Source: Terriglobia bacterium (GTDB taxonomy: Bacteria; Acidobacteriota; Terriglobia; 20CM-2-55-15). From it: 64,000 nucleotides of DNA. Where the stretch lies: assembly GCA_963664115.2 (NCBI GenBank), contig CAXWPJ010000004.1, forward strand, positions 1 to 64,000. Direction: 5' to 3'. The notes under the pieces were generated by a model. That model had not been told where the DNA came from, searched no databases, and worked only from the letters and a program-made list of their open reading frames with translations. Positions 1 to 64,000 of the stretch are shown piece by piece; position 1 is the first letter of the stretch, and every line of letters begins with the position of its first letter. Position numbers and translations under genes: made by a program.

Positions 1-176
1 GACGTTCGATTCGCCGCTTGCGGTTCCTCATGTTCTTGCGCGTATAATCGTTCATCTGAAATGCCTCCTTTTCCGAAGAATCTGTCCAAGGTTTTTTTCG
101 CACGGAGACGGGGCATTTCGGGTACTTCCGCTCTTATTGCACTATCATTTCCTCGTCAATCACGCTTGTTCAGGGA
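1..176 (-). mobile_element. 5' end of an IS1380-family element; transposase starts at 55 and runs off the window edge
   Basis: Near-identical reverse complement of 40143-40318; terminal repeat cgcttgttcaggga followed by CTAG at 177-180. Confidence 0.9.
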
Positions 177-219
177 CTAGTAGGTTGGACTCTTGCCTTC
201 ACGACGCCCTGCTGACGAT

Positions 220-1323
220 GACCTTGTTGCATGGATCATCCCGAAGGATGCCTTATCATCGTGTTTTTCAACACTGGGGATAACCTAGATGCCACATAAG
301 TTCAACGCAGCGCGACGGCACAAGTTTGATAAGGCGCAGTACCGGGCGATCCACTGGGCAGAATATAACGAGAGCCTGCGCCAGCGGGGTGATCTGACGA
401 TTTGGGTCAGTGATGAGGCTCAAAGTGTGTGGAGTGCGCCGCGCCGCACGTCACGGGGTGGCCAGTGGAGATACTCGGATCTGGCGATCGAGACATGCCT
501 GACGCTGCGCACGGCGTATCGGCTGGGGTTGCGACAAACGCAGGGGCTGATGGGTTCGATCGGTACGCTCATGGGTCTGGATATACGGGTGCCGGATTAC
601 TCCACACTGTCGCGTCGCGCAAACGGTTTGAGCATCGCTCAGGCGGTGAGGCAAGGCGGGTCTGTGCCTGTCCATCTGGTGGTGGACAGTACCGGCCTCA
701 AGATCTTCGGAGAAGGAGAATGGCTCGCGCAGAAGCATAAAACCAGGGGAATACGCCGCCGCTGGCGCAAACTCCACCTCGGACTGGACCTGGCCAGCGG
801 CGCGATTGTTTGCGCCAATCTGACTCACGATGACGTTGGAGACAGCACCGCCTTACCCGGGCTCCTGGATCAACTCGATGCCCCGGTCACGGGCTTTCTG
901 GCTGACGGTGCCTATGATGGAGCGGCTACACGGGATCTGCTGAGGGAACGGTATGGGGAGACCCTGGATGTGGTTATACCGCCGCCAAAGAACGCAGTGA
1001 CCCGACCGCAATCGGCGCGGGATCCAACCGTTCGGGATCGCCATATTGCCCAGATCCGCAGCAACGGCCGCATGGCCTGGCAAGTGGCCACAGGGTACAA
1101 CCAGCGCAGCCGGATAGAAACACAGATCGGCCGTTGGAAGGGTGTCATCGGCCCCAAGCTCAAATCCCGCAGCTTCTCCAGGCAGATCACGGAGATCCAG
1201 GTCGGCCAGAAAGTTCTGAACACAATGACCGCACTCGGACGGCCTGTGTTCGAACGCATCGCCTGACGCTACCGCATGGGAAAGGGCGAATTCCATCTCC
1301 GCCCCGATCCATGCAACAACGCT
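220..1323 (+). mobile_element. IS5-family (IS903-like group) element, copy 1
   Basis: 18-bp imperfect TIRs gaccttgttgcatggatc / gatccatgcaacaacgct; near-identical inverted copy at 30459-31562; no TSD seen. Confidence 0.9.
289..1266 (+). CDS. IS5-family DDE transposase
   Basis: Motifs W.EYN.SL.QRG, VDSTGLK..GEGEW, WRKLHL, ADGAYD, YNQRSRIET. Confidence 0.95.
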   Translation: MPHKFNAARRHKFDKAQYRAIHWAEYNESLRQRGDLTIWVSDEAQSVWSAPRRTSRGGQWRYSDLAIETCLTLRTAYRLGLRQTQGLMGSIGTLMGLDIRVPDYSTLSRRANGLSIAQAVRQGGSVPVHLVVDSTGLKIFGEGEWLAQKHKTRGIRRRWRKLHLGLDLASGAIVCANLTHDDVGDSTALPGLLDQLDAPVTGFLADGAYDGAATRDLLRERYGETLDVVIPPPKNAVTRPQSARDPTVRDRHIAQIRSNGRMAWQVATGYNQRSRIETQIGRWKGVIGPKLKSRSFSRQITEIQVGQKVLNTMTALGRPVFERIA

Positions 1324-1512
1324 AATTGGTGCAAACATATCAATTGACACATAAAGATCGAGGATACTAGCATGACTTCGCATTGAATCTCAGGAAGACC
1401 GATGTCACACTGTGAACTGGCGTAGGCCACTCGAGCGAGTCGCACTTCTAATCGCCATTTTATCAGTTTAGAAATTTCCGGACATCGGACTTCACGAGTG
1501 AAGGAGAGAGAA

Positions 1513-1965
1513 ATGAAACGTACTGTAATTGCACTGTTGGGATTCGCCTTCGTTGTCACGGTCGGGTCGATAGGTGCAGAACCCCTGCTCGCCCATCACG
1601 GCCGCGGGAATACTTATGAGACAGACGGGACGCACGAGATTCACGGTATTGTGAAAGAGGTGCGGTGGCGCAATCCCCACATCGCGTTCCTGGTCGATGT
1701 GACGGACGATAGCGGCGAGGTGGTCACCTGGGTTCTCGAGCACAGCAACGTCAGCACGCTCGCGCGCCTGGGCTACGGCCGGGCCACTTTGCGGCCCGGA
1801 ATGGAAATAGACGTTGTAATGAATCCGTGCACCATGGACCGAACGTGCGGGCTTAACAGGGGCGTCACCCTGGAAGACGGTACGCAGATCTTCCTGCGAG
1901 GGGTGTCCGACGAAACGCCCGGGAGGCTCAATCCGCTTGGCGACACCCGGCAATCAGTTAACTAG
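1513..1965 (+). CDS. DUF6152-family secreted protein
   Basis: RBS aaggag; signal peptide ending LAHHG; G.VKEV.W.NPH and W..E motifs. Confidence 0.8.
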   Translation: MKRTVIALLGFAFVVTVGSIGAEPLLAHHGRGNTYETDGTHEIHGIVKEVRWRNPHIAFLVDVTDDSGEVVTWVLEHSNVSTLARLGYGRATLRPGMEIDVVMNPCTMDRTCGLNRGVTLEDGTQIFLRGVSDETPGRLNPLGDTRQSVN

Positions 1966-2055
1966 CAGCGGAATCGCAAAGCTTAAGGCGTATGGATCGT
2001 GCGCCTAGATATTTTGATTGTAAGAAATTGGAAGAGTTGATTTAAGGAGTCCCAA

Positions 2056-2925
2056 ATGCGAAATCGTTTAATGAGTTTTCTAGGCACCGTGGTGGGTTCA
2101 GCTTCCCTCCTGGTGGTTCCTGGTGCATTCCTGACGACATTTGCTCCGGTGGCTGCGGCGGAATGTATGGAACCGCAAAGCGGAGATGCCCGTGACTTTT
2201 CGGGGATCTGGTACCGCGACGAAGGCGATTGTGGTTTTGGCCCGCCGGGAAGCGCCCCGGACCTGACGCCGGACGGTGTAGAGGCGCTCATGAAGAACGT
2301 GCCGACTCGGCCCCGACATCCTCTGCATCTGGAGCGGGTGGGGGGAGATGAGAACGGCGCCGACTTCAAGCTATCGAACGACCCGGCCATGCAATGTAAT
2401 CCGAAAGGCCTGCCCCAGATGGTCGTCGATACGGCGCATGATCATCACGAAGTGGTTCAACTCGATAACAGAATCATTCAGCTCTGGCAGGAAGAGCGCT
2501 TGCCTCGAGAAATCTGGTTCGACGGTCGGGCGGTCCCGTCAGGCGATGACCTCCTGAACCTCGGACCTTCCTGGTATGGCATGTCGGTGGGGCACTGGGA
2601 AGGCGACACCCTCGTTGTCGAGACGGTGGGACTGGATCCCCGAGCCTGGGTCGACATATACGGATACCCGAAGAGTGAAGACGCCCGCTTAATCGAGCGC
2701 TACACCCGGCGTGGGGATACATTGGAAATGGTAGCCACGCTGATTGATTCAGCCTACTACACAGAAGATTGGGTTTCCGACACCAAGACATGGACGTTGG
2801 AGCCGTCCGATGCGATAGCGGTCAACAATTTCGGCTGGTACGGGGTATACCCCAGTCTCGTCGATCTACTGTGTGCACCGATCAATGCCGACGGATCGGC
2901 GTCCAATCCTTTCGGTGGTGATTAA
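2056..2925 (+). CDS. Secreted hypothetical protein, usual partner of DUF6152
   Basis: RBS aaggag; signal peptide; DFSGIW, C.P.G, REIWFDGR, WYG.SVGHWEGDTLVVET; paralog at 51433-52305. Confidence 0.8.
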   Translation: MRNRLMSFLGTVVGSASLLVVPGAFLTTFAPVAAAECMEPQSGDARDFSGIWYRDEGDCGFGPPGSAPDLTPDGVEALMKNVPTRPRHPLHLERVGGDENGADFKLSNDPAMQCNPKGLPQMVVDTAHDHHEVVQLDNRIIQLWQEERLPREIWFDGRAVPSGDDLLNLGPSWYGMSVGHWEGDTLVVETVGLDPRAWVDIYGYPKSEDARLIERYTRRGDTLEMVATLIDSAYYTEDWVSDTKTWTLEPSDAIAVNNFGWYGVYPSLVDLLCAPINADGSASNPFGGD

Positions 2926-2938
2926 TCAGTTCCCCTAG

Positions 2939-3047
2939 GAGTCTTGCGCGGCAGAACGTTTTTAGGCCATTAGGTCCACAGTATGTTCTGGGTATACAGC
3001 GCTTAGCGTCGATATGTAGTGCCGCCTTTCTTCTGCCGCGCAGACTC
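2939..3047. mobile_element. 109-bp MITE-like element
   Basis: TIRs gagtct(t)gcgcggcagaa / ttctgccgcgcagactc, flanked on both sides by CTAG (2935-2938, 3048-3051). Confidence 0.7.
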
Positions 3048-3099
3048 CTAGGTCCCCTTCAACGGTGATTATGTACTTGACTCACTATTCTGAAAATCA

Positions 3100-3139
3100 C
3101 CACAACATATTGTGTGGGACGGCTTACAAGATATAGTGG
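3100..3139. promoter_or_regulatory. Pair of NrdR-box-like sites (3100-3115, 3124-3139)
   Basis: ccacaacatattgtgt and ttacaagatatagtgg match all core positions of acaCwAtATaTwGtgt. Confidence 0.6.
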
Positions 3140-3476
3140 TATTGAAAACAAACTGATTGAGGGGCGAAGCTGAAGGCTTCGCCCCTCGGTCACAGCAACA
3201 GCAGAACCAGCTAATGAACTCGAAATCTGTCGCCGTGAAACCCTTTTCGGATGTCCTTGCCCAATACTGGGATACCTTTTCCTCCGACTGGGATGCCCAA
3301 GAAATCGCTCGCTGGCTCCGGTTTGGTTTCCTGTGTCCCCTAGATGCGCTACTCCGCAGGAGACCGAAAAAGCACCGCGTGGTCGCCCATGAGATCAAAG
3401 GCCACATCACTTTCGGCGCACCGACCGCCACGGCGCGTGTCTCTATTTCACCCCCGGATTGGCTCTGACGGAACCA

Positions 3477-3528
3477 CCGCAATATCTTGTGGTTAGCCCG
3501 TTTCATGTGTGACCACCATATGTAGGCT
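3477..3528. promoter_or_regulatory. Pair of NrdR-box-like sites (3477-3492, 3513-3528)
   Basis: ccgcaatatcttgtgg and ccaccatatgtaggct match the core C-A-AT-T-G positions. Confidence 0.55.
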
Positions 3529-3995
3529 AGTCTGGCTGAAAATTGAGTCAAGTGCATAGCCACCCCTTCAACCGGCCCCACAGCCGGCTGAGGGGGCTGA
3601 CTCGTAATATCTGAATCTTTGAAGCATCAGAGCCGGAAGTCCTTCCGGCTCTGCTTCGTTCAACAATGGATTGAGCCGTGTGCATCACAGCATGATCGTT
3701 GGAATAGTGCGACCCGCCCTCTGTTGATGTCTCCTCGAGAGCCGATTCTTCGCGGCCGATTGCTTTGTCTCGCTGCTCCTCGCGTCCTCTTCCCAAATCA
3801 TGATGAGGCATGGTTTAAAGACGCCGGCTGTCGGGTATAGTGTCGGACTGATGTACGGGAAACGAATTGCGAGCGGTTGACCTTGCTCCATATTTCCTGT
3901 CAGTGACTGTGGGTACAAAGCGTAACGTGTTCATCAAGTTTCTGATAGTCTTGCGGAACACGTCATCGAACCTGAATTCACACTCGGGAGGAACC

Positions 3996-5051
3996 ATGAA
4001 GCGTCACTTGCCGTCCCTACTCTCCGTCCTGCTGGCAGTCGGGTGGAGTCTGACTGAGTCAAGGGCACAGACCAACACGCCGGAAAATCATGAGGCCGCG
4101 GCCAGGGCTGCGGCATACACGCCTGGATTTGATTTCACCTGGATATTCGACAGGAATTGCGGAGAGTTCTCTAGAAACGTCATCAACACGCCCGAGCGGG
4201 CCCCCGCGGAGGCGACGGTTGCGCCGGCCCCCCGAACGATTCCACCGCGCGAACTATGGTATGAACCGCCTCATAAAATATTCGACAACCTTTATTACCT
4301 CGGTAGCCATGAGATGTCTCTTGCCGACGGAAGGTACATCCAAGGCCTGGCGATGTGGGCGGTGACGACTTCGGAAGGAATTATTCTGCACGATACGGCG
4401 TACGACTATATGGTCGAGGACCAAATCGTCGACGGACTGCGGCAGATGGGGCTCGATGCGGCCGACATCAAGTACGTCATTATTTCCCAGGCCCATTCCG
4501 ACCATTACTGGGGAGCTAAGACGCTTCAGGACAGGTACGGAGCGCGCATCATCATGTCTGAGGCCGATTGGAATCTCGTGGCCAACGACAATAGTCCGCC
4601 AGGGCTGAAGCCCAGGAAAGACATGGTGGCTACCGATGGGATGGAATTGACGCTGGGTGATACCACCCTGACGCTCTACGTCACGCCGGGTCACACGCCG
4701 GGTACGATATCGACCTTGATCCCACTCAAGGACGGAGACCGCTGGCATCTGGGAAGCATCTGGGGAGGCAACTCCATGGGGGTCCGCTACTGGACGGAGC
4801 GTACAGAGGGTCTACGAATCTATGCTGCCGAGGCGCAGCGCTTTCGGGAGATCACAGCAAGGGCCCGCGCGGACGTTTTTCTGGCCAGTCATACGAACCA
4901 TGACGACACCTTGGCCAAGGTCAACGGTCTACGATTTCGGAACCCGGGCGAGCCGCACCCCTTCGTCAACGCCGAAGCCGTCAGGCGTCATCTAACCGTC
5001 GTCGGTGAGTGCGCCGATGCGCAGTTGGGCTGGTTTCTGGAATCGCAGTAA
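3996..5051 (+). CDS. Secreted MBL-fold metallo-hydrolase, subclass B3-like
   Basis: RBS ggagg; signal peptide; KIFDNLYYLG, QAHSDH, TPGHTPGT, ASH motifs. Confidence 0.85.
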   Translation: MKRHLPSLLSVLLAVGWSLTESRAQTNTPENHEAAARAAAYTPGFDFTWIFDRNCGEFSRNVINTPERAPAEATVAPAPRTIPPRELWYEPPHKIFDNLYYLGSHEMSLADGRYIQGLAMWAVTTSEGIILHDTAYDYMVEDQIVDGLRQMGLDAADIKYVIISQAHSDHYWGAKTLQDRYGARIIMSEADWNLVANDNSPPGLKPRKDMVATDGMELTLGDTTLTLYVTPGHTPGTISTLIPLKDGDRWHLGSIWGGNSMGVRYWTERTEGLRIYAAEAQRFREITARARADVFLASHTNHDDTLAKVNGLRFRNPGEPHPFVNAEAVRRHLTVVGECADAQLGWFLESQ

Positions 5052-5324
5052 TAGCTGCTCCGAGGGTCTTCACACAGACAAAGCGGAGCAGGGCGATTCG
5101 CGCGACAACAGAAGCAGTGGCGAGTTTGCACTCATGGAGCCGATGAGGGCAAATGCAGCCGATGCACTTGACACTTCCGAAGATAGTGACGGGGCGGCTC
5201 GGTGGGACTGATATCGAGTGCCTGCTGTCAGAGTCGGTACACGCAGCAGGCCGCCTATGGCTCTTTCACTCGCGAATCGACGTCATTGTTGGCGATGCGG
5301 CATCCTTTTTGCGCTGGGGATTAG

Positions 5325-5499
5325 CCCGCATTTCTCACGAGTTGTCGTCGCGAAGCGTCGCAGACACTGGCAGGACAAGGCGGGCGCCGGGAGGGCGATC
5401 GAAGCGCACTTGACAGTACGTTGAGGAGCCCGACCAAGCGCAACGCAGTCCTGGCGGATGGATGCGGCGCTGCAGCAGACAGCTTGTGAGAAATGCGGG
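5325..5499. mobile_element. 175-bp MITE/REP-like palindromic element
   Basis: 22-bp TIRs cccgcatttctcacgagttgtc / gacagcttgtgagaaatgcggg, flanked by TTAG on both sides. Confidence 0.7.
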
Positions 5500-5587
5500 T
5501 TAGCTATCGCTACTCCCGGTTGTGCGATGCCCGGGCAGACTTCGGGAAGGGGTCGCACGCATTCGTCGACATAATCCAGCGTCAACC

Positions 5588-8032
5588 CTAAAACTGGAAT
5601 CTCATTCCGACTTCGATTGTGCGCGGTGAGGTCGCGTTAAAGGACCGCATGAAGAACGGTGAAGTCACGACCCCGCTGGGCAATCCTGGATGCTGCACGT
5701 TGAAAGCGTTGCTCAAATTCGCGAAGACGTTCAATTGAGGCCCGGTGGACCCGGCGGCAGTGTTCAACTCGAATGCCTTCGAGAAGTTGAAGCCAACGTC
5801 GAAATAGTTCGGTCCGACCTCGCTATTCTTGACAACGCCTGGGGGCCGGTCATTACTCACTCCATCCCCGTTGTCGTCCTTCCCCGTCCTGATGGTGTAA
5901 AAACGGCCGCTCTGTGCTTCGATTACTGTCGTCAAGTAGACATCCAGTGGCAACCTGGCATTAACGCTTGCATTGAAGGTGTGGCGCGGATCTTCTGTAT
6001 TGCCCCATTCTTTACGGAGGTCATAGCTGTCGACAGGCACCCACACCCCGCCGCGCCCTCTCCGATCTTCCTGGTCACTCTGCCCGTGCATGTACCAGTA
6101 GCTTGCAGTGACAACGAAGATGCTGAAACGCTGCCGCATTGAAGCTCTCAAATGATGATACGTTGACAAGCCGCTACTCTGGTATTGAAGAACCTGGCCT
6201 TCAAGGGGATTAGGCCGGATGCCCGTTTCCGGCAACGGCGCATTGATGTCCCGGGTTCGGGTCGGCCGGATCGCTCGAACGAACTCGTAACCCAGGGTCA
6301 CAAAAAGATTGTTGGGTAAACTGCGTTCGACGCTTATCTGTCCTACCGGGTAATACGGCATTTTTATTTCCGGGTCGACCTGACGGCGAGCCCGAGGCCT
6401 GATGCTCCCTGAGGCGAAAGGGTCGGGCCAACCTGGATTGTCGATCTGGATTTCGTATACTCGATTTCCATCGAGGCGGTTATTCGCAATTGTGTTGAAA
6501 CCGACCCGCTGGGTAAAAAATCCGAAACCTCCCCGGATGACAGTCTCATTTCCGAGCGCGTACGCAAAGCCGATCCGTGGATCCACATTGTTCCGATCGC
6601 GAATGTTTGACTGTATCTGGTAGCGCACACCCAGCATCAGCGTGAACGTGTTTGACAGTCTGAAATCGTTCTGAGAAAAAAGGCTGGCTTGTGTGTGATT
6701 TAATTTGAACAAAGGATCACAACACGTGACCCGATACTGTAGCGGCGTTCCGGCGCGGAAACTGTCAAGGTCGGAAAACGTGAATTCGCCGAAGAAGTTC
6801 TCTTCCGAGAACAAGCGTTCCCTCCGGTGCAACATCTGAAATCCGACCCTCATGGTCAGGTTGTCCCCGGCAAAGTAAACCAGATTGGACAATTCGTACT
6901 CATTCCCATCCACCCGGCGCTTGTTCTGCGCCCCGCCACCGGTAAACGCGTCTTTGACAATGATCGTTGTCGCATTGCTGGCGGGGTTGGTCTCGCTACG
7001 ATCTTTTCGCCATTTAAAGCGGAGGTCATGGACGGTTCTCTCGGACAGGGTCCAGATTTCGCGGAGATCGACCTCGTAGTCCTGTGTCCGCGTGCGCGAT
7101 GCGCGTTCGGGCAAGGCGAAGTCACCGACGTTTTCGTTGTTACTGTCTCTGGTGGCGTATCGGAGACCGATATTCATCGTATGAGTATCGGCGAGCTGCA
7201 GCACGTTCTTGAGGTCATAGGACCGATTTAATGTGGGTCGTGTGATGCCCAGAGAAAACGGGCCGGTCGGTGTTTCCGCCTGAACAGTGCCGACGTTTTC
7301 CTGTTTATTGTCGCTGACAGTAAAGCTTAGAGTGAGTCGATCCTGAATGATGGGGCCGCTGATATTCCCGGCGATCGTCCGTTCATAGTACGGTGGCTTG
7401 TTACTGGCGAAGGGGTTTCGAGCGTTAAATTTTTCGTCCTGAAATGTCGATGCAAAATTGCCGTGGAAGGCTCCGACACCGCCGCGCTCGATCACTTCTG
7501 TTTTCGCGCCCCGTTCATGCAGGCCCCGATTTCCGTTCGCGGTAGCGGTTTCGACATTGAAAGCGTTGTTAGTCACGCGGATCTGTTGAATTCTTCCGCT
7601 CTGAGCACTGTCGTCGGGGGAAGCCTCCTCCACGTAAAATGTCGTGTCGTGATCGCTCTGGTAACTCTCCCATGCGGATCTCTGCGCGTCGGTCATGTAG
7701 GCGGGAAACTCGTCCTTCAACGCGTCGTACATCCAGCGGATGCCGGCCAGGGCCTGGTCGCTCTCCTCGCCCTGGGGCGGCCCCTGGCTGAAATCCCACG
7801 TTTCGCCGAAAAGGTTCTCCGCAGCCTGGCGCTCTTCTTCAATGAGCAGTGCGAAGTCCCGCTCCTGATCGGGTGAAAACGGCACCTCTGCATCGATCAG
7901 CGCCTGTGTCACCTGATCCTTCAACTCGTCGACGGGATTTCGCGCGGTAAGCTGTCCGAAAGCCGACCCAGTCAAGCAGAGATAACAGATACAGATGAAT
8001 CCAAGTCGAAACAATTGCATTAAACTCTCCAC
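5588..8032 (-). CDS. Outer-membrane beta-barrel, Oar-like TonB-dependent receptor family, atypical N-terminus
   Basis: Signal peptide; FNARNPF, DPRIGFAY..G.ETVIRGGFG, NAFN, C-terminal PRTIEVGMRFQF. Confidence 0.8.
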   Translation of the reverse strand: MESLMQLFRLGFICICYLCLTGSAFGQLTARNPVDELKDQVTQALIDAEVPFSPDQERDFALLIEEERQAAENLFGETWDFSQGPPQGEESDQALAGIRWMYDALKDEFPAYMTDAQRSAWESYQSDHDTTFYVEEASPDDSAQSGRIQQIRVTNNAFNVETATANGNRGLHERGAKTEVIERGGVGAFHGNFASTFQDEKFNARNPFASNKPPYYERTIAGNISGPIIQDRLTLSFTVSDNKQENVGTVQAETPTGPFSLGITRPTLNRSYDLKNVLQLADTHTMNIGLRYATRDSNNENVGDFALPERASRTRTQDYEVDLREIWTLSERTVHDLRFKWRKDRSETNPASNATTIIVKDAFTGGGAQNKRRVDGNEYELSNLVYFAGDNLTMRVGFQMLHRRERLFSEENFFGEFTFSDLDSFRAGTPLQYRVTCCDPLFKLNHTQASLFSQNDFRLSNTFTLMLGVRYQIQSNIRDRNNVDPRIGFAYALGNETVIRGGFGFFTQRVGFNTIANNRLDGNRVYEIQIDNPGWPDPFASGSIRPRARRQVDPEIKMPYYPVGQISVERSLPNNLFVTLGYEFVRAIRPTRTRDINAPLPETGIRPNPLEGQVLQYQSSGLSTYHHLRASMRQRFSIFVVTASYWYMHGQSDQEDRRGRGGVWVPVDSYDLRKEWGNTEDPRHTFNASVNARLPLDVYLTTVIEAQSGRFYTIRTGKDDNGDGVSNDRPPGVVKNSEVGPNYFDVGFNFSKAFELNTAAGSTGPQLNVFANLSNAFNVQHPGLPSGVVTSPFFMRSFNATSPRTIEVGMRFQF

Positions 8033-8246
8033 ATGCTCGTCTTCTAAAAAACCGACATTGAGGGATACCTCACGCTTGGGAGCCTGTCAACCGGCACATT
8101 GGGACAGAATGTAATGCCAACAGATAAACCCCCGCGGGCGGACTCGCACAGGGTTGACCGAGAACGGATTCGCGGTTGCAATTGTGATCGATGCGTATCC
8201 GCACTCGAACGAGAGTTTTGTGCTCATTGCGTTCATCGTTTTGATC

Positions 8247-8530
8247 TCATGCGGCTGTGATGCCGACTGCGTGGTCGAGATGATCCATAGCGTGCACGAG
8301 TGCGCGCTAGAGCCGACCGCGATTACTGTCTTTGGTTTCGGGGCGTAGTCGAATTCAAAGGGTTTGAGAATGCCGCTGGTCAGAGGCGAGTAGGTGTTTG
8401 CAAACAGCTTCAGATAAACGAGGCAAATGTGGCAACCATCGGGAGTGAGCCGGTAGCGACGCGACTTGGGCAGTTTCAGGATGGGGCGATTGGCGCGGAG
8501 TTTCGAGAAGTTCCAAACCCGACGATAATC
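8247..8530 (-). pseudogene. Degraded C-terminal remnant of a large transposase-like protein
   Basis: SKLRA...KLPKSRRYRLTPDG.HICLVYLKLF...YSPLTSG resembles the wHTH tail of an uncharacterised IS family; frameshifted. Confidence 0.5.
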
Positions 8531-8768
8531 ATTCCGGCGGTTCGATGGGTGAAGCGCAGCCCGAGGACTCTCGATTCCGACACGCGTGCCGGCACTTGAT
8601 AGTCTATCAACCCGACAGCCTCTCACCCTGAGTTAAAGGGTTGATTCCAAACATACAGAGGAAATCGCTTGACGGTCAGCGAGGCAATCCAATAACATAC
8701 TCGAAGCTCCGTATACCTGACTGAATCGTGCTCAACTCAGCCGTCGAAAATCGGGGAGGATTTAAAAG

Positions 8769-10661
8769 GTGAAATCAGCAAGCTTAGCTCTAGTAATAAC
8801 GATGGTGTTCGGTTTGACGCTCGTCTTGTATGCACAACTGCCCCAGCAAGAGCAGCCAAGCCAGCCCGCCATAGATGACAATGTCATCGAAGACGCACAT
8901 GGTGCCCTGTATTCGCCTCAGGATGCAGCCCTGGAGGCCAGCCGGCTGACGGAAGCCGTGGCTGCGGCATTGCAGCGCGGCGGGGTTTCCAGTACGCCAA
9001 TAGCTCGAAAGAATTACGTCGATGAACACATCTTCGGAAGGATGGAGCGGGACGGTATTCCCCGTGCGCCCCTGTCGGGTGATACGGAGTTTCTACGAAG
9101 GGCCTACCTGGATGCGACAGGTTTTTTGCCGAACGCGGATGAGATCCGTTCCTTCATAGCGGACGCCGATCCGAATAAGCGCGACAAGGTTATCGACTCC
9201 CTGGTCGGCACAGAGGAATTCGTGGATCAGTGGGCGTATAACTATGGGGAACTGTTCAGAACAGACGACGCTCGCTTTCACCTGTGGACAAAGGAATGGA
9301 TCAGGGTGGACCGGCCCTTAAGCGAAGTCTTCTATGACATCCTGACTCCGACCACAAAGTATATGGGCGGAATCCCGGCGGGGATGTACTACGATCCCAC
9401 CGGCTACACGAACACCCGCTGCATCTTTATTACCGATAGCGACCATTTGAAAGGTTTTAACCGTCTGGACTGGACGGATGAGGTCACGTCGGATCTTTCG
9501 CGCGTGTTTCTTGGCCTGACGACGGACTGTATTTCCTGCCATAACGGGGCGGGTCACACCGACACCGTGAATCTCTGGTTGACCACCAAGAGGAGATCCG
9601 ACTTCCACCAGCAGGCGGCCTTCTTTGGACAGACGCGGCTCGTATCCAGCGGTGGCTTCCAGAATGGCAGCCCCTCGATTGACGGCTTGGAAGACGGATA
9701 TAACACCGGAGATGACGCGCCCTACTGGACTCCGGCAGAGAATCGTTTCCCGCGCGATGGCCAAAACTACGAACCAGCTTTCCTGTTGACCGGTGAAACC
9801 CCCGAGCCCGGCGAGGATCCCCGTAAAGCCCTGGGCAGGATCGCGCCGCAGCATATCCAGTTCTCGCGCGCGGCGGTCAACATTATTTGGAAGAAGTTGA
9901 TGGTGATTGGTTTGGTCGAGCCCTACGATGGTTTTGATCTGCTGCGTCTGGATCCGAACAATCCGCCACCGGAGCCGTGGACCCTTCAGCCGACTAATCC
10001 TGAATTGCTGGAGGCGCTGGCTGAGGACTTTCGCGCAAACGGCTTCCGGATTCACAATGTGATCAAGACTATTATGAAGTCCAACGCCTATCAACTTTCC
10101 ACCACCTTCGAGGGGGAATGGCTGGACGGGTATATTCCATATCATGCGCGGCGTTTCGCCCGTATCTTGACGGGTCCGGAGGCGGCCGATATCGTGGCGC
10201 AGGCCACCGGCACCTCGGCTACCTTCGACATGGAGCAGTATGGAGTGCCCCGAAGGTACATCAAAGAGTTGACCAATCCCGCAAACATGAGGATTGACCA
10301 GCGTACTGAAAACAGGGATGTCTTTGCGTTCATGCAGGCGTATTACCAGTCTGAGCGCGCCCTGCCACCGGGCGACAAGAGTATGGCCAGTCCAATACAA
10401 GCGATGATGATGATGAGTTCACCCGTGGTTACGACCCGGGTGGTTGCTGAAGCAGACACGCGCGTTGCGGCCTTATTGAAGTCCGGAAAATCGGACGATG
10501 AAATCATCGAGGATCTGGTCCTGACGAGTCTGTCCCGCTTTCCCACCGCCGATGAGATCGAGGTGGCGAGGCATTTTATTGAAGAAAAGGGCAGGAGCGA
10601 GGCTATGGAGACCTTTCAGTGGGTGCTGCTGAATAATCCGGAGTTTTTGCTGAATCATTGA
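8769..10661 (+). CDS. DUF1549/DUF1553 (PSCyt2/PSD1) domain secreted protein
   Basis: N.VD..IF, D.EFLRRAYLD.TG, FLGL...CISCH, PTNPELL.ALA.DF, C-terminal W.LLN.PEFLLNH. Confidence 0.85.
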   Translation: MKSASLALVITMVFGLTLVLYAQLPQQEQPSQPAIDDNVIEDAHGALYSPQDAALEASRLTEAVAAALQRGGVSSTPIARKNYVDEHIFGRMERDGIPRAPLSGDTEFLRRAYLDATGFLPNADEIRSFIADADPNKRDKVIDSLVGTEEFVDQWAYNYGELFRTDDARFHLWTKEWIRVDRPLSEVFYDILTPTTKYMGGIPAGMYYDPTGYTNTRCIFITDSDHLKGFNRLDWTDEVTSDLSRVFLGLTTDCISCHNGAGHTDTVNLWLTTKRRSDFHQQAAFFGQTRLVSSGGFQNGSPSIDGLEDGYNTGDDAPYWTPAENRFPRDGQNYEPAFLLTGETPEPGEDPRKALGRIAPQHIQFSRAAVNIIWKKLMVIGLVEPYDGFDLLRLDPNNPPPEPWTLQPTNPELLEALAEDFRANGFRIHNVIKTIMKSNAYQLSTTFEGEWLDGYIPYHARRFARILTGPEAADIVAQATGTSATFDMEQYGVPRRYIKELTNPANMRIDQRTENRDVFAFMQAYYQSERALPPGDKSMASPIQAMMMMSSPVVTTRVVAEADTRVAALLKSGKSDDEIIEDLVLTSLSRFPTADEIEVARHFIEEKGRSEAMETFQWVLLNNPEFLLNH

Positions 10662-10793
10662 CGAGAGGCCCATCCAGACACGAGCGATTGTTTAAGCCCG
10701 ATAGGACGGCTCAGCCATTACAAAGACGGTTGATGTTGCGGTCGTCGGGTGGGGAAACAAATTAGCCCAATGTAGCGTGAGGAGAAAAAAAGG

Positions 10794-12248
10794 ATGAGAC
10801 AACGAATAAAGGATATGAGCCGCCGCGATCTGCTGAAATTATTCGGCGTGGGTTTTGGCGCGTCGATCGCTGGGCAAGTCACGTTGCCGCGCCAGATTCG
10901 GGCCGCGCAAGGCGCTGTGACGCCACGAGGGTCGGCACGCAACGTAATTGTGATCCAAAATGGCGGCGCTCCCAGTCCGATGGAGACCTTCGATTTCAAG
11001 GAAACGAAATGGACGGCGTCTGATCTGGATATCCAGCAGGTCAATTCGGATTTCGTTTTGTCGAAAACCCTCTTCCCCCGGGCCCATGAAGTGTGGGCGC
11101 CGCGGGCCTCCCTGGTTCGTTCGATGAGGTCCGGCGGCCTGGTTCACTTCCCGGCCCAGTACTATCAACAGGCGGGTCGCGCGATGAACCCCGCAATTGT
11201 CCGGGAGATCCCGGCTTTCGGCTGCGTCGTCGCGAAAGAACTTGAGCCCGAGCGACGAGACTCCGACACGTTTCCCGGATTTATCAGTACCGATCTGTGG
11301 AACATCCGCTGTCCCCCGATGGGATCTGGAATGTTGCCGTCTCGCTTTGCGGGAATGGACCTCAACACGAACAGCGTATTCGATAGCTTCGGCGGCGGGA
11401 GTGACGCGCAGGAAAATGTAGTTTTGGAGGAACGCTGGGAGGCCCTGAACCGGTGGACCGAAGTGACCGGTGATGGCATCAACCAGTACGGTCCGAAAAG
11501 CGAAGAGTACCAGGCTTCCTATGACTATGGCATCCAGGTCTTGCTGGATCCACGGTTTAAGGAAGCGCTCGCCCTGACCGAGGAGGACAAGGAGCGGTAC
11601 GGGGTGAATCAGGATTTCGGGTTGACGAAGCTGGGCCTGGGGATACTCTTGGCGCGGAATCTACTGGCCGCGGACGCCGGCGCGCGATTCTTATGGGTCG
11701 CCAACGGCTACAATGGTCGAAACGGGATATTTGATAACCATTCGGGTCTTTACGCCCGAGGCGTACCTCCATCGAGAGAGTCACTGCCAATCTACGACAG
11801 CGCGCCGAGGTTCGATCGAGCGTTCTCGGCCCTGGTTGAAGATCTGTTGGTCATGCCCGGCCGTGAACCTGGAAAGTCGATGTTCGATGAAACGCTGATT
11901 GTCATCAGCCAGGAATTCGGACGCACACCGGAAATGAACCCAGCCGGCGGCCGTGACCATTGGGGCGACGTGTTCACGAATGTGTTTATGGGCGGCGGCG
12001 TCCAGGGGGGCCGGATTATCGGCAAGACGGACGAAGTCGGCGGAGTGGTGGTCGATACCGGTTGGGAATTCAGGGAACAACCGATGATGGATCACGTGGT
12101 GTCGACAATCTATTCGGCTCTAGGGATCGATTACAGCAAGGTAATCCCAGACACGCCATCGGGACGCGCATACGAATACCAGCAAACGGCTCCGCTCGGG
12201 GGGCCGAGGTTTATTCCTCGGACGGAGATCAACGAGCTGTTTGTATGA
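10794..12248 (+). CDS. DUF1501 domain protein with Tat signal
   Basis: SRRDLLK twin-arginine leader; GAPS.METFD.K, FDNH, EFGRTP..N..GGRDHW, GGG..GG.IIG.TD. Confidence 0.88.
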   Translation: MRQRIKDMSRRDLLKLFGVGFGASIAGQVTLPRQIRAAQGAVTPRGSARNVIVIQNGGAPSPMETFDFKETKWTASDLDIQQVNSDFVLSKTLFPRAHEVWAPRASLVRSMRSGGLVHFPAQYYQQAGRAMNPAIVREIPAFGCVVAKELEPERRDSDTFPGFISTDLWNIRCPPMGSGMLPSRFAGMDLNTNSVFDSFGGGSDAQENVVLEERWEALNRWTEVTGDGINQYGPKSEEYQASYDYGIQVLLDPRFKEALALTEEDKERYGVNQDFGLTKLGLGILLARNLLAADAGARFLWVANGYNGRNGIFDNHSGLYARGVPPSRESLPIYDSAPRFDRAFSALVEDLLVMPGREPGKSMFDETLIVISQEFGRTPEMNPAGGRDHWGDVFTNVFMGGGVQGGRIIGKTDEVGGVVVDTGWEFREQPMMDHVVSTIYSALGIDYSKVIPDTPSGRAYEYQQTAPLGGPRFIPRTEINELFV

Positions 12249-13051
12249 GTATGAGTAAGTCAATAGTGCTCACGATCCTGTGTTGCGTTTGCGCCGCGAT
12301 GCCAGTCGCGGCGCAAACAGCAGCGCCGGACGGCATGTTGGAGATTCCCGCTGGCGAATTTTGGTTGGGCCGCGCCTATGCCAACGATAACGATGCGGAG
12401 GATAACCAGCCCCGCGCCTTCCGGGATGACAGGCCGGCCAACCTGGTTTATTTGGACGCCTTCTACATTGACAGATACGAGGTGACGAACGCGGACTATG
12501 CCCGGTATCTGGAAGCGACGGCCGCCCAGGCGCCGTGGCACTGGCCCGAAGGCCGCTTCCGAGAGGGCCAGGAGCGGCAAGCCGTTTCCAACGTCAACTG
12601 GTTCGAGGCCACCGCCTATTGCGAGGCGGGTGGCAAACGTCTCCCCACCGAAGCGGAATGGGAGAAGGCGGTGCGAGGGGGACTGGATCGGAAAATTTAC
12701 GCATGGGATGGTGCTGTTGCCGCAGACGAATATCGACCCCAGTTCGAAGCCGGCGGGCCGGCAGCTGTCTCCCTAAACCAGGCCGCAGAGGTCGGATCAT
12801 ATCCGCCCAACGATTATGGTCTCTACGACATGATCGGTAACGTTATGGAGTGGACCGCTGACTGGTATGACCGCGGTTACTATGCTTTCATCCCGAAAAG
12901 CAATCCACCAGGGCCAGCCGACGGTGTATACAGAAGTATTCGAGGCGGTGGTTGGGCGGAAGGCCGCGGCTCAAAGTTGGCGAATCATTACCGCAATTAT
13001 AGTGATCCTGAACAACGTTCTCTCACTATAGGTTTCCGTTGCGCACGGTAA
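12245..13051 (+). CDS. FGE-sulfatase (SUMF1/EgtB/PvdO) domain secreted protein
   Basis: ATGA overlap with the upstream stop; IPAGEF.LG, YEVTN, RLPTEAEWEKA, GLYDM.GNV.EW, GFRCA. Confidence 0.9.
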   Translation: MSMSKSIVLTILCCVCAAMPVAAQTAAPDGMLEIPAGEFWLGRAYANDNDAEDNQPRAFRDDRPANLVYLDAFYIDRYEVTNADYARYLEATAAQAPWHWPEGRFREGQERQAVSNVNWFEATAYCEAGGKRLPTEAEWEKAVRGGLDRKIYAWDGAVAADEYRPQFEAGGPAAVSLNQAAEVGSYPPNDYGLYDMIGNVMEWTADWYDRGYYAFIPKSNPPGPADGVYRSIRGGGWAEGRGSKLANHYRNYSDPEQRSLTIGFRCAR

Positions 13052-13077
13052 GAAGGACCTGGGTAAGTAGCACTTCT

Positions 13078-13662
13078 ATGCGTTGGATAGCTCTTTCAAT
13101 CTTGACCACCATCCTTTCCGTATCTGTATCCCAGGCCCAGACTCCAACTGAGCCGCCACCCGCCCAGACGGAACCCGACCCCACTCTGCTGGGGCAGGAA
13201 TGGGTGGATCGGATCAATACGCTCGACGACTGGCGCCTGACCATGGATGGAAGGGAACAGGGACTTGACGAAGTTGTCGATGGATTTCTCGATCTTCTGG
13301 CTCCCGATGTGCTTGTGGAAGTCCCGCCGCACGATGAAAACCAGATTGGCCCCGTGATGCTTATCGGCACCGAGCAGGTCGGGCTGTGGGCCGCGAAGTT
13401 TGCGAGATCGCACGTAAACGTCGTTTATAGCCTGAAACGCCAGACCGCGGGGGAAGTCGAAGGAGAACGGATGGTTTACTCCAAGCAGTTGCCTTGGGGC
13501 GGACTGGGTGTTTCGTTCCCGATCTACTTAGACTATCGTGCGCGTGCGGATCGTCGAAGGTTTTGGGAGGTGGGGGCCGTGTTCCTGGAGTATGGCGAGA
13601 ATGGAAGAATCCAGCGCTTCCGCATTTTCCAGACGGAGAAAGAGGAGGTTGTGGAGGAATAG
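13078..13662 (+). CDS. Secreted hypothetical protein, possible NTF2/SnoaL-like fold
   Basis: Signal peptide, Pro-rich linker, FLDLLAPDV ... GRIQRFRIF pattern; same-strand operon position. Confidence 0.6.
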   Translation: MRWIALSILTTILSVSVSQAQTPTEPPPAQTEPDPTLLGQEWVDRINTLDDWRLTMDGREQGLDEVVDGFLDLLAPDVLVEVPPHDENQIGPVMLIGTEQVGLWAAKFARSHVNVVYSLKRQTAGEVEGERMVYSKQLPWGGLGVSFPIYLDYRARADRRRFWEVGAVFLEYGENGRIQRFRIFQTEKEEVVEE

Positions 13663-13745
13663 ATTTCAGTCTGGGATTCGGGAGGAACCGTCAGCGATTC
13701 GGTCCCGGCATGCGCAGCGAAACCCGGTGCCGCCGCGTTAGACGT

Positions 13746-14156
13746 CTATGGCCTGATAAGGAACCCGCCCTCTATTGTCTCCCGGTGCGCGTTGTGACAG
13801 CTGCCGCAGGTGGCTCCGATAGCTTCATATGGGGCCTGGGCTCCTTCAAAATCCGCTTCGCCGGTCCTCGCGGCGACGGTGGAGGCAGCGTCCGCCGCCT
13901 CGCTTGCGAGACCCATCGCGTCCTGGGTTTCCAGGCGGGTCCAAAACGCCTCAATTTCCCGGAAGAATCCTTCCAATTGGGTCGCATTATCAACGGCCGC
14001 CGATTGTTCGTTCGCCTCCAGATTCTCGCCGAGGCTGCGGTAGGCTGTCCGAATATCCCTCATAATCACGTCATGGTTCCGACCCTGGGCGAATGAGGTG
14101 GCGCCCGCCAAGAGCCCTGCAAGAACGATCATAACTAAAGCAATGTACCGATTCAT
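13746..14156 (-). CDS. Class II cytochrome c (c'-like)
   Basis: Signal peptide, helical body, C-terminal CGSCHNAHR heme motif. Confidence 0.85.
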   Translation of the reverse strand: MNRYIALVMIVLAGLLAGATSFAQGRNHDVIMRDIRTAYRSLGENLEANEQSAAVDNATQLEGFFREIEAFWTRLETQDAMGLASEAADAASTVAARTGEADFEGAQAPYEAIGATCGSCHNAHRETIEGGFLIRP

Positions 14157-14458
14157 GTTGTGCCTACCTATACGTTCTGATTAGTCGGGCCGACTACAGT
14201 ATTACCGACCATGATGTCTATTCCCAAAACCGCACGCTACACGAAAATATACGGTTACGCAAGAGAGAGACATGGAAAGTGAACATTTTCCAGTGGGAGC
14301 CGGTTGCGCCTTCGACCTTAGATTCGTTGGGACGCAAGTGGGTGGTGCAAATGGGAAGATGGCAGCCGGGGCCTTCAAAGACGGTAATGTTGACTTGACG
14401 GGGGAGCCGGTCCGGCAAGGTCGCAATGGAAGTAGCGTGGGGACCAACAGAAACGGGA

Positions 14459-15343
14459 CTAATCAGGCCGGGGTCGACTTGTTTCCTGTTGCATCAGCCG
14501 TGCTTTGATTTCCCGAAGCGCGTCCATTGCACGGGCGTGTGGATCGTTTGTGCCGGGGCCAGCACTTATTCGCTCTTGAACCAAGCGGATGCGCTCGGCG
14601 GTAGCCGGGTGACTTAGAAATATTGCGGGAGTTTCCCACTGCTCGATCGTCTCCTCTGCTTGCATCTTTTCCAAAAACGCAAGCAGCGACTTCGGATCGT
14701 AACCCGCCTTCTGCATGTACTGCATTGCACGTTGGTCGGCGTCTATTTCACGAAGCGATCGAGAAGGAGTCAGCGTCGTGGTGCGATAGCCTTCAAACAC
14801 GTTCAGTCCGTCGCCTTTGGGAGATAGTAAGACGATGGGATCTGCATCGTTCCTCAAACCGTCCCGCGCCACGACGTGGGCGATCTCATGCGCCACCACC
14901 CCGGCAATTTCGGCTTCGTCGTCCACTGCGAGAATCAAACCGCTGCTGACGTAAAGAAAACCGCCCGGAAACGAGACGGCGTTCACTTCCGTGGCATCGA
15001 CGACCTTTATTGTGACCGGAACCGTGACGTCCGATTGGCTTGCAAGACGCTGGGCGATACGGTCCACGTATTCCTGTACGGCAACATCTGTAACAATCTC
15101 GATCTCCCTTTCGAACCGGCGCGCCGCCCGGCTCCCGACTCTCATTTCCATAGCTTTGGTCAGGGTCCGAACCCGCATGTCCTCCAGATCGGGAACGGGG
15201 TTCTGCCTCTCCGCGGCAAGGGGTATCGGGGGGAACAAGACAAGGAGCACACCAGAAACGAGGCAGGTCCAAACCATCCGCCCGGGAAGGCATTGTTTCC
15301 ACCATCTCCTCAGCATCGGCACGCTCCCCAACCCAAACAACAA
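14459..15343 (-). CDS. M48 family metallopeptidase (start codon uncertain)
   Basis: VNA...PGG.LYV..GLI, E.AGVVAHEIAH, EIDAD, AGYDP, FLSHP...ER. Confidence 0.85.
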   Translation of the reverse strand: MLFGLGSVPMLRRWWKQCLPGRMVWTCLVSGVLLVLFPPIPLAAERQNPVPDLEDMRVRTLTKAMEMRVGSRAARRFEREIEIVTDVAVQEYVDRIAQRLASQSDVTVPVTIKVVDATEVNAVSFPGGFLYVSSGLILAVDDEAEIAGVVAHEIAHVVARDGLRNDADPIVLLSPKGDGLNVFEGYRTTTLTPSRSLREIDADQRAMQYMQKAGYDPKSLLAFLEKMQAEETIEQWETPAIFLSHPATAERIRLVQERISAGPGTNDPHARAMDALREIKARLMQQETSRPRPD

Positions 15344-15439
15344 GGGATTGATTCAAAGGGATCTTAGGTCACAGTTGCGGCAGAATCAATATCGTTCTCT
15401 TCTCCTTGCGTGTTCGAGCTGGCAGCTCCCGGGCCATGG

Positions 15440-15590
15440 TTCCATGTCGGCGCCCCACCACTACCGGGCCGGGCTGGTCGGGGCGAAGCTTGCCGACGAG
15501 TCCCGTGTGCTTGACTGTGGTCTGAATGTCCAGGCCCAGACTCGCAATGGCTATCGCAAATCATTCCGGCGGTGCGGGCCCGATGCCGAC
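15440..15590 (-). pseudogene. Degraded M20 amidohydrolase fragment
   Basis: Across frameshifts reads RTAGMI..H..SLGLDIQTTVKHTGLVG.LR...PGPVV..ADM. Confidence 0.5.
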
Positions 15591-15949
15591 TCATAGACGC
15601 CTTGTGTCTCTCCGGTTGGTGATGGTCCGTTAGTCTGTTGATCCCAGTTCAGTGCCCTTAGTCTGCACCCTCACAAAAGTGGTTCATTTCAGAAGTCACC
15701 TCGTCATCGAATTGGAACATCTCCTCCAACGCCTCGTGGACAGTCTTTCCGTTCACAGCGATTAGTTTGTAAATTGAGTGATCCATATCGGCATGTGCCG
15801 GGTTTCGGGTCGTCATTATGTGGGTGATCGTGGGCGTGGTAATCCCTCGTTGCTAGGCACACTTCGCCCTTGCGTGTTTTGAAGGGAATCAGATACAGTG
15901 GAAGTGGTTGTTATTCGCACTCTACCTGATCCATTCAGGTTCGATTTTC

Positions 15950-15987
15950 CAGAAGGCCCGCTCTACGAAAGCGGGCCTTCTGCTTTT
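15950..15987 (+). terminator. Intrinsic terminator-like hairpin
   Basis: cagaaggcccgct-ctacgaa-agcgggccttctg followed by ctttt. Confidence 0.6.
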
Positions 15988-16017
15988 ACCAGCACAAGTA
16001 TATCAAAAGCCAACCAT

Positions 16018-16503
16018 CTAGCGGATCGGAACGGCACTGAAATCGTCCGGCCCGAACTCAAGTGCACCGACCGAGAAGGTCTTTGTATCTTTCGGGCCAG
16101 TTTGGATCAGGACTTGCCCAGTGAACTCCTGACCGGAAAAATACCACGGAAACAACTCATCCAGGAACAGTGACCGAGATCCGTTTGTCGGAATCCGTAT
16201 CCGATTGCCTTGCATTCCATATCCCTCTGCATTTCTTAGGTCGACGAACACCGAAATCTCACTGTCTTCGGCATTACGGAGAGCCAGTCCAGTTCTGAAC
16301 GGACCCGCCCGATATGGCACCATCCACGCCTTTTTGTCCTGTGTTGCGGCGATGCCGGCGGTTCCGAGGCCTGCAATGCTGAATCGCGCAAAACCGGACA
16401 ATCCGGACAATAGTGACTCAGAAAGTACTCTGGCCGATCCGAGGAAATCGTAAGCGTTCGGTGGCAGCGAAAACGTCAACGTCCCATAGGGCGTCAGATT
16501 GAA
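16018..16503 (-). pseudogene. 3' part of an interrupted trypsin-like protease gene (C-terminal beta-rich domain)
   Basis: Joins in frame to 20311-20840 (..ENEDYTM|FNLTPYGTLTF..) when 16504-20310 is removed. Confidence 0.8.
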
Positions 16504-17046
16504 GTGTGCTACAGCAACGCGAATGGAGGTTCAGGATGAACTGAAAGACGCGGGAGAAGCTGCATGAGAGATGGAGGACTATGGCCCTCCGGGGCCGGCC
16601 TGCAGGGGCTGGCCTCAAACCACCCTGAGCGGCGAATCCTCGTCGTGAGCGTCAGGGAAAAGGCGTGAATAACGCGTCAGGTATGGATCGAGAAGGCGAA
16701 CACCAGTGAACCATTATTCAAGTGTCGAAAGTGCCTTAGATGACATCAAAACCGGAGAGGTGATGTTCCTCCGGGATGAGCCTATCGGAAACCTGTTTAC
16801 TGGGTGGGCGGTGTCCGGCATAGAGATGGCGCGAGTTCGATCCGGGCTCTTGTGCGGAACTGCAGGAACCTGCGACTGTGATGTCAAGGGAGATGGCCAA
16901 GAGAAGCCCTCTCAAGGTCGGAGTACCGAAGCGCAGCGCGGGGGCGGACGGACCCGTAATAGCGATGAAGGGTCTGTAATGGATCTGGAGCAAAGGGGTC
17001 CGATTGTCTTGCTGGAATCATCGTCAACCCGAGAGGGGAGGAGCGA

Positions 17047-18309
17047 ATGACAACAGCAAAGTCGTTTGACATTCCGAAGCAGCTTGTGTGGGAGGCATAC
17101 AAGCAGGTTAAGGCCAATGGGGGCGCTGCAGGCGTGGACGAGCAATCCCTTGCAGAGTTTGAGGAAGAGCTCGGGAACAACCTGTATCGGATCTGGAATC
17201 GGATGGCCTCGGGGAGTTATTTTCCACCCTCGGTCAAGGCCGTTGCGATTCCAAAGAAGTCGGGAGGCGAGCGGACGCTCGGGATTCCCACCATCTCGGA
17301 TCGGATTGCGCAGACGGTGGTAAAGAGTGTTCTGGAGCCTCAGATTGATCCTCATTTCCATGAGGATTCCTACGGCTATCGGCCCGGCAAATCGGCGCAT
17401 CAGGCATTGGCGGTAACCCGCCAGCGCTGCTGGTGGCATGATTGGGTGCTGGAGTTTGATGTCCGGGGTCTGTTTGACAATATCGATCACCAACTCTTGA
17501 TGAAGGCGGTTCGACATTATACGGACTGCAAGTGGGTACTGTTGTACGTGGAGCGCTGGCTGACTGCGCCGTTGCATACAGAGGACGGGAGGTTATGCAG
17601 GCGCGAGCGGGGGACTCCGCAAGGCGGAGTCGTTTCGCCGCTGCTTTCAAACCTGTTCCTTCACTATGCGTTCGACCGGTGGATGGCAACTCACTTTCCC
17701 AGCATGCCTTTCTGCAGATACGCCGATGACGGACTGATCCATTGCCGCAGTCTCAAGCAGGCCGCATACATCCGAGAACGGTTGGAGTGTCGGTTGAGGG
17801 ACTGCGGATTGGAGCTTCATTCCGATAAGTCCAAAGTGGTTTACTGCAGGGATATCCACCGGCAGGACGAGCATGAGTCCATCCAGTTCGACTTCCTCGG
17901 CTATACGTTTCGGCCGAGGCGTTCAAAGGACCGATACGGTCGTGTCTTTGTGAACTTCACCCCGGCACTGAGCCGTGTGGCTGCCAAGGCCATGCGGCAG
18001 ACCGTGCGTGGGTGGCGGTTACAGCTGAAGAGCGACAAGTCGATCGAAGATCTGGCTCGAATGTTTGGGCCAATCATTCAGGGGTGGATGAACTACTACT
18101 GTCGGTTTCATCCGTCCGCGTTTCGACCCGTCGCCGACCACCTGAATCGGGCGTTGGCACGGTGGGCCATGCGGAAGTTCAAGAGGTTGCGAGGTCATCG
18201 GCGCCGTTCACTCCATTGGGTTGGAGGGGTTGCGCACCGCCAGCCGGGCTTGTTCCCGCACTGGCGGGCTGGCTTCGTACCGTCGGTTGGGACAATGGGA
18301 GCCGGATGA
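17047..18309 (+). CDS. ltrA: Group II intron reverse transcriptase/maturase, no endonuclease domain
   Basis: RT0 GAAGVD, R.LGIPT..DRI.Q, SYGYRP, GTPQGG..SPLL.N, RYADD, FDFLGY, X domain. Confidence 0.95.
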   Translation: MTTAKSFDIPKQLVWEAYKQVKANGGAAGVDEQSLAEFEEELGNNLYRIWNRMASGSYFPPSVKAVAIPKKSGGERTLGIPTISDRIAQTVVKSVLEPQIDPHFHEDSYGYRPGKSAHQALAVTRQRCWWHDWVLEFDVRGLFDNIDHQLLMKAVRHYTDCKWVLLYVERWLTAPLHTEDGRLCRRERGTPQGGVVSPLLSNLFLHYAFDRWMATHFPSMPFCRYADDGLIHCRSLKQAAYIRERLECRLRDCGLELHSDKSKVVYCRDIHRQDEHESIQFDFLGYTFRPRRSKDRYGRVFVNFTPALSRVAAKAMRQTVRGWRLQLKSDKSIEDLARMFGPIIQGWMNYYCRFHPSAFRPVADHLNRALARWAMRKFKRLRGHRRRSLHWVGGVAHRQPGLFPHWRAGFVPSVGTMGAG

Positions 18310-18340
18310 GCTGAGAGGTTCACGTCCGGTTCTAAGAGGG

Positions 18341-20278
18341 TTGCGCCTTGAAAGCGCATGAAGTCTAGTCGCCTGAAATGGCGCCCGTGGCAAAGCTTAG
18401 CCCGCAGCCACGAACCGAGTCTTGCGTGGGGGCCGGTAACGGTCACTGCGAAGCGTAGACAGGGAGGGAGTAGGCCGGAACGCAAGTGAACGGAAAGATA
18501 GCCCCGAAATCGATCGTGGTTGAAGTAGCCGACCTTGTCTCTCTATGGGGAAGGCGGAATCGCAGGGCGTGCAATGGCAAGCGTTCTGGGGTGCTTCCGG
18601 GGTTCGTACCGCCGGCATATAACTGAGAGATTTCATGGGAACAAGGGAGATCCGTCAGGCTCAAGCGGAGCTTGTAGGGTTGGACAAGCCCACAACGTGA
18701 GGACAACCCGAAGGCCTGGCGGAAGTCAGACTGACTGATAGTACTCCGAGGTCGGGAGAACCGATCACATGGGGAAGCGGTCAGCGGAAGAGGAATTGTT
18801 CAAGGGAAACATGGGCTCCATTCAATGGGAGGATTCGGCCCTCTATACAACGAGAGGAACTGCCAGTCATGGAAACGAAACTGGAACAAATAGCAGCGAA
18901 AGCTCGGAGTGAACCCAAGCTCCGGTTCACATCGCTGGCGCATCATGTCACCCGAGAGAGGGTGTGGAAGAGCCTTTGTGCGATTCCACGGAACTCTGCT
19001 CCCGGATGTGATGGCCAGAGAGTGCCGGAGGCGAAGGAAGAATTCGGGGACTGGGTGGAGCCGATGCTCGAATCGGTACACCGGAAGGGATATCGCGCAC
19101 CGCCGATTCGGCGAGTGTATATCCCCAAGCCCGGCAAACAGGAGAAACGTCCCCTGGGCGTGCCTTGTGTTCAAGATCGGGCCCTTCAGCGCAGCGTGGC
19201 CGAGGTGCTGACAGCCATCTACGAACAGGACTTCTTGCCTTGTTCTTTTGGTGGTCGGCCTGGGCTGGGTGCGCACTATGCACTGGCAACCCTGCATGAG
19301 GTGATTGCTGGGCGCAAGGTGAGTTGGGTGTTGGAGGCAGACCTGAAGAACTTTTTCGGGAGTTTAGACCATGGATGGCTACTCCGCTTTGTGGAGCATC
19401 GAGTCGGAGATCCGCGGATCATCAGCCTGATTCGACGATGGTTGAAGGCGGGGGTGTTCGAAGACGGAGAATTGCATCCCAACGATGAGGGAACCCCACA
19501 GGGTGGGTCGATCAGCGTTCTGCTGAGCAATCTGTACCTGCACTATGTGCTCGACCTGTGGTTTGACCGGATGGTCCGGCCACACCTGAAAGGTGAAGCC
19601 TATCTGGTGCGGTACATCGACGACTTTGTGGTGTGTTTCCAATATTGGGACGATGCGCTTCGTTTTCAGAACGTGCTGCGCAAGCGATTGGGAAAGTTTG
19701 GGCTGGTTCTGGAACCGACAAAGACAAAGCTCGTTGAATTCGGTCGCTTTGCTCAGCGGGATGCGGGCAAGCACGGGAGAAAACGTCCAGAAACGATCTA
19801 CTTTCTGGGCATGACCCTGTACTGCTCGCAGAATCGCAAAGGCAATTTCCGGGTGGGATTGCGCACTGAGAAGTCTCGACTTCAACGCAGTCTGGCCCAT
19901 CTACGCGATCTGATGAGACGAATGCGTCACTTGCCGGTCCGGGAGCAGGTTCAGAATCTGAATCGGGTCTTGCGTGGTCACTACGCCTACTACGGCATCG
20001 CCGGAAACTTCCGGGCCCTCCAGCACGTTGCTCGGGTCGTGGAGCGTTACTGGCGCAAGATGCTGAGCAGCCGGAGTCGCGCTGGTTACGTCCGGTGGGA
20101 GGTATTCAACCGGATTAAGACGCGCTTTCCGTTGCAGCGGCCCAAGCTGGCGCTTCCGTATCGGGAGTTCCAGTCTCTTGCTGTGTTGTGAATCCGTTTC
20201 TGAAGAGCGTAGTGCGGGAAATCCGCACGCTACGTTCTGTGGGAGCCGGAGGCGGGTGACCGCCTCCGGCGACCCGGT
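18341..20278 (+). mobile_element. Group II intron (class E/F-like); inner intron of the twintron
   Basis: Starts TTGCG, ends ACCCGGT; DV agagcgtagtgcgggaaatccgcacgctacgttct at 20204-20238; DVI with bulged A at 20272; removal rebuilds the outer DVI. Confidence 0.88.
18869..20191 (+). CDS. ltrA: Group II intron reverse transcriptase/maturase
   Basis: FTSLAHH, RPLGVP...DR..Q, GTPQGG.IS.LL.N.YLHYVLD.WF, RYIDD, L.GH..YYG. Confidence 0.95.
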   Translation: METKLEQIAAKARSEPKLRFTSLAHHVTRERVWKSLCAIPRNSAPGCDGQRVPEAKEEFGDWVEPMLESVHRKGYRAPPIRRVYIPKPGKQEKRPLGVPCVQDRALQRSVAEVLTAIYEQDFLPCSFGGRPGLGAHYALATLHEVIAGRKVSWVLEADLKNFFGSLDHGWLLRFVEHRVGDPRIISLIRRWLKAGVFEDGELHPNDEGTPQGGSISVLLSNLYLHYVLDLWFDRMVRPHLKGEAYLVRYIDDFVVCFQYWDDALRFQNVLRKRLGKFGLVLEPTKTKLVEFGRFAQRDAGKHGRKRPETIYFLGMTLYCSQNRKGNFRVGLRTEKSRLQRSLAHLRDLMRRMRHLPVREQVQNLNRVLRGHYAYYGIAGNFRALQHVARVVERYWRKMLSSRSRAGYVRWEVFNRIKTRFPLQRPKLALPYREFQSLAVL

Positions 20279-20310
20279 CCTGGAGGTGCGATTCCTCCGG
20301 GCTACTCACC

Positions 20311-20840
20311 CATGGTGTAGTCTTCGTTCTCGAGAAGATCAACACGGGTGCCGTCGAGGTCAAAGAATCTAATCTCTGCGGAGCCGCTTGCCATTCCCCG
20401 CGCATTGGAGATCACGAGTTCGGTGCCGATACCTTCGACAGAGGCGATGATCGGGAAGTAAAGGGCTTCATTGTACTGATTGTTTGTAGTCATGGGTGCA
20501 TCGTCCAGAGGAACAAACTGACGGATCCAGTCGTGGATGGACCCGACACGGGTGTAGACGGAAACGACCGGGACGCCCGATTCCGCCGACCGCCCCAGGA
20601 TCGAAGCGACGCCCACCTGGGCCCATCCGTCCGGGGTCGACACCAGAAGCGGACTCCCGCTGTCCCCGCTGTTGATCCCCTTCCCGGGTGCGCCGGCGCA
20701 GAGTGTGCGCTCATGGACAACCTCGTCTTCGCTGGCGAGGGCATACTCCCGCCGGCAATCCTCCGGGGTCGACAATGGGATATCGACCCTCCGGAGACCG
20801 TCGCTCCACTCGTTGTTTTCCTTCCGCCCGTATCCCGCTG
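20311..20840 (-). pseudogene. Trypsin-like (S1) serine protease, central fragment; 5' part removed by IS256
   Basis: AGYG, LCAG, GDSGSPL, W.QVGV.S, VYTRV....DWI. Confidence 0.85.
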
Positions 20841-22461
20841 GGTTATGTTTCAGAGTTTCTGCAAAAAGGCCCTGAAATAGGAAGGGGCCAAGGTATCTCC
20901 GAAAAGTTGGTAACCAACAACTTTGAAACGAAGGAGATGAACCGATGGCCCGAACTAAGATTAAGCGAAAGGGCGTGGATTGGAAAGAACTGTTAGGAGA
21001 GGAAAAGGATCTGCTGAAAAGCGTCATGCAGGAGATGGTTCAGGAAATTCTCGAGGCGGAGATGGAACAGACCGTGGGCGCGGTCAAGAGTGAACGAACA
21101 GGAGGTCGCACCGGATATCGGAGTGGGTATTACGAGCGGGATCTGGTCACGCGAGTGGGCAAGCTGGAGCTGCGCGTGCCGCAGGACCGAGCGGGCCGGT
21201 TCAGCACGGAAGTGTTTGAACGCTACCAACGCAGCGAGAAAGCCTGGGTGGCCAGCTTGGCCGAGATGTACGTACAGGGCGTGTCGACGCGCAAGGTCAA
21301 AGCCATCACCGAAGAATTATGCGGGCATTCGTTTTCGGCCAGTACGATCAGCCGGATTAATAAGACACTGGACACGGAGCTGAAAAAGTTTGCAACGCGA
21401 GGATTGGAGGAAGAATACCCGTACCTGATTCTGGATGCGCGCTACGAGAAGGTGCGCCAAGACGGGGTCATCCGGAGTCGAGCGGTCCTGGTGGCGATCG
21501 GAATCAACTGGGACGGCCGGCGCTGTGTCTTGGCCGTGGAACTGGCGGGGCGGGAAAGCACGACCAGTTGGCGGGAGCTCCTGTTGAACTTGAAACAACG
21601 CGGCCTGTGCGGCGTGGAGTGCGGCGTGACCGACGATCATCCGGGGTTGAAGAAAGCCATCGCAGAAGTCCTTCCGGAAGCGATCTGGCAGCGCTGCTAC
21701 GTTCACTTTCTGAGAAACGCATTGGATTATCTACCGCGCAAAGGCGATGACGATTGCCTCCAGGAACTGCGTTGGCTCTACGACCGACGGAACGTTCAGG
21801 AAGCGCTGCAGGATCTGGCCGCATGGTTGAACAAGTGGGGGCAGAAATATCGAAAACTCTGCAACTGGGTCGAAGACAGCATCGACGAGACGCTGAGCTT
21901 CTACACACTGCCGCTTCAGCATCACAAGCATATGAAATCCACCAATATGCTGGAGCGGCTCAACGAAGAGATCAAGCGGCGAACGCGCGTGGTGCGGATA
22001 TTTCCCAACGCGGCCAGCTGTCTGCGTTTGATTCGAGCGCTGACCACCGAGACGCACGAGAACTGGATCGAAGCGATCCGTTATTTGAACATGGATCTGT
22101 TGAAGGAACACAAAAAGGACTGGCACCGTCAGACGCCGGCCGTCTCAGCGCGTCAAAACGGGCCGACCCAAGGATCGGCTTCGAAGCCGATCGTCGATTA
22201 CAGGGCATCCTCGGGCTAAGAACCGCGGTGGAACACTTTCTAAGGAGCAAAAGGAATAAAAAGAACCAAAAAGAAAGAGCCACAGAGGCCTGATGGAAAT
22301 GACGCCTCAGAGGAAATCCGCAAAAGACACGGATTCCCTCTGAGCCTTGGAAAAGCTTCGCCAAGAACACTCAGCTTTCCCACATTCCCACAGGCCCGAC
22401 GGCGACAAATAAGAACTGAATGTTTCGGAAATACTTTTTGCAGAACTTGACGCACACAACT
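20841..22461 (+). mobile_element. IS256-family element
   Basis: Imperfect ~28-bp TIRs sharing ttctgcaaaaag; no TSD. Confidence 0.8.
20945..22219 (+). CDS. IS256-family transposase
   Basis: GYRSGYY.R.L.TRVG.LEL.VPQDR, MY.QGVSTRKV, LDARYEKVR, WQRC.VHF.RN, STN.LERLN.EIKRR. Confidence 0.95.
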   Translation: MARTKIKRKGVDWKELLGEEKDLLKSVMQEMVQEILEAEMEQTVGAVKSERTGGRTGYRSGYYERDLVTRVGKLELRVPQDRAGRFSTEVFERYQRSEKAWVASLAEMYVQGVSTRKVKAITEELCGHSFSASTISRINKTLDTELKKFATRGLEEEYPYLILDARYEKVRQDGVIRSRAVLVAIGINWDGRRCVLAVELAGRESTTSWRELLLNLKQRGLCGVECGVTDDHPGLKKAIAEVLPEAIWQRCYVHFLRNALDYLPRKGDDDCLQELRWLYDRRNVQEALQDLAAWLNKWGQKYRKLCNWVEDSIDETLSFYTLPLQHHKHMKSTNMLERLNEEIKRRTRVVRIFPNAASCLRLIRALTTETHENWIEAIRYLNMDLLKEHKKDWHRQTPAVSARQNGPTQGSASKPIVDYRASSG

Positions 22462-22462
22462 A

Positions 22463-22807
22463 CATTACCTCGGCTACATCACATCAGCGTACAAGGTTTC
22501 CTCTGGAAGAAATGCCACCAAGCCACATGAGTACTGGGAAAGCAAGATAGCGACAAGAGTCAAATCTAGAATCATCGAGGACTTGGGCGATGTCGACAAG
22601 ACACTCCTGCCTGCCTCGGGGAACAAGGTTGGCGTTGTTAAGAATTTTCACAGTTTAGCGCTGCAGGCTCAAACCTCGGGTCTGGCAATCGGTAAACTTC
22701 GAGGTATCGTGAACCCGGGATATTATTCGCAGGTGGACGAAGCAGCATCCCAATTTCGACATCTGGCGAAGGAAATTATCAAGAGGATGAAAATGAACGA
22801 AAGCTGA
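22463..22807 (+). pseudogene. C-terminal fragment, possibly of a ParA-family ATPase, truncated by IS256
   Basis: Open frame from the IS end: YLGYI...VKNFHSLA.QAQ..G.AI...F..LAKEII. Confidence 0.5.
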
Positions 22808-23075
22808 TCAGGTCAACAATCTAGCAGACCATTACCCTCCGGTTATGCGTATTAACTTTCTGGTGGGGGACGTGATACTCAAGCGTTACTCTATTTATCG
22901 GCAAAATCGTTCGGTCTACCCTTTTTTCGGAGGGGCAAAGTTTGGATCTGGTCGTCCGGCAGATGCATCACTTGGAATGGTGTCGGTTCACCTTGCCGAC
23001 TGCACGAATTCAATAAAATAGACGATAGAACAGAAGTAATCGAATTACTGTGGGTTTTCACAGGAGGCAAGAAAA

Positions 23076-26000
23076 ATGAGGCAGACGTTTAGCTCCGTGT
23101 TAGGCGTACTGATAGTTGCTGCTTTGGCCTGTAGCGTGGTCTGGGCGCAGGCGACGGCTCAGATCAGCGGCAGGGTAACGGACGTGACGGGGGCGCTGTT
23201 GCCCGGCGTGGAAGTGACGGCGACGCAAACCGACAGGGAGGCGTCGCGGATCGTCGTGACCAATGAAACGGGATCCTACGTTCTGTCCAGTCTTCCATTG
23301 GGTCCCTATCGACTGACGGCGACGCTGCCCGGCTTCCAGACCTTTGTCCAGACGGGCTTTGTGCTGCAGGTCGGCAACAGTTCGGTCGTCAATATCGCTC
23401 TGGAGGTCGGCCAGGTGGCGCAGACCATCGAGGTGACCGCCAACGCGGCGATGGTGGAAACGCGGAACGTCAGCGTTGCTTCGATAATGGAGAACGCCCG
23501 TGTATTGGAACTGCCGTTGGACGGACGGGCGCTGGTGGAGCTGGTCGCGCTTTCCGGCGCGGCGACGCCTGCACCTATCCTCAATGGCACGGGTGGCCGG
23601 GATCCCTTCAGCAAGGGGAATATTTCGGTGGCGGGCGGTATGGCCGCCTCATTGAATTACTCCCTGGACGGCGCCTATCACAACAATCCGGCCTTCGGGG
23701 GGTATCTGTCGATGCCGTTTCCCGATGCTCTCCAGGAGTTCAAGGTCGAAAGCGGCGTCGTCGGCGCCGAGAGCGTCGGGGAGAGGTCTTCGGGTTCGGT
23801 GCAGATGGTGACGAAATCGGGCACGAACGAGTTTCACGGGAACACGTTTTGGTTTGTGCGCAACGGTAAATTCAATGCCCGGAACGTGTTTGCGGCCTCG
23901 CGCGACTCGATCAAGCGGAACCAGTTTGGCGGAACGATTGGCGGGCCGATTATGGAGAATCAGCTGTTTTTCTTCGCCGCCTATCAGGGCACGACCTTCC
24001 GCCAGGATCCATCGGACCGAACCGCGTTTGTTCCCACGCCGGCGATGATGGCGGGCGACTTTACGGCGATCGCGTCCGCGGCATGCAACCGCCGGGCGAT
24101 TACCATGGACGCGCCGTTCGTCGACAACCGGATCGATCCGGCGCTGTTCAGCCGTGGGGCGGTACTGTTCGCCAACAAACTGCCGACGCCGTTTAATGAA
24201 TGCGGCGAAGTCAAATACGGCATTCCCGAGAAGGAAGATGCGCACCAGGCCATCGGCCGAATCGACTATCAAAGGAGCGACAGTCATTCGATATTCGGCC
24301 GGTATATCGTGGATTGGCTCGACAATCCCGCCCCCTTCGACCTCACCGGGAGCCTGCTCATCAGCGGGAGCGCGGCGAATGCCGTAAATGGCCTGGCCCA
24401 GCATTTCACGTTCGGTGACACCTATCTGATCGGTCCCGACACGGTGAACTCTCTCCGGCTGACAGCGAATCGCGTCGCGGGCGGCAAAATCCGTCCCAAC
24501 TTTACGGCGGAAGATGGCGTCGGTCCGGCCCATCTTGGGATCAAGGCATTCGCTTACCTGCCGGACGGTCCGAATTTCGCCGTCGATGACGGGTGGAGCA
24601 CGGGTTGGAGCGGAGCGGGTCCGGCCAAGACGGCTGTTTTCGCGGTCAGCAACGATCTCAGCACGCTGAGGGGCAACCACCAGATGACGTTCGGCGGGCA
24701 ATGGACGGGCTGGTTTATGAACTCGTATGCCAATGCCTATGCCAAGACGCGGTTTGAGTTCGACGGCGACTCGACCGGCTTGGGAATGGGGGATTTCCTG
24801 ACAGGGCAGGTTGAAAAGGTTCAGGATGGGCACGTTCTCGGACCAGATCAAGGCTCAAACGAATGTCGCGTTTTATTTCACCGATGTCTGGAATGTGGCT
24901 CCGCGTTTGACCTTCGACTACGGTCTCCGCTGGGCGCCACATTTACCCATCCGTAACAACGATCCCAGCGGCAGCCATTTCGACCGGGATGCGTTCGACG
25001 CCGGCGTCAAGTCAACGCAGTTCGACAAATCACCGCCGGGTATATTCTTCCAGGGGGACGCGGGATATCCGGGCTCCTACGGTTACGAAAGGTTACTGTG
25101 GAATTTTTCGCCGCGCTTCGGACTGGCCTGGGATGTCACAGGCGACGGCCGCACGTCGCTGCGGGTGTCCGGGGGAACGTTTTACGACACCATCAACGCG
25201 CGCTTCCTGGTCGGCCTGGCGAACGCCATACCATGGGCGACGCGGCTTGAGCGAAGACGGGTGGATTTCGAAGATCCGTGGGCAGGCTTTCCCGGGGGAG
25301 ATCCGTTCCCGTTTCCATCCGCACGGGGTGTTAACAGCGATTACCCCCCCCCATTTGGCGGAATGGCCGCTCGGCCCTACTGCGACAAGCCTCGACTATG
25401 ACATGCAGAACATGCGCGTGGACCAGTCAGAACATGCGCGTGGACCAGTGGAGCCTGAGCCTCCAGAGACAAATTGGGGATTGGCTTTTGTCGGGGACTT
25501 ATCTGGGAAACCACACGATCAATCTTCCGGCGTCCGTACAGATCAACCCCGCGGTGTTCATTCCGGGCGTCGGGGACGCGAACGGGAACTGCACCCACAA
25601 CGGCCAGGTCGTCCCATTTACGGTGAGCCCGGGCCGCGCATGCTCCTCAACGCGCAACACCCGCCAGCGGCGCGTGCTGACCCTGGCGGATCCGGAGAAG
25701 GGACAATTTTACGGACAGCTGCAACGCGTCGACTGGGGTGCAACGGCCAGCTACAACGGTTTACTCCTCAACATTCAGCGGCGGGCCGCGACTGGCGTCA
25801 ACCTCAACGCGAACTACACGTGGTCGCATTGCATCACCGATCCGGGCGGAATCCAGACCGGTACGCTGGGTTCTCAAAGCTACCAGAATCCGGACAACCG
25901 GAGCCTGGACCGGGGCGATTGCAGGGAGTTCGGTTCCGACCGGCGGCATCTGTTCAATTTGTCGGGGGTGATTGAATCGCCGCAGTTTTCGAGCCCCGGT

Positions 26001-26462
26001 CTCCGGGCCGTGGCGTCCAACTGGAGATTGTCGCCCATCCTCAGAATTCTCTCAGGGGGGCCGATCAATATAACAAGCGGTCGGGACAGGGCGTTGACTG
26101 GTATTTCCGGTCGGAGCTACCAACGTCCCGATCTGGTCGGGGGCGACGTGTATGGCGACAAGACTTCGAGGAACTATCTCAATGGCGACGCGTTCGCCCA
26201 AGCGGCTCTGGGTACGCATGGAAATCTGGGCCGGGGCAACGTTCACGGTCCCGGCTCCTGGGGCTTGGACATCGCCCTATCGCGGAGCTTCGAGTTCGGT
26301 GAAGATCAGAGGCTGGAATTTCGAGCGGAGGCCTTCAACGTGACCAACTCCGTGCGCCTGAACAACCCGTCAGCACGTTTATCAAGCAGCAGTTCGTTTG
26401 GCCGTATATTCAACGCGGACGACCCGAGGATCATGCAGTTCGCGTTGAAGTATTTCTTCTAA
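23076..26462 (+). pseudogene. Frameshifted Oar-like TonB-dependent receptor with carboxypeptidase-regulatory-like domain
   Basis: Three ORFs colinear with the intact paralog 26924-30277; lesions near 24813-24816 (A4), 25344-25352 (C9) and a 22-bp duplication at 25406-25449. Confidence 0.85.
25406..25449 (+). repeat. Exact 22-bp tandem duplication
   Basis: cagaacatgcgcgtggaccagt x2. Confidence 0.95.
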
Positions 26463-26736
26463 GATGGAATGACCTGTCAGTCGGGCTGTTCTGATTCAAT
26501 TTGGCCTTCCTCGAGATGGGGAAGGCTAAATTTTTTTGGAGACATCAGAGCGGGGGGACAGGCCTGGAGCGATTGCGACGGTTGGTGATGAGGCGGCGCA
26601 GGTGTGCATCACAGCTGCGCATACGAGACCCGACACAATCGTCCGATGATGCAATCCACATTACCGTTAGCACCCCGTCAAAACTTCTGCAGAGCGAAAT
26701 CCGGCATCTCCCACACCAGAATGTTGAGTGGATCAG

Positions 26737-26765
26737 TTGACGCCTGCGATCCACCGATCTACTAT
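26737..26765 (+). promoter_or_regulatory. Sigma70-type promoter candidate
   Basis: TTGACG-17 bp-TACTAT upstream of the receptor gene. Confidence 0.5.
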
Positions 26766-26923
26766 AATCTAGCAGGACATTGTTAGAGGATTAAGCGCTG
26801 GATACGCAGCGCGCAGAAAAAGATTCAAAAAGGCAGTTAATTCCGACTCCCGGCGATACGACGAGGAACGCTTAACGCATTCGTCTCGCTCGCTTTAATG
26901 GTTTACGTTGAAGGAGGATAAAA

Positions 26924-29900
26924 ATGAAGGGATTTTGGAGGTATCTATCGATTGCTCTACTCGCTTCCGTGTGCCTCTGCACCGATGTCTGGGCGCAGGG
27001 CACGGCTGAAATTAGCGGCAGGGTGACCGACGCCACGGGCGCCCTGTTGCCCGGCGTGGAAATCTCGACGACGCAAACCGACACGGGGGTGTCGCGGATC
27101 GTTGTGACCAATGAAACAGGTTCCTACATTCTGCCCAATCTTCCCTTGGGTCCCCATCAACTGACGGCGACCTTGCCCGGCTTCCAGACCTTTGTCCAGT
27201 CGGGCATTGTCCTGCAGGTCGGCAGCAGTCCGGCCATCAACATTGCGTTGGAAGTCGGCCAGGTGGCGCAGACCATCGAGGTCCAGGCCAACGCGGCGAT
27301 GGTGGAGACCCGGGCCTTGGGTATCAGCCAGGTGATCGAGAATGAGCGGATCCTGGAGTTGCCGCTGAACGGACGTGCCGTCAACGAGTTGGTAGCGCTC
27401 TTCGGGGCGGCCACAACGGCCCCGACGCTGGATGGCAATCGAGGCCGGGCGCCATTCACAAAATCCAACGTCTCGGTCGCCGGCGGGCTGCATACGGGCG
27501 TGCAATACACGCTGGACGGAGCGTATCACCAGAACCCGTACACGCAGGGGTATATGACGCTGCCCTTCCCCGACGCGCTGCAGGAGTTCAAGGTCGAAAC
27601 GGGCGCAACGGGTGCCGCGAAAGGCGGAAAGTCGGGGGGATCGGTGACCCTGGTGACGCAATCGGGGACGAACGAGTACCACGGGAACCTGTTCGAGTTT
27701 GTGCGGAACGGGAAATTTAACGCGCGGAACTTTTTCGCGACAAAAAGAGACAGCATCAAGCGGAACCAGTTCGGCGGCACCATCGGCGGCCCCGTCGTCC
27801 AGAACAGACTCTTCTTTTTCGGGGGCTACCAGGGCACGACCTTGCGCCAGGACCCATCCGACACCCTCGGTTTCGTGCCGACCGCCGCGATGATGGCGGG
27901 GGACTTCAGAGCGCTCTCTTCCGCCGCCTGCAACAGGGGCCGAGAGATTACGTTGCGCGCGCCGTTCGTCGACAACCAGATCGACCCGGCGCTGTTCAGC
28001 CCACCGGCCGTGAACCTGGCGAACAAGCTCCCCTCGTCGACCGACCCGTGCGGAAGACTAATTTATGGGGCCCCCCGCCCCGAAGACGGTCACCAATTCA
28101 TCACACGGGTCGACTACCAGTTGAGTGATAATCACTCGGTCTTCGGCCGGTACTTGTATGATTTTCTGGATCGGCCCTCGCCCTACAACATCGACGGTAA
28201 CGTCATGAACGCCCTGGAGCCATCGGTGTTCGGCCGGGCCCATTCGGTGACCGTCGGAAGTACCACCCTGTTCGGCTCGAACATCGTCCACGCCATCCGA
28301 CTGCACTCAAGTCGGCTTCTGGCCGGAAAGTTCCCTGCCGAGAACGCCGATGCTGCGCTCGGGCCGGAGGATATAGGGGTCAACGCGAACGTGTTCATCG
28401 CGCACAACCCGACCTACAGCATTAGCGGCGGGCTGGGTCCTAGCGGCTTGGCGCCGGATGGCTCAAATTCCACGGGTCCGACGAAGGTGGCCGTCTTTTC
28501 GCTGAACGACGATCTGAGCATCGTCACTGGGAGCCATCAACTGGCCATGGGTGTGCAAGCGGCCTACTGGCAGGGCAACTCCTATTCCACCGCCGGGACC
28601 TTTTCCCTCCGGTTCAGGAACCGGCGGACCGGATTGGGATGGGGCGATTTCTTCACCGGACAAGTCGACAGAGTTTCGGGCGGCACCGGCTCTCAGCAGC
28701 ATAAGATCGGACAATTCTTCGCCACATATTTCGGCGATACCTGGCAGGCCACGCCGCGGTTGACCGTAAACTACGGTGTGCGCTGGGAGCCATTTCTTCC
28801 CCTGAAAAACAAGGACTTGGCCGCGGCCCAGTTCCAGGAGGATTGGCTCGAGGCGGGATTACAGACGGTTCGGTTTAGCGATGCGCCGCCGGGAGTACTG
28901 TTTCATGACGACCCGCAGTTCACCGGTGGGCAAGCCGGCATGGACAAGAAATGGGCGAACTTCTCGCCGCGGCTGGGATTCGCATTCGACGTCAACGGGG
29001 ATGGGCGCACGTCGATCCGCGTTTCAGCAGGCTCATCCTATGACTATCCGCACACGGGGTTTCTCTCAGGCCTGACGACGTCGGGCCCGTTTAACCCGTC
29101 GCTACGGGTTTCGAGGGTGGACTTCGTAAATCCGTGGGCCACGCGTCCGGGAGGCGATCCTTTCCCACGAGCGGGAGGTCCATATATTGCTGTAGACACG
29201 CCGTGGCCCCAGTACAGCAACTTCATCGACGTCGATCCAAACACTGCGAACACACAGGTGTACCGGTGGAATCTGAGTGTCCAGCACCAGCTCGGGACGG
29301 ACTGGCTGGTCTCGGCCAGTTATCTGGGCAGCAACACGATTCACGTCTATACGAACCAGGCACAGAACAGACCGGTCTTTTTCCCGGGGAATTCTGACGC
29401 GAACGGGAACTGCCAGGCTGAGGGCTTCGTCTTTGCTGCGGGTGGACCGGACAGGACTTGTTCCACGTCGAGCAACACCGACGATCGCAGGCGGCTTCAG
29501 TTGAAATATCCGGAGCCGGGCGTCGGCGACAAATTCGGCAACTTGGGCAAAATCGACACGGGCGGCACGGCCAGCTACAACGGCATGCTGCTGTCGGTGC
29601 AGCGACGGGCGACGGGTGGAGTGACGCTGAACGTGAACTATACCTGGTCCCATTGCATCAGCGATCCGTGGCTGTTTAACATCCATAGCAGTCACGGTGG
29701 CGGCGGCTTGATCCAGCCCAACAACCGGGCCTATGACCGCGGCAACTGCGTGGACACGGGCGACGACCGGCGGCATCTCTTCAATACGTCCGTGGTGATG
29801 GCAAGCCCCGAGTTCTCCAATCCGACGGCCCGCGCGCTGGCATCGGGCTGGCAGTTTTCCTCGATTATCCGGGTGTTGTCGGGAGCCTTCATGTCGGTGG

Positions 29901-30277
29901 AAACGGACACGGATCCGTCGTTGACGGACTCTGAGCCACAACGCGTGAATCTGATTCTGGACAACCCGTTCGGCGACAAAACGGCGGGCAATTATCTCAA
30001 TCCGGCAGCATTCGAAAGACCGGCGGCAGGCACCTTCGGGAATTTGGGTCGGAGCAATATCCGGGGTCCCGGGACCTGGCAGTTCGACGTGTCGCTTTCG
30101 CGATCGTTCCAGTTGACAGAAGCGCAGCGGATCGAGCTCCGGGCCGAGGCTTTCAACATCTTAAACGGAACTCGGTTCAGAAATCCGCAGAACGACTTCG
30201 ACAGTAACACCTTCGGGCAGGTGACCAGGGCGGAAGATCCGAGAATCATGCAGTTCGCCCTGAAGTATTACTTCTAA
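26924..30277 (+). CDS. Oar-like TonB-dependent receptor with carboxypeptidase-regulatory-like domain
   Basis: Signal peptide; ISGRVTD.TGA.LPGV, LPLNGR, DALQEFKVET, RNQFGGTIGGP, PRIMQFALKYYF. Confidence 0.92.
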   Translation: MKGFWRYLSIALLASVCLCTDVWAQGTAEISGRVTDATGALLPGVEISTTQTDTGVSRIVVTNETGSYILPNLPLGPHQLTATLPGFQTFVQSGIVLQVGSSPAINIALEVGQVAQTIEVQANAAMVETRALGISQVIENERILELPLNGRAVNELVALFGAATTAPTLDGNRGRAPFTKSNVSVAGGLHTGVQYTLDGAYHQNPYTQGYMTLPFPDALQEFKVETGATGAAKGGKSGGSVTLVTQSGTNEYHGNLFEFVRNGKFNARNFFATKRDSIKRNQFGGTIGGPVVQNRLFFFGGYQGTTLRQDPSDTLGFVPTAAMMAGDFRALSSAACNRGREITLRAPFVDNQIDPALFSPPAVNLANKLPSSTDPCGRLIYGAPRPEDGHQFITRVDYQLSDNHSVFGRYLYDFLDRPSPYNIDGNVMNALEPSVFGRAHSVTVGSTTLFGSNIVHAIRLHSSRLLAGKFPAENADAALGPEDIGVNANVFIAHNPTYSISGGLGPSGLAPDGSNSTGPTKVAVFSLNDDLSIVTGSHQLAMGVQAAYWQGNSYSTAGTFSLRFRNRRTGLGWGDFFTGQVDRVSGGTGSQQHKIGQFFATYFGDTWQATPRLTVNYGVRWEPFLPLKNKDLAAAQFQEDWLEAGLQTVRFSDAPPGVLFHDDPQFTGGQAGMDKKWANFSPRLGFAFDVNGDGRTSIRVSAGSSYDYPHTGFLSGLTTSGPFNPSLRVSRVDFVNPWATRPGGDPFPRAGGPYIAVDTPWPQYSNFIDVDPNTANTQVYRWNLSVQHQLGTDWLVSASYLGSNTIHVYTNQAQNRPVFFPGNSDANGNCQAEGFVFAAGGPDRTCSTSSNTDDRRRLQLKYPEPGVGDKFGNLGKIDTGGTASYNGMLLSVQRRATGGVTLNVNYTWSHCISDPWLFNIHSSHGGGGLIQPNNRAYDRGNCVDTGDDRRHLFNTSVVMASPEFSNPTARALASGWQFSSIIRVLSGAFMSVETDTDPSLTDSEPQRVNLILDNPFGDKTAGNYLNPAAFERPAAGTFGNLGRSNIRGPGTWQFDVSLSRSFQLTEAQRIELRAEAFNILNGTRFRNPQNDFDSNTFGQVTRAEDPRIMQFALKYYF

Positions 30278-30458
30278 TATGGAGTGATTTAGTTAAGCGC
30301 GAGTTCCCGCCCGGTTTTCGAACCAGGCGGGAACCAATCCAAGTGATGACTCCGTCCAACACGAAGGCCACGATCGGCGGAAGTGTCGATCGTGGTGCTA
30401 CCTGAACAGTTTCAGCAATCAGCTGCGCCATCGGGATCACCAGGAACCCTCTCAGCAT

Positions 30459-31562
30459 AGCGTTGTTGCATGGATCGGGGCGGAGATGGAATTCGCCCTT
30501 TCCCAAGCGGTAGCGTCAGGCGATACGTTCGAACACAGGCCGTCCGAGTGCGGTCATTGTGTTCAGGACTTTCTGGCCGACCTGGATCTCCGTGATTTGC
30601 CTGGAGAAGCTGCGGGATTTGAGCTTGGGGCCGATGACGCTCTTCCAACGGCCGATCTGCGTTTCTATCCGGCTGCGCTGGTTGTACCCTGTGGCCGCCT
30701 GCCAGGCCATACGGCCATTGCTGCGGATCTGGGCAATATGGCGATCCCGAACGGTTGGACCCCGCGCCGATTGCGGACGGATCACTGCGTTCTTTGGCGG
30801 CGGTATAACCACATCCAGGGTCTCCCCATACCGTTCCCTCAGCAGATCCCGTGTAGACGCCCCATCATAGGCGCCGTCAGCCAGAAAGCCCGTGACCGGG
30901 GCATCCAGTTGATCCAGAAGCCCGGGCAAGGCGGTGCTGTCTCCAACGTCATCGTCAGTCAGATCGGCGCAAACAATCGCACCGTTCGCCAGGTCCAGTC
31001 CGAGGTGGAGTTTGCGCCAGCGGCGGCGTATTCCCTTGATTTTATGCTTCTGTGCGAGCCATTCCCCCTCGCCGAAGATCTTGAGGCCGGTACTGTCCAC
31101 CACCAGATGGACAGCCACAGACCCGGCTTGCCTCATCGCCTGAGCGATGTTCAAGCCGTTTGCGCGACGTGACAGTGTGGAGTAATCCGGCACCTGTATA
31201 TCCAGCCCCATGAGCGTGCCGATGGAACCCATCAGCCCCTGCGTTTGTCGCAACCCCAGCCGATACGCCGTGCGTAGCGTCAGGCATGTCTCGATCGCCA
31301 AATCCGAGTATCTCCACTGGCCACCCCGTGACGTGCGGCGCGGCGCGCTCCACACACTTTGAGCCTCCTCACTGACCCAGATCGTCAGATCACCCCGCTG
31401 GCGCAGGCTCTCGTTATATTCCGCCCAGTTGATCACCCGATACTGCGCCTTATCAAACTTGTGCCGTCGGGCTGCGTTGAACTTATGTGGCATCTAAGTT
31501 ATCCCCAGTGTTGAAAAACACCATGATTAGACATCCTTCGGGATGATCCATGCAACAAGGTC
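30459..31562 (-). mobile_element. IS5-family element, copy 2
   Basis: Same TIRs as 220-1323, in inverted orientation. Confidence 0.9.
30516..31493 (-). CDS. IS5-family DDE transposase
   Basis: Nearly identical protein to 289-1266. Confidence 0.95.
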   Translation of the reverse strand: MPHKFNAARRHKFDKAQYRVINWAEYNESLRQRGDLTIWVSEEAQSVWSAPRRTSRGGQWRYSDLAIETCLTLRTAYRLGLRQTQGLMGSIGTLMGLDIQVPDYSTLSRRANGLNIAQAMRQAGSVAVHLVVDSTGLKIFGEGEWLAQKHKIKGIRRRWRKLHLGLDLANGAIVCADLTDDDVGDSTALPGLLDQLDAPVTGFLADGAYDGASTRDLLRERYGETLDVVIPPPKNAVIRPQSARGPTVRDRHIAQIRSNGRMAWQAATGYNQRSRIETQIGRWKSVIGPKLKSRSFSRQITEIQVGQKVLNTMTALGRPVFERIA

Positions 31563-31591
31563 TTTAATAAGTAGTAAATGGAGAAAATCAC

Positions 31592-32419
31592 ATGAGTTTT
31601 TCAGTGGTAACAAATATTTCGTCCATCACTGCTCGATCCATGTTGAGCGGCGCTCAGGCCAACGTTAGACAGGCGCTGCATCAGTTGACTTCAGGATCGC
31701 GCATCAACAGTTCAGCGGACGATGCGGCGGGCCTGGCCAGGGCCAACCGGTATCGATTGGACAACACGACTCATACCGTCGGGGTCCGGAACGCGAACGA
31801 CGCGGGCAGCCAACTGCAGATTGAGGATGGAGCCCTAAACAACATTTCATCGTTAATGGATCGCGCGACGACACTGGCGGCTCAGGCTGCATCAGACACC
31901 TTCACCGGTGACCGGGCGATCCTGAATGAGGAGTTTCAGTCTGTCATGGCTGAAATTTCGAGGACCGCCTCTGCGGCAGGTCTGGAGACCGGCGGGGCGA
32001 ATCTGGACGTTCGCAAAGTCTTCGTCGGCAACACGCAAACCAATACCTCCGATAGCGTCAGCTACGTTGCTATCGCTGCGAATGACAGTGTAGACACGCA
32101 AGGACTGGGTCTCGACACCCAGGACATCCTGAGTCAGGACGGCGCTGCGGCGGCAATCTCGAAGCTTCAGGATGCATCGGGAACTCTCGGTACGGTTCAG
32201 GCCCGAACGGGAGCCGCGATGAACCGCTTGAGTTACGCCGCGTCTCAATCCCAGCGGGTTTCGGCCAGTTTACAAGCTTCCGAATCTCGAATTCGAGATG
32301 CCGACATTGCTGAGGCGATCGCCGAACTGACGAAAAACCGCATCCTGACCGATAGCGGCATAGCGGCCATGTCCTACGGGGAATTGTCTTCCGAATCTGT
32401 CCTGAAAGTTATCGGATAG
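31592..32419 (+). CDS. fliC: Flagellin, short type
   Basis: LTSGSRINSSADDAAGLA, RNANDA.S.LQI.DGAL, R.GA.MNRL, ESRIRDADIA. Confidence 0.92.
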   Translation: MSFSVVTNISSITARSMLSGAQANVRQALHQLTSGSRINSSADDAAGLARANRYRLDNTTHTVGVRNANDAGSQLQIEDGALNNISSLMDRATTLAAQAASDTFTGDRAILNEEFQSVMAEISRTASAAGLETGGANLDVRKVFVGNTQTNTSDSVSYVAIAANDSVDTQGLGLDTQDILSQDGAAAAISKLQDASGTLGTVQARTGAAMNRLSYAASQSQRVSASLQASESRIRDADIAEAIAELTKNRILTDSGIAAMSYGELSSESVLKVIG

Positions 32420-32927
32420 GGGCGCAGGCGACCCTGCGTCATACATAGTCGGGGAATTGATCGGCACACAAGCAGGCCGGCAATCAGGCACGTTGAAAAT
32501 GGGGAACGTGAAGCGGAATCCCCCGATAGATCCAACGGTTCGGTTAGCTTTGTTTAACTCGGATTAAGGATTTATTGGGGGAAACTCCGAGGAGCTTCGA
32601 GTCCTGTTTCCGGAATTGCAATTAACCTTCCCGCTAAGCCCCTCCACCCCTCATACCTTAGAAATCTCGATTCAGCTAAAGGCTGCGAATTCTGCATCTG
32701 AGGCTTACAGGTTGTCCCGCGACCACGGGAATGTTCTCAAGTGGATTCATTCCTTGCTCAGGTGGTAGACTGCGCTCGCCCAGCGCTTGCCGGCACTCAA
32801 GGAATACTGCATGGCTGGTGAGGCGGGCACCGCGAACTGATTCCGGCAGCTGGTTCTTCTCAATTGTTACTGAATGCGCGGCAAGGTCGTAGAGTGTCGC
32901 TGCCGCCGGAATTTAATCCGAGTACAC

Positions 32928-34085
32928 ATGAAGATTAGCCGCGATCGGATTCTTACCACCCACGTCGGAAGCCTTCCCCGAAGCGAGACCTTATCGGACC
33001 TTCTGCTCCAACGCGAGGCCGGTGAAGACGTCGATCCCGAGCGTCTCGCGGAGGAAATGGATCGTGGGGTTCGCCGTATTGTCGAAAAGCAGGTCGAAGC
33101 AGGAATCGACATCGGTAACGACGGCGAGCAGCAGCGTGTCGGCTTTCAGACTTACGTGCCCGGGCGCATGTCGGGTTTTGCCGGCGAATCCAACCGGCGT
33201 CCAGGACTCGACTATACGGAATTTCCGGAATTGGGCGAGACGCTGATGAGGCGCTTTCCAAAGCGCAGCAAGATGCAGAACGCGCCTGAAGCTCAAGGCG
33301 AGCTGAAGTACCTGGACACGGCGGCAATCAATCAGGAAATCGGTCGAGTTCTGGAGACGGCGAAGACGGCGGGCCGCTTTGAAGAGTGCTTCATGACTGC
33401 ACCATCACCCGGCATTATCTCCTCGACCATGCTCAACGCTTATTACGACTCGCAGGAGGCCTATCTGGACGCCATCGCACGGGAAATGCGGCATGAATAT
33501 CAGGCGATCCACAAGGCCGGGTTGGTCCTGCAGATTGACGCGCCTGATCTGGCGATGGACCGTGCCATGTTCTTTCGCGACTTGAACGATGCGGACTTCG
33601 TGAAAGCTGTGGAGCTGAACGTCGCGGCATTGAACAAGGGTCTGGAGGGCATTCCACCCGATAGGGTGCGTCTCCATTGCTGCTGGGGAAATTGGGACGG
33701 ACCGCACATATTCGACGTTGCCCTGGATCTGTTGCTGCCGGTTCTCTATCAGGCAAATGTGGGAGCCCTGAGCATCGAGCTTGCGAATCCCAGGCACCAG
33801 CACGAGTACCAGGCAATCCGGCGGAATCCACTGCCGGACCTCATGGTGCTGATTCCCGGCGTTATCAACACCACGACCAACATTGTGGAACACCCCGAAG
33901 TTGTCGCACGTCGGCTTGAGGAGGCTGTGGGCGTCGTCGGGGATCGTGAGCGGATCATCGCCAGCACCGATTGCGGCTTTGGAACTTTTACAAATCGCGA
34001 GTGGGTGATTGAACCCTCGGTGTGGCTCAAGCTCAAGACGCTCCGTGAAGGGGCCGATCTCGCTTCGAAGCGGCTATTTGGTTAG
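32928..34085 (+). CDS. Cobalamin-independent methionine synthase II family protein
   Basis: TTHVGSLPR, Q..AGIDI.NDGE, LQIDAPDL, HCCWGN, E.ANPRH.HE, STDCGF. Confidence 0.88.
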   Translation: MKISRDRILTTHVGSLPRSETLSDLLLQREAGEDVDPERLAEEMDRGVRRIVEKQVEAGIDIGNDGEQQRVGFQTYVPGRMSGFAGESNRRPGLDYTEFPELGETLMRRFPKRSKMQNAPEAQGELKYLDTAAINQEIGRVLETAKTAGRFEECFMTAPSPGIISSTMLNAYYDSQEAYLDAIAREMRHEYQAIHKAGLVLQIDAPDLAMDRAMFFRDLNDADFVKAVELNVAALNKGLEGIPPDRVRLHCCWGNWDGPHIFDVALDLLLPVLYQANVGALSIELANPRHQHEYQAIRRNPLPDLMVLIPGVINTTTNIVEHPEVVARRLEEAVGVVGDRERIIASTDCGFGTFTNREWVIEPSVWLKLKTLREGADLASKRLFG

Positions 34086-34190
34086 ATCAAGCGAAGCGAC
34101 GGTTCAACCCGGACACGGAAACGCTTGTCGCATTTCAAATGACTCTGCGCCCGAAGAGGTAGGACCCACAAACCCACTGGCAATGAAATT

Positions 34191-34901
34191 ATGATCGACA
34201 TACGCAAGAGTGAAGAGCGAGGCGGCGCTGACCGTGGGTGGGTGAAGGGACTTTTCACGTTCTCATTCGCGGACTACAACGATCCGGAGCACACAGGATT
34301 TCGCTCCTTACGTGTGATGAATGAGGATCGCATCAGTCCCGGAAAAGGTTTCGGTCCCCACGCGCACCGGGACATGGAGATCATCAGTTACATCCTGCAA
34401 GGACATCTGGTGCATCGAGACAGCATGGGGGAGCGGCACACGATGGGGCCGAACGAGATCCAGCTCATGTCGGCCGGCAACGGGATTGTGCACAGCGAGT
34501 TCAACGCATCCGAAACCGAGCCGCTCCACATGATGCAGATCTGGATCGAGCCAAGATGCGAAGATTTGCCTCCGTCCTATCAGCAGATCGCATTTTCTCC
34601 CGAGGAAAAACGCGGAAGATTGCGCCTGTTGGCCGGGCCGGAAGCGAGTGTGGGCGAGGGGGCAGCAGTCATAAATCAAGACGCCCGAGTATTTGTTGGG
34701 GAAGTCGCGACAGGAGAATGCGTACGCCATGTGCTCGGTCCCGGACGTTACGCGTGGGTGCAGGTCGTGAGGGGGGAGAGCTCAGTGAACGGGCGAGTGC
34801 TCGGTGCGGGCGACGGCGCTGCCTGTGGCAGCGAAGAAGAGTTGTCGGTGGTCGGGAGAGGACCTGAGGGCGGGGAAGTCCTCGTGTTCGATTTACATTG
34901 A
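34191..34901 (+). CDS. Pirin family protein (YhhW-like)
   Basis: TFSFADY, LRVMNED, GF.PH.HRDMEI, MSAG.GI.HSE.N, QIWI. Confidence 0.92.
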   Translation: MIDIRKSEERGGADRGWVKGLFTFSFADYNDPEHTGFRSLRVMNEDRISPGKGFGPHAHRDMEIISYILQGHLVHRDSMGERHTMGPNEIQLMSAGNGIVHSEFNASETEPLHMMQIWIEPRCEDLPPSYQQIAFSPEEKRGRLRLLAGPEASVGEGAAVINQDARVFVGEVATGECVRHVLGPGRYAWVQVVRGESSVNGRVLGAGDGAACGSEEELSVVGRGPEGGEVLVFDLH

Positions 34902-34911
34902 GGCGCATGAC

Positions 34912-35445
34912 ATGTCTCCGATCACAGTGATGATTGCTTTCTATTCGATCCGCGGTTCCACCGAGAGGCTTGCGACAGCTGCGGCTGTAGGCGCCGTGCA
35001 GGGTAGAGCCCGAATACGTTTGCGGCGCATGCCGGATGCGGGCTCCCTGGAAACAATTCGCGGGTTTCCCGAATTCAGAGAGTCTCTGGAGCGGATGAGA
35101 AAGGAATATGTCGGTCCCACGGAATCGGACGTGATCGCCTCGGACGCACTCGTGTTCGGAGTACCTGGAGATTTTGCGGCGGAGTCGGGGGAATGGAAGG
35201 GGTATCTGGACGTGCTTGCCCGGCTCGGGTCTCAAGGAAAGTTGCGTGGAAAGGTGGGCGTCGCACTTGGGAGCGAACCGGGACTTGCGGCCTTTTCAAG
35301 GGCGATTGCACCGCTGGCATTAGCTGCTCCGCGTTTGGGCGCCTCTCTCGCCGAGGAAGTCCCAAACGACGATGTCGCGCGTGCCATTGCCCTGGGTCGC
35401 CGGGTGGCCGCTGCGGCGCGGTCGCTCATAGATAGCACAGATTAA
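34912..35445 (+). CDS. Divergent WrbA/flavodoxin-like protein
   Basis: FYS..GSTE.LA.A.A.GA, D....DALVFG.P, G.L.GKVG, A.ALGRRVA. Confidence 0.7.
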   Translation: MSPITVMIAFYSIRGSTERLATAAAVGAVQGRARIRLRRMPDAGSLETIRGFPEFRESLERMRKEYVGPTESDVIASDALVFGVPGDFAAESGEWKGYLDVLARLGSQGKLRGKVGVALGSEPGLAAFSRAIAPLALAAPRLGASLAEEVPNDDVARAIALGRRVAAAARSLIDSTD

Positions 35446-35462
35446 TCAGAAGGAGTCGCAAT

Positions 35463-36564
35463 ATGCCGATCAAGATCGTGGATACCTTACTGCCGACCAC
35501 CATGGTCGGATCCTTCTCCCCGGCCGGGCTGGTATAACTACGAACTCCTTGGACGCGACATTCGCGTCGCGTTCAAAGAAGTCGGGCACGAAGAGGCGTA
35601 CAACGATGCCACCCAGGCGGTTATTCACGATCAGGAGGAAGCCGGCCTCGATATCATCACGGACGGACAGATGTCCTACGACGACTACGTCGGGGTGATC
35701 GGCTCGTTCTGCTGGTATATGTACGAGCGCATTCCCGGATTCCAGAACGCGAAGGAGATCCATCCGTCAGAGATCGGGGCTCCGGTGAGGACCAAAGAGA
35801 TCGAGCTTCTTGCCGACTGGGGCGGCGTGGTTAATGACGGGCCGGTGTCGCGCGGTCCGATCCGGCTCGCGGACCTCTATAAGATAGGCAAAAAGTATGC
35901 CACGAAACCCATGAAGGTGTCCGTCGGTGCCGGGTCGGTCAACCTGGCGTGGCATGTCCACTTCCAGCACTACAAAAATGCCCGTGAGCTGAGTTTTGCC
36001 CTGGCACCCATTTTCAACGCCGAGATGAAAGACCTCGTTGCGGCTGGAGCGACCTACCTGCAGTTGGAGGACCTCGGGGCCTGGCTCCCCGTGTTCACAA
36101 ACGACGAAAACGACTACGGTTGGATCGGGGACGTTATCGCAGAGTGTGTGGATGGGGTCGATGCCAAGGTGGCCTGGCATTTCTGCTTTGGTAATGCCTG
36201 GGGCAATGCCGTCGTTCCGAGCAACTATGCTACCGTCCTGCCCCATTTTTATGACGCTCCCGTGGATCAGTTCGTTCTGGACTTCGCGAATCGGGATAGG
36301 TCCGATATCGATTGTCTGAGTTCACTTCCTAAAGACAAGGAAGTCCAGATTGGGGTCATCGATATCCGTACCATGATGATCGAAACGCCCGAGCAGGTTG
36401 CGGACAGGATTCGTAGGGTGATCAAGGTCGTGCCGGCCGAACGCGTGTACTTAAGCACGGACTGCGGCATGAAGCCGCTTCCGCGTATCGTCGCGAGGAT
36501 GAAGTTACAGGCGCTTGTCGCAGGTGCAAAGATCGTCCGGGAAGAACTCAACGGCAAGTCGTAA
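35463..36564 (+). pseudogene. Second methionine synthase II family gene with a +1 frameshift near 35517 (may be a sequencing error)
   Basis: RBS aaggag; LPTTMVGSF|PRPGW...DQEEAGLDIITDG, HFCFGN, ETPEQVA.RI, STDCG. Confidence 0.8.
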
Positions 36565-36602
36565 CTTACGACTCCACTTTCAGCTTTCGAAGGAGGCTAG
36601 AT

Positions 36603-38215
36603 ATGCGAAACAGCATCTGGACCCTTTGTCTATTGGTGGCCGCCATGTGTGGCCAGGCAATGGGGCAGTCTGCCCCGGACGTGATCCGCAGGGCTGCGGC
36701 AGCGCTCGGAGGCGAGGACAGGATCCTCTCTGTCCGGACGCTCATGATCGAAGGCTATGGTCAGGCTGCAGCCCAGAACGGCGGCGCCAATGCCTCCGCT
36801 TCGGTGGATTCGCCCCAGGTGTGGACCAACATTCAGGCCTACGAAAAGACGATCGATCTGGTCAACAACCGTGTGCGTGTCCGTCAACGCACCCAGGCCT
36901 TTACCTCTGCCGCGACGCTCAGTCGGGGTCTGGAAAATTTCGTTACGACCCAGGTCCTGGATGGAGACCTGTCGTACACGGTCAACGAAGACGGAGAGGC
37001 CAGCCGCGGAGGGAACGCGGCCAACCTGCGTATCGAGATGCTGACGCACCCTGTCGTTCTCGTGCGCAAAGCGCTCGACCCGACGACCGTCGTCAACAAT
37101 TTGCGGAACCAGGGGAACCAGCAGCTTGTCGACATCACGACTGAGGCAGGCGACCAATTTATCCTCGGCATCGACAGAGAGACCCAACTCCCGACATCGG
37201 TGCGGTGGATGGTCAGCAACGGTATGCTGGCCGACCTCGCGTATCAGACAGCCTTCACCGGATACATGCCAATCGACGGACTCCAGATGCCGTTTGGATT
37301 CAATACCGTCATCGACTTCAGGAACATCGTCTCCAGCAAGCTCTACGTCAACAGGAACACCGTGGATGCGCCCATCGATGATCTTTTGCCGCACCCCAGT
37401 TGGTAGTGTCGGCCCCACCGCCGGCCCCTTTCGTGCCAATGGTTGATGCGGAAGTCGTCGCAGATGGAATCTGGCTACTCCATGGTAATCGGGGGCACAA
37501 CGGGATCGTATTTGAATTCGAGGATCATCTGACACTGTTCGAAGTGCCCGTGAATGAGGCGTGGACCCTTGCACTGATCGAAACCGCCCGGTCCCTGGTT
37601 CCGGATAAACCTCTCACTGAAGCCATCGTTTCCCATCACCATTTCGACCACTCGGGAGGGCTGCGAACGGCTATCGCCGAGGGCCTCACGATCATCGCTC
37701 ATCGAGGAACCGAGGATATGTTTGCTGAGATCGCCGCCCGGCCCTCGACCATAGCTCCCGATCACCTCGGCCGAAACCCGGCGCCCTTCAAATTCGTGGG
37801 GATTGACGACCATCTCAAATTGGAAGATGACGCTATGGAGATCGATCTCTATCACATCATCGGGGACGACCACATGGCCGAAGCGCTGATGGCCTACGTA
37901 CCTCGCGATCGAATTCTTGTGCAGGGAGATCTCTTTGACCTCTCGTGGCAGGGTTATTGGTGGCGGGACGTCTACGCTGACAACGTCGCACTCCGGAACC
38001 TGATGGTTGCGGATGTTCCCGTCCACGGTCCTGTCGTGCCGTACTCCCAGGTGCTCACGAGCCTTGAGGAGAAAATTGAAAGAACCCAGCAATTGTGCAT
38101 GGAACCTGTCGGACAGTTTCTCCCAACCTGTCCGTTCCAGCAGCGGCGGTGCAGGGGGACGGAACAGGGACGGACACTTCGGTCGAAATGCAGCGTTCAG
38201 ACTAAGACGCAGTAA
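36603..38215 (+). pseudogene. Secreted MBL-fold hydrolase split by a frameshift near 37385
   Basis: Signal peptide and A.ALGG N-domain in ORF1; SHHHFDH.GG, H.AEAL, GDL, VPVHG in ORF2; join in a T4 run (PIDDL|AAPQL). Confidence 0.8.
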
Positions 38216-38252
38216 GAAGGGTCCGTCCCTATCCTGAAGTGTCCGTCCCCTT
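38155..38252. repeat. Cluster of REP-like inverted GGGACGGACACTTC motifs
   Basis: agggacggacacttc (38166-38180) inverted against gaagtgtccgtcccctt (38236-38252), plus two partial copies. Confidence 0.7.
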
Positions 38253-38618
38253 AGAAATCCCCTCTCTTTCACGATGCCTGTGCGCGGCAACGGCAGGCGG
38301 TTTGTAATCAGTTCCAGTAATTTGGGCGACTCCAGTGATGGAAGTCTTCGTTGATTTCTTCCACTGGCAGGGTGTCTTCAACCAAAAAGTCGTCCTATAT
38401 CTTAGGAATAAGACTTAGGAATTCAAATCAAGCGTCTGAAACGGCTTTGGTGTTTTTCAACAACGGTTCAGCAGGTTTTCCGACTGTGCATTGTGGAACC
38501 GTTTAAGGCCCCCACCCCCTAAAGTGCCATCAATAACTATAATAAATATATTAATTAAGCTTGCCTTAGTTGTGGCCTGAGAGTAGTTTCGACTGATCCC
38601 TAGACGGAGGTTTCGGAA

Positions 38619-39869
38619 ATGAGATCACAGCGTGGTATGGCGCTGATCACGGCCCTGATGCTGCTCGCATTTCTCACGGTCGTGGGCGGAGCACTCTTAT
38701 CCAGCACGACGGTCGACCTTAAGATCGCCGATAACTACAAAACCAACGCACAGTTGTTGTTCCTCACCGAAGCCGGTCTCGATGCAGCCCGGGAAACGTT
38801 GAGGGTTTCGGCGAACGATCTGACCACGGATATGGTGGCGGCTGCCGGGACGGACACGACGCTGTCCGCATCGATGGACCTGGCCACGCTCCTGGCAACC
38901 GACGACCAGCCCCTCCTGCCATCTAGCAACAGCCTCCGAACGACGGGCCAGACCCTCGACAATGGTTCCGGGCAAACCATAGGCGCCTACCATGTATTCA
39001 TGCGCAACGATCCGGCGGAAGGTCAGACTGCGACAACGGATGCAAATGATGTCGTCACCCTGGTGAGTATCGGAACCATCGGCAACGCGACGCTGACGAT
39101 AGCAGCCGACGTCAAGAAAGGAACCTTTCCGCCCATTCCGGCAGCGCTGACTCTCAACGGAGGCATCGGTTTGTTCGATGCCGCAAATTCGAATCTGTTC
39201 CGCGTGGATGGATTTGATTCGGCGGGTAGCGGCAACAACGAGAATGCTATCGGTGTCATTTCTGCGGGGGACGATACGACCGTAACCGGCGCCATTCCCG
39301 CAAATCGGGTTTCCAACTACACCGGTGATGGCGGTGCCACACCAGACGTCGAAGACGTCAGCACTGACCTTTCGACATCGCTGGAAACAGTGTCCGGGCT
39401 GGAGGACATCGTCTCCAGCATCTCGGACTCGGCCACAGACACCTACACGCCGGGCTTCGGAAGCTCGACTTCGATCGGTGACATCGGAAGTGCCAGCGAC
39501 TACCGTGTTGTCGTCGTCAACGGCGATGCCACGTTCGGGCCCGGAACCGGCTACGGCATTCTGCTGGTACGGGGTGTCCTGACACTTTCGGGCAACTTCA
39601 ATTGGAACGGCCTGGTTCTGGCGATCGGCCAGGGAGAAATGCACTGGAACGGTGGTGGGAACGGAGAGGTACAAGGAGGCGTGTTTATTGCGAAGACGCG
39701 CGACACGGCAACGATGTCCGAACCGCTGGGAGCCCTGCGGACGACGAGGGGAGATATCATTGCCGACTTCAACGGCGGTGGCGGTGCAGGAATCATTTAC
39801 AACACGAGCACGATCGCCAGTGCAAACAACACGTTTCCGTATGACCCGATTGCGGTCTGGGAGTACTGA
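38619..39869 (+). CDS. PilX N-terminal domain protein (type IV minor pilin-like)
   Basis: Prepilin-like QRG|MALITALMLL, AEAGL; Gly-rich GILLV.G.L...G...W.GLV C-domain. Confidence 0.8.
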   Translation: MRSQRGMALITALMLLAFLTVVGGALLSSTTVDLKIADNYKTNAQLLFLTEAGLDAARETLRVSANDLTTDMVAAAGTDTTLSASMDLATLLATDDQPLLPSSNSLRTTGQTLDNGSGQTIGAYHVFMRNDPAEGQTATTDANDVVTLVSIGTIGNATLTIAADVKKGTFPPIPAALTLNGGIGLFDAANSNLFRVDGFDSAGSGNNENAIGVISAGDDTTVTGAIPANRVSNYTGDGGATPDVEDVSTDLSTSLETVSGLEDIVSSISDSATDTYTPGFGSSTSIGDIGSASDYRVVVVNGDATFGPGTGYGILLVRGVLTLSGNFNWNGLVLAIGQGEMHWNGGGNGEVQGGVFIAKTRDTATMSEPLGALRTTRGDIIADFNGGGGAGIIYNTSTIASANNTFPYDPIAVWEY

Positions 39870-39905
39870 AATGCTGGCCGACGGACGTCTGAACACGGAG
39901 AAATC

Positions 39906-40142
39906 ATGTCAGCGACAGCAACACAGACGGTCACAGGCGATGCCTTGCGAGGGGCGGAGGACCTACGGGAAGAGTTGGCCACAACCAGCAACCAACTCGT
40001 AGAACTCATGAAGCAATATCGCGACCCCGAGCGGAGTCTTGAAGAGAAGATAAGGTTGAACATCCGCCGCAGCGAGTTGGAGTCATACGCTGCCGGTTTG
40101 CGCTACGCCCTGGGCGGCGCTCCAAGGGAAGAGCGAGTCTAG
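39906..40142 (+). CDS. Small hypothetical coiled-coil protein
   Basis: RBS ggag; 78 aa; its TAG stop is part of the IS1380 CTAG target. Confidence 0.6.
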   Translation: MSATATQTVTGDALRGAEDLREELATTSNQLVELMKQYRDPERSLEEKIRLNIRRSELESYAAGLRYALGGAPREERV

Positions 40143-41991
40143 GCCCTGAACAAGCGTGATTGACGAGGAAATGATAGTGCAATAAGAGCGGAAGTACCCG
40201 AAATGCCCCCTCTCCGTGCGAAAAAAACCTTGAACAGATTCTTCGGAAAAGGAGGCATTTCAGATGAACGATTATACGCGCAAGAACATGAGGAACCGCA
40301 AGCGGCGAATCGAACGTCGGCTTGGGGACCGGCATTGGACGGATCAGGTAGAGCCGATGTTTTCGGCGAGCAACATTCAGTACGAGATGGGAGAGCGGAC
40401 GCGGGGCACATCGGTTGGTGGTATCGGGACGATGCAACTGGTGGCGCGGCGGACCGGGCTGATCGAAGCCATCGACAAGGGCGTGCATGTGTTGAAGCGG
40501 CACCTGCCGTATCACGAGTCGGATCACGTGCTGAACATCGCCTACAACGCCTTGAGCGGAGGAACGTGCCTGGAAGACATCGAACTGCGGCGCAACGATG
40601 CGGTGTATCTGGATGCGCTGGGAGCGCAACGGATTCCGGATCCGACGACGGCGGGAGACTTCTGCCGGAGATTCGAGGCCGACGACGTGGAGTGTCTGAT
40701 GGAGGCAACCAATCAAGTCCGGCTCGGAGTCTGGCGACAGCAACCGGCGGCGTTTTTCGAAGAAGCGGTGTTGGACGCGGACGGGACACTGGCCGAAACC
40801 ACGGGGGAATGCAAGCAAGGGATGGACGTGGCCTACGACGGGACGTGGGGATATCACCCGCTGATGATCTCGCTGGCCAACACCGCCGAACCGCTGTATC
40901 TGGTCAATCGTAGCGGCAACCGGCCGTCGCATGAAGGAGCCGCGGTCCGGTTCGACCAAGCCATCGCATTGTGCCGGCATGCGGGGTTTCGCCAGATCCT
41001 GCTGCGCGGGGACACGGACTTCAGCCAGACCCGGCATCTGGACGGATGGGACGACCAGCAGGTGGGTTTCATATTCGGGATTGACGCGATGGCGAACCTG
41101 AAGGCCCGGGCCGATGAACTGGAGCCGCGCCAGTGGAAGCGCCTGGAACGGCCCGCGAAATACGACGTGGCGACCGAACCGCGCCAACGTCCCGACAACG
41201 TGAAGGAAGAGATCGTTCGGCAGCGCGGTTTCGACAATATCCGCTTGCAGGGTGAGGATGTGGCCGAGTTTCGGTATCGACCCGGAGCCTGCGATCGGGA
41301 CTACCGTGTCGTCGTGGTGCGGAAGAATCTGTCGGTGGCCAAAGGAGAGCAGGTGTTGTTTGACGACATCCGGTACTTCTTCTACATTACCAACCGTTCG
41401 GATCCGGCCGACCAGATTGTGATGCGTGCCAATCAACGGTGCAATCAGGAGAATCTCATTGAGCAGTTGAAGAACGGCGTTCAGGCGTTGCGGATGCCGG
41501 TCGGAGATCAGACCAGCAACTGGGCCTACATGGTGATCGCGTCACTGGCCTGGACACTGAAAGCGTGGTTTGCATTGCTGCTTCCCGAAACCGGACGTTG
41601 GGGCCAAAAATATCAGGCTGAGAAGCAAACCGTGCTGCGCATGGAGTTCAAAACCTTCTTGAACGCTTTCATGCTTGTGCCGTGCCAACTCGTGCGCACC
41701 GGGCGGCGCATTCTGTTCCGGATCCTGGCCTGGAACCGGTGGTTGCCGGTCTTGTTCCGCGGGGTGGATGTGTTGCGTCAGCCTCTGCGATGTTGACCCG
41801 ATCATGACTCTGAGCCCGGGCGATCGAGGTCCCGGTTTCTGTCAACCGTCCAACACCAGCGAGGCTGAACTGAAACAGATTCAACAGAAACTCGATACCT
41901 GGAACAGGCCATCCGGGAACGGGATTCTATGCCTCGAATTCTATCGGCGCGAACTGGGCCTCGGCGGACTGGTTATGCGCTTGTTTTGGGC
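40143..41991 (+). mobile_element. IS1380-family element
   Basis: TIRs gccctgaacaagcg / cgcttgttttgggc; CTAG duplication at 40139-40142 and 41992-41995. Confidence 0.9.
40264..41796 (+). CDS. IS1380-family transposase
   Basis: GG.CLED, PDPTT..DF.RRF, LDADGT, GYHPL, LRGD.DF, R..QEN.IEQLK. Confidence 0.92.
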   Translation: MNDYTRKNMRNRKRRIERRLGDRHWTDQVEPMFSASNIQYEMGERTRGTSVGGIGTMQLVARRTGLIEAIDKGVHVLKRHLPYHESDHVLNIAYNALSGGTCLEDIELRRNDAVYLDALGAQRIPDPTTAGDFCRRFEADDVECLMEATNQVRLGVWRQQPAAFFEEAVLDADGTLAETTGECKQGMDVAYDGTWGYHPLMISLANTAEPLYLVNRSGNRPSHEGAAVRFDQAIALCRHAGFRQILLRGDTDFSQTRHLDGWDDQQVGFIFGIDAMANLKARADELEPRQWKRLERPAKYDVATEPRQRPDNVKEEIVRQRGFDNIRLQGEDVAEFRYRPGACDRDYRVVVVRKNLSVAKGEQVLFDDIRYFFYITNRSDPADQIVMRANQRCNQENLIEQLKNGVQALRMPVGDQTSNWAYMVIASLAWTLKAWFALLLPETGRWGQKYQAEKQTVLRMEFKTFLNAFMLVPCQLVRTGRRILFRILAWNRWLPVLFRGVDVLRQPLRC

Positions 41992-42122
41992 CTAGATCGG
42001 GGGAAATCTCGGTGATGGTCCGCTAGATTGGCCCTTGTGATATAAGACACTCAATGAATGTTTACAACATCGAAGATTTCAGGCCAGCGAAGACCGAAGC
42101 CCCCGCTGGCCTTCGGATCGAA

Positions 42123-42395
42123 TCAGGAAGCGAGCTTCTGATTGATCTGATCACTAGTAACCAGCAGGTTGTACCATGCCGTGTTGGACGGCACGATCTC
42201 GGCGACAAGAAGCCTGTCGTTCTTGTCCATAAACCTCATCAGGTCGTTGGCTATATCAAGCGCAAGCGAAGTGCTTCTCATTAGCCATGTGGATTGCTCC
42301 ACTCGAACAGCCTTCAATTGCTGTAGCCGTTCAATCAGACCATCATAGTTCTGTCCGGGTTTTCTTAGATCGTAAGTAACTTCATAAGGTTTCAT
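42123..42395 (-). CDS. Stand-alone Cas2/VapD-like ferredoxin-fold small protein
   Basis: Y.VTYDL..PGQNY..L...L, QSTW, D.ND.LLV; RBS aggaa. Confidence 0.65.
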   Translation of the reverse strand: MKPYEVTYDLRKPGQNYDGLIERLQQLKAVRVEQSTWLMRSTSLALDIANDLMRFMDKNDRLLVAEIVPSNTAWYNLLVTSDQINQKLAS

Positions 42396-42547
42396 TTTCC
42401 TGTCTTCCTAATTAAAGCCCATCCGCACTAAGACCACAGCGCGATCCGGGCGAACTTCGGGTAGAGAAGAGATTGACGGGATCACGCATACGGCGCTATG
42501 ATGGGAGAGTCTAATTACCATCTCCCGTCAACCTCGACGGATTTTCA

Positions 42548-42574
42548 AAGGTCCCCTGGCAGGGGGACCTTTTG
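42548..42574. terminator. Terminator-like hairpin, possibly bidirectional
   Basis: aaaggtcccct-ggca-gggggaccttttg. Confidence 0.6.
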
Positions 42575-42646
42575 CATTATACCCGATGTTTGTTCGGTGC
42601 TACTAATTGTGGCTAGAATTGGGCCGAACGCTACCTGTTGGGCTTT

Positions 42647-42770
42647 TTAGCTCTCGATCAATTCGTTCAGCGTCCAAACGTGATCAGTGAGTCCCGCTTC
42701 CATCGCTGGGGGATTCTTCCGATCATTGCGACCGTTGGCATCGCCATTTTTGGTAGTGTCCTAATTTCGA
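42647..42770 (-). pseudogene. IS1-family-like remnants: transposase C-terminus and a terminal-repeat-like end
   Basis: Minus strand PAMEAGLTDHVWTLNELIES* at 42647-42709; ggtagtgtcctaatttc at 42752. Confidence 0.55.
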
Positions 42771-42885
42771 TTCCGGGTTGAAGCACCCAGAATATACCCA
42801 GCGATTGCCGATAGAAGAGCAATTATCGCCGCGCCTTCGACCACACCCACAAACGCCAGAACTGCGCCGGTCCCCGCGATCATGG

Positions 42886-44270
42886 GAGTTATTGTCAAAA
42901 GTGGTGTTTAGGAGATTGATTCAAGCGGCGGCCTGATCGACTTGTGTCGCTTCGACACCATCGTTGAATTTCACTCCGATGATTACCTTGCTCAGATCAT
43001 CGAATCCTCGTAATCGTCGCCAATTGTTCTCAGCGCACTGGCCCAGTTTGAACATCATGTGCAGCATGCCATCCCGTGTCAGGCAACCTCTGGATCGCTT
43101 CGTTCGGTGTCGAATGGTGGCAAAGGTCGACTCAATGGGATTCGTCGTTCTGATGCTCTGCCAGTGCTTGGCCGGAAAGTCGTAAAAGGCCAGCAGTTCC
43201 TCTCTGTCTTTCTGCAGGCAGAGTGTGGCTTTCGGATACTTCGGTTCATAGGTTTCAATGAACAAGTCGAATGCCTTCTCGGCGTCTGCCTTCGTCTCGG
43301 CCTGCCAGATCGAGTGCAGGGCCTGTTTCGCCTTCGCCTGGACCGACTTGGGCAGGCAGTTGAGGACGTTCATGACTTTGTGCATCCAGCAACGTTGTTG
43401 ACGTGTCTCGGGATAGATTTCCTCCAGTGCGGCCCAGAACCCCATCGCACCGTCACCGATGGCCAACTTCGGAACATTCATCCCACGGGACTTCAGCTTC
43501 AACAAGACCTCGCGCCAACTCTGTGTCGATTCCCGTACACCGTCTTCGATCGCCAGGAAACGCTTCTCTCCGCGTTCATTCACGCCGATCACGACCAATG
43601 CACACAACTTGGTTTGTTCCGCCCGAAGTCCGCTGTAGATGCCGTCGGCCCAGACATAGACCCAGCGATCTGCATCCAAACGCTCCTCGCATCCGAGGCG
43701 GTACTGTTCGCCCCAAACCTGTTTCAACCGCGATACCGTGCTCGCCGACAGACCCTGCGCCTGGGGACCGACAAGAACTTTTAGGGCCTCACCCATCTCG
43801 CCGCTGGAAACGCCTTTCAAATACAACCACGGCACCGCTGCTTCCAGCGACTTCGTCTTCCGAATGTACGGTGGTACCAGGGCCGATCGGAACGTCACAG
43901 CTTCGCCCGTCTTGGCACGGACCTTCGGGATTTGGACTGTTACCGGACCCAATCCCGTCTGCAGTTCGCGTTCCGGCAGATAACCGTTGCGTACCACCCC
44001 GGCGTTTCCTGTCTCAGTTCGCCGGCCACCGTGCTGGGATAGCAGCTCTGCCAATTCGGCTTCCACTGCGCGTTGGATCAGTTGCTGTGCCCCAACTCGT
44101 AGTAGTTCTGTTACTGGATCCTCAATCGTTTCTCGACCTTCCGGTCCATTCACGTTACTCTTGCTCACAGTGGCGTATCTCCTATGGTTGCTTTGAAGTT
44201 TTGTCACAACAAATCAACCAGATACGCCGCTCTTATTCAATCCCTCAAACACCAGATTCGGTTATAACTC
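42886..44270 (-). mobile_element. IS256-family element, different subtype from 20841-22461
   Basis: TIRs gagttat-N9-tggtgttt at both ends; no TSD; truncates the adjacent gene. Confidence 0.85.
42921..44168 (-). CDS. IS256-family transposase
   Basis: GTG start after aggaga; VRNGYLPER, LYLKGVS, WADG, GDGAMGFW, QRCW.HK, RTTNPIESTF. Confidence 0.95.
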   Translation of the reverse strand: MSKSNVNGPEGRETIEDPVTELLRVGAQQLIQRAVEAELAELLSQHGGRRTETGNAGVVRNGYLPERELQTGLGPVTVQIPKVRAKTGEAVTFRSALVPPYIRKTKSLEAAVPWLYLKGVSSGEMGEALKVLVGPQAQGLSASTVSRLKQVWGEQYRLGCEERLDADRWVYVWADGIYSGLRAEQTKLCALVVIGVNERGEKRFLAIEDGVRESTQSWREVLLKLKSRGMNVPKLAIGDGAMGFWAALEEIYPETRQQRCWMHKVMNVLNCLPKSVQAKAKQALHSIWQAETKADAEKAFDLFIETYEPKYPKATLCLQKDREELLAFYDFPAKHWQSIRTTNPIESTFATIRHRTKRSRGCLTRDGMLHMMFKLGQCAENNWRRLRGFDDLSKVIIGVKFNDGVEATQVDQAAA

Positions 44271-46544
44271 GGCATGAACCTTTGCCACCCCGGTCATTTC
44301 GGCTTTCAGTGCCGCGTCCTCATTAGGCAGCTCAGTGCGGACCTTGACGAACCGTTCGGTGCCGATGGTTTCCGCTACTGGTGCGATAAAGTCCACGCGT
44401 CCTTGGAAGTCGCGCGCGGGATAGGACCGGACCTTCAGCATGACCGGGCTGCCGGGGTGGACGTCGGCCATTTCCTTTTCCGGAACCAGCATCTCGGCAG
44501 AAACGCGGTCCACATCCACGATCCGGGCCAGCTCGTCGCCGGGCAAGAGGTGACTGTGCAACAGGCGTTCGACGAACGGCGTGACGACGGTTCCCGAGAT
44601 CGGGGCGCGGATCGTGCTCTTCTTGACCTCCTCGTCCAGGATCTTTCGCTGAGATTCCAGCGTCCGGACTTCGGCTTGCCGTTGCTGGATTTCTTCGGAC
44701 CTGAATCCGGCCCTCAGGAGAACTAACGCACTCCGGGACTCAGCCAGCTCCCGCTCCTTGAGGTCTTCTTCGCGGTCGTTGGATTCGGTCAGGATGTCGA
44801 GCGAAGTGGCGGTTTCGGCCACCGCACTCCTCTGAATTTCGAACTCCGTTTCGGCTTTCTCCATGTCGACACGCGGGCCCAGCCCCTCTTCGAACAGATC
44901 GCGCGTTCGGCCAAATTCAATCTCAGCCAGGCGCAGTTCCGTCTGTTCGCGCACCAGGCCTTGCTCCAGCTGGGTACGTTGCTGTAGGTTGCGCCGGACG
45001 TTGGTCAGCTCGGTTTCTTTCGTGGCCACCAACCGTTCTGCGCGGTCCACTTCTTCGGCCCGCGGCCCGGCCACCAAGAGCGCCAGCTCGGCCTGCTTCT
45101 GTTCCAGCTGGCCATTGATGAGAGAGAGATCGCGATCCTTGTCAAAGTCGTACAGCACGGCGATGACGTCGCCTGCCTCGACGCGGCTGCCTTCACGGAC
45201 CATGATTTCAGCCACGGTGCCCTCAGTCTCCGAACGGACGACGGCCTCCTGTCGCGGAAGGATGCGGAAGTCCGACGCAATCCTCAGCTCCCACGGGATG
45301 ACAAAGGTCGCCAGCAAAAGCACAAAGGCGATTCCCAGGTTGCGGTATTTCTTGAAAGCGGCCCGTGCCACCAGGGCCTTCGCCCCTGCGACGGGTTCGG
45401 TGGCGGTGCGCTTGATGGTGAGACCTGAAAACATAACAAAGCCGACCAACCCGGCAAAAGCGAAGTACGAGGTGGCCAGTATGAAGATGTTAACGTAAAC
45501 CACCGTAAGCAGTAACGTTGAAAAGGTCAGCGATATCCCGCCGTAGAGGAGCAGGGCCCGGCGGTGAGCACCGGTGAGCAAGGGTTCGGCCTTGCCCGCG
45601 ATCCAGGCGTGGACGGCCTGAAAGGCTTTGGCGCGGAGGTTTGGGATCTCCAGGTAGTCGCTCAGTATGTAGTAGCCGTCCAGCTTGATCAGGGGATTGA
45701 AGTTGAACAGCGTTCGGAGTCCGGCGAACAAGATAATGATCAGCGCGATCTGGCCGATGAGGGTGTCTTCCGCCGCAATGCGCCAGACGATGAGCGCCAG
45801 GCCCCATATCACCAGCTGGAAGTAGCCGCCTGCAAACGTCACCCACATCCTGTCCCGTCGCTTGGGAAACATCCACGAATCGCTGACGTCGCAGAAAAGG
45901 GCCGGGGCAAAGTAGATCAGCATGAAACCCAGCTTACGCACTTTGCCACCGAAGTAACGGCAGGTCAGACCGTGCGCAAATTCGTGCAAGGTCACCACGC
46001 ACACTACGACCATCCAGATCATCAGGAAGCCATACACGCTGATCAACGACGTCATCTGGTTACCCAGTCGGTTGCCGTTGGAAAAGCTGATGAAGAATCC
46101 GGTGAGGATGATCAGGACCGCGAAGACGTGGAACGTCGGAGTGAAGCACCAGCGGACCTTGGGAAACAGCCATTCGAAGACGCGTTCGGCATCGAGGGAA
46201 AAGAGCTGGTAGTACAGAAGGTTTTGGTCTTTCGATTTTCTAGCCTTGTATTCGGCGATCTCTTCGAGGACCTGGGGTGTGTCGAGCAGTTGCTTCTGTT
46301 CAAGGGAGTGGATCAGGCCCTCGAGCGATTTGGCCTTGACGGGCACGCCGAAGCGGGCCGCGGCGGCCTTCGCCAGCGATTCCAGATCGATCGGCTCGCG
46401 GATCAGTTCGAGAATGATGCCCTGGTTCTCGGTGAAGCGCAGATAGCGATTCGTCACCGGATCCTTCACGACGACGTAATTGATGCCGTGTTGGGTCTGG
46501 TTCGAGAACTCCAGTTCGGTCCGCAGGCTGTAAAGCGCTGACAT
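44262..46544 (-). CDS. Site-2 (M50) membrane metalloprotease fused to an HlyD-type adaptor, with PqqD-like N-terminus; last residues cut by IS256
   Basis: VVKDP...Y.RF, HEFAHG, FN.NPL.KLDGYY, V.EG.RV.AGD, coiled coil, IRAPISG.V, G.V..IAP, L..EMTG.AK then IS end at 44270. Confidence 0.88.
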   Translation of the reverse strand: MSALYSLRTELEFSNQTQHGINYVVVKDPVTNRYLRFTENQGIILELIREPIDLESLAKAAAARFGVPVKAKSLEGLIHSLEQKQLLDTPQVLEEIAEYKARKSKDQNLLYYQLFSLDAERVFEWLFPKVRWCFTPTFHVFAVLIILTGFFISFSNGNRLGNQMTSLISVYGFLMIWMVVVCVVTLHEFAHGLTCRYFGGKVRKLGFMLIYFAPALFCDVSDSWMFPKRRDRMWVTFAGGYFQLVIWGLALIVWRIAAEDTLIGQIALIIILFAGLRTLFNFNPLIKLDGYYILSDYLEIPNLRAKAFQAVHAWIAGKAEPLLTGAHRRALLLYGGISLTFSTLLLTVVYVNIFILATSYFAFAGLVGFVMFSGLTIKRTATEPVAGAKALVARAAFKKYRNLGIAFVLLLATFVIPWELRIASDFRILPRQEAVVRSETEGTVAEIMVREGSRVEAGDVIAVLYDFDKDRDLSLINGQLEQKQAELALLVAGPRAEEVDRAERLVATKETELTNVRRNLQQRTQLEQGLVREQTELRLAEIEFGRTRDLFEEGLGPRVDMEKAETEFEIQRSAVAETATSLDILTESNDREEDLKERELAESRSALVLLRAGFRSEEIQQRQAEVRTLESQRKILDEEVKKSTIRAPISGTVVTPFVERLLHSHLLPGDELARIVDVDRVSAEMLVPEKEMADVHPGSPVMLKVRSYPARDFQGRVDFIAPVAETIGTERFVKVRTELPNEDAALKAEMTGVAKVHAEL

Positions 46545-46565
46545 CTCTTTACCTTATATAACAAG

Positions 46566-46595
46566 AAGACCCTGCGAATCGCTTCGCAGGGTCTT
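46566..46595 (-). terminator. Terminator downstream of the cold-shock gene
   Basis: 13-bp stem aagaccctgcgaa / ttcgcagggtctt. Confidence 0.75.
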
Positions 46596-46625
46596 GTTTT
46601 CTGGTAGAAACAGAATTTGAGCCGT

Positions 46626-46835
46626 CTATTCGGGCAAAGTCACGTTTTCGGCCTGAAAGCCTTTGGGTCCTTCCGTGATGGTGAATTCGACGTCTTCGCC
46701 TTCTTTCAAGGTCCGGTACCCCTCGGACTCGATCGCCGAATAGTGGACAAACACGTCCCCACCGCTGGCCCGTTCAATGAAACCGAAACCCTTTTTATTG
46801 TTGAACCACTTGACCTTGCCTATTTCCTTACTCAT
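46626..46835 (-). CDS. cspA: Cold-shock protein
   Basis: [30 protein letters not shown]. Confidence 0.95.
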
Positions 46836-47098
46836 GGCTCTACACTCCTTTTACTTATGTAACTGTTTCTTGTCCGGCCGAACGGCGTACGAAAAGGTGG
46901 GCTGTCGAGGAGATTCGGTTTCAGCAGACCGCTCTTTTCTTCGTCTTTTTTAGCCGTAAAGTGTGGACCGCCGCATTATATCTTAGGCTCCAAAGGTGTC
47001 AACTCAATACGGATTTTCCCATCGACTCACACGGAATGCATCCGTTCAAAGTCGTGCGTCTTCAGTTTCGGCAGTAAGTTCGGGCGAATTTTTGTGGT

Positions 47099-48181
47099 TC
47101 AGAGAAACAGTGTGCAGTCGCCGTAACTGTAGAAGCGATAGCCGTGAACGATTGCATGTTGGTAGGTGTCAAGAACCAGTTCTCGGGAGGCAAAGGCTGA
47201 AACCAGCAGGAGCAGGGTAGAGCGTGGCAGGTGGAAGTTTGTCAACAGGCCATCGACGGCGGCGAATCGGTGACCGGGAAGAATGTAGAGGTCGGTTTGC
47301 CCGGTCCCCGCACGGAATCGGTCGTGTTTCGCCAAGATGTGTTCGAGCGTGCGCGTTGTGGTCGTGCCCACGGCGATAATGCGCCGGCCTTCGGCTCGCG
47401 CCTCGTTCAACTGTTCCGCGGCCGATTCAGAGATTTCGAACCGCTCGGCTTTCAGCTGGTGTTGGGCCGGGTCATCGGTGCGCACCGGTATGAAAGTGCC
47501 GATACCGACATGCAATGTCAGCTCTGCAGTTCGAATGCCAGCGGCTTCGAGCGATGCAAATACGCTGTGGGAGAAGTGCAAGCCAGCCGTGGGTGCGGCG
47601 ATGGCGCCGTCTCGGTTGGCGTAAACGGTCTGGTAGTCGGTTTCGTCCGCAGACCGGTCATCCCGATCCATATAGGGCGGTAAAGGCAGGTGACCGTCTC
47701 TTTCAAGAATTTCGAGAATCGTTGGCCCGGAAGTATCGATCAGCGAAAGAGTCCGAAGCCCATGCACCCCCCGTTCACCCACTTCGAGAGCAACATTGTT
47801 CTCCAGGGCGATCCGATCGCCCTCGCGAACACGGCGGCCCGGATGAAGTAGTGCTTCCCAGGAGTGTCGGTCGATTGGGTCGGCGAACAGTAGTTCGACA
47901 CTCCGGCCGGTGCGCTCCAGGGTACCGAAGAGGCGGGCTTTCAAAACTCGGGTGTTGTTCAGAACCAGCAGGTCGCCCTGTTTGAGGTGGGTTGCCAATA
48001 CGTCAAACGTCGAATCTGTCCAGGTTCTGCGAGTCCGGTTCACCACCAGCAATCGGGACCGGTCCCGTGGGCGTGCGGGCGTTTCGGCGATACGATTGCT
48101 CGGTAAATCGTATTCGTAATCGGCCAGCGACATGGGGGTCCGCACGCTATCCGAGCTATTATCAGTCTTGTCAGGGTCCAT
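47099..48181 (-). CDS. queA: S-adenosylmethionine:tRNA ribosyltransferase-isomerase (start may be 48133)
   Basis: DY.LP...IA..P, N.TRV..ARL, PLPPY, YQTVYA..G..AAPTAGLHF, TNFHLPRSTL, YRFYSYGD. Confidence 0.97.
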   Translation of the reverse strand: MDPDKTDNSSDSVRTPMSLADYEYDLPSNRIAETPARPRDRSRLLVVNRTRRTWTDSTFDVLATHLKQGDLLVLNNTRVLKARLFGTLERTGRSVELLFADPIDRHSWEALLHPGRRVREGDRIALENNVALEVGERGVHGLRTLSLIDTSGPTILEILERDGHLPLPPYMDRDDRSADETDYQTVYANRDGAIAAPTAGLHFSHSVFASLEAAGIRTAELTLHVGIGTFIPVRTDDPAQHQLKAERFEISESAAEQLNEARAEGRRIIAVGTTTTRTLEHILAKHDRFRAGTGQTDLYILPGHRFAAVDGLLTNFHLPRSTLLLLVSAFASRELVLDTYQHAIVHGYRFYSYGDCTLFL

Positions 48182-48289
48182 CTTTGATTCGGCGGCTTGG
48201 CGACGATTTACTGATTGAATAATATAAGTATATCATTTCAAATAACATACCGGATAGCTCAGGGTGAGGACTCATCGGTAATTTTCTAT

Positions 48290-48319
48290 ATTGACATTAA
48301 ACGACTCAGGTTTTATTAT
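48290..48319 (+). promoter_or_regulatory. Sigma70 promoter of hsp20-clpB with an overlapping HAIR-like operator
   Basis: TTGACA-17 bp-TATTAT; aTTGAca-N7-ACTCAgG versus HspR consensus CTTGAGT-N7-ACTCAAG. Confidence 0.6.
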
Positions 48320-48347
48320 ATGTGGAGACTAACTTTTAGAGGAGGAC

Positions 48348-48797
48348 ATGATGATGGCAGTCATTCGATGGGATCCCTTTCGAGACCTCAATACCTTGCA
48401 GGACAGGATGAATCGGCTCTTCGAGGATGCAAACCGCGGATCGAGGTCTGAAGACGCTTCGAGCACCACCGCGTGGAGTCCCGCCGTCGACATTCACGAA
48501 ACCGACGTGGAGATCGTCGTCAAGGCAGAGCTTCCAGGAATGGACCGAAAGGATATCGAGCTGAATCTGGAGAACAACGTGCTCACGCTTAGGGGAAACC
48601 GCGAGTTCGAGAAGGAGGACAAGGACGAAAACTATCACCGCATCGAGCGTGCTTATGGCGGATTCAGCCGATCCTTCTCGATTCCGGCCGTTGTGGACGA
48701 CGCGAAGATCCGGGCCGACTACAAGGAAGGCGTATTGACGATCGCTCTTCCGAAAACGCAGAAGGCGAAGCCAAAGCAAATCAAGATCGAAAGCTGA
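48348..48797 (+). CDS. Hsp20/alpha-crystallin small heat-shock protein
   Basis: RWDPFRDL, W.PAVDI.E, ELPG, RIER.YG.F.RSF, A.Y..GVL.I.LPK, IxI tail. Confidence 0.95.
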   Translation: MMMAVIRWDPFRDLNTLQDRMNRLFEDANRGSRSEDASSTTAWSPAVDIHETDVEIVVKAELPGMDRKDIELNLENNVLTLRGNREFEKEDKDENYHRIERAYGGFSRSFSIPAVVDDAKIRADYKEGVLTIALPKTQKAKPKQIKIES

Positions 48798-48812
48798 CCG
48801 AGGCCGAATACT

Positions 48813-51386
48813 ATGATTCGTTTTGATAGATTTACCCAGAAAGCGCAGGAGGCGCTCCACTCGGCCCAGGGGCATGCCACCGAGCACCGGCATTCGCAGT
48901 TGGGGCCGGAACATCTGCTCTGGGCGTTAATCGAACAGAAAGACGGTGTCGTGCTTGCTGTCCTTCAGAAGCTCGGCACCGACGTTTCTAAATTGGCTCA
49001 GGGCATGGCCGATGCCGTCGCCGGCCTTGCGCGCCTGGGCGCCCCGGCCGAAGTCCAACTCTCCCCCCAGCTTGGAAACATTCTCCAGGCGGCGGAAACC
49101 GAAGCCGCACAATTCAAAGACGAATACGTCAGCACCGAACACCTGCTCATTGCCATGACAGGCGCGACCGATGAAGCTGTATCCCGATTACTCGAGGCCC
49201 ACGGAGTTACGAAGGACGCGATCCTCAAAGTTCTGGTGTCCATCCGGGGTTCGCAGAAGATTACCGATCCGAATCCTGAAGAAAAGTATCAGGCCCTGGA
49301 GCGCTACTCTCACGACCTGACCGAACTGGCGCGTGGGGGCAAGCTCGATCCCGTCATTGGACGGGATGAAGAGATACGACGCGTGGTACAGGTGCTGTCG
49401 CGTCGCACCAAGAACAATCCCGTTCTCATCGGCGAACCCGGAGTCGGCAAGACTGCCATCGCCGAGGGTCTGGCACAGCGCATCGTTGGCGGTGATGTTC
49501 CCGAATCCTTGAAAAACAAACGGCTCGTATCGCTCGACCTGGGTTCGATGATCGCGGGGACGAAATATCGGGGTGAGTTTGAAGACCGATTAAAAGCGGT
49601 CTTGAAAGAAATAGACGAGGCGGCCGGACAGGTGGTTCTGTTTATAGACGAACTTCACACACTCGTAGGCGCAGGCGGCGGAGAGGGTTCCATGGATGCG
49701 TCCAACATGCTCAAGCCCGCACTGGCTCGCGGTGAGCTGCGCTGTATCGGCGCGACGACGCTCAACGAATATCAGAAGTACATCGAGCGGGACAAAGCGC
49801 TGGAACGCCGCTTCCAGAAAGTACAGGTCGGCGAGCCCAACCCCGAAGACACCATCTCAATCTTGCGCGGATTGAAAGAACGCTACGAAGTCCACCATGG
49901 CGTAAGGATCAAGGACTCGGCCATTCTGGCCGCCGCGCTCTTATCGAATCGCTACATCACAGACCGGTTTCTACCCGACAAGGCCATCGATTTGATCGAC
50001 GAGGCCGCCGCCAGCCTGCGGATGCAGATCGACTCGATGCCGGTGGAGATCGACACCACCGAACGCGCGATCGTGGGCTTGGAGATCGAGCGTCAGGCTT
50101 TGAGCAAGGAAAGGGATCGTGCGTCCTTGGATCGTTTGGTCGAGTTGGAAAAGGAACTCGGTGACCTCAGCGAACAGGCCACGCGCATGAAAGCGCGATG
50201 GCAGTCCGAGAAGGAAGGTATTCAGTCCATCCGATCGCTCAAAGAGCAACTCGAGCAGACGCGGATCGAAGAACAGCAAGCCGAGCGCGAAGGTGATTTG
50301 AGCCGGGTGGCCGAAATCCGTTACGGACGCGTTCACGAACTGGAAAAGCAAATCGAAGACGCCAACCAGCGCCTGGCCGATCAGGGGCCCGACGAGCGGA
50401 TGCTCAAGGAAGAAGTCGACGAAGAAGACGTTGCGCGCATCGTTGCGAAGTGGACGGGGATTCCCGTCAGCAAGATGCTCGAAAGCGAGATGCAGAAACT
50501 TGTCCAGATGGAAGACCTGCTGGAAGAGCGTGTCGTTGGTCAGAGAGAAGGCCTGGGCGCCGTGGCCAATGCCATCCGCCGCGCACGCGCCGGTCTGCAG
50601 GACACAGACCAGCCGATCGGAGTGTTTCTGTTCCTTGGACCCACTGGAGTGGGAAAGACCGAAACCGCCCGCGCTGTGGCCGAATTCCTCTTCGATGACG
50701 AACGCAACATCGTTCGCCTCGATATGAGCGAGTACATGGAAAAGCATTCGGTGTCCCGCTTGATTGGCGCGCCTCCGGGCTACGTCGGCTACGAAGAAGG
50801 TGGACAGCTCACAGAAAGTGTCCGGCGGCGGCCATACGCTGTCGTCCTGCTCGACGAAATCGAAAAAGCACATCCCGATGTGTGGAACATCCTGCTCCAG
50901 ATCTTCGATGACGGCCGACTGACTGACGGAAAGGGCCGCACGGTGGATTTCAAGAACACCGTCCTCATCATGACGTCCAACTTCGCCGTGTCCGGTGCCG
51001 AAGCTGATGTCCGGCAGGCGCTGGGCGCGCAGTTCAAGCCCGAGTTCCTGAACCGCATTGACGACATCGTTCGCTTTCATTCGCTCGGTAGCGAGGAGAT
51101 TGTCCAGATCATCGACATTCAGCTTGCCATTCTGAGAAAGCATCTTGAGGAAAAGAAGATTACGTTGGAGTTGACCTCGAGCGCGCGCGAAGCCCTTTTT
51201 CGTGAAGGTTACGACCCCACATTCGGTGCAAGGCCACTCAAGCGCGCAATCCAGCGGCTCGTCGCAAATCCACTATCGATGAAGATCCTTCAAGGTGAGA
51301 TTTCCACCGGAGCGCATGTCGTGGTAGATGCGGGTGCGGATGGGGAGTGGGTGTTCGAGGCGGGTTCGATCGACGTCGAGGCCTGA
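48813..51386 (+). CDS. clpB: ATP-dependent disaggregase ClpB
   Basis: [21 protein letters not shown], long middle domain, [28 protein letters not shown]. Confidence 0.97.
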
Positions 51387-51432
51387 TAAAGGCCCCGACA
51401 GCCGTACTTGGTAAAACGTCTATCCAGTTGTC

Positions 51433-52305
51433 TTAGTCGTCGTTGCCTCCGATGCGTGGGGGATTGCGAACGTCGTCGTCATACTTCGACTCATTTGCGA
51501 AATACACTTCGCGGCGTGTGGAGTCGGCGTCACACTCCCAGTGGGAGTCCATCGCTTCGTCGGTTTTGACCCAGTAATGATGGAAGGTATAGGGTTGGGT
51601 CAAGAACTGGGGATCGTCCACCGTGATTTCGATATCCACCCTGTTCGGGTTAGTGAACGTGTAGTACTCGGTGACTTGCTTTTCAACTGACGTGGCGATG
51701 TGTCCGTGGTCGTCGAACCCGCTCGGATCGAAGGTGTAGTTGGCGCTGTGGATAACCAGACCGTCATCTACGAAGCGGCCGATCGAGTGTCCCTGGTAGA
51801 ACTGCTCACCCTCAGGCGGATGGGGCCGCCCATCGATCCAGACCTTGCGTTCGACTCCGCCCATTTCGTAATAGATAAAAAGGTGGTCCCTTTTCAGTTG
51901 GATATTGAATTTCAGGACGTCTCCCAGAAGCGTGGGTATCGTGTTCGCACCGCACGAGTAGAGCGGTGACTGGATCTCGTCGAAGTACTCAATCCAGGCG
52001 AGAGCCCTCTCGTTCAAAGCCATATCGTCGACGATCACTGCGCAGTTATTCCGGGGAAGGCCGTTCTGGTCTACCAGAAAGCCGCAGTCGCCCCTCGAAT
52101 ACGACTGGCCGTCCCGGCTCCAGCTTCCGATGAAGCTATAGGCTTCGGGGGGCAGCGCGCCGGCGGGCTGCGCGAAAAGCTCCCCAACGTTGACGCTCTG
52201 CCCAGGAAGCTCTCCCACGCCTACAACTATCATGAGCGCCATCGAGGCACTGAGGAACCACGCGATACGTCTTCCCTGATTCGCTTTCCTACCGATTGAT
52301 GCCAT
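51433..52305 (-). CDS. Secreted hypothetical protein, DUF6152 partner
   Basis: RBS aggaga; RKVWIDGRPHP, FYQGHSIG.F..D.LV, E.Y, D.QF.TQP; paralog of 2056-2925. Confidence 0.78.
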   Translation of the reverse strand: MASIGRKANQGRRIAWFLSASMALMIVVGVGELPGQSVNVGELFAQPAGALPPEAYSFIGSWSRDGQSYSRGDCGFLVDQNGLPRNNCAVIVDDMALNERALAWIEYFDEIQSPLYSCGANTIPTLLGDVLKFNIQLKRDHLFIYYEMGGVERKVWIDGRPHPPEGEQFYQGHSIGRFVDDGLVIHSANYTFDPSGFDDHGHIATSVEKQVTEYYTFTNPNRVDIEITVDDPQFLTQPYTFHHYWVKTDEAMDSHWECDADSTRREVYFANESKYDDDVRNPPRIGGNDD

Positions 52306-52421
52306 GATCAAACTTCTCCTGTTGCCTATGATTCGTTCCATGAAACGCTCGCGGCGCTCGGTGTTATCTGAGCGCCGCAGTCGTTCTGTAATTGTTTCGA
52401 TTACCTGTCATGTCATGGCGA

Positions 52422-52826
52422 TCATCCCTGGGGAATGCCACCACCACCACCGAACCAGACTTCGGAGCCGTCAGAACGTGTAATTTTTCCGGCGACGATC
52501 GCGGGGGAACCTCGTCGTCGGGGTGGGCTACCATCAACCGTGACCGTCATGCCGATTGGCAACGTGTCCGCAGTCCAGCCTGCCCGCATAATCGCACTGC
52601 CGGTGCCTCTTGATGTGACGTACCAATCGGTTTCCACGCCGTTATCGTCGGTGACAGTGACAATCAGTTCGCAGTGCGGGTTTACCAGCCTGAGCGACTT
52701 CACCACGCCCGTGATGTTGCTGGTCTGATCCAGATCCCAGAAGTTTGTGAACGAATGGTGCGCCAGGGCTGGAATAGACACCGCCAGGAACCCGATGGCC
52801 ACGACGGCCATGATCGAACGTTTCAT
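52422..52826 (-). CDS. DUF6152-family secreted protein
   Basis: Signal peptide ending LAHHS; G.V...L.NPH; GW....L..G..VTV.G. Confidence 0.82.
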   Translation of the reverse strand: MKRSIMAVVAIGFLAVSIPALAHHSFTNFWDLDQTSNITGVVKSLRLVNPHCELIVTVTDDNGVETDWYVTSRGTGSAIMRAGWTADTLPIGMTVTVDGSPPRRRGSPAIVAGKITRSDGSEVWFGGGGGIPQG

Positions 52827-53147
52827 TTCAAGTCCTCCTGCTGATGCTTTGCAACACGAGATACGTGTATTACGAATTTCATGAAGACGGCGGCTCGGCT
52901 AACTATGCGTTCTGTCATCCGGCGCTATGTTCCCACTCCCGACTTCGAGAGTTTGCAATGCGCTCTTTCAGCCGCTAGATTATGACTTCTCGGCGAATGT
53001 TAGTTCTGCGGTAACTGTTTTGTCAAGAAGCATTTGCCCCCACTCCCAGTGCCAGTTGGACGAGAGCTGTGGAACCCCTGTGACTGTGGTTTCAAGTGTG
53101 GGGTATCGGTATCAAATCGAATGTGCCGGAATGGCCACTTCCGCCTT

Positions 53148-53849
53148 TTAAGGGGCAATTTCGAGCAACTCGACTTCGAACATCAGGGCCGCGTTACCCG
53201 GAATGCCCGGAGGGCCCGTCGGGCCGTAGGCAATGTCCGGAGGGCAGATCAGGCGGCTCTGGCCGCCCACCTGAATGTGCTGCAAGCCTTCAGTCCAGCA
53301 CGGAATAACCCCGCTCAAAGGAAAGGTGGCCGGTTCGCCGCGGTCCACCGAGCTGTCGAAGACCGTGCCATCCCTCAGAGTGCCGTGGTAGTGCACGGTG
53401 ACGGTGTCCTCAGGCGTCGGACTGGCGCCGTCCCCGGCTGTCATTTCCTGAATGACCAGTCCCGAGTCCGTCCGGACCGCTCCTTCAACCGCCGCTTGTT
53501 GCTCGACGAAGGCCAGCGATGCAGTCAATTCTGTATCGGCCGAGGCCTGCAACCGTTCGTCCATGAAAGCCTGCATTTGCGGGGTATATTCGTCAAAGTC
53601 AATCTGCGAATCGCGTCCCAGAACCATATCGGCTAAGCCCATCTGCACGAATGAGAGCTCCTCGTCCGAGAAGTTGGCGTTCGTGACGCTCTGACCCAGA
53701 GCGTGGCCGAGCGCATACAGGATTTTCTGGTCTTCGGTTTCCAGAACACCAGAGGCCGTCTGGCCGGAAAGCCCGGAGGGCGTCGTGGCGCAGGCTGGCA
53801 GTGCACAAGCGAGACTTAGCAGAAGCAATAGACGGAGAGTAGACGACAT
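53148..53849 (-). CDS. FKBP-type peptidyl-prolyl isomerase, probable lipoprotein
   Basis: LPAC lipobox; T.SGL, V.VHY.GTL.DGT.FDSS..RGEP, VI..W.EGL, AYG, L.FEVELL. Confidence 0.93.
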   Translation of the reverse strand: MSSTLRLLLLLSLACALPACATTPSGLSGQTASGVLETEDQKILYALGHALGQSVTNANFSDEELSFVQMGLADMVLGRDSQIDFDEYTPQMQAFMDERLQASADTELTASLAFVEQQAAVEGAVRTDSGLVIQEMTAGDGASPTPEDTVTVHYHGTLRDGTVFDSSVDRGEPATFPLSGVIPCWTEGLQHIQVGGQSRLICPPDIAYGPTGPPGIPGNAALMFEVELLEIAP

Positions 53850-54014
53850 CAGGACTCCTTCTTGGTGATTGACGGTCCGCCACGATACCACGATGGTTCA
53901 GAATTCATGAGGGGTGGACGAGGGACCTGTGCCAGCGTCGTTCGACTGAATGTGAACGACTCTGGCAAAGTTTCATTCTGGTCAACGAGCGGAAACCGGG
54001 TTCCTCTTTTGCCG

Positions 54015-54935
54015 TCAAGACGGAAATCCGCCGGCTTTGGAGACCATTGACGCGGCAGGTTGCCCCAGGAGGCTCCCTGCCCAATGGGCCAGTTCGATGA
54101 GCTTGGCAAGATCAGTGCCCGTTTCTACGCCGGCGCGACCCAGCATATAGACGAGGTCTTCAGTCGCTACATTGCCTGTGGCGCGCGGAGCGAACGGGCA
54201 CCCACCCAGGCCCCCGATTGACGCATCTATGGTTTTGGCGCCTGCTTCTACTGCCGCCCAGGCGTTAGCGATTCCCGTGTTGCGTGTGTTGTGAAAGTGC
54301 GCGCGCAAGGGGAGATCACCGACCGCGTCGTGAACCCGGTCGAACAAATCCCGTACCTGGTTCGGGACGCCGACGCCGATCGTGTCCGCGATGGCGATGT
54401 CCACCGCACCCGCATCGGCAACGGTCTTCGCGATCTCCACGACACGGCCCGGATCCACCTCACCCTCGAAAGGGCAGCCACAAGACAAACCGATCGTTGC
54501 TTGCGCGGACCGGCCGTCACGTGTGGCGAGGCGAATAATGTCTGCGGCCACTTCCATGCTCTCCTGCCACGTTGCCTGGCCCTGGTTCTTTTGCGCGAAG
54601 GTATCGGTCGCGCAGACAACCGTACCAATCTCGTTTATCCTTGTCTCCCGAGCGCGTTCGTACCCTTTCATGTTGAGGACCAGTCCGATGTAGCAGACGT
54701 CGCTGCGGGGCTCTACGCCGTCCACGACTGCTTCGGCGTCGGCCATTTGCGGAACCCTCTTCGGATGCACGAAGCTGGCGACTTCCAAGCGGCGAATTCC
54801 GGCATCGATGGCGCGCGCGATCAAGGCGAGTTTCTCCTCGGTCGAAACCATCGTCGTTTCGTTCTGCAGCCCGTCACGCGGCCCGACTTCACATATCTGT
54901 ATCCGGCTTCGAGGCTTGTCTTCGGCCTGTGTCAT
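54015..54935 (-). CDS. Hydroxymethylglutaryl-CoA lyase family protein
   Basis: EVGPRDGLQNE, ADTIG, HFHNTR, GGLGGCPFAP.ATGNVATED. Confidence 0.93.
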   Translation of the reverse strand: MTQAEDKPRSRIQICEVGPRDGLQNETTMVSTEEKLALIARAIDAGIRRLEVASFVHPKRVPQMADAEAVVDGVEPRSDVCYIGLVLNMKGYERARETRINEIGTVVCATDTFAQKNQGQATWQESMEVAADIIRLATRDGRSAQATIGLSCGCPFEGEVDPGRVVEIAKTVADAGAVDIAIADTIGVGVPNQVRDLFDRVHDAVGDLPLRAHFHNTRNTGIANAWAAVEAGAKTIDASIGGLGGCPFAPRATGNVATEDLVYMLGRAGVETGTDLAKLIELAHWAGSLLGQPAASMVSKAGGFPS

Positions 54936-55071
54936 TGTGGAGATCGCGCCCGTGTCTGGTTTCGGGTGACGTATAGAATAATAATGATACCGGAGGTCCG
55001 TGGGTCAATAAGGAATGTCGGTGCGGGGTTCGTGTGGTGGTCGAAAGGCTTGGTTGAGGGATGGTTGAGGG

Positions 55072-56277
55072 ATGACTGAAAATAAGCATCAGCATGGCGA
55101 GCCAGGGGCCCTGAAAGATCTGAGGACGATTGAACTTGGCCACTTGATCGCCGGTCCGTTCTGCGGTCAGCTCATGGCCGATCACGGGGCTGAAGTCATC
55201 AAAGTTGAAGCCCCTGGCGACGGTGACCCGATGCGGGGCTGGGGCCGGGGAAAGCCTGTCTGGTGGCCGGTCATTGGCCGCAACAAGAAGTCGATCACAC
55301 TGAACCTCCGTGTCTCGGAGGGCCAGGAAATCCTTAAGGAGCTGGTTGGGGCGAGTGATTTTCTGCTCGAAAACTTCCGTCCCGGAACGATGGAGAAATG
55401 GGGTCTGGGTTGGGAGGAACTCCGCGGCATCAACCCGCGACTCATAATGATTCGCGTGTCGGGATTCGGGCAGACTGGCCCCTATGCGAAGCAGGCCGGT
55501 TACGGCGGGATCGGCGAGGCGATGGGTGGCATGCGGGCGCTGATGGGATATCCGGACCGACCGCCGAGCCGCGCCGGTTTGTCGATTGGGGATTCGCTGG
55601 CGGGAACCTTCGGTTGCCTGGGGGCGATGATGGCGCTGCACCATAGAGAGAAGACCGGCCAAGGTCAGGTTGTCGATTCGGCCATCTACGAATCAGTCCT
55701 CGCGATGATGGAATCCACGGTTCCCGAATACACCGAGGCGGGGCATGTGCGAAAGCGCTCCGGATCCATGATCCCAAAGCTTGCCCCCTCCAACGTATAC
55801 ACGACCAAAGACGGTGAGCTGCTGATTGGGGCCAACCAGGATAGCGTCTGGAGTCGTCTTGTGGCAGCGATGGACCGCGAAGAGCTTGCCAGTGACCCTC
55901 GCTTCGCAACCCACATCGCGCGTGGCGAGAATCAAGTCGAGCTCGACGCACTCATCAACGAATGGACACAGACCTTGACGACCGATGAGTTGCAGGAGCT
56001 GATGGACAAGTTCAGTGTCCCGGCCGGGAAGATCTACACGCCTCCTGAGATGTTGTCTTGCGAGCACTACCGCGCGCGCGAGGCGATCGTCAAAGTCGAA
56101 CACGAAGCCTTCGAGAACCTCCATATGCAGAACGTCTTTCCAAAGCTGTCGGAAACGCCCGGAGGCGTGAGGTGGCCCGGTGTAGCCCTGGGATCTCACA
56201 ACGAAGAGATCTACGGTGAACTCCTTGGCCACCCCCTGGACGACCTTGCCCGTTGGCGGGAAGCCGGGACGATTTGA
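55072..56277 (+). CDS. Family III CoA transferase (CaiB/BaiF)
   Basis: IAGPF, GAEVIKVE.P..GD.MR, RNKKS.TLNL, ENFRPG, SGFGQTGPY, GD..AG. Confidence 0.93.
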   Translation: MTENKHQHGEPGALKDLRTIELGHLIAGPFCGQLMADHGAEVIKVEAPGDGDPMRGWGRGKPVWWPVIGRNKKSITLNLRVSEGQEILKELVGASDFLLENFRPGTMEKWGLGWEELRGINPRLIMIRVSGFGQTGPYAKQAGYGGIGEAMGGMRALMGYPDRPPSRAGLSIGDSLAGTFGCLGAMMALHHREKTGQGQVVDSAIYESVLAMMESTVPEYTEAGHVRKRSGSMIPKLAPSNVYTTKDGELLIGANQDSVWSRLVAAMDREELASDPRFATHIARGENQVELDALINEWTQTLTTDELQELMDKFSVPAGKIYTPPEMLSCEHYRAREAIVKVEHEAFENLHMQNVFPKLSETPGGVRWPGVALGSHNEEIYGELLGHPLDDLARWREAGTI

Positions 56278-56570
56278 AGTGGCGGGCGTCTGCTTCTCTC
56301 AAATGTTTTCGGGTTTTCAGCAGTTTCTTTCATACCACTAATCTGCGACTGACACTTTGTCCAAGTCCTGGCAAGCCCCGCACTGCGGCATCAGTGAATA
56401 GGGCTGAGCCGAACGGTCAAAACCTTTTGTATCAGTTGTTTCCCATATGCAAACCGAACGCGCTTCGGAACCCAACCTGCAGGAAGTACGTTGGAGGAAG
56501 TAAAGGAGTAGCAGTAGCCATGCGTGTGTCCGCACTCAGGGTCACCTGCCGGCTTTGGGAGGGCAAGCCG

Positions 56571-56960
56571 ATGACTCCAATTCAAATTGACGAATATAAG
56601 GAAGAGATGCGTGAAGCCATCTGCCGCGTGTGCGTGTCCTTTATTAACGACGACGGGAAACCCGGCCGATGTGTTCACGAGAACTCAGGCAATTGCGCCC
56701 TGTTCGCACATCTGGGCGAAGTGGTGGACGTGGTATCCGGTGTCCAGAGTGGTTCTATCGGTCCGTACGCAGATGTGTTACGCCAAAAGGTTTGCGCGAA
56801 GTGTGAGACCCAGGACGAGCAGGGATTTTGCAGGCTGCGCGACAATCATGATCCCGTGCCGGATTGGTGCGTTCTGGATTCATATTTCAATCTCGTAGTC
56901 GGTGCGGTTGAACGGGTGCAGGCCGCTCACGCCGCCTCAACTCCTGCCCGTCAGCCGTAG
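56571..56960 (+). CDS. Cys-rich hypothetical protein
   Basis: Two internal repeats of CxxC...GxC...CxL; RBS ggagg. Confidence 0.7.
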   Translation: MTPIQIDEYKEEMREAICRVCVSFINDDGKPGRCVHENSGNCALFAHLGEVVDVVSGVQSGSIGPYADVLRQKVCAKCETQDEQGFCRLRDNHDPVPDWCVLDSYFNLVVGAVERVQAAHAASTPARQP

Positions 56961-57022
56961 CCGCAGCCAAGGGAAATCAGTCGCTATCGGTCCTTTCTCG
57001 GCTGCATCCTTTTTAGAACACA

Positions 57023-57040
57023 AAGGGGACGGACACTTCA
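57023..57040 (+). repeat. Single REP-like motif
   Basis: aaggggacggacacttca is the exact reverse complement of 38235-38252. Confidence 0.7.
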
Positions 57041-57156
57041 CAATTCGGCTTTTTTGTTCCCAGGTTATGGAATATATGAAGTGTGCGTTCCAATCCGTCT
57101 CAGCGGTCCAGACCAATGCCTGAGCAAACATGAGGCAACCCCCGGTCATTCGCAAG

Positions 57157-57185
57157 TTGACCACGCGCGCCAGCCAGCATAAAAT
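57157..57185 (+). promoter_or_regulatory. Sigma70 promoter candidate for the molybdoenzyme operon
   Basis: TTGACC-17 bp-TAAAAT about 110 bp upstream of ATG 57295. Confidence 0.55.
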
Positions 57186-57294
57186 CAGGGGCTTCAACCC
57201 AAGGTTCCATGAGAAAAGCTTGCCGTGACGGTGAAGCATCCCTTGGCCGCCGGCGTCCGATGTAGTGGCGACCGCGGGTCAAATAGGAGACTCA

Positions 57295-58281
57295 ATGGCA
57301 GAAGGTAAGGACCCCAATCCAACTGTATCGAACGAACGGCAGCAACCCGGATCATCTGACCCGAAGCCGTCCCGGCCCCCGATCACGCGACGTGACTTTC
57401 TGATTCGCGGTAATGCAGGGGCGGTCGCGGTCGGTGTAATGAGCGGTGCCGGATTCGCGTCAACGCTTATTTCCGAACCCGCTGAGGCGGCGCCAAAGCA
57501 ATCGGATCCCATCGATCCCATACGGTCGCGCAGAGTCACCCTGAACGTTGATGGAGCCGAACACGACGCAACGGTGGACGTCCGCGAAAGCCTGTGGGAA
57601 ACCATGAACAAGCGTTTGGGACTGTCCAACTCCAACCTGGGCTGCGACCGCGCTCAGTGCGGTGCGTGCACGATCCTGATGGATGGGAGGGCGGTGAACG
57701 GTTGTGCTGTATTGACGGCCCGTTCCGGCCGGGGTCAGGTCATACGCACAGTGGCAGGGCTTGCCACCGGACCGGGAGTGGCCGGGCTGCACCCGATTCA
57801 GAAGGCATTTTGGTATGAGGGCGGGTTTCAATGCGGCATATGCACGCGGGGCTTCATCATGGCCACCTACGCCCTCCTTGAAAGCAATCCCAACCCGACA
57901 ACCCAGGAAATCAAGGAAGCACTTGCCGGAAACATCTGCCGCTGCGGTGAATATACGAAGATCCTGACGACTGTTCAGAAGGCCGCAGCCGACATGCGCG
58001 GTGAGCAGATTACTTACTCGGCGGCGCCGACCGCCCTCGAAGAGCCGGAAATACCTCAGGTAGCAGCCGGGGGTAGCGAATCGAGGCAGTTCAGCTTCGT
58101 CACGGCCATGGGAACGATCGAAGACTACGATGACCTGGCTCTGGAATTCGGTGGGCGACCGGGAATACTGGGTGTGTCCGGAACCGAGCGTACGATAACG
58201 CCTATCTGGAATCCCACTGTGCTTGACGAAGCGCGGGTCCGCCAGATATTGGAAGAGCTCGGCTCTCCCGTAACGCCGTAG
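57295..58281 (+). CDS. Xanthine dehydrogenase-family 2Fe-2S subunit with Tat leader (PaoA-like)
   Basis: TRRDFL; GCDRAQCGACT...C; QCG.CT; GN.CRC. Confidence 0.9.
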   Translation: MAEGKDPNPTVSNERQQPGSSDPKPSRPPITRRDFLIRGNAGAVAVGVMSGAGFASTLISEPAEAAPKQSDPIDPIRSRRVTLNVDGAEHDATVDVRESLWETMNKRLGLSNSNLGCDRAQCGACTILMDGRAVNGCAVLTARSGRGQVIRTVAGLATGPGVAGLHPIQKAFWYEGGFQCGICTRGFIMATYALLESNPNPTTQEIKEALAGNICRCGEYTKILTTVQKAAADMRGEQITYSAAPTALEEPEIPQVAAGGSESRQFSFVTAMGTIEDYDDLALEFGGRPGILGVSGTERTITPIWNPTVLDEARVRQILEELGSPVTP

Positions 58282-58306
58282 TTAGCCGTAGACAAGGAGA
58301 AGTGAT

Positions 58307-60799
58307 ATGAACAGAGATTTGGATGCCCTGCGAATCGCACAGGATCCGGCGTATGCGGCCAGCCTTTCCGATGACGAATGGAATAGTTTGTCGACGAATC
58401 CGGAGTGGAACGAACTCATCGGCGAATACCCGGAGTTGGTCGAACCCGTGATCGAGCAATATGCGGGAGCCCTGAACGTTCCATCGCCCCGGACGCCACC
58501 ACCACCGCCACCCCCCCAGGCGGGGGCGGCACAGGATTTCCAGGTGATCGGACGACGAATACCCCGCCTCCATGGCTTGGGTGTCGTTACCGAACTCGGG
58601 AAATACGTCCAGCATATGCAGATGCCCGGAACGCTCTACACTCGAACGCTCCGGAGCCGCTATCCCCACGCCAGGATCGCCGCTGTCCGGACCGACCGGG
58701 CGGAACAGATCCCAGGCGTCGTTGCTGTCCTGCACCGTTTCAATCTGCCACCGGAGTATTCCGACGTCCGTCTGGGTGGCAGCCCGCCGGAACGTTACCT
58801 GTTCAACGAAGAAGTTTTTCAGGTCGGGGCGCCGATCGCGGTTGTCGCGGCAGAAAGCGAGCATATCGCCGACGAAGCGATCCGGGAGATCGACGTAGAT
58901 TACGAGGTTCTTCCCGCCATGCTGGGCATGATGGAAGGGACCAGCCCTTTTGCCTTGCAGCAGTGGGATAACGCCGAAGACGGCACGATCATATCGGTCA
59001 CGCCGGCGCTGCTGCGGGGGGACCCCGATGGCGCTCGGGCCGATACAACGCTGAACGCGGTTATCGAGAAATCCACAGAACAGCATTTGGCGTTGGAAAT
59101 GACGAACTCCCTGATGTATTGGGATCAGGACCGTCTCATCGTGTACTACACCACGCAGCATGCGCACGGGGCCCGCGCCGGTCTTTCCCGGGCTCTGAAG
59201 ATTCCCGTCAACCACATCCGCGTCATCCAGCCCGGCTACATGGGTTCGGGGTACGGCTATCGTGCGGGGGTTGACCTCAGCGAAGTCCATACGGCCATTT
59301 TGTCCAGGATCACGGGTCGTCCGGTAAAGACAATGTACACACGCGAAGAGGACTTCATCACGCGGACGCATCGGCCGCAGTTCCGTAACGAAATGCGGAT
59401 GGGCGTGAACCGGGACGGGACAATCCAATCCGGACAATTCCGCGTTTACGCGAACGTCGGTGCTCAGAGAGGCGGGGGCGCAAACGGTGCCTGGTATGGG
59501 ATGCAGCATCTCTACAACATCCCGAACCTCCGGCTCGAAGCGACTGACGTGTTTACCAACAGCTTCAGGTCCGGTCCCTACCGATGCGTCAGCCATCCCA
59601 ACGGAACATTTGCGTTGGAGATGATGGTCGAGCGTGCGGCGGACGCAATCGGCATGGATCCGGTCGATTTCCGGCTCCTGAACCTGAATGAAACCGGAAA
59701 CCCCGATACGGGCAGACCCTTCAGCAATCCAGGTATTCGCGACTGCATCACCTCTGTCAGAGACCGCATCGGATGGCAGCAAACCTGGCACCCGTCCCGC
59801 GCGCGGGAGCTCAGCCCAGGTATCTACCACGGCATTGGTATCGCCGCGCATTGCTGCAGTCACGGCGGTGGAACCAATCCGGCCACAGGTCAGGTCATTG
59901 TGAATACGGACGGCAGCGTTCAATGTGTCTCGGGCTCGACTGAAATCGGACCGGGACAGCGGACCCAAATGGCCATGATCGCGGCCGAGGCGCTCGGCGT
60001 TCCGTTCGAGACCGTCAGTATCGCGACCTATGTCGATACGGACAACACGACCGACACTGGAAGTTCGACCGGAAGTCGACAGACCAATACCGGCGGTCGC
60101 GGCATGTATGAAGCGGCCATCGACGCCAAGAACCAAATCCTCAGGTACGCTGCCGACCGGCTCGTCAGCGATGCCGCCCGTCGCAACGAGCAGATCCAGG
60201 TCAGCCCGGACGATCTCGACATTCGCGACGGACAGGTCTTCATGACGGCGGACCCGTCCACGAGCCTGGCAATGAGCGCAGTCGTCCAGAGCGCCGGTTT
60301 CTCGATTCTGGGACGGGCGGTTTACAGACAGGACACCGACTGGCAGCGCACCGCGTGGGCGTCGCACGCTGTCGAAGTCGAGGTCGATACGCTGACGGGC
60401 ACCGTGACGGTTACCCGTTACGTGGCGGGTCACGACGTGGGACGGGCGATCAATCCCTTTGCGCTTGAGCAGCAGATTGAAGGGGGCGTCGTCATGGCGC
60501 TGGGTGCCGTTCTCGGGGAGGAACTGCTCGTAGATACATCGACGGGCATTCCGGTGAACCCCAACATGCTGGACTACAGGGCACCGAGTATTCTGGACGT
60601 ACCGGACGAGATCGAAGTCATTCTGATCGAGCATCCCAAGGCATACGGAGTGTTCGGCGCGCACGGAATAGGCGAGCCACCGATGGCGCCTGGGGCTCCG
60701 GCGGTGGCCGCGGCCGTCTATAACGCGGTCGGTGTGTGGATGGACAGCATGCCGCTTTCGCGCGACAAACTACTGACCGAACTCAGGAACGTGAGGTAA
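58307..60799 (+). CDS. Xanthine dehydrogenase-family molybdopterin-binding subunit
   Basis: LRS.YPHARI, MG.GYG, GRPVK....REE, EIG.G..T, EVEVD..TG, D.GRAINP...QIEGG, GA.GIGEP. Confidence 0.92.
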   Translation: MNRDLDALRIAQDPAYAASLSDDEWNSLSTNPEWNELIGEYPELVEPVIEQYAGALNVPSPRTPPPPPPPQAGAAQDFQVIGRRIPRLHGLGVVTELGKYVQHMQMPGTLYTRTLRSRYPHARIAAVRTDRAEQIPGVVAVLHRFNLPPEYSDVRLGGSPPERYLFNEEVFQVGAPIAVVAAESEHIADEAIREIDVDYEVLPAMLGMMEGTSPFALQQWDNAEDGTIISVTPALLRGDPDGARADTTLNAVIEKSTEQHLALEMTNSLMYWDQDRLIVYYTTQHAHGARAGLSRALKIPVNHIRVIQPGYMGSGYGYRAGVDLSEVHTAILSRITGRPVKTMYTREEDFITRTHRPQFRNEMRMGVNRDGTIQSGQFRVYANVGAQRGGGANGAWYGMQHLYNIPNLRLEATDVFTNSFRSGPYRCVSHPNGTFALEMMVERAADAIGMDPVDFRLLNLNETGNPDTGRPFSNPGIRDCITSVRDRIGWQQTWHPSRARELSPGIYHGIGIAAHCCSHGGGTNPATGQVIVNTDGSVQCVSGSTEIGPGQRTQMAMIAAEALGVPFETVSIATYVDTDNTTDTGSSTGSRQTNTGGRGMYEAAIDAKNQILRYAADRLVSDAARRNEQIQVSPDDLDIRDGQVFMTADPSTSLAMSAVVQSAGFSILGRAVYRQDTDWQRTAWASHAVEVEVDTLTGTVTVTRYVAGHDVGRAINPFALEQQIEGGVVMALGAVLGEELLVDTSTGIPVNPNMLDYRAPSILDVPDEIEVILIEHPKAYGVFGAHGIGEPPMAPGAPAVAAAVYNAVGVWMDSMPLSRDKLLTELRNVR

Positions 60800-60804
60800 C
60801 AGCG

Positions 60805-61797
60805 ATGAATAGCTTTGAACTATACGAACCCACCAGTGTAAGCGAAGCCGTTGATACCTTGAACAGACTCGGTTCCAGGGGCAAGGTGCTGGCCGGCGGC
60901 AGTGATCTCGTGTCTGGTGTTATGAAAGACTGGGTCCAGGGAGATGGCATGCCGATGCCGGACGCCCTGGTCGACGTCACGATGATTCCACAGCTGAAAG
61001 GCATTACAGCCGACGCGGGTGGCGCCACTATTGGAGCCAACACGACACTGTCGGAGATCATCGAGTCTGAGGTTTTGAGAGAAACGTTTCCTCTTTTGAC
61101 GGAGGCGACGGAAAGCGTGGCTTCTCCGCTGATTCGGAATTTTGCAACGCTCGGCGGCAACATCAACCAGCGGCCGCGTTGCTGGTTCTTCAGAGGGCGG
61201 GAATTCAACTGCCTGAAGAAGGGTGGCGATATCTGTTATTCAGTGGGTGGCGACAATCGGTACCACGCGATCATCGGAAACGATCAGTGCTTCATCGTGC
61301 ATCCTTCAGACACGGCGATGGCCTTGCTGGCTCTCAACGCCCAGGCCACGATCGCGGGTCCCAACGGTGAACGCCAGGTGGCTTTCGACGACTACTTTGT
61401 CACTCCGAGAGAAAACATCCTGAAGGAGAACATCCTTGAGGAAAACGAGCTGATGGTCAACGTGTTTATTCCGACCCCGGCACCGGGTACACGGCAGGCG
61501 TGGTCGAAACTGAAAAATCGTCAGGTTTACGACTTTGCCATCATTTCGGTTGCCACTGCGTTTACCGAGGCAGGCGGCACCTGGAACGACGGTCGCCTGG
61601 TCCTCGGCGGTGTGGCACCCGTGCCCTATCGGGCCACGGTGATCGAGAATCAACTTCAGGGCATGGATGTCACAAGCAATGCCAGGGCCGCGGCGGCACA
61701 GATCCGCACCGTGGCGCGTCCAATGAGCATGAACGCCTACAAGGTGGACGTGGCCCAGACCTTGGTGGAGCGCACGCTTCTGGCCGCAATGGCGTAG
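60805..61797 (+). CDS. Xanthine dehydrogenase-family FAD subunit (PaoB-like)
   Basis: LAGGSDL, IRN.ATLGGN..QRPRCW.FR...C.K.GG..C, C...HPSD, LGGVAP.P. Confidence 0.92.
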   Translation: MNSFELYEPTSVSEAVDTLNRLGSRGKVLAGGSDLVSGVMKDWVQGDGMPMPDALVDVTMIPQLKGITADAGGATIGANTTLSEIIESEVLRETFPLLTEATESVASPLIRNFATLGGNINQRPRCWFFRGREFNCLKKGGDICYSVGGDNRYHAIIGNDQCFIVHPSDTAMALLALNAQATIAGPNGERQVAFDDYFVTPRENILKENILEENELMVNVFIPTPAPGTRQAWSKLKNRQVYDFAIISVATAFTEAGGTWNDGRLVLGGVAPVPYRATVIENQLQGMDVTSNARAAAAQIRTVARPMSMNAYKVDVAQTLVERTLLAAMA

Positions 61798-62040
61798 TGG
61801 CCTGAGTTAAAAGTTCGCAACATAAGATTTCTCCCGATTGTCGAATCGGCCGACCATCCCTGTTGCGTTCAAGAAGAAGCTGCGCAGCCGAGGCGTTCAG
61901 AACAAGAAGAGAAACCGAACCACTGGTTGCGCCTTCATCTGCAGAGAGTCGCGGAACGAGTCAAACGCCCGAAGTATCAGCAAACATTTAGTAAGAAGTC
62001 CTTTGTTGAACTCCAGTGATTCTCAACGTCCGACAATGTC

Positions 62041-63289
62041 ATTCAGATCAACCGGTCGATGCAACACCTGCGTTTAATGTCTCTGCCGGATTAGCGAAGT
62101 CCAGCGTCTCACGGGGTCGCCCGTTGAGCTTCCTTGCGATCATATCCAAATGCTCCTGTGAGTGAACCGACAAATCCGTCCCTTTAGGAAAATACTGTCG
62201 GAGCAAACCGTTCGTGTTTTCGTTCGAACCCCGTTGCCAGGGACTCCTCGGATCGCAAAAGTAAACGGCAATGTCGGTGGCCAGAGTGAACCGTTTGTGA
62301 TTGGCCATTTCCAATCCGCGATCCCAGGTCAGTGTTTTATAGAGTTCGGTCGGGAGTTTGTCTGCGTGTTCGATCAGCGCGTTGATGACGGTTTCGGTTT
62401 CCTTATTCGGAACCTTCACCCGCATCACGTACCGGGAGAAACGTTCGACCAATGTCGCAATGTAGGTGTTGTTCGAACCCGCTATGAGATCCCCTTCCCA
62501 GTGTCCGGGGACCGCGCGATCTTCAACCGAAGCCGGGCGCTCACGGATCGATATCAGATCCGGGATCTGCCCGCCACCCCGGCCTTTGCGACTGGCATGC
62601 TGGGACCGGCGAATCGTGCGTTTGGTCCGTAGATGCTGTGTCAGTTCTTTCTTCAGAGCCCCGCGGGCCTGGATGAAAAGGCTGCGATAGATCGTTTCGT
62701 GTGACACGTAAAGTGACTCGTCGTCTGGATATTCGCGTTTCAGCCAACCCGCAATTTGTCGCGGTGCCCAATCCTCCCGGAGCTTCTCTTCGACGATCCC
62801 GCGTAAGCTGGGATAGCGGATCAGTCGACATCTCTTCGGGCGGTGAGCCCGTTCCCATGCGCGTTCATCCGCCTCCAACGCTCGATAGTTATCATAGCCC
62901 CCATTGCGACCGATCTCCCGACTGACTGTGGAGGGTGTACGCGACAGCGACTCGGCAATTGAACGGATCGATCCCTTGGCGGCAATGCCTCGGGAAATCT
63001 CTTCACGCTCGGCGAGGGTCAGCGCCCGCTTAGAGCGGCATCGTGTCCTGGGACAGATTCCACCATACGGTGCGATCTGACCATAAACCGAAGAGCCCTC
63101 CTTTCCGAACACACGTCCGATCGCTTTCAGACTCTCTCCCCGCTGCCAGCGAATCCACACCTCGTCTATATCGGCGAGTGTGTAGCCTCGCCGCACCCGG
63201 TCTTTACTCTGTTTCTTCCGTCGTTTCTTACGCATACACTCCACCTCCTCCTTTTAGGTACAGTGTTGCATCGATCTGTTGAGATCACC
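62041..63289 (-). mobile_element. IS30-family element
   Basis: Inverted ends tcaaccggtcgatgcaacac / gtgttgcatcgatctgttga; outermost bases at the 62041 end are degenerate. Confidence 0.8.
62048..63235 (-). CDS. IS30-family transposase
   Basis: LT..EREEI, R.PST.SREI.RN, SHETIY, GHWEGDL, TWD.G.E, PWQRG.NENTNGLLRQY.PKG. Confidence 0.95.
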   Translation of the reverse strand: MRKKRRKKQSKDRVRRGYTLADIDEVWIRWQRGESLKAIGRVFGKEGSSVYGQIAPYGGICPRTRCRSKRALTLAEREEISRGIAAKGSIRSIAESLSRTPSTVSREIGRNGGYDNYRALEADERAWERAHRPKRCRLIRYPSLRGIVEEKLREDWAPRQIAGWLKREYPDDESLYVSHETIYRSLFIQARGALKKELTQHLRTKRTIRRSQHASRKGRGGGQIPDLISIRERPASVEDRAVPGHWEGDLIAGSNNTYIATLVERFSRYVMRVKVPNKETETVINALIEHADKLPTELYKTLTWDRGLEMANHKRFTLATDIAVYFCDPRSPWQRGSNENTNGLLRQYFPKGTDLSVHSQEHLDMIARKLNGRPRETLDFANPAETLNAGVASTG

Positions 63290-63385
63290 TCGTTTAACAG
63301 GCGTTGAGAATTTGATAGCACCTAACCCACTCCTCTAGTATCTTTTACCGAGTTTTCACGGTTATTTCAGCGACACACTTTAAAC

Positions 63386-63482
63386 ATGGAATCTGGCACC
63401 AAACTCGGCCACTACGAGATCAGCACACTCCTTGGGAAGGGAGGCATGGGAGAAGTGTGGCGTGCGCGGGATACGAAACTAG
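63386..63482 (+). pseudogene. Eukaryote-like Ser/Thr protein kinase, N-terminus interrupted by IS701
   Basis: [32 protein letters not shown] ends at CTAG 63479-63482. Confidence 0.85.
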
Positions 63483-64000
63483 TACTACTGTGTTACAAAA
63501 TGACGAGCTTGTGTTAGCATTGGCACATGAGCGCCAAAACGAAGGCGCCAGGCACTCAGGAAGAACGTTTTGCGGCCTATATGGAACGCCTGGCGTCGGC
63601 CGCCGGACACGCCGACCGTCATGAACCGCTGAAGTGGTACTGCAAGGGATTGCTGCTGCCAATCAAGCGCAAGAGCGTGGAGCCGATGGCGGCGCGATTG
63701 GCTCCGGATAATGTGCGCCAAATGCATCAGTCGCTGCATCACCTGGTGGCGGATGCCCCCTGGGAGGATGCGGCCATATTGCGACAAGTCCGGGAGTCGA
63801 CGTTGCCGGGGATGGAAGCGCACGGTCCGATTGAATCGTGGATTGTCGACGACACCGGATTCGTGAAGAAGGGGACCCACTCGGTAGGTGTGGCCCGGCA
63901 ATACTGTGGACAGGTCGGCAAGCAGGAGAACTGCCGGGTGGCGGTCAGTCTGTCGGTAGCGACGGCGAAATCGAGTCTGCCCGTGGCATGGCGGCTGTAC
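63483..64000 (+). mobile_element. IS701-family element, partial; transposase starts at 63527 and runs off the window
   Basis: Y..GLL....RKS.EPMA, Q.LHH.V...W, IVDDTGF.KKG.HSVGV.RQYCG..GK..NC; not listed in the ORF track. Confidence 0.92.

What the first reader, a model, noticed from the sequence alone, without database searches (positions are those of the whole stretch)
3064..3564. Transposase-less IS1595-type cassette with NrdR-box-like sites placed symmetrically at both ends
Seen: 21-bp TIRs, a perfect 8-bp TSD (ccttcaac) and four 16-mers fitting the NrdR consensus core. The outer two lie exactly 36 bp inside each terminus (3100 vs 3064; 3528 vs 3564). The cassette also holds a 12-bp-stem hairpin (3159-3187) and an 84-codon ORF (3214-3468) without a clear RBS. 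Known: NrdR is the ATP/dATP-sensing repressor that binds tandem boxes at ribonucleotide reductase genes, and no nrd gene is in this window. Inference: the host dNTP sensor may bind both transposon ends, gating transposition or cargo expression by nucleotide pools, or the element may spread NrdR operators. Within-pair spacings (24 and 36 bp) are not the canonical ~31 bp.
Basis: partly seen in the sequence, partly recalled or inferred. Interest (0 to 1): 0.78.

Follow-up and report, generated by a model that had tools for sequence, protein, structure and literature searches.

The report
Jumping cassette with NrdR-type end boxes
This 501-base jumping gene cassette lacks its own transposase and carries four near-perfect copies of the DNA box of NrdR, the bacterial sensor of DNA building blocks; similar boxes sit inside both ends of many related jumping genes, so the host's nucleotide sensor likely controls them, though binding is untested and the spacing is not the kind NrdR is known to use.

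Summary
Observation confirmed. 3064-3564 is a transposase-less IS1595-family cassette (TIR 18/21, 8-bp TSD). It is single-copy here and has 19 full copies in relative G013 (16 with perfect TSDs), all keeping an 84-codon ORF, a hairpin and four boxes.

With a matrix trained on the host family's nrdJ boxes, the four rank 1, 2, 20 and 82 among 4.89 million positions. All six NrdR-critical bases are invariant across four subfamilies (24/24, against 38/80 in neighbouring DNA).

Autonomous elements with the same TIR lack the boxes. A separate IS1595 clade has one box at position 27 of both ends (25 of 58 both, 26 neither), in 7 of 10 genomes with nrdR and 0 of 9 without.

Against: spacers of 8-9 and 20 bp are off the 15-16 or 26 bp that NrdR binds well, a lone box is not bound in vitro, and the tree-aware left/right test was inconclusive.

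Best reading: NrdR likely bridges left and right boxes, damping the cargo promoter and the ends when dATP is high (0.42; about 0.6 that NrdR binds at all). My paper searches found no report. This scan noted the same motif before on other genomes.

The parts
3056..3063 (.). left 8-bp target-site duplication
   Evidence: identical to 3565-3572
3064..3084 (+). left terminal inverted repeat, IS1595 type
   Evidence: 18/21 to the right end; near-identical ends on IS1595 transposase elements L084 and L147
3100..3115 (.). box A, NrdR-type 16-mer at position 37; its last six bases are the predicted -35 (TTGTGT)
   Evidence: score 20.0, rank 1 in the genome; 6/6 critical bases in 18 of 18 unique copies
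3124..3139 (.). box B, NrdR-type 16-mer; holds the predicted -10 (TATAGT, 3132-3137)
   Evidence: score 14.4, rank 20; 6/6 in 16 of 18. The promoter is inferred from conserved TTGTGT-16/17-TATAGT in most copies; the consensus scan did not call it
3154..3192 (+). 17-bp-stem hairpin in the predicted 5' leader
   Evidence: 5 of its 18 predicted pairs show changes on both sides among 5 copies; no credible Rfam match
3214..3468 (+). 84-codon passenger ORF of unknown function (predicted helix 11-38, basic patch, C-terminal PTxTxRxSxxPPxWL motif)
   Evidence: open and 84 codons in 18 of 18 unique intact copies; 23 family members at E <= 0.01; no Pfam or NCBIfam family; model pLDDT 61, pTM 0.26; overall dN/dS 0.6-1.2
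3477..3492 (.). box C, NrdR-type 16-mer at position 73 from the right end
   Evidence: score 19.0, rank 2; 6/6 in 13 of 18, 5/6 in 5
3513..3528 (.). box D, NrdR-type 16-mer at position 37 from the right end
   Evidence: score 12.5, rank 82; 6/6 in 13 of 18, 5/6 in 5
3544..3564 (-). right terminal inverted repeat
3565..3572 (.). right 8-bp target-site duplication
2939..3047 (.). separate neighbouring 109-bp MITE (CTAG on both sides, IS1182-type ends) with an NrdR-like pair at the canonical 31-bp spacing (2976-2991, 3007-3022)
   Evidence: scores 11.6 and 7.6; about 26 near-full-length matches in 5 relatives; its 1538-bp autonomous partner (3 copies in G000, NF033551 IS1182) has no box at its ends

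Best explanation
This is a transposase-less IS1595-family cassette carrying one small gene, likely moved in trans by a transposase with the same end repeats, and its four end boxes are likely operators of the host repressor NrdR, predicted to be bridged left-to-right. Shown: ends, TSDs, multicopy spread, conserved ORF, hairpin and boxes, and the match to the host's own nrdJ boxes. Inferred: when dATP is high, NrdR tetramers, which need two boxes, cannot use neighbouring boxes well (2.4 and 3.4 helical turns apart), so each would take one box from each end (A with C is 36.0 turns, B with D 37.05 turns; or A with D, B with C). That would close a loop of about 380 bp that covers the predicted cargo promoter and kinks the DNA beside the TIRs. 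When dATP falls during active replication NrdR would let go, so cargo expression and access to the ends would follow the reductase genes. In the related autonomous clade the left box covers the predicted -10 of the transposase promoter, so the same logic would tie transposase supply to dNTP state. Whether bridging blocks or helps end pairing is open; blocking is my guess.
For: Motif: ranks 1, 2, 20 and 82 genome-wide; all four boxes have C4, A6, A8, T9, T11 and G13, the positions named as conserved in PMC13584703; 24/24 of these are invariant across four subfamilies at 68-79% identity, against 27/40 other box positions and 38/80 non-box positions. Host has nrdR and a 31-bp pair at nrdJ. Not tied to the TIR: same-TIR elements L084 (both ends), L147 and L086 (one end each) score below 0 at offsets 27, 37, 62 and 73. 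Second clade: a box at position 27 in 26 of 58 left and 28 of 58 right ends, at most 2 at any other offset, none at that offset in 28 other IS1595; 25 both, 26 neither, 7 one end. Boxes persist across different TIRs (L073, L355, L356) and are missing beside near-identical TIRs (L198, L200); no transposase residue separates the groups (best 67% against 0%). Host link: boxed ends in 7 of 10 genomes with nrdR and 0 of 9 where nrdR was not found (Fisher p 0.003 ignoring kinship); none of 7 recovered reductase promoters of the latter has a box pair. The 27-to-37 shift and the 62/73 asymmetry are each about one helical turn. An unrelated IS1182-type MITE next door carries a 31-bp pair that its parent lacks.
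Against: No binding data. E. coli NrdR does not bind an isolated box (PMC13584703). A 20-bp spacer gave K_D of 122, 12330, 3322 and 2191 nM against best values of 1, 41, 24 and 21 nM; 8-9 bp was not tested (PMC12051234 Table 5). No long-range looping by NrdR in the passages read. In E. coli and P. aeruginosa only reductase operons responded to nrdR loss (10.1101/2025.03.28.645925). Left-right box distances in the autonomous clade show no helical phasing (15 distinct distances, Rayleigh p 0.33-0.89). The tree-aware left/right test was inconclusive (3.7 pairs the same way, 0.3-0.4 opposite, p 0.25). The 9 nrdR-negative genomes hold only about 5 element lineages and their completeness is not given. 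Only 4 of 9 nrdR-positive control promoters showed a clear pair. Three nrdR-positive genomes have box-less elements only. Fixed distances could be plain shared descent. L084 has one weak site (8.1) at position 71 of its left end.
Confidence: 0.42

Rival explanations
1. NrdR binds, but locally: weak occupancy of single boxes or of the mis-spaced neighbouring pairs tunes the cargo or transposase promoter, with no end-to-end bridge.
For: Boxes A and B overlap the predicted -35 and -10; in the autonomous clade the left box holds the predicted -10; residual affinity at poor spacers is reported (PMC12051234); no phasing of left-right distances; the nrdR co-occurrence fits this equally well.
Against: It does not explain why right-end boxes with no gene to control are kept as well as left ones and come and go with them (25 both, 26 neither of 58); isolated boxes were not bound in vitro.
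Confidence: 0.2
2. The boxes are inner binding sites of the IS1595 transposase (for example for its zinc ribbon) that happen to resemble NrdR boxes; they help end pairing.
For: Fixed offset from the TIR at both ends; confined to one transposase clade plus this cassette; spacing wrong for NrdR; three earlier notes of this scan preferred it (unchecked).
Against: Autonomous elements with this cassette's TIR lack boxes; close relatives lose both boxes and keep TIRs and TSDs; at least 7 changes of box state are forced on the tree with no matching residue; offsets differ (27 against 37); none in 9 nrdR-negative genomes; an IS1182-type MITE has a pair that its parent lacks.
Confidence: 0.2
3. Another host protein (an IHF-like bender or an unknown regulator) binds the boxes.
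For: Host bending proteins at IS ends are well known (recalled, for example IHF at IS1); the core CAA-N4-TTG of boxes A and C overlaps the recalled IHF consensus.
Against: The exact IHF consensus occurs in 0 of 58 left and 0 of 58 right ends (1 and 4 with one mismatch); the motif matches the nrdJ boxes at all six positions and follows nrdR presence.
Confidence: 0.1
4. The boxes are relics of a captured reductase promoter and have no function now.
For: Promoter pieces are copied in this genome: an 82-bp stretch of the nrdJ promoter recurs at C9:454680.
Against: 24/24 critical bases kept while 42 of 80 neighbouring positions vary; mirror placement at both ends; non-canonical spacing; a blastn of the element against the genome shows no likeness to the nrdJ promoter.
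Confidence: 0.08

Closest known systems
Mobile insertion cassettes (MICs) and MITEs of IS families; IS1595-family elements with passenger genes (PMC3129680, passages read; Siguier 2009 seen only as its reference)
   Same: TIRs, 8-bp TSD, no transposase, one passenger gene, many copies in a genome that holds a same-TIR IS1595 transposase.
   Different: Four NrdR-type boxes in mirror arrangement that the same-TIR autonomous elements lack; passenger of no known family.
NrdR operators of ribonucleotide reductase operons (PMC9110341 passages; PMC13584703 parts 1-2 of 4; PMC12051234 passages and section 2.5; 10.1101/2025.03.28.645925 passages)
   Same: 16-bp box with C4, A6, A8, T9, T11 and G13; overlap with predicted -35 and -10; host encodes NrdR.
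   Different: No nrd gene; spacers 8-9 and 20 bp in place of 15-16 or 24-27; a second pair downstream of the gene; located on a transposable element.
IS1595 clade that includes ISAcr1, ISRama1 and ISCsp2 (names; the group label 'ISSod11' is recalled)
   Same: Similar TIR core (TATGCACTTGACTC), 8-bp TSD, NrdR-type box at the same offset inside both ends in about half of the members.
   Different: Autonomous; one box per end at position 27; the cassette has two per end at 37 and 62/73, and its TIR tips match another IS1595 subgroup (L084, L147).
Host-factor control of transposition: Dam methylation of IS10/IS50, IHF at IS1 and Tn10, LexA sites on some elements (all recalled); beta-clamp binding by transposases (PMC4549789, search listing only)
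   Same: A host protein site next to the ends or the promoter would tie movement to cell state.
   Different: The signal here would be the dATP/ATP ratio, read by a repressor thought to be specific for reductase genes.

Membership tests
IS1595-family non-autonomous cassette (MIC type) | Terminal inverted repeats shared with an IS1595 transposase element | tested here: met
   L084 (G013) and L147 carry near-identical TIRs and NF033547 transposases
IS1595-family non-autonomous cassette (MIC type) | 8-bp target-site duplication | tested here: met
   window, and 16 of 19 G013 copies perfect, 1 at 7/8, 2 without; family trait in PMC8101967
IS1595-family non-autonomous cassette (MIC type) | No transposase, passenger gene present | tested here: met
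   no transposase hit; 84-codon ORF intact in 18 of 18, with protein relatives
IS1595-family non-autonomous cassette (MIC type) | Mobilised in trans by a cognate transposase | tested here: inconclusive
   dispersed near-identical copies in G013, which holds L084; G000's only IS1595 has a different TIR; transposition itself cannot be run here
Canonical NrdR operator | 16-bp box with C4, A6, A8, T9, T11, G13 | tested here: met
   6/6 in all four window boxes; 60 of 72 boxes 6/6 and 12 at 5/6 across copies
Canonical NrdR operator | Two boxes with a 15-16 (or 24-27) bp spacer | tested here: not met
   spacers 8-9 and 20; no partner site above 2 at 31-32 or 42 bp from any box
Canonical NrdR operator | Upstream of a ribonucleotide reductase operon | tested here: not met
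   reductase is on contig C7; no nrdD found
Canonical NrdR operator | Host encodes NrdR | tested here: met
   G000, G013
Canonical NrdR operator | Overlap with core promoter elements | tested here: inconclusive
   conserved TTGTGT-16/17-TATAGT inside boxes A and B, not called by the scan; no start site data
Canonical NrdR operator | dATP/ATP-dependent binding and repression | not testable with these tools
   needs protein-DNA assays
IHF site | WATCAANNNNTTR (recalled) near the ends | tested here: not met
   0 of 58 exact at either end in the related autonomous clade; by inspection the four cassette boxes lack the WAT part

The most novel reading that the evidence does not exclude
NrdR, held to be specific for reductase genes, is a host regulator of transposable elements. 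IS1595-family elements and their cassettes place its boxes one per end, or two per end out of phase, so that a tetramer must bridge the two transposon ends. This would tie transposase and cargo expression and end availability to the dATP/ATP ratio through a DNA loop that senses both ends being present. Unrelated MITEs (IS1182 type) would have picked up the same operator, perhaps using its two 90-degree kinks to fold a 108-bp element.
Probability: 0.4. Interest if true: 0.86.

Novelty: new variant of a known kind. Interest (0 to 1): 0.7.

Why it matters
If NrdR binds these sites, it widens a regulon that recent work restricts to reductase operons, shows a new binding geometry (end-to-end bridging), and gives a direct route by which nucleotide pools and replication state time transposition. 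It is readily testable: NrdR proteins bind foreign boxes (PMC13584703), and named elements with boxes exist in cultured bacteria (ISAcr1 of Acidiphilium multivorum, L356). If the transposase binds them instead, it defines an unrecognised inner end site for a large IS1595 clade.

Tried and rejected
Siblings in the own genome: none.

Cargo elsewhere: found in 2 of 301 class genomes plus one marginal hit with an internal stop; 0 of 5 further genomes; no confirmed locus in genome contigs or viral contigs by protein; no DNA-pattern hit in viral contigs or metagenome contigs. Records near the window's genome may be left out of those scans. The DNA context of the distant protein relatives (P0013, P0017-P0019, P0063-P0073) could not be fetched. 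The TIR-plus-box pattern matched 4 of 401 phylum genomes, with control matches in 5: uninformative beyond two more position-27 ends.

Archaeal test: 0 of 151 genomes held the clade. Bacteroidota (24 of 251 with a match) gave only one resolved member of the boxed clade.

Protein function: Pfam, NCBIfam and the Atlas were blank; the fold model was too weak for a fold search, which was not run. dN/dS near 1 gives little sign of selection on residues except the C-terminal part against the most distant subfamily (0.35-0.49); a frame stays open by chance in 9-16% of simulations per pair. So a toxin, leader-peptide or anti-repressor role has no support. Rfam: nothing credible.

Helical phasing in the autonomous clade: none. 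A 31-bp partner box inside those elements: none.

Public runs (contigs only): cassette contigs had depth 3-5 against 18-33 on the right flank and 4-12 on the left, and one loose end resembles the empty site; a hint of a polymorphic insertion only. One RNA run holds a contig identical to 3229-3509 and pieces of related subfamilies, with no cover on the flanks next to it; this does not show transcription. No circle junction was seen.

Empty site: G002 is collinear without either element but too diverged (75-84%) to show the single target.

Full report
1. Observation. The element runs 3064-3564 (501 bp) with TIRs matching at 18 of 21 and the 8-bp repeat ccttcaac on both sides. It is single-copy in G000. 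The genome's one IS1595 transposase has a different TIR. nrdR is present; one class I/II reductase lies on another contig; no nrdD was found.

2. The element family. Of 40 relatives, only G013 matched the cassette. There 40 of 47 candidates were scored, giving 19 near-full copies: 16 have a perfect 8-bp TSD, 1 has 7/8 and 2 have none. With the window copy they fall into four subfamilies at 68-79% identity, up to 99.8% within one. All 18 unique intact sequences keep an 84-codon ORF, the hairpin and the four boxes; G013 copies have a clear RBS. The hairpin shows changes on both sides in 5 of 18 predicted pairs among 5 copies. G013 also holds a 1868-bp IS1595 element (L084) with nearly the same TIR, the likely helper; L147 from an unrelated MAG has a near-identical end (21 of the first 22 bases). 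Insertion sites show no fixed relation to host genes, and many lie in long open frames. So this is a selfish, passenger-carrying non-autonomous element (MIC in the sense of PMC3129680, passages read).

3. The passenger. Profile searches found 18 and 23 proteins; the genuine family members are short (35-132 aa) and unnamed apart from one 'hypothetical protein', and several long repetitive hits were ignored as noise. They share a C-terminal PTxTxRxSxxPPxWL motif. There is no Pfam, NCBIfam or Atlas match, and the model is weak. dN/dS is 0.6-1.2 overall and 0.35-0.49 for the C-terminal part against the most distant subfamily. It is likely a real gene under loose constraint; its function is unknown and not needed for the model.

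4. Are the boxes NrdR boxes? nrdJ promoters of the host family carry pairs 31 bp apart. I built a matrix from 36 boxes of 20 of 29 loci, picked with a recalled consensus and a fixed 31-bp spacing; G000's own pair was not in the training set. The cassette's boxes rank 1, 2, 20 and 82 of about 4.89 million positions; the host's nrdJ pair scores 11.1 and 14.4. No shuffle of 1000 had two sites scoring 12 or more. The six positions named as conserved in PMC13584703 (parts 1-2 of 4 read) are all present, and invariant across four subfamilies (24/24) while 38/80 neighbouring positions are.

The geometry is wrong for ordinary binding. Spacers are 8-9 and 20 bp; 20 bp was among the poorest spacers for four NrdR proteins (PMC12051234, passages and section 2.5), and a single box was not bound. 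It therefore fails membership as a canonical operator. Both neighbour spacings are off by the same phase (2.4 and 3.4 turns), whereas A-C (377-378 bp, in 15 of 18 copies) and B-D (389 bp, in 16 of 18) are whole numbers of turns.

5. A wider pattern. A TIR scan of GTDB (29 loci) turned up an autonomous IS1595 with one box at position 27 of both ends. I collected relatives from metagenomes (80 of 109 loci), three phylum samples with hits, the host family and 8 of 55 plasmid records. Both ends were resolved for 117 loci; 113 were anchored and 86 remained below 90% identity. Among the 58 with at least 40% identity to the seed transposase, 26 left and 28 right ends score 10 or more at position 27, at most 2 at any other offset, and none of 28 other IS1595 does so at that offset. 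25 have both boxes, 26 neither and 7 one. The sample is biased towards the boxed seed, and about four rows were mis-anchored. Selecting on one end and reading the other gives C4 28/28, A6 27/28, A8 24/28, T9 26/28, T11 28/28 and G13 28/28, with the central AT the loosest, as in the binding data. On a quick IQ-TREE tree the box-less state changes 13 times, 7 forced by well-supported branches. The independent-pairs test of left against right leaned the same way but could not reach significance, and no residue tracked the boxes.

6. Host link. Of 24 genomes tested for nrdR that hold this clade, 5 were dropped for lack of a readable end (G921, G859, G900, G801, G568). Boxed ends occur in 7 of 10 with nrdR and 0 of 9 without (p 0.003 if kinship is ignored). 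The 9 represent about five element lineages and are of unstated completeness. None of their 7 recovered reductase promoters has a box pair, but only 4 of 9 positive controls do. Same-TIR elements L084, L147 and L086 have no box at the cassette's offsets. The IS1182-type MITE next door carries a 31-bp pair that its parent lacks, in 12 of 20 unique copies. Together these favour a host factor over the transposase, and the motif names NrdR.

7. Mechanism. [quoted passage not shown] One box per end, or two out of phase, would be usable if a tetramer bridges the ends. I therefore commit to end-to-end bridging that represses the cargo (or transposase) promoter and masks the ends when dATP is high: 0.42. 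Local NrdR binding gets 0.2, transposase sites 0.2, another factor 0.1 and relic 0.08. Against bridging: I saw no precedent for NrdR loops in the passages read, and left-right distances in the autonomous clade are not phased, though phasing may be weak over 1 kb (my own knowledge).

8. Literature and earlier notes. Searches for NrdR with IS1595 and NrdR with insertion sequence and terminal inverted repeat returned no paper. Searches listed none on this subject (listings only, apart from the papers cited). The library lacks most subscription papers, including Siguier 2009 and Rodionov and Gelfand 2005, and ISfinder notes were not available. No supplements were read; those of the NrdR motif surveys may list such sites. 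10.1101/2025.03.28.645925 (passages) argues that only reductase operons are regulated. PMC12561309 (passages) reports a circular form for one IS1595 member. This scan has noted NrdR-like boxes at IS1595 ends on at least six other windows, split between NrdR and transposase readings; none matched this sequence. They are unchecked and not counted as support.

9. Verdict. A real, recently active IS1595-family cassette with strongly selected NrdR-type boxes, part of a broader pattern that I could not find in print. The binding partner is likely NrdR but unproven. New variant of a known kind; interest 0.70.

Noticed in passing
window 2939-3047: IS1182-type MITE with CTAG on both sides, 16 bp left of the cassette, with an NrdR-like pair 31 bp apart (11.6 and 7.6; 15.8 and 7.6 in several relatives), at 37 and 26 from its ends. 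The pair holds in 12 of 20 unique copies and is decayed in the others; box 1 has G at position 6. It is one of only 4 pairs at 31 bp with both scores >= 7.5 in the genome. Its 1538-bp parent has no end boxes.
   Followed up: partly
G000:C9:454680-454944: An 82-bp near-copy of the nrdJ promoter with its 31-bp NrdR pair lies upstream of a tRNA-Leu(TAG) and a tRNA-like pseudogene, next to what looks like a transposase end.
   Followed up: partly
L089, L091, L093, L094, L098 (G013): Several cassette copies are interrupted by a transposase like the IS1182 one; in those read through, the break falls at the CTAG in codons 3-5 of the ORF. Others carry small CTAG-type inserts or an IS3-like element (label recalled).
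   Followed up: no
window 2926-3660: Both mobile elements sit between the stop of the gene at 2056-2925 and two hairpins (3576-3595, 3628-3653), so they landed in a predicted 3' untranslated or terminator region; this gene end has a 99% copy at G000:C5:140207.
   Followed up: no
L124, L179-L258: In the boxed IS1595 clade the TIR itself supplies a -35-like TTGACT and the box supplies the -10 (TAGTAT/TAGTGT) 17 bp on, a few bases before the transposase start in many members.
   Followed up: partly
L319-L321, L324, L325: Box-less elements from genomes where nrdR was not found often have a tandem second copy of the TIR where relatives have the box.
   Followed up: no
window 289-1266: Intact transposase with DDE_Tnp_1_5 and DDE_Tnp_1 domains, 1.8 kb upstream; unrelated to the cassette.
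   Followed up: no
G1019, G939, G1107, G975, G1087, G1079, G991, G1003: Eight genomes from the phylum sample of G304 that carry this IS clade gave no nrdR match; the seven reductase promoters recovered have no box pair.
   Followed up: partly
G000:C9:381304-381354: Two NrdR-like 16-mers 35 bp apart (13.3, 10.5) in a single-copy promoter region of a 272-aa gene.
   Followed up: no

Follow-up and report, generated by a model that had tools for sequence, protein, structure and literature searches.

A class E group II intron nested in domain VI of a class D intron represents a clade that likely uses other introns as landing pads

The locus at positions 16504 to 20310 of a Terriglobia contig (CAXWPJ010000004.1; the window analysed here is its first 64,000 nucleotides) raises the question of whether one group II intron really lies inside another, and how it came to lie there. 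An earlier note on this DNA had described a twintron, in which an intron encoding a reverse transcriptase (RT) interrupts the branch-point helix (domain VI) of another intron, and had proposed that the inner intron targets the conserved domain V-VI junction of other introns. Rfam searches detect two sets of group II motifs on the + strand, with D1-D4 motifs at 16573-16682 and 18376-18610 and domain V-VI matches at 18297-18373 and 20203-20278. Both introns carry a catalytic triad in domain V, a bulged A in domain VI and an RT/maturase gene in domain IV.

The outer intron (16504..20310, + strand) begins with GTGTG, ends with ACTCACC, is interrupted at 18340/20279 and aligns end to end with the RmInt1 5' region. 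Profile and Pfam scans of its open reading frames identify an RT/maturase of 420 aa with a YADD motif (17047..18309, +), which matches PF00078 and PF08388, scores 414 bits against TIGR04416 (cut-off 300) and is 54-55% identical to the RmInt1 protein. This RT is sister to that of RmInt1 (SH-aLRT 100, in small trees with a single class D reference), and the Pfam scan found no endonuclease domain or HNH motif in it; this grouping and domain content place the outer intron in class D. Its domain V, with an AGC triad, spans 18299..18332 (+), and the remainder of its domain VI, with branch point A20304, lies at 20279..20310 (+), as located by in silico deletion, an empty homologue and folding. The twintron splits, in antisense orientation, a host gene on the - strand (16018..20840) that encodes a trypsin-like domain and a domain without a Pfam match. 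The reading frame of this gene continues through the empty site if the intron ends at 20310 but is broken if it ends at 20309, so the former is taken as the outer 3' end and the latter is rejected. An IS256 element cuts the same gene at its 5' side. The outer-intron loop that aligns with EBS1 of RmInt1 shows no clear pairing to the outer 5' exon, and a comparison of the outer RT with viral contigs found no match.

The inner intron (18341..20278, +) measures 1938 nt and runs from TTGCG to CCCGGT, with borders fixed by the identical ends of three full genomic copies and by the empty junction in public contigs. The same scans reveal an RT/maturase of 440 aa with a YIDD motif (18869..20191, +), matching PF00078 and PF08388 and scoring 321 bits against TIGR04416 (cut-off 300); no endonuclease domain was found by Pfam scan. 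It groups with S.me.I4 (support 99, in a tree with few reference classes), and Miura 2022 Table_3 assigns a 72%-identical family member to class E, so that RT grouping and the missing endonuclease domain both point to class E. Rfam matches and copy comparison place its domains V and VI at 20203..20278 (+), with branch point A20272. The AGC triad, a 5-6 bp EBS1 pairing and the class E RT set it apart from the hairpin-targeting IIC introns, and its site, 8-9 nt after a domain V, sets it apart from the RYADD homers of the B.th.I3 group. Two statements of the earlier note, that both RT frames are intact and that they belong to different lineages, hold: both exceed the profile cut-off, they share 31% identity, and the RT tree assigns them to class D and class E.

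Several lines of evidence establish the nesting itself. The inner intron interrupts the outer domain VI on its 5' strand, 8 nt past domain V. Deleting 18341-20278 in silico restores the outer intron with a 13-bp domain VI whose bulged A20304 lies 7 nt before the 3' end, in line with the paired domain VI and bulged A described in the note. The genome of a relative (G021) carries an outer-intron homologue of 83-87% identity whose domain VI is intact at the exact insertion junction, and a folding test gives z = -4.8 for the empty-site domain VI. Contigs of the public runs X1 and X3 connect 18340 directly to 20279, and contigs of X1, X3 and X4 also end loosely at the same empty junction. The twintron arrangement is real, and the class D intron does not hold a class E intron inside its domain VI by chance. 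An assembly chimera between repeats would be a very improbable source of the nesting at the window locus. Such an error could be suspected from the predominance of the empty allele in the public contigs and from a fourth, partial inner copy that lies within a scrambled stretch of contig C10. It is contradicted by the three full copies with distinct flanks and 2-3 differences, of which two occur in the window copy alone, and by boundaries that coincide with exact intron ends and with EBS1 pairing. A 59-nt X3 contig crosses the inner 3' junction with 29 and 30 letters on either side, a marginal support for the filled allele at this locus, and the same arrangement recurs in dozens of unrelated genomes, isolates included.

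Tabulation of the flanks of other copies shows that the site is a recurrent one, so that the targeting claim withstands the check set by the earlier note, which would have refuted it had other copies lain at unrelated sites. In the window's genome, all three full inner-intron copies occupy the same spot in three different host introns, and such near-identical dispersed copies imply, judged by their sequences, recent mobility. The 5' flank could be read in 61 family members, of which 51 follow a domain V by a strict test and 57 by inspection, against 855 of 200,000 random positions (0.4%) passing the strict test; three members sit at non-intron sites and one has a domain VI alone. The family forms a single clade (SH-aLRT 100), and its 58 labelled loci include 30 from Pseudomonadota and 23 from Acidobacteriota. 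From 21 more distant class E-like introns taken as controls, 3 lacked a readable 5' end, and none of the remaining 18 passed the strict test; of these 18, 4 are copies within a single genome and 3 are closely related to S.me.I4. The idea that class E introns in general aim at the domain V-VI junction is accordingly rejected. The constant reference of the site is the end of domain V, at 8 and sometimes 9 nt; the branch A was rejected as a reference, since insertion falls 1-2 nt past the position opposite it depending on the host. Hosts comprise several intron types, members of the clade itself and RmInt1; for 25 of 46 hosts, no RT lies within 2.6 kb. In the case of RmInt1, a natural host at 99% protein identity, 11 plasmid records cover at least 80% of the junction. 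One genome holds identical copies of a single host, two filled and two empty, and another (G337) contains double and triple self-nested arrays.

Pairing between the inner intron and its target supports this site choice. The earlier note had matched EBS1 CUCUCU (18539..18544, +) to IBS1 AGAGGG (18335..18340, +), and this pairing with the 5' flank is confirmed, at 6/6 with one G-U, and joined by covariation, whose top two pairs link 18540 to target position -2 and 18542 to -4. Across the family, EBS1 pairing averages 4.58 of 5 compared with 3.63 after shuffling, a value reached by none of 10,000 shuffles, and the result holds on 30 unique combinations. In these alignments, EBS1 changes compensate changes in host sequence; tree-based independent EBS pairs include none in the wrong direction, although with 4-7 pairs the median p is 0.125 and p<0.05 is not reached. 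One copy (C11) pairs weakly, at 3.5/6. No covarying position was found for EBS3; among 76 cases, 66 have G and 10 have C as the +1 base.

A likely EBS2, UCGA(U/A)C at 18510..18515 (+), is predicted to pair with target positions -12 to -7, which in the window correspond to 18329-18334 in the 3' strand of the outer domain V. Its position 18514 covaries with target -11, where mutual information peaks at 0.45; this signal appears once the 9-nt register is corrected, with 7 rows placed in register by hand, and is absent from an unnormalised covariation scan. An A at 18514 accompanies T at -11 in 19 of 19 members, and a U (n=43) accompanies A in 24, G in 8, T in 10 and C in 1, with a mismatch at -11 in 10 of the 43. 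The candidate EBS2 likely reads the 3' strand of the host domain V. It pairs at 4/6 at the window site and at 2-2.5/6 with class C-type hosts, and a rival hexamer at 18476 has equally good mean pairing. CCGACC at 18529-18534 was considered as well; it lies partly inside the EBS1 stem and has lower mean pairing.

Members of the class E clade sit 8-9 nt after a host domain V as a rule, and the inner intron very probably arrived by retrohoming through EBS1 and the likely EBS2. Direct observation covers where the intron sits, how consistently the clade keeps to that position, the existence of empty alleles and the compensatory EBS1-IBS1 changes. In the proposed mechanism, the EBS1 loop would pair with the first bases of the host domain VI and the likely EBS2 with the conserved 3' strand of the catalytic domain V, after which the RNA-protein particle would reverse-splice into the DNA of the junction. 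Without an endonuclease, replication-fork primers would presumably prime synthesis, as for RmInt1. Sub-lineages appear to have adjusted EBS1 to whichever domain VI their host class carries: CUCUC would serve GAGAG, GAGGG and GGGAG, CGCUC would serve GAGCG, CCCGC would serve GCGGG and CCCCC would serve the 9-nt register. The intron would thereby gain a target wherever a genome contains a group II intron or an intron remnant, usually outside essential genes. As its own domains V-VI offer this site too, every insertion would also supply a fresh target.

IIC introns recognise terminators as hairpins. By a similar route, the protein could mainly read domain V as a hairpin in single-stranded DNA, with EBS1 alone setting the splice site and the EBS2 signal as a by-product; this is rather unlikely. 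It would suit the fixed 8-nt distance from a stem-loop, the use of class C-type hosts despite their poor candidate-EBS2 pairing, a weak hairpin at the same distance at one off-target site (L023), and the dispensability of EBS2-IBS2 for IIE self-splicing in vitro, as given in the accessible part of PMC3753933. The sole variable base of the candidate EBS2 nevertheless tracks target -11 with Watson-Crick polarity, two off-target sites without a domain-V hairpin (L043 and L055) still have G at -12 and show pairing to EBS1 or EBS2, and the 9-nt register follows EBS1.

Under retrohoming guided by EBS1 and the likely EBS2, the site would also couple the splicing of the two introns. Bases 18336-18340 would serve in the transcript either as part of the inner IBS1 or as the 5' strand of the basal domain VI helix holding the host branch A; a normal host lariat would therefore likely have to await departure of the inner intron, and we infer inner-first ordered splicing, as the earlier note did. 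RNA runs X16 and X20, available as contigs, contain partial cover by relatives and no spliced joint for the window locus, which is not evidence against splicing. Targeting could also be real while splicing is unordered, with the host excising around a folded inner intron as a domain VI insert or by hydrolysis and whole twintrons moving as a unit, or with the antisense copy untranscribed; we consider this improbable, if far from negligible. Identical host-plus-inner pairs at two loci in single genomes (L001/L005 and L062/L063, 0 differences in the inner intron) would fit it, as would the ability of the upper 8 bp of domain VI to fold without the 5' strand and the finding of no + strand promoter-like site in 15300-16600 by a promoter scan, a weak test. 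Against it, the basal helix around the branch A requires the IBS1 bases, and one host is present in both filled and empty form, which fits separate invasions. The available portion of PMC2882425 also describes separate movement of inner and outer introns in Thermosynechococcus elongatus.

Introns that home into other introns are already known, and comparison with them defines what is distinct here. The RYADD homers B.th.I3, M.a.I5, UA.I3 and P.l.I2 home into RYADD codons of other RT genes, according to the consulted sections of PMC2504315; like the inner clade, they form a related endonuclease-less set that uses a motif conserved in other retroelements as IBS1/IBS2, with twintrons as the result. 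Their target is the RT reading frame in domain IV, whereas the inner clade targets the ribozyme core, and therefore ORF-less introns and remnants also serve as hosts; B.th.I3 moreover belongs to group g2 (PMC3552965). TeI3 in TeI4 of T. elongatus, as far as the same portion of PMC2882425 covers it, is likewise a case of one intron that has recently and repeatedly entered several copies of another at one conserved position, yet the inner intron is ORF-less, the position is where the host's domain IV ORF begins, and one species and one intron family are involved. Trichodesmium Tr.e.I7/I8 also combines two RT-encoding introns of different type, with inner-first splicing shown in vivo, but at a single site in domain I, and the excerpted text of PMC4649490 describes no targeting lineage. 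Repeated homing in Methanosarcina acetivorans similarly builds nested arrays with a perpetual homing site (summary in PMC4424553), though into intron ORFs and not domains V-VI, to go by the original paper's title. Class E introns such as S.me.I4 share an endonuclease-less RT-maturase, an alpha-prime-type stem-loop and an extra bulge in Id3 (relevant extracts of PMC5894124 and PMC3753933), whereas S.me.I4 and the 17 other control introns occupy non-intron sites.

A literature search, with some key papers outside its reach, found no published description of the domain V-VI landing site, and the partial texts of PMC5572947, PMC7049729, PMC7306698, PMC3245105, PMC8643678 and PMC12584367 contain no domain VI-targeting lineage. 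Automated surveys drop or split twintrons (PMC4028801; PMC8919778), and the pattern is therefore easily overlooked; a table in PMC8919778 enters one such nested pair as two separate canonical introns.

Collectively, other introns likely serve this lineage as landing pads for its spread. This adds to the targeting strategies of bacterial group II introns one directed at the ribozyme core, in host introns of different classes and phyla, with compensatory EBS changes as a record of host switches. More tentatively, the clade may be a generalist hyperparasite that reads a host-immutable domain V strand, retunes EBS1 to each host class, gates or shuts down host mobility, that of RmInt1 included, through its place in the branch helix, and acts as a natural anti-intron agent building self-renewing nested arrays. 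The natural insertion in Sinorhizobium RmInt1 offers an established system for testing one intron's control over another's splicing and spread, and bears on how competition between the branch helix and EBS1 pairing orders splicing.

The window carries two nested group II introns on its + strand; Rfam models for the 5' motif and for domain V-VI each match twice. The outer, class D intron (16504-20310; starts GTGTG, ends ..ACTCACC) encodes a 420-aa reverse transcriptase (RT), and the inner intron (18341-20278; starts TTGCG, ends ..CCCGGT) a 440-aa RT. Both proteins pass TIGR04416, are 31% identical and show no endonuclease match. Removing the inner intron in silico rebuilds an outer domain VI of 13 pairs with A20304 bulged. 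The twintron proposed in the earlier note, with its two distinct RT genes, is real. The outer intron interrupts a minus-strand gene for a trypsin-like protein, to which the twintron is antisense, and its ends are fixed because this gene reads through the empty site only with a 3' end at 20310. An IS256-family element (20860-22300, 424-aa transposase) also severs the 5' part of the gene. A scan of 15300-16600, a weak test, found no + strand promoter-like site near the twintron.

Comparative analysis shows that the landing site is shared by a whole family. The family set of 85 rows combines the best 80 of 374 relatives from a GTDB scan (67-93% identity), 2 of 63 plasmid records and three copies from the source genome; in 61 rows the 5' end is readable and the flank is 46 nt or longer, and 24 were left out for contig ends, truncation or lack of a 5' end. 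In this set, built on the best 80 of 374, 51 of 61 rows pass strict criteria for a domain V whose end lies 8 or 9 nt upstream of the site (41 at 8, 10 at 9), against a background of 855 in 200,000 random genome positions. Inspection reveals domain V at six of the ten misses as well, giving 57/61; of the remaining four sites, one has only a downstream domain VI and three are not introns. Among 21 more distant class E-like controls (37-50% identity), 0 of the 18 with a readable 5' end have domain V before the insertion site. The family flanks support the proposed targeting of the domain V-VI junction in other introns. In quick trees the family forms a single clade (SH-aLRT 100), with 30 Pseudomonadota and 23 Acidobacteriota among 58 labelled loci. 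At the 3' end of one member (L045), its own domain V-VI junction holds a different element, which starts at this site or right beside it and may represent another lineage with the same target. Three S.me.I4-type class E introns (L083, L084, L085) each start after a similar CTACACCA motif, which looks like an IS end.

Covariation indicates how the target is read. The loop at 18539-18544 is EBS1, as earlier suggested: it contributes the two strongest covarying pairs among all domain I columns, 18540 with target position -2 and 18542 with -4, where C-G, U-A and G-C all occur. In 65 of 69 aligned rows, pairing averages 4.58 of 5 versus 3.63 when shuffled, a value reached by 0 of 10,000 shuffles, and the result holds for 30 unique combinations. 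These positions changed 14-15 times on the tree, and the independent pairs run in the expected direction or tie, never opposite; at 4-6, they are too few for significance. EBS2 is likely UCGA(U/A)C at 18510-18515, predicted to pair with -12 to -7 at the end of domain V. An A at 18514 meets T at -11 in 19/19 rows, while U faces A 24, G 8, T 10 and C 1 times (n=43; Fisher p 5e-9, uncorrected, over 62 rows, seven with hand-set register). The tree gives 12 changes here and seven independent pairs, none of which runs counter to expectation (median p 0.125). Since this pairing reaches 4 of 6 at the window site and is poor in class C-like hosts, recognition may also draw on protein contacts or on reading of the hairpin. 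No EBS3 was found in the family alignment.

Empty and filled alleles both occur. Among 40 related genomes, G021 has an outer-intron homologue, 83-87% identical, in which domain V leads directly into an uninterrupted domain VI at this junction. In contigs from sequencing runs X1 and X3, 18340 is joined directly to 20279, the shorter side being 30 letters long; in X1, X3 and X4, outer sequence forms a loose end before 20279. Judging by the even coverage of the flanks, these three runs, whose library type is not on record, appear to be DNA. A 59-nt X3 contig spans the 3' junction of the filled allele, covering 29 letters on one side and 30 on the other, just under the bridging threshold. The locus therefore likely varies in nature, the outer intron having come first and the inner one later. 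In the RNA runs X16 and X20, no joint was seen at this locus. Elsewhere, G335 holds four identical copies of one host intron, two filled and two empty, and G336 has two filled copies and no empty one.

The source genome contains two further full inner-intron copies, with 2 and 3 differences. Rather than occupying unrelated sites, both interrupt domain VI of different intron remnants that lack an RT, at 8 and 9 nt past domain V. A partial copy lies in a scrambled stretch (C10:406400-408420) that holds an ORF-less class D-like intron, inner-intron fragments and a duplicated downstream flank; the stretch resembles a filled and an empty allele collapsed into one. At C12:16365-16970, 19488-19962 and 563816-564425, three almost identical class D-like introns without ORFs lack an inner intron and have A at +1, where the family has G in 66/76 and C in 10/76, offered as a lead only. 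A third RT-encoding intron (C5:37760-39700, minus strand) has a long, uninvaded domain VI and post-domain-V bases that mismatch EBS1. A repeat whose hairpin is rich in GC is also found dozens of times on many contigs of the genome (for example C2:208491 and C9:145482) and probably represents a multicopy insertion element.

Hosts of the family include class D and class E introns, introns with domains V-VI that are putatively class C-like and CL-like by their consensus shapes, and the clade itself, whose members are nested two and three deep in G337. Among the 46 hosts whose flanks were long enough, the RT is intact in 11, reduced to a remnant in 10 and absent from 25. In Sinorhizobium meliloti the invaded intron is RmInt1, with 99% protein identity over residues 106-419 and the same domain VI; of 103 plasmid records that match, 11 cover at least 80% of this junction. 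Table_3 of Miura 2022 has separate class E entries for a 72%-identical family member and for the intron that hosts it. Some relatives carry other inserts. In an outer-intron homologue (L099, G021:C44:167544-169776), a 2.2-kb insert splits the RT gene at its PQGG codons and bears a 563-aa minus-strand ORF whose start resembles a serine recombinase. Family member L101 (G002:C2:665800-667400, minus strand) has a 1.57-kb insert, containing an ORF-less class D-like intron, in its own domain V loop and a 0.9-kb insert at a place that corresponds to window 18742/18743; L100 has a 1.8-kb insert at this place too.

Insertion position, its conservation across the clade, the empty alleles and the EBS1 covariation are shown by the data. 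The inner intron would retrohome by reverse splicing, probably with replication-fork priming of the kind described for endonuclease-less RmInt1 (PMC5894124). Bases 18336-18340 serve as inner IBS1 and also make up one strand, the 5' one, of the helix that surrounds the host branch A. The two pairings are therefore mutually exclusive, and a host lariat would likely arise by inner-first splicing, with the inner intron leaving before the host forms its lariat. Three points temper this order: the upper stem of outer domain VI folds without its 18336-18340 strand, identical twintrons at two loci could reflect a twintron moving as a unit, and the window copy is antisense, with no promoter-like site nearby on its strand.

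There are Euglena plastid twintrons whose inner introns occupy domain V or VI, at single sites. Homing into other introns is established for the RYADD homers (PMC2504315), TeI3-in-TeI4 (PMC2882425), Trichodesmium (PMC4649490) and Methanosarcina arrays (PMC4424553), and the commonest neighbours of group II introns are other group II introns (PMC7306698); class E ribozyme features and intron class names follow PMC3753933 and PMC3552965. No bacterial lineage that targets the domain V-VI junction was described in the literature searched, and prior mention is possible. The specialisation of a class E clade on the catalytic tail of other group II introns is well supported, and its value lies mainly in the covariation evidence and in RmInt1 as a test system.
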